IMG/VR virus record: IMGVR_UViG_3300043218_000070
Span: 1-37,534 of that record
Direction: 5' to 3' (one strand)
Length of the DNA stretch: 37,534 nucleotides
From: a virus
Taxonomy: Duplodnaviria; Caudoviricetes
Shown one piece after another: positions 1 to 37,534 of this stretch (positions are counted from its first letter, which is position 1; every line of letters begins with the position of its first letter). A program made the position numbers and the translations under genes. The notes beneath the pieces were generated by a model. That model did no database searches and was not told where the DNA came from. It saw only the letters and a program-made list of their open reading frames with translations.

Positions 1-8
1 TCCGATCT
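1..8 (+). other. Illumina adapter remnant (TCCGATCT), assembly artefact
   Basis: Matches the 3' end of the adapter ...CTCTTCCGATCT and is exactly where identity with the terminal repeat stops. Confidence 0.8.
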
Positions 9-134
9 ATCAACATTATAGGGTACTCACCTTGAAGCCTTGTAATTTTCTTATCTCCAAGAGAGTTGAGGTCATATGATGTATAACCGGCGTTGGTGAA
101 AAGAACTTTTATCTCTTTCATTATTGTATATAAG
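9..134. repeat. Terminal direct repeat, left copy (circular assembly overlap)
   Basis: 126 bp identical to 37409-37534 (offset 37,400). Confidence 0.97.
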
Positions 135-773
135 CTAGCCACGAAAAAACATCCTTACGCAAGTAGAATCACCGCCCTTAGGTTTATTGAAAAAAGCATT
201 TTCATCGAGATCACCATAAAATTTATTATGGCAACTTTTAGCCTCTTTTAATTTCTTAGTATATTTATCTGTTAATATTTGTTGGCCCTCAAATGGAGCT
301 CTTGAATCATCAATCAAATCTTGAAATATTTTTATCTCAACAAAACATATTAACACTTCTTTTACATCAAATATAGGGGGGCTATATATTTCTTCATTTG
401 TTGCATCTATTGCAAAATCTCTAAGGAGCTTTCCAAAGTACTCATCACCAATATTAAGGTAAACATTACGGCCTTCATCAATGCCGCCTAAGCCAGTAAA
501 TACGGTCTGTGCACTGTCATTCACCCAATCCTCACCAGCTTCAGCCGGATCTCCTTGAATGACCTTAGCGAACATTTCAACATTTTCAAGTGTGAAATCA
601 GCAAGGACTCTTATCTTTGCGCCGCTTGTAACGCCTGTGAGGACGTCTTTTTTAGCGGCGGCTAATGCCACAGATAGAACAGAGAAAGGCTTATAGTATA
701 GGCTATTTTCGCCGCTTACACAGTCCTTACTGTCTTTATCTGTAAAGTCAATTGGTTGTAATATTGTAGCCAT
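135..773 (-). CDS. Putative head-tail adaptor/neck protein
   Basis: Lies between the gp10-like gene and the tail terminator (across the junction); helical C-terminal half; carries an LTGVTSGAKIRV insert. Confidence 0.5.
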   Translation of the reverse strand: MATILQPIDFTDKDSKDCVSGENSLYYKPFSVLSVALAAAKKDVLTGVTSGAKIRVLADFTLENVEMFAKVIQGDPAEAGEDWVNDSAQTVFTGLGGIDEGRNVYLNIGDEYFGKLLRDFAIDATNEEIYSPPIFDVKEVLICFVEIKIFQDLIDDSRAPFEGQQILTDKYTKKLKEAKSCHNKFYGDLDENAFFNKPKGGDSTCVRMFFRG

Positions 774-1246
774 TATCTTATTGCATCCTGTAGTTGATCA
801 ACCATATCTTCTTCATAATCTTTAAAGAGTTTCTTTTCATTCTTTTTATATGCATCAAGCATAAAAGGGTTTGGTCTCTGACCGTTTGAAGTATGACCAT
901 TTGAAAAGAATCTACTATCACCGGAAGCCCAAGATAAAGCCAGTTTATTTTTTGGCTCTATAACTATTACTTTTTTCTTTGGCCCGTATATTCCGGTACC
1001 ATCATTTATATAATTAATGTAAGGTACTTTCCTTTGCTCAATAAATACTTCTCCGGTTAATCCGGTTACACTGGTATCTATTGCGGCAAGTGTTACACCT
1101 TTTGAATTTTTAAACTTTGTATTTTTAACTGTAAATGAAGCCTGAGCTTCTACCATATTATGAAGTGAATTACTCGCTACTCTTTTGAGTAACGATTGAT
1201 CTTGTAATTTATTTACAAGGTCCTGTAATTCAGTTAAATCAACCAT
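773..1246 (-). CDS. HK97 gp10-like neck/tail-completion protein
   Basis: YINYINDGTGIYGP...KNKLALSW...GQRPNPFM motif pattern typical of this family; synteny. Confidence 0.75.
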   Translation of the reverse strand: MVDLTELQDLVNKLQDQSLLKRVASNSLHNMVEAQASFTVKNTKFKNSKGVTLAAIDTSVTGLTGEVFIEQRKVPYINYINDGTGIYGPKKKVIVIEPKNKLALSWASGDSRFFSNGHTSNGQRPNPFMLDAYKKNEKKLFKDYEEDMVDQLQDAIR

Positions 1247-1274
1247 AAAAAAGAGGGGGCCGAGCGCCCCTTCT
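1247..1274 (-). terminator. Intrinsic (probably bidirectional) terminator after the capsid block
   Basis: GGGGC-GCTCG-GCCCC stem followed by CTCTTTTTT on the minus strand. Confidence 0.7.
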
Positions 1275-1278
1275 CCTT

Positions 1279-1869
1279 TTACTTTTGCGCGTTCTTGAGC
1301 TTATTTAATTCAGCTTGAAGAGTATCAGCTTTTAACTGAGCTTCTTCTTTAGCTTTCTTTTCAATCTCAACCGCTTCAGCCGTTTTAGTAGCTTTGAGAG
1401 TTGCTTTCTTAACATCCTCTAGCGCTTCATTTTTGGCTTTGTTCAGTGCATCAACATCGGTTTGAAGTTCAGCAATTTTTGAAACAGAAGCATCATTTGT
1501 TTTACCAATAGTTGCAACGTCAGTACCGCCGCCCACAATCTCTGACATAAGAGATACAGCTTTAGCTACTGCTTCACTGCTTTCAATAGCTCTTTGTGAT
1601 TGAGTTTTTGAAATCAACTTTTGCGCTTTTGGTACTGCGGTAAAGAAATTAACATCTTTACCCTCAATAAACATCATTTTTTTATCACTGACTTTTTCAA
1701 GCCCTTGCATTTTAGATGTAAATGCTTTTGTTAAAAATCGAGAATCAACAAGGCGGTAACCTTTCTTGATTGCGATTTCAACAACATCTTCTTTGTATGC
1801 CGTTGCCGGCCCCTTATAAATCAGGACCTTAGCAACTTCATCTCTGGTTAATCTTTTTTTACTCATCAT
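1279..1869 (-). CDS. Hypothetical virion-module protein with C-terminal coiled coil
   Basis: 196 aa, GGAG RBS, directly after the capsid gene; A/E/K heptads. Confidence 0.6.
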   Translation of the reverse strand: MMSKKRLTRDEVAKVLIYKGPATAYKEDVVEIAIKKGYRLVDSRFLTKAFTSKMQGLEKVSDKKMMFIEGKDVNFFTAVPKAQKLISKTQSQRAIESSEAVAKAVSLMSEIVGGGTDVATIGKTNDASVSKIAELQTDVDALNKAKNEALEDVKKATLKATKTAEAVEIEKKAKEEAQLKADTLQAELNKLKNAQK

Positions 1870-1877
1870 ACACTCCC

Positions 1878-2858
1878 TTAAGCGTTATCAATTTGAGCGG
1901 CGATATATAAAACACCACCAGTTTCTTTAAGGCTGTCAACATGACGCGGCCAACTTGCGCCGGTTTGCAACTCAGGAGAAGTAGGTGAAGAAGTGCCGTT
2001 TCCAACATCATAAGAATAACCTTTAACTCTCATACTCGCGGTACCTTCACCTTGAATATAAGTATAGAGACGTTCTTTGCCAGTTTTGTCACCATCAACA
2101 ACCATTTTGAAATCACCTGTTTCAAATACGTCACCAGCGCCTTCTGTCAAAACAAGAGCTTTAAACTCATTAGGCACTGCAACATTATCAATAAGAGCAG
2201 GGCAATCTGTGATGATTGTACGCTTTCCTTGAATGTCAATCACAGTAACGTCACCAGCTGTAAAGAGAGCGGCATCATTATCAAGCGCATCACCAATCAG
2301 CTTGTGCTTTGCTGTACCATACATGATTTGAGTTACAAGCGAACCAGAACGATCACTAAAAAGTGCGTAAGTTCTGTTAAGTCCTGCCTGAGAAAAACCT
2401 ACGCCAGAGGTGGCAGATTCATCATTAGTAACATCAGCATTATCTTCAAAAACATTCACCAACACAGTGATTAACTCAAACAAGTATTTTCTGAAAACAA
2501 ATTCAGCTACTTGATTAGAAAGAGTCGCCACTGCCGTATCAGGATCTTTTTCAATCCAAGACAAATCGGCGCCTTTAAGCTGATATGTACCGGTACGGAA
2601 AAAATACTTTACAGTCTTTTGACTTGCAGTTCCAAACTCATTAATATCAGCGGCATCATTAGTACCGTAAATATCTTCAAGTTCTACGTGATCGTCAATA
2701 TCCCAACTGATTTGATCAAAGATTCCACCGGCATATGATAAAGTAGAAAGGCGCAAGGCATTTCCGCTTTTAGCATTCCAAAGATCTATAATCTCATTTA
2801 CTTTTTTGATTGAACCTTCTCTAAGGTTAGTATCAAATACTTTCCAATCTATTAACAT
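1878..2858 (-). CDS. Major capsid protein (HK97 fold)
   Basis: WNAKSGNALRL N-terminal and VKGYSYDVGNGTSSPT..L.TGASW....SLKETGGV C-terminal motifs; 326 aa; follows the scaffold. Confidence 0.88.
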   Translation of the reverse strand: MLIDWKVFDTNLREGSIKKVNEIIDLWNAKSGNALRLSTLSYAGGIFDQISWDIDDHVELEDIYGTNDAADINEFGTASQKTVKYFFRTGTYQLKGADLSWIEKDPDTAVATLSNQVAEFVFRKYLFELITVLVNVFEDNADVTNDESATSGVGFSQAGLNRTYALFSDRSGSLVTQIMYGTAKHKLIGDALDNDAALFTAGDVTVIDIQGKRTIITDCPALIDNVAVPNEFKALVLTEGAGDVFETGDFKMVVDGDKTGKERLYTYIQGEGTASMRVKGYSYDVGNGTSSPTSPELQTGASWPRHVDSLKETGGVLYIAAQIDNA

Positions 2859-2859
2859 A

Positions 2860-3540
2860 TTATGTTACTCCATTTTCACGGCGGGCCTTTAATATTGCGG
2901 CTTCTTCAGCTACAGGCATACCATAAGTTATTTCTTTTTCTGCAAGAGCGGTTTGATCAACAGCTGATCCGGTTGTACCCGCGCCTCCAATATGAACTGA
3001 TTCTGTTAAAAATGGATTATCTTCAGCGGCTTGTTTAGCAAAGGCGTTTAGGTCTTCAATTCCTGACAGCTTGGAAATATTAGCACTTAACAACATATCC
3101 TGAGCCTTTGGATCAGTAATTCCATTATCTGCTAATGCTTTCCGAGCGTTTCCTTTAAGAGTGTTAAGCTCATTAGTTGCTCTCTCACCCTCAAATTTTC
3201 CAGTAATATCACCCAGCTCTTTTGTGAGGGTTGCAAGCTGTTCGTTAACGCTTGCATTCTCAAGTTCTTTGCCTGATGCATTCTCTTTAAAAGAAGAGAT
3301 TGTTTTTTCATACCCTGTTAATTTTTCCGCTATTTTACTAACGATTTCATTAGATGGTATGTTTTCTTCAAACCCAAGCGCTTTGGCAATTTCTTGCTTA
3401 ACAGTCCTTAGGTTGCTTTCATTTGTAACCGCCGTTTCTTTCATTCCAGATAGCGCCGTGTATTTGGCTTCAATCTCAGCTAATGCGGACGTAAAGTCTT
3501 TATTATCCTTGAACTGTTCCTGTAATACTTTAAAATCCAT
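2860..3540 (-). CDS. Capsid scaffolding protein
   Basis: Coiled coil then NPFL..GGAGTTG tail; real start ATG 3540 with AAAAGGA RBS; directly upstream of the capsid gene. Confidence 0.8.
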   Translation of the reverse strand: MDFKVLQEQFKDNKDFTSALAEIEAKYTALSGMKETAVTNESNLRTVKQEIAKALGFEENIPSNEIVSKIAEKLTGYEKTISSFKENASGKELENASVNEQLATLTKELGDITGKFEGERATNELNTLKGNARKALADNGITDPKAQDMLLSANISKLSGIEDLNAFAKQAAEDNPFLTESVHIGGAGTTGSAVDQTALAEKEITYGMPVAEEAAILKARRENGVT

Positions 3541-3556
3541 GTTATTCCTTTTGTAT

Positions 3557-3617
3557 GGCATCGAGCCGATTTTGAATGCATCAAGCATCTATTCATGAAT
3601 TTAGGAATGTTATTATA
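3557..3617 (-). promoter_or_regulatory. Late leader 2: -10 TATAAT plus twin hairpins (loops UUGAU, UCGAU)
   Basis: TATAAT at 3617-3612 without a good -35; ATGC-TTGAT-GCAT and GGC-TCGAT-GCC before the scaffold RBS. Confidence 0.55.
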
Positions 3618-3721
3618 GAGGGTTTTGGGTATCTAAATAAATATTGATTGAATGTTACTTTATTTACTATTTTATAGAGTAATGAACGATAAAGCACTAT
3701 AACACACTAAAAAGGAATACA

Positions 3722-3883
3722 ATGTCCCAAGGAATGAAGCTCAACGATGAAGTGGAAAGAAAACTAAAAGCATTATGTGAAGATGAAACGAGAAACCCTA
3801 CAGCAATGGTTACTCGTTTAATTCATCTCGCATATGTTAAATTAATCAATAGAAAATCTGAAGATAAAAAAGGGAGTGAATAA
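3722..3883 (+). CDS. Ribbon-helix-helix (Arc/CopG-like) DNA-binding protein, not in ORF track
   Basis: 53 aa MSQGMKLNDEVERKLKALCEDETRNPTAMVTRLIHLAY...; AAGGA RBS; TAATG coupling to the next gene. Confidence 0.65.
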   Translation: MSQGMKLNDEVERKLKALCEDETRNPTAMVTRLIHLAYVKLINRKSEDKKGSE

Positions 3884-4377
3884 TGTTTTGGAATAAGAAA
3901 AATAAAGGCTTTAAAGATGGCGGTGTTGTAGAGATGGAACATGAGGCATATAAAATGCTAGTTCAGTACACTGATAAAGCTATTGATGAGCGGCTTAATA
4001 AAAAAATGGAAACATTCAGAGAGCAAGTTATTAAGAAAGATGATAAAATTATTGATAGAGTTGAAAAGCTTGAAGCAATTGTAAAAGCTCTTTGCCCGTG
4101 TAAAGATGTTGACATAGCAGAAGTAAAACAGTCTAAAGAAGATCATGAAAGTGTTGGTATTTTTGATGTTATAATGCCCGCCGCAAGATCAAAAGAAGTA
4201 GCTTTAGAAAATATAAAAAAGAAAAACAGGCTTCTTTACGGCTGTTGGGATTGGACTCCATACACAAAAACCTGTACCCTTTGTGGTGAGGTTGAATTCA
4301 TATCTAAAAAAGAATACCTCACCTATCAAAAAGAAACTATTGAATCTTCTTTAAAGGAGTGTGAAGCTAATGTGTAA
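3883..4377 (+). CDS. Hypothetical protein (coiled coil, CPC and CxxC motifs)
   Basis: 164 aa ORF with GGGAG RBS. Confidence 0.7.
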   Translation: MFWNKKNKGFKDGGVVEMEHEAYKMLVQYTDKAIDERLNKKMETFREQVIKKDDKIIDRVEKLEAIVKALCPCKDVDIAEVKQSKEDHESVGIFDVIMPAARSKEVALENIKKKNRLLYGCWDWTPYTKTCTLCGEVEFISKKEYLTYQKETIESSLKECEANV

Positions 4378-4648
4378 CACTTGCGGCCCTGTTAAATGCT
4401 TTACCTTCACTGATAGTAAAGGTGATGACCATAAAATATTATGCCCTAATCATATTAACGAATTGATAACAGAAGGCGTTCCAGAAGTTGAACCTAAAAC
4501 AGTACATGATTGTGTTGTGAATAAGGTTTTCGATAAAGTTGACAAAGAAGCAATATTAAGAGGTGAAATAATACTACAGAAAGATAGAAGGGTTTACGAG
4601 TCAATCATTCGCCATACTCTTAATATGGCTTTGGAGATATGTAAATGA
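4370..4648 (+). CDS. Hypothetical Zn-binding protein
   Basis: MCNTCG...LCPNH; ATG 4370 has a correctly spaced AAGGAG. Confidence 0.6.
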   Translation: MCNTCGPVKCFTFTDSKGDDHKILCPNHINELITEGVPEVEPKTVHDCVVNKVFDKVDKEAILRGEIILQKDRRVYESIIRHTLNMALEICK

Positions 4649-4821
4649 GTGATTTATATTTAAAAATGTTTATAACTTTTGGTGTGTTAATCATGCCGGT
4701 ATGTATGGTAGGCTCTGTCTTCAGAAAGTTTAGACGCGTTTATAACGCTTGCTTAATACTGTTTATCGCGCTAATAACATTGTGTTGTATTGTTGGCTTA
4801 CTTAAGTTATGGAGCATATAA
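4645..4821 (+). CDS. Small two-TM membrane protein, not in ORF track
   Basis: 58 aa, two hydrophobic helices separated by RKFRR; ATGA/TAATG overlaps on both sides. Confidence 0.7.
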   Translation: MSDLYLKMFITFGVLIMPVCMVGSVFRKFRRVYNACLILFIALITLCCIVGLLKLWSI

Positions 4822-5201
4822 TGGATAATAACACAACAGCCAGAGATTTAAACTCTATTGATTATGATGAACTAAGGCTTGAACAAAAGCCGATTGAAAT
4901 GATTGATATTGATGATGAATTTATTTCTATTGTTAAAAAAGAAGCAAACGTAAATGAAATAAAGGCGCGTTATATTATATCAAAAATGCTCGCATCAAAA
5001 CCAAAGACAGATTTGCAAAAGCTTAAATCTGTCTTTGATGATATTGGCGTTAAGTATGATGAGGATGTAGATCTCGCTGAATCTCCGGAGAAATGCATTC
5101 CCGTTAAGTATACTGAAATGTCAAGAAATATAAATGTTAAAGATGTTGAATTTAAGTTTGTCTCAGGTAAACTACAAAGGATTGTTAATTATGGCCTCTA
5201 A
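4821..5201 (+). CDS. Hypothetical protein; N-terminal helical domain paralogous to 12385-12564
   Basis: Coupled start at TAATG; IDD..VKKE.NVN...A.Y..SK.L motif. Confidence 0.7.
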   Translation: MDNNTTARDLNSIDYDELRLEQKPIEMIDIDDEFISIVKKEANVNEIKARYIISKMLASKPKTDLQKLKSVFDDIGVKYDEDVDLAESPEKCIPVKYTEMSRNINVKDVEFKFVSGKLQRIVNYGL

Positions 5202-5445
5202 AATGAATAATCACATAGATCATGACTCTCAAATATTTCCTATTGAGCATAATATAGGAGATATTGTTTATGTAAAAACAGATGCTAATCAATTACTTGG
5301 AATAGTTACGGGTTATCAATTCAGAGGTAATTGCATAATATACCTAGTCTCTCAAGTGGCCAATGAATATCCATTTAATGATTATGAATTAACTATTGAG
5401 CCCGATCAATTATTAAAATCAATATTAAGCAACAATAATGATTAA
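5191..5445 (+). CDS. Small SH3-like beta-barrel phage protein
   Basis: IGDIVYVKTD...GIVTGY...IYLV pattern; AAGGA RBS before ATG 5191. Confidence 0.55.
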   Translation: MASKMNNHIDHDSQIFPIEHNIGDIVYVKTDANQLLGIVTGYQFRGNCIIYLVSQVANEYPFNDYELTIEPDQLLKSILSNNND

Positions 5446-5455
5446 TTAATAATTT

Positions 5456-5545
5456 TGAAGCGTGGCGGAATAGAGACGCTTGGAAACATGGGATTGGGAT
5501 AAGTACTAACCCCCCCCTTGTAGGAATCGAATCCTACCGTTTTAT
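5456..5545 (+). ncRNA. Degenerate tRNA-like element (Leu-like D arm, T-like arm, no clear anticodon arm)
   Basis: Acceptor TGAAGCG/CGTTTTA; GTGGCGGAATAGAGACGC; GTAGGA-ATCGAA-TCCTAC. Confidence 0.55.
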
Positions 5546-5549
5546 TTAA

Positions 5550-6671
5550 TTAACTATCGGGATAATTAGATAACAAATCACCGGCCCCTCTCAAATTGAC
5601 GGGGGTTTGTGGTTCAATATAAGTTTTATTTGTGCCGTTTTTTTCGGCCTTTTTATTTTGCTTATCAATCGACGCTTGCAGCTTCCCTTTATACTCAGCA
5701 TTAGACCAACTCTCAGGTCTCTTTGTGGTTCTCTTATACTCAGCTCTACAGCTACAATTAGGATGATGTGTTGCAATACTAGCATTCCCAACAGGTACAA
5801 AACCAATATCTTCAGTAGCCACACAATACGGGCAAGGGTTATTTCCTTGAGTGATATTTTTTACATATTGAGTATCAGGATCTTGAACGGCCTCATGATT
5901 TCTCTGTACTGCTAATGTCCGGATTGTTTCAGATCTCGCGAGACGTTCAGCAAAATATTTAGTCTTTCTTTCCATTGCGAAAAACACAGCATTATCAACA
6001 TTTTTACCTAACTCGATAGCATCAATTAAACGCAAATAATCAACTCTCAATCCGGCTGTTTTTATTCTCTTGGCTTGATTCTTAACAGCCCTAATTTGAG
6101 CATGTGAAATCTTCTGACCTTTTACTTTTATTAACTTTCCCTTTTTGTTATAAAAATTCTGCGTAAGATTAACGTCTTTAATCTCTTTAATGTATTTTGG
6201 CAATTCCCTAGTAAACCCTTTTAAGGTATCTTCACCAATGTTGCCAACTATTTGAGATATTGTTTTACCGCCTTTTAGTGATGTTCTAAGGACTTTCTTT
6301 TGTGCCGCTATAATGTCAATAGCATTATTTCTAATTCGCGAAGAGAGCTTTATATTATCATCAAATAGAGACTTATTCCAAAGGTAGTTACCCCAAGCCT
6401 GTTTACTTTTAGCTGGAGCGCCAGATACATATGAAGATTGAACAATTACCTTAACGGTACCGGCTTTAAATTTCTCTATAAAATCGGTACTCACCAAAGC
6501 TTTGTTGTATTCCTTGAGAAGCTTTCTCTGTGCTTCTGCAAGTCCTATATCATTATTAACAATCAACTTTTTTAATGTATCGTTAACCTGATTGTATAGC
6601 TGTAAAGTGAGCTTACTAACTTCATCACTATACTTTATCAGGTTACCTTTTGCGTCTCTATAACTTGGCAT
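5550..6671 (-). CDS. Minor head protein (MuF / SPP1 gp7-like)
   Basis: RLARSET...CPYC...HHPNCSC motifs; directly after the portal. Confidence 0.85.
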   Translation of the reverse strand: MPSYRDAKGNLIKYSDEVSKLTLQLYNQVNDTLKKLIVNNDIGLAEAQRKLLKEYNKALVSTDFIEKFKAGTVKVIVQSSYVSGAPAKSKQAWGNYLWNKSLFDDNIKLSSRIRNNAIDIIAAQKKVLRTSLKGGKTISQIVGNIGEDTLKGFTRELPKYIKEIKDVNLTQNFYNKKGKLIKVKGQKISHAQIRAVKNQAKRIKTAGLRVDYLRLIDAIELGKNVDNAVFFAMERKTKYFAERLARSETIRTLAVQRNHEAVQDPDTQYVKNITQGNNPCPYCVATEDIGFVPVGNASIATHHPNCSCRAEYKRTTKRPESWSNAEYKGKLQASIDKQNKKAEKNGTNKTYIEPQTPVNLRGAGDLLSNYPDS

Positions 6672-8131
6672 TATTCACCATCGTCTTCAATTACCGGCGG
6701 CTTATCAAATGCATCATTGGTAACTTTATCAACTGAGGTCCTTTGTAGGTCCTCAAGTAATTTAGCTCTCTTTGGATTTGATGCATAAGCAATAGCAATC
6801 ATATCAGCGCCGATCTCAACCAATACTTCTTCTTTCATAACAGTTGAATCAATCAATACCTGTAGCGGCTCAAGCTCATCAGCTTTTGTTAGGCTCTCAT
6901 AATCCTTGATGTAAAGAACAGTATACTCTCCCTTGAATTTAATATAGTTTTTCAGTGCTATATTAATCATCCAAGTTTCATTTTCTTCAAGCCTTGAAGC
7001 ATCTTGTTTCTGTTGTTGTATTCTAGTTTTATCGGCCTCTTTACGTGCCTCACCTGATGCCATTACAGAGATATAAATAACACTATTCATATTAGAATTA
7101 AGCTGTTGAACCAATCTCTCAACCTCTTTAATCATAGTTTCTAAATGCGCCGTTGGTGGTGCCACATATGCAGGAGCATTTACATTGTCACCCTGATATA
7201 AAAACATGGCCGCATTAGAAAGATCTATATCAGAATTAATCTTTCCGTTAACCGCCAAGAATGCAAAACAGTTTTTAAAGAATGAATCATTGAACCATGA
7301 AGTAGTATTATATATGGCCTTAACCATTGACAACTCACCGATGTATTTAGATTTAGCTATCCGGCTGGTGTCGTATCTTGTATTATCTTCAAGCAAATCA
7401 ACAGGGAAAAAAGTCGGAAATTTAATATCTGTAATATCATCGCCTGTTTTCCGGAATGTTACAAATCTACCATCTACAGTTTTGAGCCAAATTCTCATAG
7501 TACTATCTTTTGAAGTAGAGGCTTGAGAGTTTTGACGCTGGATATCTTCAAAGTAAACCAGCATATCAAGCGAACCACCGTTATCAATATTGTAGCCTTC
7601 AGTCTGCATAGGCGTTAAGAAATAAGTCCAAGGCATAAGGTCTTTAGATCCATTATTAGCACCTGTACCAGTTGTTTCAATAACTGGACCATCAAGGATT
7701 TCAAAAACAGATCCCATTAGCTTTAAATTCAACAGCTTTCTTCTCTGATATTCGCTCATTGATTCGCCGCGTCTCTTTGTTGGAGACTTGATAAATAGCT
7801 TTACAAATTTATCTTCAATCTCTCTTATTTGAGCCTTTGCAAATATCGCCTCTACTTTTGCATCAAGGTTTGGAGCAAATATATTTTCATAGTGAGCAAG
7901 CTTCTTTCTTGTGCTGAAAAAATCAGGCGTTGGATTTCCATTAGCGTCTTTAGTGGTTCCATCGCCTTCACGGGGAAATCTCTCTAAATAGCTACCATCT
8001 TTGAAGCCGCCCTCACTGTGATACATATCTGTAAGGCCGCGATATTCGGCCAATTGTAGAGCTGAAAATGTAGTATAGGAATAATCTACACCTTCAAATG
8101 TTACTGAGTTTGTTTTTACTGTTGTGGTCAT
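6671..8131 (-). CDS. Portal protein (SPP1-like)
   Basis: 486 aa after terL; YLERFPRE, SGEARK motifs. Confidence 0.85.
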   Translation of the reverse strand: MTTTVKTNSVTFEGVDYSYTTFSALQLAEYRGLTDMYHSEGGFKDGSYLERFPREGDGTTKDANGNPTPDFFSTRKKLAHYENIFAPNLDAKVEAIFAKAQIREIEDKFVKLFIKSPTKRRGESMSEYQRRKLLNLKLMGSVFEILDGPVIETTGTGANNGSKDLMPWTYFLTPMQTEGYNIDNGGSLDMLVYFEDIQRQNSQASTSKDSTMRIWLKTVDGRFVTFRKTGDDITDIKFPTFFPVDLLEDNTRYDTSRIAKSKYIGELSMVKAIYNTTSWFNDSFFKNCFAFLAVNGKINSDIDLSNAAMFLYQGDNVNAPAYVAPPTAHLETMIKEVERLVQQLNSNMNSVIYISVMASGEARKEADKTRIQQQKQDASRLEENETWMINIALKNYIKFKGEYTVLYIKDYESLTKADELEPLQVLIDSTVMKEEVLVEIGADMIAIAYASNPKRAKLLEDLQRTSVDKVTNDAFDKPPVIEDDGE

Positions 8132-8132
8132 A

Positions 8133-9503
8133 TTACATTAATCCTGTTAAGTTTCCTGTTGTCGCATGAGGTACTAATACTACATAAAATCTAGGTAAGA
8201 TAGCCATGATGTAATCAGGAGATCTACCCGTTATTGCTTTAATTTCTTTTCTACTTATAATAGATAGCTTTTTTTCATCAGAATCAACATTTGCTTTTTT
8301 GATAGCCTTGAGGTCCTTTTCAAGTTCTGACTTCAAACCGTCCTCTGTGAATGCTGAAGGCTTTACATATATTCCACCATCATTGATTTTCTTTGAGGAA
8401 CAATAAAATAGCTCTGATCTGAGATTCATGTATATCTCTTTATCATCACCTACAGCTCCGGACCCTACTTTTATACCGGTATAGCCGCCGTATTGAGCAA
8501 GGCCAACACCTAATCCATCTTTTTCAACTATAATATCTTGATCATCAACAAGCCATTCAGCGGCAAGATCATCAATGAAAATCTGTAATTCTGGTAACTG
8601 AGTAGTTGCAACTCTATAGATTTTTTCAATAACCCAGCCGGTCCAAACTATGACTATTGAATTATCCTTACCCTCTCCGGAAGGGTCAACTGTTATAAAT
8701 GTTCTCTCTCTACCATTGGTCAATTGATCCTCTTCAATATACTTATTCTTTGATAGCTCATGAATTGCGTCAATATCATAAATACAATAAGGGTCAATCT
8801 CATAATTCCAATTACCGTATAAAAGACGCTCTCTCATTACTTTATCCTTAATCTTTTCAAGCGTTTTAAGGTACTCAGGATCGTTATGATTATTGTCTTT
8901 AGCTAATGACTGAATAAATACAAAGTGTTCTTCAAGTGTACCCTCTTTAGACGGATCATAGAAATTATCTTTTAACCAATTCTGTTTAGGGTTACAGGTT
9001 AATAGCATTTTACCAACTATACCATACTCTTTATTCATATGCCGGCCAATACGAGTTTTCAAAACCTCAAATGCTTTCTCAGGAACTTCACCAGCTTCTT
9101 CAATCGCCCCGCCTGTATATTCAGTGGACCCAAAACGCTCATAAAGCGGATCTCTTGGAATCAATTTAGCATCGAGTAAATCAATCCTTGATCCATTCTT
9201 GAATTCTATATAGTTATATTGCCCGTTTAATTTCCAATCTGAATCAGGTATTTTGTGATGCAAACAAACCTTTTGAAATGTCACATATGTAGAAGCCATG
9301 AGCCGCTTTAATTCGTTTCGAGCAATAAACCATTTAGTTCTGGGAAACATATAGCACATAAAAATTAACCATTCACAGATCAGCCATGATTTACCACCAC
9401 CAGCACCACCACCTAACAATATATATCTTGATAATCTGTAAAAATGATAGAGGTGTTTCCATGCCTCAAACTGCTTTTTAGTTGGGACCAGTTTTATCTT
9501 CAT
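8133..9503 (-). CDS. terL: Terminase large subunit
   Basis: Walker A GGGAGGGKS, Walker B AIEEAGE, LTCNP coupling motif, nuclease TVDPSGEGKD. Confidence 0.96.
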   Translation of the reverse strand: MKIKLVPTKKQFEAWKHLYHFYRLSRYILLGGGAGGGKSWLICEWLIFMCYMFPRTKWFIARNELKRLMASTYVTFQKVCLHHKIPDSDWKLNGQYNYIEFKNGSRIDLLDAKLIPRDPLYERFGSTEYTGGAIEEAGEVPEKAFEVLKTRIGRHMNKEYGIVGKMLLTCNPKQNWLKDNFYDPSKEGTLEEHFVFIQSLAKDNNHNDPEYLKTLEKIKDKVMRERLLYGNWNYEIDPYCIYDIDAIHELSKNKYIEEDQLTNGRERTFITVDPSGEGKDNSIVIVWTGWVIEKIYRVATTQLPELQIFIDDLAAEWLVDDQDIIVEKDGLGVGLAQYGGYTGIKVGSGAVGDDKEIYMNLRSELFYCSSKKINDGGIYVKPSAFTEDGLKSELEKDLKAIKKANVDSDEKKLSIISRKEIKAITGRSPDYIMAILPRFYVVLVPHATTGNLTGLM

Positions 9504-9940
9504 TCCGGAGCCACCATCTCAAAGCCTTCAACTTGATTGTCTTGGTTTTCCTGTTCTGCAGGATCGGGCTTATCTCTCCATTTTTTAGGTTGTCTATTTT
9601 TAAGCCAGAATTGACCCGCTTTTACATCAGGTGGATAGTGCTTATCAATATCTAATGTATCTGTAATTTCACCATTAAAAGACGCTATTTTGGTCTCTTT
9701 ACAGCTGTACCCTGTAGCCCTTTGAAAGAGAGATTTTGCAACTAAAGCATCAGCATCTTCTTTAGCGCTCTTGATGGACTCTAAGAATTCCGGAAAATCA
9801 TGTTTCCAATTGTTCAAAGTAGCCTCACAAACATCAAAAAAACCAGCCAATTCCTTATCTGTAGCACCTAATAAGCAGTAATTATGTGCTAAATCACAAT
9901 ACTCTGGCTTGTATTTTGTCGGTTGCCCTGCATTACTCAT
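9500..9940 (-). CDS. terS: Terminase small subunit
   Basis: GQPTKYKPEY...GATDKELAGFFDV.EATLNNWK..FPEF HTH; HYPPD...FWLKNRQPKKWRDK. Confidence 0.93.
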   Translation of the reverse strand: MSNAGQPTKYKPEYCDLAHNYCLLGATDKELAGFFDVCEATLNNWKHDFPEFLESIKSAKEDADALVAKSLFQRATGYSCKETKIASFNGEITDTLDIDKHYPPDVKAGQFWLKNRQPKKWRDKPDPAEQENQDNQVEGFEMVAPE

Positions 9941-9959
9941 AAAACCTCAAGTTCTAATA

Positions 9960-10016
9960 TTTGCGTATCAAACGCGAAAAAGTCATAGGTATCAAACCCA
10001 TGACTTTAATATAATA
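9960..10016 (-). promoter_or_regulatory. Late leader 1: -10 TATTAT plus twin hairpins, both with UUGAU loops
   Basis: AAAGTCATGGGT-TTGAT-ACCTATGACTTT and GCGT-TTGAT-ACGC upstream of the terS RBS. Confidence 0.6.
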
Positions 10017-10042
10017 AAAAACTTGCCGTTGTGGAAATAGCC

Positions 10043-10423
10043 TTATTCGTCACATTCTACAAATTCTCTGGGTTGTATGTACATTATTTCATCAGGAAAA
10101 TATCCATGCCAATAATTGTATTTATAGATATTCTCTATTTCTGAGTACTTCTTATGTACTATAACGGCCTTTAAGTCGCTATTGCTAATGAATGTACTAT
10201 CTGCCTTTACACTATCAACAGATACTATATTGACGCTTGTATAGCCATTATCGTACTCTAAATATTGATCAAGAGTATAAATCTGCTTTACACCTCCATT
10301 ATTCCACTTTTCAACAGAACACCATGTTCTATTATCTGGAATAGTTGGAGCGCTCGAGCTCCCTGTAGGTGCCCGCTCACAGTTCATTAGTATTAGTGTT
10401 GCTATTATTAATAGGTATTTCAT
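10043..10423 (-). CDS. Putative lipoprotein
   Basis: MKY + hydrophobic core + LMNC, then a S/P/T-rich tether. Confidence 0.6.
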   Translation of the reverse strand: MKYLLIIATLILMNCERAPTGSSSAPTIPDNRTWCSVEKWNNGGVKQIYTLDQYLEYDNGYTSVNIVSVDSVKADSTFISNSDLKAVIVHKKYSEIENIYKYNYWHGYFPDEIMYIQPREFVECDE

Positions 10424-10719
10424 GATTTTACTTCCTTTTTTGGTGGTGTTGTTGTTGATATTTTAACTTGACATCCGCAATTAAAATACGCATAGTGTTT
10501 TTCACTTAAATGATTGTCGTATGAACCCCTATCTAATATAATTGTTTTTTCATTTCCATGTTTACATTTGCCAATACTCACCCACCTATCACCCGTCTGC
10601 TCAAGTATGTGGTTAACCGCTTTTTCAGCAACAGCTTTAAATTCACCCATATTGAACCATGTGTGCTCAACAATATTGGTTACTTCCTCTATCAGCCTCT
10701 CTTTCAGTTCGTTATTCAC
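10420..10719 (-). CDS. Hypothetical protein
   Basis: AAAGGAG RBS, coupled to the next ORF. Confidence 0.65.
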   Translation of the reverse strand: MNNELKERLIEEVTNIVEHTWFNMGEFKAVAEKAVNHILEQTGDRWVSIGKCKHGNEKTIILDRGSYDNHLSEKHYAYFNCGCQVKISTTTPPKKEVKS

Positions 10720-10729
10720 TTTTGCTCCT

Positions 10730-10927
10730 TTAAATGCTTAGCACTTCGTATTTATGGCCGTTTGTGGTGAATTTATCACCAACTTTTACTATTGGCATCC
10801 CGTGACAAGATACGGGACGCATTGATCCGCTAATTTTTCTCATAACATACATTTCATTTCTATTTGAGCCAGAACTCCACCCAACGCTTGTACATTGTTC
10901 TTCAACTCCATCAATCAACATTCTCAC
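10730..10927 (-). CDS. Hypothetical protein
   Basis: Packed in the minus-strand array. Confidence 0.55.
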   Translation of the reverse strand: MRMLIDGVEEQCTSVGWSSGSNRNEMYVMRKISGSMRPVSCHGMPIVKVGDKFTTNGHKYEVLSI

Positions 10928-11484
10928 AAGTCACCAACCTTATCATTAAACTCAAACGCACACTTGATTGATTTACCCTCGATTTCGTAACCCTGTGAGT
11001 GTTTGCATCCTTTTAAATTTAAAGGGAGACAATTTCTACACATGTTTGATCCGACTTTAATCATGTTGCCATACTCTGTTTTCTGACCGTGTGGGCAATC
11101 AGTAAGGCATTTTGGGCAATCGAACATTCCACCATTATCGCCTTGCTCATACTCAATCACCTCATAAGCCTCAATCGAACCGTCAAGCATTCCTTGACTG
11201 TTGCCGTTATCTACCTCCGAGTTATCAACAATTTCTTTACAACTGGATTGACAACAGCACGTTTTACAGTACACACGATCACTATTATCAGCGTCGTGAT
11301 GCTCGACTACAGTATTGCTACTACCACAAAATTTACACTCAGTGGGCTCACACTCAAACAGGCTTTTGATTTCAGGGTGATTGATTAGTTCCTTAATAAA
11401 ATTGTCCACACCTCTAGATATACCAGCAGGAGGGTAAATATTTTTTACTATATACTTAAATCGTTCTTCAGTTATCTTAGGCAT
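10924..11484 (-). CDS. Cys-rich multi-zinc-finger protein
   Basis: CKFCGS...VYCKTC, CPKC..CPH, CRNC motifs; GGAGG RBS. Confidence 0.65.
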   Translation of the reverse strand: MPKITEERFKYIVKNIYPPAGISRGVDNFIKELINHPEIKSLFECEPTECKFCGSSNTVVEHHDADNSDRVYCKTCCCQSSCKEIVDNSEVDNGNSQGMLDGSIEAYEVIEYEQGDNGGMFDCPKCLTDCPHGQKTEYGNMIKVGSNMCRNCLPLNLKGCKHSQGYEIEGKSIKCAFEFNDKVGDL

Positions 11485-11635
11485 TGTCAGCCTCCATCAA
11501 TACTTTCCTTATATCCCTCAATTCTCTATCAATTGTAGAGCATGAAATCATCTTTGTTGCATTCTTAGACGCACTATCATTATATTTAAGCAATGAATCT
11601 ATCAACTTCAAAGCCGTTTCTATTCTAGCATCCAT
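11477..11635 (-). CDS. Small hypothetical protein, not in ORF track
   Basis: 52 aa MDARIETALKLID...; GGAGG RBS; fills the gap between neighbours. Confidence 0.55.
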   Translation of the reverse strand: MDARIETALKLIDSLLKYNDSASKNATKMISCSTIDRELRDIRKVLMEADNA

Positions 11636-11853
11636 TATTTAACCTCCAACACTTCTGTAATCTCAACCATTAATACGTGCTTATTTAATTGGTCTTCCAT
11701 ATCTAGTTTTATCCTATTCTTTAGATCAACACTACCTTTAATGATATTAATCGGCATATCTGTATTAATATCAATTTCACCGCTTTTACCTACAATACGG
11801 CCGCCGTTCTCTGCCACATTAAAATCATATTTTACTAAGTATTTTACCCTCAT
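11635..11853 (-). CDS. Hypothetical protein
   Basis: TAATG-coupled on both sides. Confidence 0.6.
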   Translation of the reverse strand: MRVKYLVKYDFNVAENGGRIVGKSGEIDINTDMPINIIKGSVDLKNRIKLDMEDQLNKHVLMVEITEVLEVK

Positions 11854-11981
11854 TACCCAACCCCCACAGCCGAAACAAAACGCTCTTCATTATCACCATC
11901 AACCTCAGCCATAAAGTGATTAAACGCCATTTCGCCGAATATGTGCTTCTCTCGCTTGTTCGTTGTTATTCTAATGCTCAT
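11853..11981 (-). CDS. Small hypothetical protein, not in ORF track
   Basis: 42 aa MSIRITTNKREKHIFG...; AAAAGGGATCAACAG RBS. Confidence 0.5.
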   Translation of the reverse strand: MSIRITTNKREKHIFGEMAFNHFMAEVDGDNEERFVSAVGVG

Positions 11982-12154
11982 CTGTTGATCCCTTTTTGGT
12001 TAACTGTGTTTTCGATCTTCTCTTCAATTGCGTCACGTACAAACTGGCTGAACTTGATTTTTAAGCCTTTAGCACACTTTGTAGCTTTTTTAGATAGGCT
12101 TGTTGGCATTCTGATATCTACCCGTTTATCGTTTGGTTTTAGTGCATTACTCAT
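11978..12154 (-). CDS. Ribbon-helix-helix (CopG-like) regulator
   Basis: KRVDIRMP.SL....TKCAK...IKFSQFVRDAIEE pattern. Confidence 0.75.
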   Translation of the reverse strand: MSNALKPNDKRVDIRMPTSLSKKATKCAKGLKIKFSQFVRDAIEEKIENTVNQKGINR

Positions 12155-12383
12155 CATCGCTACCAATTTCTATTCCATTATAACCGAATGATATGGTGGG
12201 TAGAATAACTACATCTTTATTTTTCAGATTAGAATACTCTTGCTTCGCATGCTCTCCTAGTGCCCTTCTACAATCTCCGACGCTTCCAAATCCATTCCAT
12301 TCGCCAATATCTACGCCTTTAAGTTCTAATGGCTCAGATTTCAATGATTCGTTCTTTTTTACTATGTATGCTTTCCATCTCAT
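12147..12383 (-). CDS. Hypothetical protein
   Basis: Likely start ATG 12383 (MRWKAY), just after the upstream stop. Confidence 0.6.
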   Translation of the reverse strand: MRWKAYIVKKNESLKSEPLELKGVDIGEWNGFGSVGDCRRALGEHAKQEYSNLKNKDVVILPTISFGYNGIEIGSDDE

Positions 12384-12384
12384 T

Positions 12385-12564
12385 TTATTTACCATTATTG
12401 AAAGACAGTATCTTTGATAAAAGATACTTTGCTCTAGTTTTATTCACGTTCATTTCTTTTTTAACCATTTCAACTAAATCATCATCTATATTAAGTCGAT
12501 CCAATGGCCTTATATCTTGATTGCTTATCTGCTTTTCTCTAAGCTTAATTGTATTGCACTTCAT
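12385..12564 (-). CDS. Small helical protein, paralog of the N-terminus of 4821-5201; not in ORF track
   Basis: 59 aa ...RPLDRLNIDDDLVEMVKKEMNVNKTRAKYLLSKILS. Confidence 0.7.
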   Translation of the reverse strand: MKCNTIKLREKQISNQDIRPLDRLNIDDDLVEMVKKEMNVNKTRAKYLLSKILSFNNGK

Positions 12565-12695
12565 TAAAACCCCACATAAATTAAATTGTCAGTATCTATA
12601 TCTCTGTCAAACGACTTAAATACATTTTCCATTGTTACCACATCTGGATTAGGCGTAAACCACCGCCCGTATCCGTGTGCATACATATAAATCAT
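12564..12695 (-). CDS. Small hypothetical protein, not in ORF track
   Basis: 43 aa MIYMYAHGYGRWFTPNPD..., TAATG-coupled on both sides. Confidence 0.5.
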   Translation of the reverse strand: MIYMYAHGYGRWFTPNPDVVTMENVFKSFDRDIDTDNLIYVGF

Positions 12696-12913
12696 TAACG
12701 ACCCATTCTTGTTGTTCTGATTATTTCAGAGAATTGGTGTCCGATATTATCACCAATAGCGCCAGTAGTGCAAATTCTTCCATCTTGCTCAAACTCGATG
12801 TGGATTATCTCAGCTGTACCATTCTCAATAAAAGAATTACAAAATGCAACCATTGCATCAAAAGAGTTTGTGTGTGCTGTTTCTTCATTGTTGATTGATG
12901 CTAAGTATTTCAT
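12695..12913 (-). CDS. Hypothetical protein, first gene of the operon
   Basis: AAGGATCAATC RBS, downstream of a promoter. Confidence 0.65.
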   Translation of the reverse strand: MKYLASINNEETAHTNSFDAMVAFCNSFIENGTAEIIHIEFEQDGRICTTGAIGDNIGHQFSEIIRTTRMGR

Positions 12914-12942
12914 GATTGATCCTTGTTATTTGCTTCTTATCC

Positions 12943-12972
12943 AAATGTACATACATTGTACGTACATTTCAA
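12943..12972 (-). promoter_or_regulatory. Sigma70 promoter with overlapping 27-bp palindromic operator
   Basis: TTGAAA-17 bp-TACATT; AAATGTACATACA-T-TGTACGTACATTT (arms 12/13 complementary). Confidence 0.7.
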
Positions 12973-13008
12973 CATAATTCTTTATAAAGGTGAAAATAAA
13001 TTACAAAT

Positions 13009-13227
13009 TCATGATTTACCACCTGATTCAGCAATATACATCAATGCTCTTTTTCTACTCCCACCAACCAGTCTAACAACCCTATTAAACTGCTCAATAA
13101 GTGGTGTTAAATGCTCTTTATTGGCAAAGCGTATCAACCCATTCAAATGTATTCTATCGCCATTAGTAGACTCATAAACAGCGGAGCCGATATGTTTCCA
13201 TTTGCCACTTAACTTAACGCTACTCAT
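13009..13227 (-). CDS. Hypothetical protein
   Basis: ATG 13227 coupled by an ATGA overlap. Confidence 0.6.
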   Translation of the reverse strand: MSSVKLSGKWKHIGSAVYESTNGDRIHLNGLIRFANKEHLTPLIEQFNRVVRLVGGSRKRALMYIAESGGKS

Positions 13228-13343
13228 GATTTCCACCCAATAATAACCAGAAAAACCACCCCCACCAGGAATACAGCTCCAAGCATAGCAACGGTTTTCA
13301 CTGTTAATTTTACCATTTCTGTTGTTTCGTAATCGTTGTTCAT
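13224..13343 (-). CDS. Small single-TM protein, not in ORF track
   Basis: 39 aa, VAMLGAVFLVGVVFLVIIGW; AAAGGAG RBS. Confidence 0.6.
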   Translation of the reverse strand: MNNDYETTEMVKLTVKTVAMLGAVFLVGVVFLVIIGWKS

Positions 13344-13345
13344 GT

Positions 13346-13591
13346 TTACTCCTTTAAAAGTTCTCTAGCTTCAGACATTGATTCTCTGAGTAATACTGAA
13401 CTAATACCATTCGTCATGCACATTTTTCCAATACAATTAAGTGAAGCGTTATTATCTTCAAATGAACATAAGCAAGACTCAATATCCATGCCTCTTACAG
13501 TTTTATATTCATCGGTTAACGATCGATCCTCATTTATTTTACCTAAAAGAATCGCTCCAACCTTATCAACAAACTTTTCTGTATATTGCAT
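13346..13591 (-). CDS. Hypothetical protein
   Basis: Packed array, coupled. Confidence 0.6.
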   Translation of the reverse strand: MQYTEKFVDKVGAILLGKINEDRSLTDEYKTVRGMDIESCLCSFEDNNASLNCIGKMCMTNGISSVLLRESMSEARELLKE

Positions 13592-13845
13592 TATAACACC
13601 ACCTTCTCACGATTAACAATCCCACTCCGCCCAGCATAAGCAGTCAACCGCATAAGTTCATCCTCAGTAAACATACAAGCCTTACCATCCCTTTTAACTT
13701 TAAACCGCCCATCGTCGTCTTTCTTAACCGGTATGTTGTTACCAAAGTTCGACCTGTAAAGTATCTTACTGGTACGGCAAAACGAGTAATTGTGATAGTC
13801 TCGCAGTAATATCCTGTTTCGGTTTTCTTGTTTAATTGGCTTCAT
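13591..13845 (-). CDS. Basic hypothetical protein (possibly NUMOD4-like)
   Basis: DYHNYSF...LYRSNFG...KVKRDGK; GGAGG RBS. Confidence 0.5.
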   Translation of the reverse strand: MKPIKQENRNRILLRDYHNYSFCRTSKILYRSNFGNNIPVKKDDDGRFKVKRDGKACMFTEDELMRLTAYAGRSGIVNREKVVL

Positions 13846-13959
13846 CTAAAGTCCTCCACAAAACAGATAAATACCGTAACCAATGCCAGCGACGACAGAA
13901 CATGCCCCAATAAACACTAACATCTTAAGAGCATCAACTATATAATTAAGCTTTTCCAC
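13846..13959 (-). CDS. Small single-TM protein, not in ORF track
   Basis: 37 aa from GTG, LVFIGACSVVAGIGYGIYLF; GAGG RBS. Confidence 0.5.
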   Translation of the reverse strand: MEKLNYIVDALKMLVFIGACSVVAGIGYGIYLFCGGL

Positions 13960-13960
13960 T

Positions 13961-14554
13961 CTACACCTCGCCTTCTGGAATAACGTTGATTGGGTTGTTC
14001 CAATCTATTATGTGTTCGGCGAAAAATGTACACTCACGGTTACTTGTAAGTCCAATTGCCGTTTCCCCGTTCCAGTGACATACGCCTTTTCCATCTAACA
14101 CCCCGTACCACCCTTCCTCACGAACACACTCACAAGCCTCTTTGAAGCATCCCGCGCAGACCTGTATAGTTTTTGGGAGGATGCGTTTTAGTTGGAAGTG
14201 TGGCAATGTTGAATTAACCCATTTAATATATTCAATCTCATCATCGTTACCATCGACATCGTTACCATCGAATGAAAAACCGTACTTACCCACATCAACC
14301 ACTACTCCAACGCCATCGGTAAACTCAATACCTTCCTCAGGAACCTCCATTCCCTTAGTGGGGTATAGCGGGGGGAGGTTGGAGAAGTCTACTTCATTAA
14401 CAATGTTGTTGTTAGACACGTTACCAATAATAAAGTTATCAACCCCTATAGTTCTCTCACTACAAAGAACTTTATTATTAAATTGTCTAAGTTTTGTTCC
14501 AATTGGTAATTTGTGATCACCCACATCCAATATCTCTATAGTCTTATTTTTCAT
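13961..14554 (-). CDS. Hypothetical protein with CxxC..C.C motif
   Basis: 197 aa; AAAAAGGATCAG RBS. Confidence 0.65.
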   Translation of the reverse strand: MKNKTIEILDVGDHKLPIGTKLRQFNNKVLCSERTIGVDNFIIGNVSNNNIVNEVDFSNLPPLYPTKGMEVPEEGIEFTDGVGVVVDVGKYGFSFDGNDVDGNDDEIEYIKWVNSTLPHFQLKRILPKTIQVCAGCFKEACECVREEGWYGVLDGKGVCHWNGETAIGLTSNRECTFFAEHIIDWNNPINVIPEGEV

Positions 14555-14573
14555 TCTACTGATCCTTTTTTGA

Positions 14574-14771
14574 TTATTTGTTAATTATTGTTAAAACAAT
14601 GTGAGTTATGATAATTGCACCAACAACAACCATAGATAGGCACCCAAGCCCCAATACAATCTCTTCTTTTTTGTGTTCTTTAACCGCTAGATCACATTCC
14701 TTTTTATACAATCTTTGCTCATTTTTACGCTTATCTTTTCGACTCTGCTCCTTACACTCCTTTCTATTCAT
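14574..14771 (-). CDS. Small protein with C-terminal TM helix
   Basis: Basic N-terminus, IVLGLGCLSMVVVGAIIIT. Confidence 0.6.
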   Translation of the reverse strand: MNRKECKEQSRKDKRKNEQRLYKKECDLAVKEHKKEEIVLGLGCLSMVVVGAIIITHIVLTIINK

Positions 14772-14772
14772 C

Positions 14773-15186
14773 CTATAAATCCTTTTCGCTGGTAATTTGG
14801 TTTGTGGTGTTGGTTATTAGTGTTTCTTTTATTTCCGTTAACATTGCCCTAACGGCCCATACTTCAATTGTAGCGGCATTGCTTGGCACCTTAGAGTTCT
14901 GGTGCATAGCAAGCAGCAAGTCTTTACTCATAATCATTGCTAACATTTCCTCATTATCACCTAATTGTCGAGCCTCACCAATCTTTATACCCTCTTCAAT
15001 GCCTTCTTGATAGTCTCCTTTGGGGTTACTTGATTGGCGAGTGTCAATAACAGCCCTTGACAACTTACCCAAATGATAAAGACTTAGTCTGCTCAATATC
15101 CCAAGCTCTTTGGATTCATCAAGAATAGCCTTAAATGCTTTTCCGTATACTCCACTAAAATCATGCTTCAACTTCTCTTCACTCAT
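14773..15186 (-). CDS. Hypothetical protein sharing short segments with the Lar-like neighbour
   Basis: MSEEKLK, TRQSS and a C-terminal box shared with 15223-15558. Confidence 0.65.
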   Translation of the reverse strand: MSEEKLKHDFSGVYGKAFKAILDESKELGILSRLSLYHLGKLSRAVIDTRQSSNPKGDYQEGIEEGIKIGEARQLGDNEEMLAMIMSKDLLLAMHQNSKVPSNAATIEVWAVRAMLTEIKETLITNTTNQITSEKDL

Positions 15187-15222
15187 ACTAATTCCCCTTT
15201 CCTAATTAAATCCTTGATATAC

Positions 15223-15558
15223 TCATCTGCTTGGTTGCGGGTGAGTGGTTTGGTTTAGTGTGTTACGTATTTTGGTTAACTCGATCTTTATGTGATTATT
15301 TGAGTAAAGGTCTTTCCCTATCCACTCCTCAGAATGATTAATCTCATCAACGAATCTGTCAATCATTTTAAGCGCCTCACTCACAGCCTCACTTGATTGG
15401 CGAGTATTCCAGAAGTTTAAAACATACTCTTTTGACCCTTCAGGAGACATAACGCCACAATCAACACAGTGACAATTATATATACCGTGATCCTCTCCTA
15501 ATTCTGCCTTACCTCCGCAGCTTGGAAACGGACACTCTTTCAATTTTTCTTCACTCAT
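15223..15558 (-). CDS. Lar-family restriction alleviation protein
   Basis: LKECPF..CGGKAEL...CVDCG...WNTR signature. Confidence 0.78.
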   Translation of the reverse strand: MSEEKLKECPFPSCGGKAELGEDHGIYNCHCVDCGVMSPEGSKEYVLNFWNTRQSSEAVSEALKMIDRFVDEINHSEEWIGKDLYSNNHIKIELTKIRNTLNQTTHPQPSR

Positions 15559-15599
15559 ATTACTTCCCTATCAATTCGTTAATTATTATCCACTTCTGT

Positions 15600-16163
15600 T
15601 TAGTTGTCATTTGCAAGTTTCCGTACCTCATCAAATCTCCACTTGTACCCTTTGTGTGTTGCAAACCCTTCCATGCGCTTGCAACACTTTAACACGTGAC
15701 TCCTATCAAATCCAGCGTTAGCGACTTCAGTAGTTCCATTGAATGAATCAACAATAACACCACTAGATGTTAACTGATTTATTTTAATAAATGAGTAGTT
15801 CCGTGTAAATAATCTATTTGCCATAGATAATTTTCTTCTTTCAATAGCTGTTCCGTGATTCATGTTCTCTTTAGCTGTAGCCCACTCTAGATTGCCAACA
15901 TTATTATTACTCTTAACCTCGTCTATATGGTTAACCATTGGCTTGTTTTCTGGATTAGGTATAAACGCAAGTGCAACGAGCCTATGGACTCTACTAGTAC
16001 GTTGTATGCCTGAATCACACAAACCTACAATCATGTACCCTAGATTATCAATGCACGAACTTAAAAGCTTATTTCTCTCATACCTTATAGATTTAACTCT
16101 ACCTAAGCTTGACACCATATACAAGCCTTCAAAACCTTTAACATTTAACCATTCTTCTTTCAT
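15600..16163 (-). CDS. NUMOD4-HNH-NUMOD1 homing endonuclease
   Basis: EEW..VKGFEGLYMVSSLGRVKS, VHRLVALAFIPNPENKPMVNHIDEVKSNNNV.NLEW, HKGYKWRF. Confidence 0.93.
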   Translation of the reverse strand: MKEEWLNVKGFEGLYMVSSLGRVKSIRYERNKLLSSCIDNLGYMIVGLCDSGIQRTSRVHRLVALAFIPNPENKPMVNHIDEVKSNNNVGNLEWATAKENMNHGTAIERRKLSMANRLFTRNYSFIKINQLTSSGVIVDSFNGTTEVANAGFDRSHVLKCCKRMEGFATHKGYKWRFDEVRKLANDN

Positions 16164-16678
16164 TACGATTTCCTTTCAAAATTAACACACATAGGGTTCT
16201 CAATACCATTAATAAAATCATCACCACAATAACCGTATCCGCCTACCTCTGGATTATACAAAGAACAAACAGAACAAGAGTCTTTATGTTTTAATGTCTT
16301 AGTGTCTTTATATGGTGCCCCTGCTAGACCCTTGCTAGACCCCGTGCCTGACCCCTGCTTGTCCCCTTGGTTGACCCTTTTTCGTGACAGGCTTATTAAC
16401 TTGAAATGAGGGGCTTCATATTGATTCGTTGACTTGGTGTACTCTATCAATCCCGACTCAACAAGAACCTTTACAGCGTTGTAATAAGTCTCTCTTTTCG
16501 ATATCTTAGCGCCATTCATCGCAATGTCACGGGGAACCGTAAACCACTCTGGCCATCTCTGCCGATTTGCTTGATTAACCAAAAACCAATATAAGGCAGA
16601 ATGTTGAGCCTTCATCTTTGGATTAGACCAGATCTTTTCGTAAAAAGCGGCCAATTGATTATATACATTTATCTGCAC
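16163..16678 (-). CDS. Replication initiator / replisome organiser (N-terminal winged helix)
   Basis: ALYWFL...N...W.EWF......ISKRETYYNA...LVESGLIEY; low-complexity iteron linker; Cys tail. Confidence 0.72.
   Translation of the reverse strand: MQINVYNQLAAFYEKIWSNPKMKAQHSALYWFLVNQANRQRWPEWFTVPRDIAMNGAKISKRETYYNAVKVLVESGLIEYTKSTNQYEAPHFKLISLSRKRVNQGDKQGSGTGSSKGLAGAPYKDTKTLKHKDSCSVCSLYNPEVGGYGYCGDDFINGIENPMCVNFERKS
16318..16387. repeat. Iteron-like repeats (putative origin) inside the initiator gene
   Basis: CCCCTGCTAGA, CCCTTGCTAGA, CCCCGTGCCTGA, CCCCTGCTTGT, CCCCTTGGTTGA; 11-12 bp period. Confidence 0.65.
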
Positions 16679-16692
16679 TATTTAAACCTAAA

Positions 16693-16795
16693 TACAGAAA
16701 ACGCCAATTGTGGAGGTCTCGCAAAAGATACAATTGGGCTTACATTTCTGTAATAAAAAATTTTAAGATAATTGGGTTGCGAGACCTTATCTTAA
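16693..16795 (-). ncRNA. Structured initiator leader: two hairpins with complementary loops
   Basis: AGGTCTCGCAA (16714-16724) and TTGCGAGACCT (16777-16787) lie in the loops of separate stems. Confidence 0.7.
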
Positions 16796-16799
16796 TCTC

Positions 16800-16828
16800 A
16801 TATTAACAACATGAAAAGTTGCTGTCAA
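16800..16828 (-). promoter_or_regulatory. Sigma70 promoter of the initiator operon
   Basis: TTGACA-17 bp-TAATAT. Confidence 0.75.
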
Positions 16829-16835
16829 GGGTTAT

Positions 16836-17039
16836 TTAACATTTCTTATATTTTAAACATTCTTCAAATCCGCAATCATCAGATTCAATATAGTACTCTT
16901 CAAACCCATCGCCAATTTCAAAACCGTTAAGACTTTTAATTGAAAAATCATTTTCTACAAGTAACTTATAAAGCTGTTGTATTGCTTCTGGGTGATCTGA
17001 AACATCTCTTGACACATCCTTTAAAGTTGAACTACTCAT
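16836..17039 (-). CDS. Hypothetical protein
   Basis: 67 aa in the packed array. Confidence 0.55.
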   Translation of the reverse strand: MSSSTLKDVSRDVSDHPEAIQQLYKLLVENDFSIKSLNGFEIGDGFEEYYIESDDCGFEECLKYKKC

Positions 17040-17041
17040 CC

Positions 17042-17197
17042 TTAACCCCCTTCATTATTCGGAAATATTTGACGCCTACCACAATTCCTACATTTCCACT
17101 TACCAGTATACTCAAATTGAGCGCCTTCAATCGGATAGTATAAATGTAACCCGATTCCACAAAGTGCGGTTTTAATTATTCGCTTTAGTTTTATCAT
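17042..17197 (-). CDS. Small Zn-ribbon protein, not in ORF track
   Basis: 51 aa LCGIGLH...WKCRNCG; AAGGA RBS; ATGA overlap. Confidence 0.6.
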   Translation of the reverse strand: MIKLKRIIKTALCGIGLHLYYPIEGAQFEYTGKWKCRNCGRRQIFPNNEGG

Positions 17198-17646
17198 TTG
17201 GTAATTCCTTCTTTAAGTTTTGCATTCTCAAACCTAATAATACCGAATCTAGTAGGGTTTGTTTCACCATATCTTTTTACAGAATACATTGCAGCGTCAT
17301 ATTCATATATATGATCAATAACACCCTCTTTAATTTCTGTACCGATCGGGAAAGGAGGTTGTATATCGTTTTCATCAAACCATTTCTTACGCTCTATTTT
17401 CATTTCCGCATCAACATAAGTTGACACACAATCAAGTTCTTCAACCTTTCCTGCGTCAACACTCCACCCGCAATAGCCCTCTAAATCTTTAGCTAAATCA
17501 TAACCGTCAGATGCTTGCGAATAATGCTCTGCTATTTCTTCAACTTCTGATTCAGAATATTCATTAACATGATACATTTGACCTTCAGCGAATTTTTTAC
17601 ACGCCTTGAGTTTTATTTTCATTGATAACACTGGTGGCTTAATCAC
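17194..17646 (-). CDS. Hypothetical protein
   Basis: 150 aa, coupled to neighbours. Confidence 0.65.
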   Translation of the reverse strand: MIKPPVLSMKIKLKACKKFAEGQMYHVNEYSESEVEEIAEHYSQASDGYDLAKDLEGYCGWSVDAGKVEELDCVSTYVDAEMKIERKKWFDENDIQPPFPIGTEIKEGVIDHIYEYDAAMYSVKRYGETNPTRFGIIRFENAKLKEGITK

Positions 17647-17873
17647 TTTTTTACCCCTTTAGTAATTTTATACAATCCTCTTTGGATCTTTTCAATTGCA
17701 CCCATGGTTATAAGTTTTTCAATTGCAGGATATACACCTTCACCAAGTTTATTTCTGATATCCTTTGACTTAACCTCTCCACCTCTTGAATCTCTAATCA
17801 TAGACCATACTGCTTTTTCAGTCTCTCTATCCAATCTATTCTCTACCTGACTATAAGTCTTAACTTGTTCCAT
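17643..17873 (-). CDS. Winged-helix DNA-binding protein, first gene of the left arm
   Basis: KSKDIRNKLGEGVYPAIEKLITMGAIEKIQRGLYKI. Confidence 0.7.
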   Translation of the reverse strand: MEQVKTYSQVENRLDRETEKAVWSMIRDSRGGEVKSKDIRNKLGEGVYPAIEKLITMGAIEKIQRGLYKITKGVKK

Positions 17874-17903
17874 TTTTAACCTTTCGTTGTGTTTGATAGT
17901 TAA

Positions 17904-17932
17904 AGTATATTTAATGTTTGTTTAATTGTCAA
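17904..17932 (-). promoter_or_regulatory. Leftward early sigma70 promoter
   Basis: TTGACA-17 bp-TATACT. Confidence 0.85.
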
Positions 17933-17977
17933 GCGGTACCGATTTAAAAGTTATTCTACTTTTATTTAATATTTATC

Positions 17978-18006
17978 TTGACAACCCCAAACCCTTTTCA
18001 TATTAT
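17978..18006 (+). promoter_or_regulatory. Rightward early sigma70 promoter
   Basis: TTGACA-17 bp-TATTAT. Confidence 0.85.
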
Positions 18007-18038
18007 TAAGGAACACTAATTAATTAAGGATCGACAGG

Positions 18039-18263
18039 ATGATATTGAAAACCACAAAAATAATTAAGCAGGAATTCCAGTTCCTATTAAATGAAGAAGA
18101 GCTTAATGCTATAATCAAAAACCATTTCAAAGAAAGATACTCTGAATGTGGATGCGGTATTAATTATGAGTGCAGCAATCAGGGTTACTTTAAGAATGTT
18201 GAGGTTACATTTATTGAATCTTCTACAGATTGCGAAACAGACATTAACTTAGAGGTTGAGTAA
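18039..18263 (+). CDS. Hypothetical protein, first gene of the right arm
   Basis: AAGGATCGAC RBS. Confidence 0.65.
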   Translation: MILKTTKIIKQEFQFLLNEEELNAIIKNHFKERYSECGCGINYECSNQGYFKNVEVTFIESSTDCETDINLEVE

Positions 18264-18366
18264 ATGAAACTCACAGACTTCAACAACCTACCCCCAAGAG
18301 ATCAACGAGTTATAGCGTCTCTTTGCTTTGGGGCGGTTTCACGGTATATAAAGGTAAGGGTTTAAC

Positions 18367-18585
18367 ATGAATTATAATGGTAAAATTTATGGTAAAATCG
18401 GAAGAAAGTATTTTGACACTGGAAGAACTTCTATTGAGTTTGATGCAATGGAAAAAGAACTCGCCGACCTTAAGGTATTTAAAGAGTTTGTTTTAAATGG
18501 TGTTGATGCAAAATCAGCCATGAAGATAATAGAGAAAAAAGGCTCCGATAACATTAAATTTATAGACAAAAAGGATCAGCCATGA
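18367..18585 (+). CDS. Hypothetical protein
   Basis: 72 aa, ATGA-coupled to the next gene. Confidence 0.6.
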   Translation: MNYNGKIYGKIGRKYFDTGRTSIEFDAMEKELADLKVFKEFVLNGVDAKSAMKIIEKKGSDNIKFIDKKDQP

Positions 18586-19115
18586 CAGAGAAAAAAACAC
18601 ACTGGAGAAGTTCAAAGAATCAAGACTACCTCGGGGCGTTTAGTCTTGCCCCAGAGTATAAAGATGTAGTACTCACTATTGACCATGCCGTGAAAGACGT
18701 TAAGGTAAAAAGTGCTCAAGGTACTAATTACTGTGTAGTAGCCCATTTTGTAGAACAGGCCGAATGGATTAAGCCAATGGTTATGAATGTAGGTAATAGT
18801 AAGATAATCGAGAAGTTTGCTAAGTCTGAATTTATCCAGGATTGGAGAGGCATTAAGATACAGATTTATGTTGGTAGGCATAACGGTGAACGGTGTTTAA
18901 GATTGAGAGAGGTTGCACCAAGAACGGAATTACCAGATCTTCTACCTAACACGGAGGCATGGACTAACGGTATACTACACATGTGCAATGGCGTTACAAT
19001 CGAAAAGGTTGAAACCATGTACAAATTATCACCTGAAAATAAAGTTCAATTAATTAAAGAATTTTCTGAGAAGAAAGTTGAAACTACACAAAACGGAGAA
19101 AACAAAGATGTTTAA
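18582..19115 (+). CDS. Putative ssDNA-binding/annealing partner of the exonuclease
   Basis: THW....DYLGAFSL...KPMVMN..N.K.I......IQDW.G.KIQIY conserved phage family; next to YqaJ. Confidence 0.5.
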   Translation: MTEKKTHWRSSKNQDYLGAFSLAPEYKDVVLTIDHAVKDVKVKSAQGTNYCVVAHFVEQAEWIKPMVMNVGNSKIIEKFAKSEFIQDWRGIKIQIYVGRHNGERCLRLREVAPRTELPDLLPNTEAWTNGILHMCNGVTIEKVETMYKLSPENKVQLIKEFSEKKVETTQNGENKDV

Positions 19116-19773
19116 ATCAATACATCCAGAATCAGCAAGAAAGTTCCACGACATAGAGCAGAATACAGATGAATGGCTTGGCCATAGGGCTAAGAAAGTA
19201 ACTGGCACATCTTTCGGTACTCTCTTATCTAAGAAAGACTCACTGGGCTATACAGGTACAATCAAACGAATAGCCGTCGAGACTCTTTCTGGCGAACCAG
19301 TAGAAACAGAGTTTTACGGGAACAAGACGACAGAGAGAGGTAGCAACCTTGAGCCGTTAGCAATAATTGAGTATGAAAGCTTAATGTTCTGTGAGGTCAA
19401 CAATGGGGGCTTCTTTGAATTCACTAATTTTGTAGGAGTATCACCAGACGGCCATTATCACAGAGGCAATGAGTTTATAGGTGTTGAGGCTAAATGTCCC
19501 GAATACAAAAAGTTCATTGAATACCTGCTTAACCCTGAATTACTGGTTGAGGACTATTACACACAGGTTCAAGGTGAGATATATGGGGCTGGCTTCGACT
19601 GTGTTGACTTGTTCGCCTATTACCCAGGATATAAGCTGGTTAAAGTCAGAGTGTACCCAGATGAAAAGTTCTTGTTTAAACTTGAGAACGAAATTGAATT
19701 AGCAAAAGAAGAAGTAAACAAATTAATCGAAACACTTAAAAAACATCAAATTAATTACAAAGAGGAAGTATAA
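19108..19773 (+). CDS. YqaJ / lambda exonuclease-like recombination nuclease
   Basis: EQNTDEWLGHR..VTGT, RG..LEP.A, GVSPDG, EAKCP, YYTQVQG; ATG 19108 with GGAG RBS. Confidence 0.92.
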   Translation: MFKSIHPESARKFHDIEQNTDEWLGHRAKKVTGTSFGTLLSKKDSLGYTGTIKRIAVETLSGEPVETEFYGNKTTERGSNLEPLAIIEYESLMFCEVNNGGFFEFTNFVGVSPDGHYHRGNEFIGVEAKCPEYKKFIEYLLNPELLVEDYYTQVQGEIYGAGFDCVDLFAYYPGYKLVKVRVYPDEKFLFKLENEIELAKEEVNKLIETLKKHQINYKEEV

Positions 19774-19776
19774 ATT

Positions 19777-21021
19777 ATGACACAAGAAATCGAAGTAACA
19801 GAAGAAGTCAAGACAGGTGAGCTTACAGTGCAGAACTACGAGATAGTTGGGTTTGATGAGTCGATCATCCCAGTTAACCGAGTAGCAGAGTTGAAAGAAA
19901 AGTTCGTTCCAATGCTGCAAACTTTTGAGACTCATAACGAGAATAGAGAGGCTATACTTGAAGAGTTTAAGCAGTACACAGAGTCAGGAACCGCCGCACC
20001 TAAAGAGTTAATTGCTAGAGCAAAACGTCACCGCTTAGATATCGGAAAGATACGGGTTGCTATTGAGAAAGGCAGAAAAGCAACTAATGATGAAATAAAT
20101 AAGCAAAAGTCCGGTACAGACGCTTTGTGTAAGTTCATCAGCGAATACATCGTAAAAGATGAAAAAGAGATGGCCGCAAAAGAGGCTCATAACGATAAGA
20201 TTGAAGCTGATCGACTCAAAATAGTACAGGATGAACGCTCAAAGCTCGCTCTGGAACATGGCTTTACTGAAGATACTGATTTTTCCGGAATGGCTCAAAC
20301 TGTTTTTGATAGTATTATTGCTGGACTCAAAGCGACACGTAAAGAAGAGGAAGAGGCCAAGCTTAAAGGTGATTTGCGTATCAGTCGTCAAACTGAGTGC
20401 TTAAACCTTGTTGAGTTCGTTGAGCACTATGATGCAATTGACTTGGCGGAACTGGACGATGTTGCCTATAATTACCTTAAGAGTGAAGCTGAGAAGAAAA
20501 AACTTGAACGTGAAGAGTCAATTAAGGCTGAGAAAGAAACTGCACGTCTGGCAAAAATTGAGGCCGATAGAATACAGGAAGAAACTAGACTCGAAAACGA
20601 ACGACTCAAAGCTGAAAAGGAAGAGTCTGAAAAGGTAGAAGCCGCCCGTATTAAAAAAGAAGAGATCGCCCAGAAAAAGCGTGACGATGAGAAAGACGAA
20701 TCAGACCGTAAAGCAAGGCTGCAGAAGTTAGCAAAGGAGAAATCCGATACTGATGCCGCCCAAGCTGTTAAGGACAAAGAGGCGGCAGAACAGCGGGAGC
20801 GTGACGCAATAGCTGAGACTGAGCGCTTAAAACAGGAAAAGATTGACGCGGACTTAAGGCATGTTGAGGAAATCAAGTCTCTCACTAAAGCTTGTTCTAA
20901 AATTACAGTAGAGCAACTTGAACGGGCGCACGATGAAGGTAAAACTGTTTTCGTAAAAGTCGTATCAATTGAATTTATTGAGGGACAGGCCGGAATATTT
21001 ATACAAAGTTCAGATAATTAA
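19777..21021 (+). CDS. Long coiled-coil protein of the recombination module
   Basis: 414 aa, E/K/R/A-rich; GAGGA RBS. Confidence 0.7.
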   Translation: MTQEIEVTEEVKTGELTVQNYEIVGFDESIIPVNRVAELKEKFVPMLQTFETHNENREAILEEFKQYTESGTAAPKELIARAKRHRLDIGKIRVAIEKGRKATNDEINKQKSGTDALCKFISEYIVKDEKEMAAKEAHNDKIEADRLKIVQDERSKLALEHGFTEDTDFSGMAQTVFDSIIAGLKATRKEEEEAKLKGDLRISRQTECLNLVEFVEHYDAIDLAELDDVAYNYLKSEAEKKKLEREESIKAEKETARLAKIEADRIQEETRLENERLKAEKEESEKVEAARIKKEEIAQKKRDDEKDESDRKARLQKLAKEKSDTDAAQAVKDKEAAEQRERDAIAETERLKQEKIDADLRHVEEIKSLTKACSKITVEQLERAHDEGKTVFVKVVSIEFIEGQAGIFIQSSDN

Positions 21022-21028
21022 ATTACAT

Positions 21029-21156
21029 TATGGGTAAGGATCAATAGCACACCCATATAATTTTATAAACGAGTAATACAATCTAGTCTATGCCGCTTCT
21101 CCTCTCGCGGCAAATCTTTCTGTTGATCCTTTTCGATTGACTGGATTGTGTTACTC
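21029..21156 (+). ncRNA. Candidate regulatory RNA: decoy hairpin plus three-way junction with two anti-SD loops
   Basis: TATGGGT/ACCCATA stem; 18-bp stem 21071-21088/21139-21156 with two G-U pairs; inner TGCCGC/GCGGCA and AATC/GATT stems. Confidence 0.72.
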
Positions 21157-21173
21157 TATTTAAAGGATCGACT

Positions 21174-21602
21174 ATGAAATACAGAAAGAAACCAGTAGTG
21201 ATTGAAGCTGTTGAATGGACGGGTGAAAACCACAGAGAAATGTTTAACTTTTTAACAGGTAAAACAGAAGAATATATTGCTTCAAGTGATGATCAGTTTT
21301 ACATAGATCACTCTCAAGTGAAGGGCGGGTTAATATTAAAAACGCTTGAAGGTGAACATATAGCGTCAATAGGTGATATGGTGATAAAAGGCATATCTGG
21401 TGAGTTCTACCCGTGTAAGCCCGATATATTTGAGCTAACATACGAATCGGTTGTCAATGAAGAGAAGCGATGCCAATTTTGTGGTGGTGAAGAAAGTGAA
21501 GATGCTATGATTAAAATAGATCACGAAGACATGGATGAGACTATTTATTTTTGTGGGGAATCTTGCGTTTCCGATTGCGAGAAAGAGGGTGGATTTAGGT
21601 AA
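21174..21602 (+). CDS. Conserved phage protein (PGDYG-like) fused to a TRASH/YHS-like Cys domain
   Basis: YRKKPVVIEAV...TLEG...GD..IKG..GEFYPCKPDIF..TYE; then CQFCG...IYFCGESC. Confidence 0.7.
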   Translation: MKYRKKPVVIEAVEWTGENHREMFNFLTGKTEEYIASSDDQFYIDHSQVKGGLILKTLEGEHIASIGDMVIKGISGEFYPCKPDIFELTYESVVNEEKRCQFCGGEESEDAMIKIDHEDMDETIYFCGESCVSDCEKEGGFR

Positions 21603-21620
21603 CTAAACAAATACGACAAC

Positions 21621-21666
21621 CTTCCCTTTAATCGAAAGCTAAGACGGTTTTGGGGGAGTGTTTTAT
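21621..21666 (+). terminator. Imperfect hairpin, possible terminator or processing stem
   Basis: CTTCCC..AATCG/CGGTT..GGGGAG followed by TGTTTTAT. Confidence 0.4.
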
Positions 21667-21674
21667 AAAATGTA

Positions 21675-21750
21675 TGTAGATCAGCTCAGGTCTGGAAGAG
21701 CGATCACCATCGGGGTGATATGAGTGGGTGTTCGAATCGCCCATCTACAT
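21675..21750 (+). tRNA. Atypical tRNA cloverleaf, nominal anticodon UCG (Arg); no encoded CCA
   Basis: Acceptor TGTAGAT/ATCTACA; D stem GCTC/GAGC; ATCAC-CATCGGG-GTGAT; GGGTG-TTCGAAT-CGCCC; C8 and A33 non-canonical. Confidence 0.7.
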
Positions 21751-21770
21751 TTTAACACAAACAACAAAGT

Positions 21771-21862
21771 TTGTGAGTAAAGCGGAAATAAGTGTAGACA
21801 ACGCCTCTCATTGAAGCGCACCGGATAGTTACCTCCGGCCTGTACTAGTCAGGCACTCACAA
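21771..21862 (+). ncRNA. Degenerate class II tRNA-like fold
   Basis: Outer TTGTGAGT/ACTCACAA; CCGGA/TCCGG arm; GCCTG-TACTAGT-CAGGC (5 bp + 7 nt) T-like arm. Confidence 0.5.
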
Positions 21863-21890
21863 TTTTAACATTAACAAAAAGGATCGACGC

Positions 21891-22934
21891 GTGAAAGAGC
21901 ACATAAAAGACAACATGAAACTATACAATCGTGACTGCATGGAGGGTATGGCAGAATTAGAGGATAAAAGCCAGCACCTTATTATTGTTGATCCTCCATA
22001 TTTTGAGGTTAAGGGCGACTTTGATTTCCAGTGGGGGTCCTTTGAAGAGTATTTAAAGGATGTTGAAAAGTGGGCGATCGAGATGAAGCGTATTTTAGCG
22101 GATAATGGAACTCTTCTATGGTGGGGGAATACTAAGAAAATAGCTTATACCCAAATTATACTTGATAAATACTTCAGCCTTGAAAATTCAATGGTATGGA
22201 GAAAGATAGATTCAATGCAATATCAATATTATAGTGTAGATTTGTCACGCTCATTTAATACACATACAGAGCGGATTCTAATGTATTCAAACGAACGAGA
22301 ATCATTAGAATGTAATAAAACTGGATTGGAGCAAATTATAGATGAATATATAAAGCCAAATCACCCGTTTGCAATATATATGAGAGATGAGTTTAAGAGA
22401 GCTAAAGTTTCAAATAAGGAAATAGCCAAGTTATTCCCAAGTAAAACAGGCGGCTTGACTGGATGCGTATCAAATTGGCTAAATGGTGATAATACACCAA
22501 CAGAAGAACAGTATCTTAAAATGCGATCGTTTTTGAATAATGAATACTTACGTAAGGAATATGAATACTTACGTAAGGAATATGAAGAGTTACGTAAGGA
22601 ATATGAATACTTACGTAAGGAATATGAAGAGTTTAGAAGATTTTTTAATAACACGATGAAGCTTGAAGATGTTTTGGAGTTCAGTCAACAATCAAGTGTT
22701 ACGTCTAAATTTTCTCACCCAACACAAAAACCACCTGTTTTATGTAAATCAATTATTACTACTTGCTCAAAAAAAGGACAAAATATGCTTGTCCCTTTTA
22801 TTGGGTCAGGAGTTGAAGTATCACAAGGGGTTCAGTTAGGGTTAAATGTAACGGGCTTTGAAATAGATGAAAAATACTTTAAAGATAGCATAGAACGAAT
22901 AGAGCAAGAAACGGCTCAAATATCAATGTTTTAA
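21891..22934 (+). CDS. Orphan amino (N6A/N4C) DNA methyltransferase, beta class, with HTH and heptad-repeat insert
   Basis: IVDPPY motif IV at N-terminus; HPTQKP...LVPFIGSG motif I at C-terminus; no adjacent nuclease. Confidence 0.92.
   Translation: MKEHIKDNMKLYNRDCMEGMAELEDKSQHLIIVDPPYFEVKGDFDFQWGSFEEYLKDVEKWAIEMKRILADNGTLLWWGNTKKIAYTQIILDKYFSLENSMVWRKIDSMQYQYYSVDLSRSFNTHTERILMYSNERESLECNKTGLEQIIDEYIKPNHPFAIYMRDEFKRAKVSNKEIAKLFPSKTGGLTGCVSNWLNGDNTPTEEQYLKMRSFLNNEYLRKEYEYLRKEYEELRKEYEYLRKEYEEFRRFFNNTMKLEDVLEFSQQSSVTSKFSHPTQKPPVLCKSIITTCSKKGQNMLVPFIGSGVEVSQGVQLGLNVTGFEIDEKYFKDSIERIEQETAQISMF
22540..22633 (+). repeat. 21-bp tandem repeat (about 4.5 units) encoding EYLRKEY/EELRKEY
   Basis: ATGAA(TAC/GAG)TTACGTAAGGAAT x4 plus a partial unit. 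Confidence 0.95.
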
Positions 22935-22947
22935 AAAGGATCAACAC

Positions 22948-23457
22948 ATGAAAAACAAACTAAAACAAATACTAACCGGCCTAAAATACGTAATCGATAC
23001 GTCAAATAGTCAGGGCTGTTCAGTAAAGTTAAACCAGAAACTAGATAGCCATCGTTTCGGTGAGCTGATTGAGTATAACTTTGCGAAGTATAGCAAGTCG
23101 GGAACTCACAGGTACAATGTTAACCCGTCAGTTGATAAGTCGGCTTCGGAGTTGGAGCATTTCGATTTTGCGTCTGATAGATTTGTGCTTGAGGATCTAT
23201 TCGGATTAGTACTTGAGCATATCGATATACGTGAACTCAACCACCTAACTGAGTTCGTAATAGTTCTGAATAGTCGTGAACTGATGGACGATGCAGAAGA
23301 CCACGATAAGGATATTGAGGGCGTTCACTGGGCTTGGGATTACATACAGAGTACATTTGCTGGGGTGTATGAGAAAGGTAAGGAGCTGGAGCCTCAGAGG
23401 GTTTATGAGGTTGAAGATGGTAAGCTGCATTGTCATTTTCGTCTTTTGGAGGTGTAA
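22948..23457 (+). CDS. Hypothetical protein
   Basis: AAAAAGGATCAACAC RBS; 169 aa. Confidence 0.7.
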   Translation: MKNKLKQILTGLKYVIDTSNSQGCSVKLNQKLDSHRFGELIEYNFAKYSKSGTHRYNVNPSVDKSASELEHFDFASDRFVLEDLFGLVLEHIDIRELNHLTEFVIVLNSRELMDDAEDHDKDIEGVHWAWDYIQSTFAGVYEKGKELEPQRVYEVEDGKLHCHFRLLEV

Positions 23458-23948
23458 TGAGTAAAACTTATGTAATATCTGACCTCCACCTTGGACATGA
23501 AAATCTAGCAATACACAGAGGTTTCGCTTCAGCTAGAGAACAGGATAATATGATTCTATTGAACTGGAATCTACTGGTAACAAAGTACGATAAAGTATTG
23601 ATATTGGGTGATGTTGCCATGAATAAAAAGTTCTATCCATTTTTAGATAATTTAAATGGTAATAAACACGTTATTCTAGGTAATCACGATCTGCCAAAAT
23701 ACACAAATGAATTGCTTAAACACGTTAAAACTGTGTGCGGAATGTTTCAAAAGTCTGGACACATATTGACTCATTGTCCAATACATGAGAGTCAATTTGA
23801 CAGATTTACAAAGAACATACACGGGCACTTACACGAAAACAATATAGATGATGATAGATATGTAAATGTTTGCTGTGAACAGTTAGATTATACCCCTATG
23901 TTATTATCTGACATTATCGTAAAAGAGGCAACCCATGACGACAACTAA
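23457..23948 (+). CDS. Calcineurin-like metallophosphoesterase
   Basis: SDLHLGH, LGDV, GNHD, THCP, NIHGHLH; ATG 23457 with GGAGG RBS. Confidence 0.92.
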   Translation: MSKTYVISDLHLGHENLAIHRGFASAREQDNMILLNWNLLVTKYDKVLILGDVAMNKKFYPFLDNLNGNKHVILGNHDLPKYTNELLKHVKTVCGMFQKSGHILTHCPIHESQFDRFTKNIHGHLHENNIDDDRYVNVCCEQLDYTPMLLSDIIVKEATHDDN

Positions 23949-23995
23949 CAACACATACACAATGGCAACACGTAAGCCGCAATGGAGGAAGTAAT

Positions 23996-24430
23996 ATGAA
24001 TGATAGAGAGATATGTGAGAAGATAATAGATCAAGGCAATTGTTCTGGTATAGAGTGCGTTTATAATGATTGTCCATTGAGTAGTACAAAAGGTGAAACA
24101 TATAAATGTGGCGGCTTCGACAATTGTAGTGGCACAGCTAAACAATGGCTAATAGACAATCCAGAGAAGGACATAGAGGCAATGGTAGAAGAGTTCGACA
24201 ATAAGCAGGGGCATGAACTTATGACATACGCTGAGAAGCAGCAGAATAACCTTTCAACAATCAGGAAAATAGAGAAAACTGTAGCAGATGAAATGTTTTT
24301 CTTTTTAGAGGGTGATGATGTGTGTTATGCTCGACCAGACGGTGATTTTGATATATGTGATGGTAAAATAAGTAAAGAGGTAGCTAAATCCCTTAGTAAG
24401 TGGTTAACAAAAATGCTTAAGGAATCATAA
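23996..24430 (+). CDS. Hypothetical protein with Cys-rich N-terminus
   Basis: CSGIECVYNDCPL; GGAGGA RBS. Confidence 0.65.
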   Translation: MNDREICEKIIDQGNCSGIECVYNDCPLSSTKGETYKCGGFDNCSGTAKQWLIDNPEKDIEAMVEEFDNKQGHELMTYAEKQQNNLSTIRKIEKTVADEMFFFLEGDDVCYARPDGDFDICDGKISKEVAKSLSKWLTKMLKES

Positions 24431-24431
24431 T

Positions 24432-24740
24432 ATGAGATTTGCAACACTAAAAAACTTAACAATAGTACACTGGACTAAAAAAGATCTCTACAAGTCGGCA
24501 ACCAACGAGACACAGATAGAAAAGCTGTTTGAAGAGGTTCAGGAGGTTAGAGACGCGTTTTTGTGTGAGAGTAAGGCCGATAGGAAAGAAGAGATAGGCG
24601 ATTGCTTAACGGTTATAATCAACCTGTGCCAAATAAACAATTTCACACCTGAAGAGTGCCTACAACTTGCTTATGATAAAAATACTAAGCGTGACGGTAG
24701 GATGCTGGATGGGGAATTTTTACATGAAAAAAAAGGATAA
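24432..24740 (+). CDS. MazG-like nucleotide pyrophosphohydrolase
   Basis: KLFEEVQEV...EEIGDCL...PEECLQLAYDK...RDGRM.DGEF. Confidence 0.85.
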   Translation: MRFATLKNLTIVHWTKKDLYKSATNETQIEKLFEEVQEVRDAFLCESKADRKEEIGDCLTVIINLCQINNFTPEECLQLAYDKNTKRDGRMLDGEFLHEKKG

Positions 24741-24828
24741 ATTATGAGAAACTAAAACCAATACATCAACCAGCGTCACACGTTGAGATTTCTTTCTAAA
24801 ATTCTTTATTTTCGTGCGGCGCTGTTCT

Positions 24829-25236
24829 TTAATAACACTCTGAAACGGTAAGGCCAAACTCATCATACACTGCTATTTTATGCATAAAGTCAGCAAAGGT
24901 TTTTCCTGAATTCTTAACTGCTCTATCACCAAGCAATTTATCAACATACTGCCCTAAAATAATACACCCTTTAGTGTCTACTCTCGTGTTACCAGGGTGG
25001 AATAAAATATTAGTCCTGCCAGTAACATTCATAACCTCAAAAGTATCACCGTGACGACCTGACTTAACCCTTGCACAATCATATTGACCTGTAGGTATTG
25101 ACGACACATTTACCCTGTTTCCCTCATCTGAAGGCTCAAGAGTAACGCCGATTATCTTTTTATTAAGTTTCAATATGCCAAGTGTGCCATAGGATTTTGA
25201 AGTTTCTAGTCTGATTATTTCAACTATTGGGATCAT
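24829..25236 (-). CDS. DUF5675-like putative endolysin (L,D-transpeptidase-like H...C motif)
   Basis: TLEP, SSIPTGQY, GRTNILFHPGNT..DTKGCIILG; last gene of the late arm. Confidence 0.75.
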   Translation of the reverse strand: MIPIVEIIRLETSKSYGTLGILKLNKKIIGVTLEPSDEGNRVNVSSIPTGQYDCARVKSGRHGDTFEVMNVTGRTNILFHPGNTRVDTKGCIILGQYVDKLLGDRAVKNSGKTFADFMHKIAVYDEFGLTVSECY

Positions 25237-25604
25237 GATTTCACCAACTTTTTACAAGCACCTTTATTGTACGCATCAAGACCAGCTTTTCCAGTTACAA
25301 ACCAAGCTATAATATATCTAATTCCATCAAGCCATCTTCGTTTAGAAAATCTAACAAAAAAATTACCATCAAATTTAGCGCCCTTAACATCTGCTTTTAA
25401 ATGTCTTGCAAATGCCTTATTAGACGATTTAAATCCTTTCTGCAAGTGAAAATCCATATCGTGTATATTACAAGATCTCTCAAAGAATTTAGCCGTATTT
25501 GTTTTATTTAAAATGTATGTCACTTTAGGCATCTCAGCGCTACCCATGCCATTACAAACATCTTCTTCACAATTAGGACAGTTTTCTATTGTATAATCAC
25601 TCAT
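25233..25604 (-). CDS. Phospholipase A2-like / DUF1353-like protein
   Basis: CNGMGS...FERSCNIHDMDF; amphipathic C-terminal helix. Confidence 0.6.
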   Translation of the reverse strand: MSDYTIENCPNCEEDVCNGMGSAEMPKVTYILNKTNTAKFFERSCNIHDMDFHLQKGFKSSNKAFARHLKADVKGAKFDGNFFVRFSKRRWLDGIRYIIAWFVTGKAGLDAYNKGACKKLVKS

Positions 25605-25606
25605 AT

Positions 25607-26077
25607 CTACCTACTAGCTAAATAATTCACTCTTGTTTTATCTACACTTGTAACTTTTCCGTTCATGATGATAATAGCTTCACGATTCCCACGGACGCCA
25701 TGATCAATATCATTCAGCTTTTCCCGTGTCTCTTTCAGTTCTCGTAGGAATTCATCGTCAGATCTCTTCTGCTGAATCACCGTATTTTCCAGCATAGAGA
25801 GTAGTCTATTCTGCTCTATATCGTTGGTATGCAGTTGTGTGATTATAAACTCAATCTTTTGATCTTGCCTCGCATTACTTGCTACAGTTGAATCCAATAG
25901 GCGGGAGGCTCGACCAGAGTAAAACAATACAGCAATAACGCCGCCAACAGCAACACCATTGAGCAGCCAGCGAAGAAGGCCACCACTGGGCGGTGAAAAA
26001 ACTTCTTTAGTGTCTGAATCGTCCGTTGATCTGCGCCCATTTCGACTAGCATCCTCTGTATTATTCTCACTATTCAT
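25607..26077 (-). CDS. Putative holin-like membrane protein (one TM plus coiled coil)
   Basis: GRRSTD N-terminal motif, LLNGVAVGGVIAVLFY TM; first gene of the lysis cassette. Confidence 0.5.
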   Translation of the reverse strand: MNSENNTEDASRNGRRSTDDSDTKEVFSPPSGGLLRWLLNGVAVGGVIAVLFYSGRASRLLDSTVASNARQDQKIEFIITQLHTNDIEQNRLLSMLENTVIQQKRSDDEFLRELKETREKLNDIDHGVRGNREAIIIMNGKVTSVDKTRVNYLASR

Positions 26078-26183
26078 CTTTTACCTTGTTCAATACTTTA
26101 AATGTAAATAAATTTTAGTCACCCACTGCCATGTTTTTAACGGCGGGTGACTTTTAATACTTTCATTCTCTCATCTGCCTTTA

Positions 26184-26732
26184 TTAATTTACTTCACGAA
26201 TTATAATACTTGAACCGTCAAAAGTAAGGGTCGAATCGTTGTCAACTTCAGCATACACCTCTACAATATCACCCTTAACCATGGAGAAGCTAGCCTGTAT
26301 AGCTATTGCGGCTGTATCACTACCTGTGCCAACTTTTCTAGGCACATAACCACCCGGAACAGGTGCCCCATTTTTATACACATAAAGCTTTGTGATGATA
26401 TTATTAGTTCCGCTTCTCATGCCTGTGGTTGCTGTGAGATCAAAATCAATTGGGTCTAGTTCTTCGGCCGTAAACTCAAGCGCTATATCTCCAGCACCCT
26501 GATCTACAAATGTAAACCCGACAAGAGATATAGGCGTTGTTGGGACTGCAACCTTAACTGGTGATCCTGCTGTTATTGACGGGGTTGTGTATGGTGTAGC
26601 TGGCGGTAACGCCGTTACTGACTGATAAGGGGATAATGTTTTACGCTTCATAACTAGAAGCTCAGCCGATGTGATACCAGTGATTTTTTTGTAATTGCTA
26701 CCACTCACATTTTCTAAAAGTTCTTCTGCCAT
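26184..26732 (-). CDS. C1q/TNF-like jelly-roll virion protein
   Basis: LYVYKNGAPV...SMVKGDIVEVYAE pattern; AGGAG RBS. Confidence 0.55.
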   Translation of the reverse strand: MAEELLENVSGSNYKKITGITSAELLVMKRKTLSPYQSVTALPPATPYTTPSITAGSPVKVAVPTTPISLVGFTFVDQGAGDIALEFTAEELDPIDFDLTATTGMRSGTNNIITKLYVYKNGAPVPGGYVPRKVGTGSDTAAIAIQASFSMVKGDIVEVYAEVDNDSTLTFDGSSIIIREVN

Positions 26733-26744
26733 TTTATTCTCCTG

Positions 26745-28289
26745 TTATAGTATTTCTTGGGCGTACCCGTTTTCATCTTTTATTGGTATTTCATCCACAT
26801 AGATTAGTGATTGCCCTTCCGGAACAATCACACATGTTCCATCTATCAAGTATCTATCGTCCACCAAGTAAGGTAAAGTTTTATATCTGACCTGTTCAGC
26901 TGTAAGTAATGTATTACCAATCAAGGCATGTCCTGCATCATTAGGATGATCTGTGTTAAACTGATATATCGGATTGAACCATCCGTTTTCATCGGCTAAA
27001 TAATCAGTTTCTACTAAGGCGAAACCTTTAACAATAGCTAGTGCGTCTAGCTCAGTGTTGTATTGATCAGCCCATGCTTTTGTACCTGTAGCCTCCCCAA
27101 TGTCTTGTGGGAAAGCCTTAATGACCATAAGGTCTATACTGTTTGCATTACAGGCATCCGCAATATTTGTAACACCTAAAATGGTTTCCTCTACTGTATG
27201 GCCTGTGTTATTATCGTTTTCAGATATTTCAAGCCTAACCATAGTTGCGCCTCTTGAGATTGCTGAGGTAATATTTCTTCCCGTGTCTGGAGCATGGCCG
27301 TTTGGTTGCGATGGTGCACCAGTATAAAAACCTGTTTCAGCATAACTGTAAACATCATAACCCGATGTACTATTATTATCATAGACAACATCTGTCATAT
27401 AGTTTGAATTAAGGAAGTTTAGTTGTTGTACAAACCCTCTTTGATCTGTGCCACCAATACCAACACCCCAGGAGTCCCCCATAGTTTCTAGCCTATCGGT
27501 AACGCCCGTAAAATTCAACGAGTGCTCATTGTATGGGTACACGGCTCCTGTTGGTGTAATCTCTCTTAGAATCCAAAATTTATTACCTGTAGTATCGTAA
27601 TACCTATTATAGTCTATTGTTAAGCCTTGTAATCGCTTATCGCTAAAATTCCATGTACCATCAAGAGAATCGTAATACCTTCTTATTTGACCTTGAAATT
27701 GTGCTACATCTTTACTTACGCAACCTAGCCAATGAGTATTCACAGTGAGCCCGTTTGCAAAGCTAACCCCCGCAATAACTTTAGTCCCTACGGTTGGAAC
27801 GTCTAAAGTCACATTGCCAGCGCCATCACCTATTAGGGTTACGTCTTCATACAGCACACCCTTTGTAAGTGTTGGGCTAAATGTGCTGTTTACAATGGTC
27901 GCCCCTGTATTATCACGCATGAAAACAACCAACACCCCGTCCGTCCACCTTAGAATCAACATAGCCGAAGTTATTGTGCTAATCTTAGAGAACAATTCGC
28001 CCCTGCCACTTTGTGATACATCGGCAATAAAATCTAACTCAATATGGAATACACCTGAACTATAATCAATCTCTTCATTAATCCGTGTATAGGCATCCTC
28101 ATTTAACTTAATCTCACCAGTCTCAGGAACAAACACCCCACCATCATCAACAAAGTCAATATTGAAATTACCCGACCCATCGAAGTATGTGGTGAAGTTG
28201 CAAGCGACACCGCCAATAGGATTTATAGGCTGATAGATAGCACTACCTACGCCTCTACTTCCCATTACATTACATCCTATAAAATTCAT
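26745..28289 (-). CDS. Lectin (LamG-like) + SGNH hydrolase tail-associated protein
   Basis: FQGQIR LamG-like end; SGNH blocks MGDSW, ENDN, DHPNDAGH. Confidence 0.78.
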   Translation of the reverse strand: MNFIGCNVMGSRGVGSAIYQPINPIGGVACNFTTYFDGSGNFNIDFVDDGGVFVPETGEIKLNEDAYTRINEEIDYSSGVFHIELDFIADVSQSGRGELFSKISTITSAMLILRWTDGVLVVFMRDNTGATIVNSTFSPTLTKGVLYEDVTLIGDGAGNVTLDVPTVGTKVIAGVSFANGLTVNTHWLGCVSKDVAQFQGQIRRYYDSLDGTWNFSDKRLQGLTIDYNRYYDTTGNKFWILREITPTGAVYPYNEHSLNFTGVTDRLETMGDSWGVGIGGTDQRGFVQQLNFLNSNYMTDVVYDNNSTSGYDVYSYAETGFYTGAPSQPNGHAPDTGRNITSAISRGATMVRLEISENDNNTGHTVEETILGVTNIADACNANSIDLMVIKAFPQDIGEATGTKAWADQYNTELDALAIVKGFALVETDYLADENGWFNPIYQFNTDHPNDAGHALIGNTLLTAEQVRYKTLPYLVDDRYLIDGTCVIVPEGQSLIYVDEIPIKDENGYAQEIL

Positions 28290-28328
28290 TAATTCACCTC
28301 TGATAATTTGCTGAATAGTTTTTTCATG

Positions 28329-29636
28329 TTAAGCCCACGGTATTGAGGTTGTCATAATCATCAATTGATCTTGCACTGCTGGACTAAGTGTCGAGCTTTT
28401 TGCGGTATTCGAAAAGGTGTAAAACCACCTGTAGCCGCACACACCTCCCGACGCTTCCTGTGAATAGAAGTCGTATTCGTGCACTGCTGTACGTATTGGG
28501 TAGGCGTTTAAAAGCTCAAAACTACTGCCTGTCGTGTCGTCAGTTACCTTGCACGACAATGGCCAGAACTGATAGCTCATATCATCAGACAGGCCACTAG
28601 GTATTCTTGCACCGTTGTATGCTATGTTGCCTTTGTTGTCGGTACGCTTGGTTTCTCTAATGGTAACAACTCCTGACCCACTAGCTTGACCTGTAAATTC
28701 AACAATACCACCAGAAGACGCTTCAATTATAGTATACGTGAAGGTTGATCCGCCCTGATTAAATAATTTCCACCCTGAAGAGCTTAGGTATATATCTGTT
28801 GATCTGTAGGTGTCCCCACCCGCGTTAACGGCATTTGATGAAAGACACCGAAATTCATACTTGAAACTAGAATCCAAATCACTCGGTATTGTAGCGTCAT
28901 TGTAAGCTATGTTGCCGTTACCATCAACTACAATTCTATTTTCCCCATCCGTACTAACAACAATAGTATCATCTTTCAGTTTACCAACAACATTCAGACC
29001 CGACCAGAAGTCAAGTGTGGCCTCTGCATCTGATAAAGAAATTGTATAGTTATTAACTTCATACGCGTGTTCAACATAAGGATTTCCGCTTCCTGCGATA
29101 GAAAAAGGGCCATTTAATGTAGTTGTCTTTAGTGAGTAAGTGTAAGGGTTTCCAGAATAACCACCTGTCCCCTGTACTCTTGCACCAGTATTATTAATTC
29201 CGTTAAAAAAATGTATCTCAATATCGTTCGACGCGGCCGCTGTTGGATACGCAAAAGCAAGACCCGCGTCAACTCCGAAGCTATTATTGTCTGCCCCGTA
29301 AATATTCTTAGATGATATAACCGGAATTGGATCAGTGCTTACAAAGTTAGGCCCTTGATACCAAATGTTAATTACAATATCCAACTCAAGCAACTCCCTA
29401 CAATCTTCCTCAGTATTTGATATAACATAAACCGAAGTTGCTGATGCTACACCAGAAGCAATAAGCTCTATAACTTTTTCTTTACTGATTAGAGTTAGCA
29501 CAACACCAGATTGCGCCTTGTATGAGCCTGTAGATTCAGCAGGGGTAACAGGGTCTATCTGCCATGTTAATTGCTTTAGTGCTGATGAAGATACCGCTAC
29601 TTCATAATGTTCTAGTTGTATGTTTTCTGCTACCAT
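28329..29636 (-). CDS. Tail fibre / receptor-binding protein with duplicated C-terminal module
   Basis: After the tail-tip gene; GNIAYN.A.IPS.L repeated 95 aa apart. Confidence 0.65.
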   Translation of the reverse strand: MVAENIQLEHYEVAVSSSALKQLTWQIDPVTPAESTGSYKAQSGVVLTLISKEKVIELIASGVASATSVYVISNTEEDCRELLELDIVINIWYQGPNFVSTDPIPVISSKNIYGADNNSFGVDAGLAFAYPTAAASNDIEIHFFNGINNTGARVQGTGGYSGNPYTYSLKTTTLNGPFSIAGSGNPYVEHAYEVNNYTISLSDAEATLDFWSGLNVVGKLKDDTIVVSTDGENRIVVDGNGNIAYNDATIPSDLDSSFKYEFRCLSSNAVNAGGDTYRSTDIYLSSSGWKLFNQGGSTFTYTIIEASSGGIVEFTGQASGSGVVTIRETKRTDNKGNIAYNGARIPSGLSDDMSYQFWPLSCKVTDDTTGSSFELLNAYPIRTAVHEYDFYSQEASGGVCGYRWFYTFSNTAKSSTLSPAVQDQLMIMTTSIPWA

Positions 29637-32503
29637 TATATACCTGTACCGTTGGTCTTTATGTTGTTAGGAAAATTACCGTCTGTCTTGATGTTTAATA
29701 CAAAATTACCATCTTTCCAAACATTGACTTGAAATAAGAATGGGTCATATTTGCTTATATCGAGTAACATTTTCCATGTAATTGTATCATTCTTTAAATT
29801 TAATCTACGTTCAACTATCCAGCCGTTACGAGCTTCACCATCTGTAATCTTGGCGTCCTCTATACTGATGAAAGATAGTAACTCCTTAGATAAGTTTGTT
29901 TCATTATATGGAACTGTAAATATTATGTATTCGTGTTCTCTATTAACGTGAGCTAATTGATTACGAATAAACGCTATTCCTTCACTGGTCCCCGTTCCAT
30001 CACTGAAGGCTAATTTATGCCAATTTGATTCTTGTTCCGTCTGAGTGAGGTTTGTGATTCTGTTATATCCGGCTTTCGCTAATTGCCATGCACTAAAAGC
30101 AAGAGCTTCATCTGAAGCGTCCACGCCCTCTATATCTCTTGCAAAATCAAAGGTCGCTTCATTTGGATTCTTTACTCTGAGCGTTCTATTATGGTCTCCT
30201 GTGGCTTCTGATAGATCCATTTTAAATTGATAATCTGAAACTACATTATTAAGAGTATCGCGTTTAATAGGTTTAATATCTATTGTATTTGTTTCATTAT
30301 AAGCGGTATCGGCCTCTTTGAATCCGAATACAATGCTTTTAGGAAGCCAGTTTTCAAGGTAGTATTCGCCTTTGTGATTTATAAACATTCCAAGGTGATG
30401 ATCAAAAAGTATGTCTTTTAGTAATTGATTACCGTCTGTCTGATCAACTATCTGGTGAGCGGCATTTCTTACAGGGTCATTAATGAAAAGCCCGAAATTG
30501 TCTTGAGCTTCAGTAAATGAAGGAAGATTAATATCTGTTAATTCTTTACCGTAATGATCTGTTAATAAGTACTCTATTGTATCGGGTACGTTTTCAAACC
30601 CGTCAACTATACCTTGAGCTGATTGTACGTTTTCACCGTTGCAACCTATTGAAACATTATCAATACTCAAAAGCCGCTCACCTTCATACGAAAACGACAT
30701 AATATAATTATCTACTTCTTTTGTTTCATCGGTCCACCTTGTAAGGTCTGGTGAATCTTGTGTACTTGGCAACTCTTTAAGGCTGATACGAAACTCATGG
30801 TAAAAAGTATCTGCCGCCTCACTATAATTCACCGTTTGGTCTACCGTAAATATCGACTTGAATGAATTCCAGTTAGGCGTTGTTATCTCAAGATCATAAT
30901 GGTTCGCTAATGATCCTATCGTTACTTTTGTTTCAATTGTTACCTTTTGGTCTAATAGATAAATTGCCTTGTTATTAAAGCTTGTTTCAATAGTTCTTAT
31001 ACCTATTTTTTTAGACAATATCTGTGTTGTTTCTATAAAGGTAATCATGTCAGTTGTATTAAAATTCAACGGATCAAATGACGGGTCTGATTCACTTATT
31101 ATTGCATTAGGGATTTTTATAGATACCGGTCTATAAAATAGTTCTTCATTTTTATTTTGAAAGTCTATTATTTTAGCTAAAGAATCGTTTGAGTAATATA
31201 CTCTAAATCTTATGAGCCCACCACCATCACCGCCACCTTCACCAGATCCCCACCGGTCAAACGAGAGATCATCAAGTGAACTGCTAAACTTCATCGAATC
31301 CTCATTCAATATGTCATTGATTAATATCTTCTTATTGTCTTCTACTTCATAAGATGATGTACTTACAAAGTAGTCTATTTCATTCTCTTCAACCCTTATA
31401 GGCAACTCTACATTAGAGTTGTTTTCAGTGTGTATTTTAGAGACTTGATTTTGACTTAAGTTGTATGTAAAGTTAAACTTTTTTAACACTATTATTGTTG
31501 TATCAAAATTCCTTACATCATTGGATACCTCTAATTCGCTTATATCTTCATTATCTAGAAACAACTTATGGGACGGATTAAAGTTCTCAGCGCTGACAAC
31601 ATTGTATGTGTTGCCTAGCCCTGCACCAAAAACAACCTCAACTATTATGTTATTGAATTCATTAGCATCAATCAAATCTTGAATTGCTTGAGATTGTGAG
31701 ACCCTAATAGAAGACCCGTTTTTGTCCATTGATATTATCGTTATATATCCGACATTCTCATTACTACCCATCTCAATGTAATTAAAATTATCGTCCTTCT
31801 TGCCTTCTAGTACTAGCTTGCAATTGTAGTTCTTATTTATCGCTATAGGTACTTTCTCAGAGCCTATATTTTTTACATTCTGCTTAGTTAAATCACCACA
31901 TTTAAAACTTACAGTGTCTTCATCTACATCCGTAAAGCTCTCTATTGATCCGGTCCATTGGTCAGTGTATGTAATCACGCCATCTACAACACCCATGAAT
32001 AATACACATTTTCTATTGCGGAAAAATACGCCGTCTCGCTGTAGTGCTTTTGCAAATTCAAAGTTTGTAACTTCAAACCCGAAGCTGTAACCACTTGCAA
32101 GATTGCCGCCCTTAGAAATATTAATCTTTTCTATAGGGTCATTCATCTTAGTCAGTATATCGGCGTCACTGTACAGTGTCCAAGTACCATTAACAATATC
32201 AAAATCGGTGTTTTCATATGGTGCATTAGTTACTTCTGTAGACCCTATCTTTGTAGCAACTCCTGACACTGATCCCGTCAAAGACTCATTCTCAATAAAG
32301 AAACCTGACTTTGTTCTTATTCTAATTTCTGTATCTGTAAGTAATGTTGCCTTATCTACTACAGCAGTAGCGCCGGAAGTTGTGCCGGTTACTATCTCAT
32401 TTAATACAAAGTTACTGGTAATAGTTGATGGCAATTCCTGAGTATAGCTTTCTATACCTGAGACTTCTATCTTATAAATTATTTTTTTATTTTCTACAGT
32501 CAT
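29636..32503 (-). CDS. Large tail-tip / hub protein
   Basis: 955 aa, second gene after the tape measure; NVPDTIEYLL...INLPSF hub-like segment. Confidence 0.7.
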   Translation of the reverse strand: MTVENKKIIYKIEVSGIESYTQELPSTITSNFVLNEIVTGTTSGATAVVDKATLLTDTEIRIRTKSGFFIENESLTGSVSGVATKIGSTEVTNAPYENTDFDIVNGTWTLYSDADILTKMNDPIEKINISKGGNLASGYSFGFEVTNFEFAKALQRDGVFFRNRKCVLFMGVVDGVITYTDQWTGSIESFTDVDEDTVSFKCGDLTKQNVKNIGSEKVPIAINKNYNCKLVLEGKKDDNFNYIEMGSNENVGYITIISMDKNGSSIRVSQSQAIQDLIDANEFNNIIVEVVFGAGLGNTYNVVSAENFNPSHKLFLDNEDISELEVSNDVRNFDTTIIVLKKFNFTYNLSQNQVSKIHTENNSNVELPIRVEENEIDYFVSTSSYEVEDNKKILINDILNEDSMKFSSSLDDLSFDRWGSGEGGGDGGGLIRFRVYYSNDSLAKIIDFQNKNEELFYRPVSIKIPNAIISESDPSFDPLNFNTTDMITFIETTQILSKKIGIRTIETSFNNKAIYLLDQKVTIETKVTIGSLANHYDLEITTPNWNSFKSIFTVDQTVNYSEAADTFYHEFRISLKELPSTQDSPDLTRWTDETKEVDNYIMSFSYEGERLLSIDNVSIGCNGENVQSAQGIVDGFENVPDTIEYLLTDHYGKELTDINLPSFTEAQDNFGLFINDPVRNAAHQIVDQTDGNQLLKDILFDHHLGMFINHKGEYYLENWLPKSIVFGFKEADTAYNETNTIDIKPIKRDTLNNVVSDYQFKMDLSEATGDHNRTLRVKNPNEATFDFARDIEGVDASDEALAFSAWQLAKAGYNRITNLTQTEQESNWHKLAFSDGTGTSEGIAFIRNQLAHVNREHEYIIFTVPYNETNLSKELLSFISIEDAKITDGEARNGWIVERRLNLKNDTITWKMLLDISKYDPFLFQVNVWKDGNFVLNIKTDGNFPNNIKTNGTGI

Positions 32504-33255
32504 ACGTTATTCACCAAAGTCATAGATACGGACCAATATTTAATTCCATCGGGCTTATAGGTAAAGCCCTTTACTTTAACATTGTTATTTGTTGAGTTAA
32601 GAAATAGCTCTAAAACTAAATTTGTATTTATTGATATTGTGCTACCTCTTTGATCCGCTATATATCTATGAAGCTTTCCGAACTCATCATCTTTCTGTCT
32701 TAAACTAATGCTACATACTTCCGATTTGATCGGGTTTCCTGACCTGTCAACTCTCACAACTTCACCAAAATCACCCTGATCAATTGAATCAAAATTTGAT
32801 TTCTGTACATTTACCTCTCTCTTGATCGGCCATTGATAAAACAAGGTTGGTAGCTCAGGAGTTATTGAAGCGTCGTAAACTATTGGCGATACAACCCGAA
32901 CTTTTAATTTAACTATAGCGGTGAGCAGGTCCCTAACCGGATAAACAGGGTCATTCAATAGGTTACAGGTAAATACTCCGCTATGATCTATTCCGGTGCC
33001 GAATATTTTACCGCCCTGAGTATCTATCAATATTTGTCCGGCGTTATTATAGAGATCATCTACAAGAGTATTTATGTCTGATGTATTGCCAATTACTGTA
33101 AATGTACATTCATACTTATCTGAATTTGCGCCCCTATCTGAAACCTGATTTTTACCATTCATTGATGTGATAAACTTTAGGGCTCGTTTGAAAACAGGGG
33201 AAAATGATTCTCTAATATTAACTGTTCTATTGTTTCCGTTTGCTGTAATTATCAT
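32500..33255 (-). CDS. Distal tail protein (two related halves)
   Basis: Directly after the tape measure; ends WSVSMTL. Confidence 0.65.
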   Translation of the reverse strand: MIITANGNNRTVNIRESFSPVFKRALKFITSMNGKNQVSDRGANSDKYECTFTVIGNTSDINTLVDDLYNNAGQILIDTQGGKIFGTGIDHSGVFTCNLLNDPVYPVRDLLTAIVKLKVRVVSPIVYDASITPELPTLFYQWPIKREVNVQKSNFDSIDQGDFGEVVRVDRSGNPIKSEVCSISLRQKDDEFGKLHRYIADQRGSTISINTNLVLELFLNSTNNNVKVKGFTYKPDGIKYWSVSMTLVNNV

Positions 33256-35141
33256 ATCTGAGGCTCAAGGCTAAGTTGATTTGCTCTTTCAATTCCATTG
33301 GTAACAGCCTGCGCTACATCATCTAAATTTGCGCCAATACCAACGCTTACACTGATATTGTAATTGTTCCCACCAGCTGAGCCGCCTTTATTTATAGCTT
33401 CTAATACTTCTCTATTATCACCCGTAGCGGAGGCATTAACAACAAATTCACCATTGCTCAAATCAGCAGGTATTGAATCGCTTCTTGAAGATCCTGCACC
33501 GGAAACAAGGCCACCGTCAGCAAGTTTCTGCCTATTAACTTCTGCAATCTGTTTAACGCCAGCCCCAACAACAAAAGGCGTTAAACCTATTGCTACAGGA
33601 AGAGGGAAATCCTCATATAGTCTCATCGTAGCTACAGCCGTACTAACACCTATTTTTGATGAGGCCGCTATTTTACTATCGTTAAATATTTGTGCTGTAG
33701 CATTAGCCGCAATCTGAGCGCCCTTAGCGATATTTGCCCTTTCTGATTTGGCTGTATTTTCTGATATTCTTTGCTCAGATTTTGCTTGCTTTTCAGCTCT
33801 CAATAAATCCTTTATTGATGCTTCCTGTTTAAGCCTATCTTCTTCAAGTAGTCTCTCAACTAGTAATTGTGTTTTTTCCTTCTCACTCTTATTGTGCGCC
33901 TCAAGATCACCCTGCAATCCCATGTTTGTTATTTCATTCCTAGCGTCAAAACTTTCTTCAAGTATCAGTAGCCCTTCTTGCTCGCTAGCCCTTATAACAT
34001 CAAGTCTCTCAATCTCCAATCTCTTCTTTTCTTCAAGATCCTTTGAGTTGGCTTCTTTTATTTTTTCTAATCTTATGTCTAGGTTAATAATGGTATCTGA
34101 TAAAGCTTTATTGGCGGCGTCTTGCTGTTTTTTTATTGCATCTTTTGAGACTCCGGCAGACAATAATTGAGCCTGTTGTTTTGTTAGTGTGTTTGATCTC
34201 TCTAGCTCTTTGTTATTTCTTAATTGAGCTCTAGTTGCATCTTTTAGCGTCTCCACTTCTGATTTTGTTAATTCTGAAATTTCTTTTTGTCTTATTTTCT
34301 GTAACTCAAGATTTTTTAAAGCCAAATCAGCGACAACAGTTAAGTCAGTTATCGCCCCCTTCCACGCGTCAGTTGCTCCGGTTACATCAAGTAATGCCGC
34401 CGCAACCAAGCCTATATTATCAACTAGTGTACTTGTTTTACCTTCAAGAGTTTTACTAAGTTCATTCATGCCCCCCTTAGTTTTTTCTAAGGCGGTTTGA
34501 AGGATTTCCCAAGCTTCATTTCCTTTTGCTTGTTTTTGTAATTTCTCTATTTGGTTTCTTGTTTCGCCAGTAACTAGTCCCAGCTCTTGTAATCTAGCTA
34601 GGGCTTCACCTATGGGCCTATTAGACTGTAAGCCACTATAAGCGCGCCCTACATGAATAGCTAGCTCATCGAAGCCTACGCCAGCAATAGCGGCCGCATC
34701 GCCAACAGTTCGCAACCCTTCGCCGCTTGAAAGAGCACCCTGAGTTAATGTCTCTAATATTTTAGAAGCACTTGCAACCCCGTTCAATTGAAACGGTGTA
34801 CTTGCGGCAAACTTTGCTAATTCAGCATATCTCTCTTGGGCGGCTTCAGCACTGCCAAGAATTGTCTTAAATTGAGTCTGTACTTTTTCAGCTTGTTTTG
34901 TTGTTTCAAATCCAGCTGAAATAAAATCTTTTGCAAATTTAGTAGCAACAAGCCCAAGACCAACGAATGAGGCTGTAGTAGCTATTGCTACTTTATTAAG
35001 ACCCTTCATGCTATCAGAGGCATCTTTTGATCCCTTATCTATTTTATCAGTTGATTTCCCTCCGGCAACACCCAATTGTTTAAATGATTTTATTGCACCT
35101 TTATTATCAACCTCAATTTCAATTCCTACTTTTTTACCCAT
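33252..35141 (-). CDS. Tape measure protein
   Basis: FKTILGSAEAA...FAASTPFQL...VGDAAA; C-terminal LADGGLVSG.G..RSDSIPA.LSNGEFVVNA; likely ATG 35141. Confidence 0.93.
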   Translation of the reverse strand: MGKKVGIEIEVDNKGAIKSFKQLGVAGGKSTDKIDKGSKDASDSMKGLNKVAIATTASFVGLGLVATKFAKDFISAGFETTKQAEKVQTQFKTILGSAEAAQERYAELAKFAASTPFQLNGVASASKILETLTQGALSSGEGLRTVGDAAAIAGVGFDELAIHVGRAYSGLQSNRPIGEALARLQELGLVTGETRNQIEKLQKQAKGNEAWEILQTALEKTKGGMNELSKTLEGKTSTLVDNIGLVAAALLDVTGATDAWKGAITDLTVVADLALKNLELQKIRQKEISELTKSEVETLKDATRAQLRNNKELERSNTLTKQQAQLLSAGVSKDAIKKQQDAANKALSDTIINLDIRLEKIKEANSKDLEEKKRLEIERLDVIRASEQEGLLILEESFDARNEITNMGLQGDLEAHNKSEKEKTQLLVERLLEEDRLKQEASIKDLLRAEKQAKSEQRISENTAKSERANIAKGAQIAANATAQIFNDSKIAASSKIGVSTAVATMRLYEDFPLPVAIGLTPFVVGAGVKQIAEVNRQKLADGGLVSGAGSSRSDSIPADLSNGEFVVNASATGDNREVLEAINKGGSAGGNNYNISVSVGIGANLDDVAQAVTNGIERANQLSLEPQI

Positions 35142-35547
35142 TATTTTTACCACTCATTACATACGCTGAAACATCAGCGTTTTCTAGTTTAATCTTTTCT
35201 TTTTCATCTATAAAAACAGATACATAATGATTTATGCTCTGGAAATGGTCAAACAAAACCTTAGGCTGTTCAATTGGGGACCCACTAAAAGGGAGTATGT
35301 TTTTTTTGTTATAGCAATCATATAAATACCTCAACTTTATAACATCTCTTTTGTAGTAGTGTACGGGACACCTTTCTGGGTAGATTCTTCCTATACCTTT
35401 ACAGGCGGGGCACTCTTTATTATCACAACACGGAATAAACCACTTACTTTGTTTAGTATTAGCCTCCACACACCCAAAATCATTATTTGAACAATCACAA
35501 ATGTGTGAAGTGCCACCTATTATAGAGGCTAATACTTTTACTTTTCC
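35134..35547 (-). CDS. Tail assembly chaperone T segment, reached by a -1 frameshift
   Basis: The -1 frame is open from G GAA AAG (35547-35541) to the stop at 35134; LPFSGSPIEQP motif; Cys-rich. Confidence 0.75.
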   Translation of the reverse strand, partial: GKVKVLASIIGGTSHICDCSNNDFGCVEANTKQSKWFIPCCDNKECPACKGIGRIYPERCPVHYYKRDVIKLRYLYDCYNKKNILPFSGSPIEQPKVLFDHFQSINHYVSVFIDEKEKIKLENADVSAYVMSGKNNG

Positions 35548-35909
35548 AGTTCTGTAACGGTATTTATTTTATTTATTTTATTAACAACTTCTTTTAATAT
35601 CTTGATACTTGGCCTATAGAATATTTTACCGTTTTCATCTGGTTTCAATCCTATTTTATCAATACCTATAATGTCTTTAACGCCAAACTTAAATACATCA
35701 TAATAATAAGAGTCATTGTCAATTATATAATGACCTTTGGAATCTTTTACAAATTTACCTTTGTCGTCAATCTTAGCGTGTTTAAACAACATTGATGATT
35801 GTATTTCGTCCTCATCGAAATCAAATATTTTAAGAATAAAAGTCAACTCAGGCATATAGAGAGACTTATATTCAAATTGTCCTGACTTTGGTGGCACTAA
35901 TTCATACAT
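35538..35909 (-). CDS. Tail assembly chaperone G
   Basis: Between the tail tube and tape measure; ends TELEK on a slippery site. Confidence 0.8.
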   Translation of the reverse strand: MYELVPPKSGQFEYKSLYMPELTFILKIFDFDEDEIQSSMLFKHAKIDDKGKFVKDSKGHYIIDNDSYYYDVFKFGVKDIIGIDKIGLKPDENGKIFYRPSIKILKEVVNKINKINTVTELEK

Positions 35910-35921
35910 ATTATTATCCTT

Positions 35922-37094
35922 TTAAATACAAACTATTTCTAATTCTTGATCGTCTTGACCGGTTAGTGAAAATTCTAAATCTTGTTTCATTTCTCCATTC
36001 TCATCAGCTGGGGTTATGTTTTGAAATCTTGCTGATGGAGTGAAAAACCAAAATGTGTTATTTACATCTTTACCAATTCTGAATTCAGTTGCTATTGCAG
36101 AAGCCGCGAACCAATCTTTCCAAATTTCTTTCTCTGCATTTGTTGGCGTATTAACTCTATAGGAAGATAGAGGACCGCGTCCTGTCAACAGGTAGCCTTC
36201 AGCTCCAAGAGGGTTATTAGCGTCTACTCTGAGGTTTCTTTCAATAGCTGTATCAATTGTAGTTGAAGAGTCAACAACAGGGGACCAAACATTTGCTCCA
36301 TCATCAAGCTTTAATCGAGCGTCAACATATTTAGGCGGTATGACTTCAGATCTAAATCCGGTAAGATCGGTCATTGCTCCATCTCTCATCCATCGGGCTA
36401 CACCGGCAAGATCTCTAATCACTCCGGCAAGCTCATAATTAATCTTTGGTATTTTTCCAGCCTCAGCAACTATACTTAATGTTGGTACCGCATTATAAAT
36501 CTGTGAGATTTGACCGTCTTCTTCTGACTGTGCACTCAATCGAATACAAGAAGAAGTATCAAACTTAAAAGACCACCCGCGTATAACTTCAACGCCTGTA
36601 GCTGTAGCACTACCGGAAATACTGCCTGTAATAGTTTCAGCCGCAAAAGCGGGAGTTGTAACCTCTATAATAACAGTAGTATCACCGGCTACAGTTGGAA
36701 CAACTACACGACCTACGCCAACAGCTCCGGTGACAATTTCGTTATGAACAAATTGAGTAGCAATTGCACTGACTGGAATTTCCATTAATTGAAATTCAAT
36801 CAATCCAGCGGCGTTAAATAGGTCAGTAAACCACGGCTTAACAATAGCACTATAAACGGCGCCAAACATCTCACTTACACCGGTCATTGTTGCAACAAGA
36901 ATTCCAGCAAGATTAACCTCAGGTGTATAACTTGATTTAAGTATATCCCGCTCAATCTGCTCAGGGGTAGCTTGCATAATAGCGCCGGCATCTAAGCGTA
37001 AATTATTTTCAGCTGTTGGAGGGGTCCAAACGTCAGCCGCTTGTTTTTTTACCAATAGGTTTTTTATTCTGGTTCTTTTTCCTGCACATGACAT
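35922..37094 (-). CDS. Major tail (tube) protein with inserted beta-domain
   Basis: Position; LTGRGP, FFTPSARF....ADENG...DLEF...GQDDQELEI tube motifs. Confidence 0.82.
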   Translation of the reverse strand: MSCAGKRTRIKNLLVKKQAADVWTPPTAENNLRLDAGAIMQATPEQIERDILKSSYTPEVNLAGILVATMTGVSEMFGAVYSAIVKPWFTDLFNAAGLIEFQLMEIPVSAIATQFVHNEIVTGAVGVGRVVVPTVAGDTTVIIEVTTPAFAAETITGSISGSATATGVEVIRGWSFKFDTSSCIRLSAQSEEDGQISQIYNAVPTLSIVAEAGKIPKINYELAGVIRDLAGVARWMRDGAMTDLTGFRSEVIPPKYVDARLKLDDGANVWSPVVDSSTTIDTAIERNLRVDANNPLGAEGYLLTGRGPLSSYRVNTPTNAEKEIWKDWFAASAIATEFRIGKDVNNTFWFFTPSARFQNITPADENGEMKQDLEFSLTGQDDQELEIVCI

Positions 37095-37113
37095 ATTATT
37101 GTACTCCCTGTAC

Positions 37114-37521
37114 TTAGTATTCTCTGTAGTTTACAGTTGCATTTATATCAATTCCACCAAACACATCACTATGAGTATTTGTACTTTGTAATTGACCGTT
37201 AAAATTATCTATCATTTTCCAATCAGCCCAAGTCTGATTAGTTTTATTTGCCTTTATAATTGCCTTTACTTTTAGTAATTCTGCGGCTGAAACTTTCTCA
37301 AACTCTTCAAGGCCTGATTCATGTATTACGCGAATATGTAATTCAGCATCTTCTACTAAACAATCAATTGGAGAGCCTTCATTATCAACAACTTCTTTAC
37401 CTCTACTGATCAACATTATAGGGTACTCACCTTGAAGCCTTGTAATTTTCTTATCTCCAAGAGAGTTGAGGTCATATGATGTATAACCGGCGTTGGTGAA
37501 AAGAACTTTTATCTCTTTCAT
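37114..37521 (-). CDS. Putative tail terminator
   Basis: 135 aa directly upstream of the tail tube; YPIMLI, C-terminal ATVNYRE. Confidence 0.6.
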   Translation of the reverse strand: MKEIKVLFTNAGYTSYDLNSLGDKKITRLQGEYPIMLISRGKEVVDNEGSPIDCLVEDAELHIRVIHESGLEEFEKVSAAELLKVKAIIKANKTNQTWADWKMIDNFNGQLQSTNTHSDVFGGIDINATVNYREY

Positions 37522-37534
37522 TATTGTATATAAG
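37409..37534. repeat. Terminal direct repeat, right copy
   Basis: Identical to 9-134. Confidence 0.97.

Follow-up and report, generated by a model that had tools for sequence, protein, structure and literature searches.

C4 antisense RNA of the phages P1 and P7 is described as a molecule of three stems which is processed by RNase P and occludes a ribosome binding site (RBS) with a loop (PMC5320573), and it has been assigned to the Rfam family RF01695 (PMC2864571). The CI RNA of satellite phage P4 is described as being processed from a longer transcript, with complementary copies located upstream (seqA) and downstream (seqC) of it (PMC4825925). In Vibrio cholerae, the 3'UTR-derived RNAs OppZ and CarZ pair with their own transcript and inhibit translation in a negative feedback (PMC7398697). 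The phage RNAs C4, CI, Sar, OOP, and aQ have one neighbouring or overlapping target each and mostly serve the choice between lysis and lysogeny, and further accounts of phage RNAs describe action on single phage targets or on host genes (PMC12197685; lambda preprint 10.1101/2024.10.31.621285). The start-associated sequences (SAS) of Cluster K mycobacteriophages are described as a repeated asymmetric tag at the RBS of nonstructural genes which extends past the part pairable with 16S rRNA, the RNA or protein partner being left open (PMC3203893).

The window analysed here, i.e., the whole stretch of 37,534 nucleotides, is the complete record (called G000) of a tailed phage, the genome of which measures 37.5 kb, has a terminal repeat of 126 nt, and includes genes for terminase, portal, major head, and tape-measure. 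The sequencing run with the best match to it is a marine sediment metagenome, possibly its source, and the matching runs listed include none of RNA, which has no bearing on expression. Two divergent promoters were predicted (Table 1), and genes are called early here as judged from promoter position and gene content. In the rightward operon a 177-aa gene, a gene for a YqaJ-type exonuclease, and a 414-aa anchor gene form a module, behind which lies a real, undescribed structured RNA element. Neither an integrase nor a CI-like repressor was found among 27 proteins compared to PHROGs and 52 compared to Pfam (overlapping sets covering a subset of the open reading frames); a plasmid-prophage state of the phage is possible.

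Table 1. Predicted features of the element, its operon, and the complementary start sites in the window. Letters (b) to (d) denote start sites already given in the first-pass annotation.
Feature	Position	Strand	Remark
Divergent leftward early promoter	17904..17932	-	11/12 consensus
Rightward early promoter, operon of the element	17978..18006	+	11/12 consensus
Anchor gene, 414 aa, no known family	19777..21021	+	RNA slot 3' of anchor in 7/7 genomes
-10-like hexamer TA..TT, possible weak promoter	21024..21029	+	just 3' of anchor stop
Upstream hairpin P0, loop = tag copy 21036-21047	21029..21057	+	likely intramolecular decoy or timer
AU-rich linker	21059..21070	+	kept in 4/4 homologs
Predicted mature RNA core, three-way junction	21071..21156	+	86 nt, closed by stalk P1
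Stalk P1, 18 bp, two G-U pairs	21071-21088/21139-21156	+	8/17 pairs changed on both sides, 4 homologs
Arm P2, 6 bp, pyrimidine-rich loop TTCTCCTCTC 21097-21106	21091..21112	+	stem covaries, loop unconserved
Arm P3, AATC/GATT invariant, closes seed loop	21113..21138	+	homolog alignment
Predicted target: RBS of first gene after rightward promoter (gene 18039)	18026..18039	+	14 bp, -20.3 kcal/mol, into start codon
Predicted target: RBS of gene 18582	18569..18580	+	12 bp
Predicted target: RBS of next gene 21174	21162..21172	+	11 bp, site (b)
Predicted target: RBS of DNA methyltransferase gene 21891	21877..21889	+	13 bp
Predicted target: RBS of gene 22948	22934..22946	+	13 bp, site (c)
Predicted target: RBS of gene 14771-14574	14771..14787	-	one mismatch interrupts, -17.2 kcal/mol
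Predicted target: RBS of gene 14554-13961	14554..14569	-	16 bp, into start codon
Predicted target: RBS of gene 12913-12695	12915..12924	-	10 bp
Predicted target: RBS of 42-aa gene starting 11981	11981..11995	-	15 bp, -21.9 kcal/mol, site (d)

Like C4, the element is a phage RNA of similar size with three stems and a closing stalk, embedded in its putative target operon; its loop is complementary to RBSs and may occlude them, as is described for the C4 loop, and in both sequence differences appear to set specificity between relatives (PMC5320573). As it has neither a match to RF01695 in Rfam, at gathering or with E up to 10, nor the second seed of the a'/b' pair of C4, it is not a member of C4: one seed is conserved and the second loop is without targets. 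Further differences are the nine predicted targets in two divergent operons, a stalk with GAG or AAG and not GGW at its 5' end, no sign of a temperate lifestyle in the proteins compared, and unrelated scaffolds which replace one another in one slot. Complementary copies on both sides, as known for P4 CI, are present in the window, G002, and G005, while the downstream copy is absent in G001. There is no similarity to P4 CI in sequence or in Rfam, and whereas P4 CI causes transcription termination at its own leader and lysogenic immunity, the element has many predicted Shine-Dalgarno targets, at distances of up to 9 kb. OppZ and CarZ are RNase E-derived RNAs. The element resembles them by its predicted pairing with the first leader of its own operon, which was found in all seven genomes; they are described as coming from the 3' ends of host operons, whereas the element is phage-encoded, lies in the middle of its operon, has a long stalk and an upstream putative decoy copy, and in addition matches a second operon. 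As with SAS, a repeated asymmetric tag is found a few bases before the starts of nonstructural genes, but the tag sequence is unrelated, the phage group is another one, and a candidate RNA partner was found which changes together with the tag. The element would thus work like P1 C4 or P4 CI without belonging to either. RNAIII and RsaE, which a first-pass annotation made from the sequence alone had named as analogues, are less close than these phage antisense RNAs and the autoregulatory OppZ and CarZ. The literature searched yielded no description of the element or of a phage RNA that acts on an RBS tag common to early genes, though motif tables accompanying RNA-motif surveys may contain one.

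All coordinates of the first-pass annotation, including those of the 18-bp stem with two G-U pairs, were confirmed, and the fold turned out to be beyond chance. On the + strand, positions 21020-21185 yielded -46.3 kcal/mol and a z score of -5.26, a value as low being reached by none of 200 shuffles, versus z -2.86 on the - strand. The preference for the + strand, which had been suggested before, is also seen in the homolog alignment with six G-U cells versus one A-C cell. The core (21068-21160) alone has a z score of -9.40, P0 alone folds weakly (z -1.79), and the element is in the top three of the 50 lowest-energy 120-nt windows tested genome-wide. Arm P3 displays the loop TTTCTGTTGATCCTTTTC at 21117-21134, within which the invariant seed GTTGATCC occupies 21122-21129. 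When the window sequence is folded singly, the minimum-energy structure has five seed bases paired within the arm (unpaired probabilities 0.02-0.25); the cost of opening the 8-nt seed is 3.0 kcal/mol here, compared to 1.0-1.7 kcal/mol for the homologs. Rfam gave no match at gathering for the window, and with E up to 10 nothing meaningful and no row of the C4 family for 20900-22000 and the three homolog loci, in line with the earlier statement that no described family was recognised. A terminator scan called no terminator 3' of the RNA in the window and its homologs, where more genes follow on the same strand. The -10-like hexamer is below threshold in the promoter scan of the window; a similar copy occurs at the same place in six of six relatives, across three RNA types, and promoter calls there in the loci L251 and L221 reached 9/12, which is near chance level.

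For the collection of homologs the anchor protein was used in a search blind to the RNA. This gave five loci, three with the same RNA (G001, G002, and G005, forming type A with the window) and two, G003 and G004, with another folded sequence (type B). A further genome, G006, was located via neighbouring genes and holds a third RNA type (type C) in the slot. Among the four type-A sequences, the relatedness of which inflates the signal, 95.7% of 163 cells are paired and 11 of 41 pairs are changed on both sides, eight of these in the P1 stalk; none of 500 shuffles reached this, and slid controls were 27-42% paired. Invariant in type A are the seed, the closing AATC/GATT, and the upstream GGATCAA. 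The covariation asked for by the first-pass annotation is therefore present in the stems of four phages, but not between seed and tag. The 8-bp core of the upstream complementary copy, predicted as a kissing partner, can pair with the seed in all four homologs, with seven of eight pairs invariant and none covarying. Variable stems together with an invariant seed and tag are expected if the seed has several partners. The P0 stem varies in sequence yet stays paired in three phages (window, G002, and G005), and G001 has lost the pairing. The loop of P2, previously regarded as an anti-AGGAG seed, had to be abandoned as such, since it is different in all four homologs and its start-site partners are no better than those of shuffles (99, 88, 26, and 68 of 100 shuffles equally good).

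Between anchor gene and RNA slot G001 carries an insertion of about 150 nt, behind which its -10-like hexamer is located. The insertion (L221 11250-11415) contains a 44-codon Cys-rich open reading frame and a promoter-like site and takes the place of what is the 5' strand in the upstream hairpin elsewhere; G006 has a similar open reading frame before the anchor gene.

Further contigs from two runs of one study varied in the stalk, and their loose ends again showed this seed together with the upstream copy; contigs of these runs also join across the next gene, which is different in every relative. Pattern scans of viral contigs gave 8 matches without a homolog and 14 matches with one true homolog, and further ones gave one true homolog among 14 matches and one among the 120 examined of about 280 matches, both on the same contig. 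Cultured phages yielded no match to the element; what matched was the beginning of the next gene, besides a single weak hit. In a metagenome scan none of 63 matches had the closing-stem motif, and they were judged to be chance matches. A genome collection gave one weak match only and thus neither a prophage nor a host, and a single-protein scan with gene 18582 gave no matches. A covariance model recovered only its four training sequences and one opposite-strand echo from 89 sources (1.03 Mb), which included G003, G004, G006, and 74 loci with exonuclease relatives.

At eight predicted early genes the start site carries a tag, GGAUC-R-R-Y, to which the seed region GUUGAUCC is complementary; at a ninth site the pairing has one mismatch. 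The four complementary sites reported before, (a) in the upstream hairpin loop and (b) to (d) at starts, were found as described, although (b) and (d) can be lengthened to 11 and 15 bp, respectively, each including one G-U pair. The three start sites among them are right but the set was incomplete, as six more (genes 18039, 18582, 21891, 14554, 12913, and 14771) had been missed. The nine sites form 10-16 bp with -12.6 to -21.9 kcal/mol, or -8.4 to -14.7 kcal/mol net of opening costs, and in three of them the predicted pairing covers the first base of the start codon. The distant sites use loop bases not used by the upstream copy (14-16 bp versus 12). All eight GGATC-R-R-Y tags of the window stand 4-6 nt before starts, and all between 11981 and 22948. 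R-R-Y are the letters which can pair with the G-U-U of the seed if G-U pairs are allowed. With p values that overstate independence because the sites are partly orthologous, R-R-Y comes after 17 of the 21 GGATC sites that precede starts in the four carriers and after 37 of 123 others (p 1.5e-5), C-R-R-Y follows purine-purine-GGAT starts in 20 of 43 cases in carriers versus 0 of 11 in three noncarriers (p 0.003), and 20 of 22 departures from the perfect complement keep G-U pairing (p 3e-5), the comparison being transitions at four-fold sites of the neighbouring gene (25/52, 48%). No GGATC is found at starts in G003 (complete, 21 GGATC sites) or G004 (10 sites). When the seed was permuted around a fixed anti-Shine-Dalgarno core, the five best start sites of the window, with a mean of -19.0 kcal/mol, were compared to -12.2 +/- 1.1 kcal/mol for the shuffled seeds, none of 200 being as good; the respective numbers were 0/200 for G003, 6/200 for G002, and 18/200 for G001, which is within the null. 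Among the next-best genome-wide seed matches listed above -15.9, 7 of 15 are off start sites.

That the second loop acts as a seed on a set of early RBSs in trans, as had been proposed, is supported by the comparison of relatives. In each of the seven genomes the first gene lies about 30 nt behind a promoter-like site (10-11 of 12), and these first genes are unlike one another. Three unrelated RNAs occupy the slot behind the anchor gene, namely a three-way junction with putative decoy, a double hairpin, and a hairpin plus terminator. A 7 x 7 matrix of seeds and first leaders, a comparison chosen post hoc with the data already seen and amounting to about three independent cases because it comprises four type-A genomes, two type-B genomes with identical 17-nt seeds, and one type-C genome, is block-diagonal: pairs of the same type form 8-14 bp with -11.0 to -21.6 kcal/mol, and cross-type pairs 4-8 bp with -2.0 to -9.5 kcal/mol. 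Foreign-type starts reach the score of the first gene in 0, 0, 0, and 3 of 129 cases for type A, 0 and 0 of 247 for type B, and 2 of 292 for type C. The anchor gene does track the RNA type, with 72-79% identity within type A. The two intervening proteins of G001, however, are 84% and 81% identical to those of the type-B phage G004 and 55-65% to those of other type-A phages, and the exonuclease of G003 is 75-77% identical to type A and 58% to G004. As intervening genes have been exchanged across types, linkage alone does not explain the match of seed and leader, which is kept across about 3 kb despite this exchange. Genome-wide counts of strong start-site helices, own versus foreign, were not significant for any type (A 19/205 versus 6/129, p 0.086; B 2/87 versus 0/247, p 0.067; C 4/42 versus 24/292, p 0.48), the Shine-Dalgarno filter of this count having dropped the first genes of G003 and G004. 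Within type A the seeds show no preference for the leaders of their own genome, and the G005 seed pairs only 8-9 bp.

The type-B RNA (L224 11230-11330, L223 7780-7880; z -5.27 and -3.59) consists of a small hairpin displaying CCTCACA and a long covarying hairpin, with a decoy-like copy downstream and a matching next RBS. The type-C RNA (L251 7005-7090, z -3.8) comprises a long hairpin, the loop of which is rich in pyrimidines, and then an 8-bp hairpin with a U-run after it, a terminator missed by the scan due to its 9-nt loop. Mosaicism is also visible by eye in N-terminal sequences: G001 has the early module of the window and a type-A RNA but other structural genes, and G003 has some structural genes in common with the window but a type-B RNA.

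A conserved folded element with a seed complementary to nine early RBSs is best read, with a probability of about two in three, as a trans-acting antisense RNA which represses translation. The first-pass annotation had in addition proposed a switch in cis: the seed would alternate between two partners, the loop of the upstream hairpin and the next RBS, and only the next gene would be under its control. The match to the next RBS indeed amounts to 11 bp in the window, 8 bp in G002, and 9 bp in G005, type-B RNAs too have a 10-bp match in the next RBS, and the upstream copy is kept in all four homologs. But G001 has retained the entire RNA together with the upstream copy although its next RBS lacks the tag, each relative has a different next gene, and with just 5 nt between stalk and RBS the nested refold costs 6.8 kcal/mol. 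As such a switch also leaves the matches 3-9 kb away, the sites on the opposite strand, and the block-diagonal matrix unexplained, it is quite unlikely, and as the main role it was rejected on account of G001 and the cost of refolding. Somewhat less improbable, though still unlikely, is an RNA with another job, e.g., a kissing-loop pseudoknot, a nuclease block, or a processing or stability element of the tRNA-like cluster, the tag having spread by cassette exchange or as a preferred RBS and the complementarity being a by-product. This would suit the position within a cluster of folded RNAs and a tRNA-like gene, the exchange of gene cassettes at these leaders, the pairable kissing core, and the nonsignificant genome-wide counts. 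A pairing which is internal only should however covary like the stems, but it is invariant, the distant sites use loop bases which the upstream copy leaves unused, and each of the two unrelated RNAs that relatives have in this slot matches the first leader of its own genome.

The tag might also be the site of a protein, such as a translational repressor of the CsrA type, a DNA-binding protein, or a GATC-reading methylase, with the element or its opposite strand serving as a decoy. A hairpin loop presents GGA in the upstream copy, GATC is part of the tag, and one of the phage genes codes for a DNA methyltransferase; for the comparable start-associated sequences Pope et al. leave a protein or an RNA as partner open (PMC3203893). 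Nearly all tag variation (20/22) keeps G-U pairing, however, the loop of the better-folding + strand shows the complement instead of the tag, and types B and C have other tags without GATC, all of which makes a protein site very unlikely. A last possibility retains the pairing but has transcription termination or immunity as its main output, as in P4 CI and P1 C4, instead of a timer for lytic shut-off. The architecture with complementary copies up- and downstream of a stalked RNA is the same as described for these (PMC4825925, PMC5320573), and the seed types could act as exclusion groups. With the lack of integrase and CI-like repressor in the proteins compared, and strong targets which are all Shine-Dalgarno sites, it is highly improbable; the pairing step is common to it and to translational repression.

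Since the unrelated RNAs in the same slot of the relatives also match their own first early gene, the trans-acting antisense RNA is likely a small RNA that lowers early-gene translation. It would be transcribed from the rightward early promoter and perhaps also from its own weak promoter. In the precursor the upstream tag copy may capture the seed by kissing loops, until cleavage in the AU-rich linker, the presumed processing site, would release a stable 86-nt RNA. On accumulation this RNA would mask the Shine-Dalgarno sequences of genes in both early operons, among them the leading gene of its own operon, and at three sites the masking would extend to the first start-codon base. Given that the RNA and the first gene which its seed matches belong to one operon, with the RNA 3 kb farther downstream, the outcome would be a delayed negative feedback by which early translation is shut down, and the RNA may also hinder a superinfecting phage bearing the same tag. 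The weakest step is the decoy role of the upstream copy, which shows no covariation and the hairpin of which is broken in G001.

A wider interpretation, tentative and a little short of even odds, is that of a fixed RNA slot behind a recombination module in which unrelated scaffolds are swapped while the RBS tags of the early regulon are rewritten to match. This would form a protein-free, self-timed master switch of early translation in a lytic phage, with the seed types as exclusion groups, and would suggest an RNA partner for SAS. If the antisense role is confirmed, the RNA would enable an apparently nonintegrating phage to turn down a set of early genes via a shared RBS tag, which would offer an answer to the question for the role of start-associated sequences, described as open in 2011 (PMC3203893). 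The three natural pairs of seed and leader form an orthogonal test set which, if positive, would provide orthogonal translational repressors.

A second conserved stem-loop follows the variable gene in all four type-A phages (window 21600-21668, + strand; L222 11556-11625; L220 5370-5440; L221 11890-11958). Its outer stem is C-rich/G-rich, its inner hairpin has an almost invariant loop, AA(A/T)GCTAAGA, and changes in the stem are compensated; there is no Rfam match, and the fold alone is weak (z -1.67). Adjacent to it, ARAGORN called a tRNA-Arg(TCG) at 21674-21751 (+) which Rfam did not call at gathering. It has an atypical anticodon loop (A before the anticodon, GG after it) and no encoded CCA, and is possibly a pseudo-tRNA; contigs of the relatives skip this stretch, and in G002 the tRNA slot (L222 about 11630-11790) is another noncoding stretch of about 160 nt with complementary ends. 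A third multistem element (window 21771-21863, + strand, z -2.6; L221 about 11957-12045) is nearly identical in G001 and absent at this place in G002 and G005. Within the DNA methyltransferase gene the window has four to five in-frame tandem repeats of 21 nt at 22540-22644. Finally, a strong two-armed fold at 1161-1280 (z about -6.2 to -6.4 on both strands) overlaps gene 1246-773 at its start and also a GC hairpin that is flanked by T/A runs.
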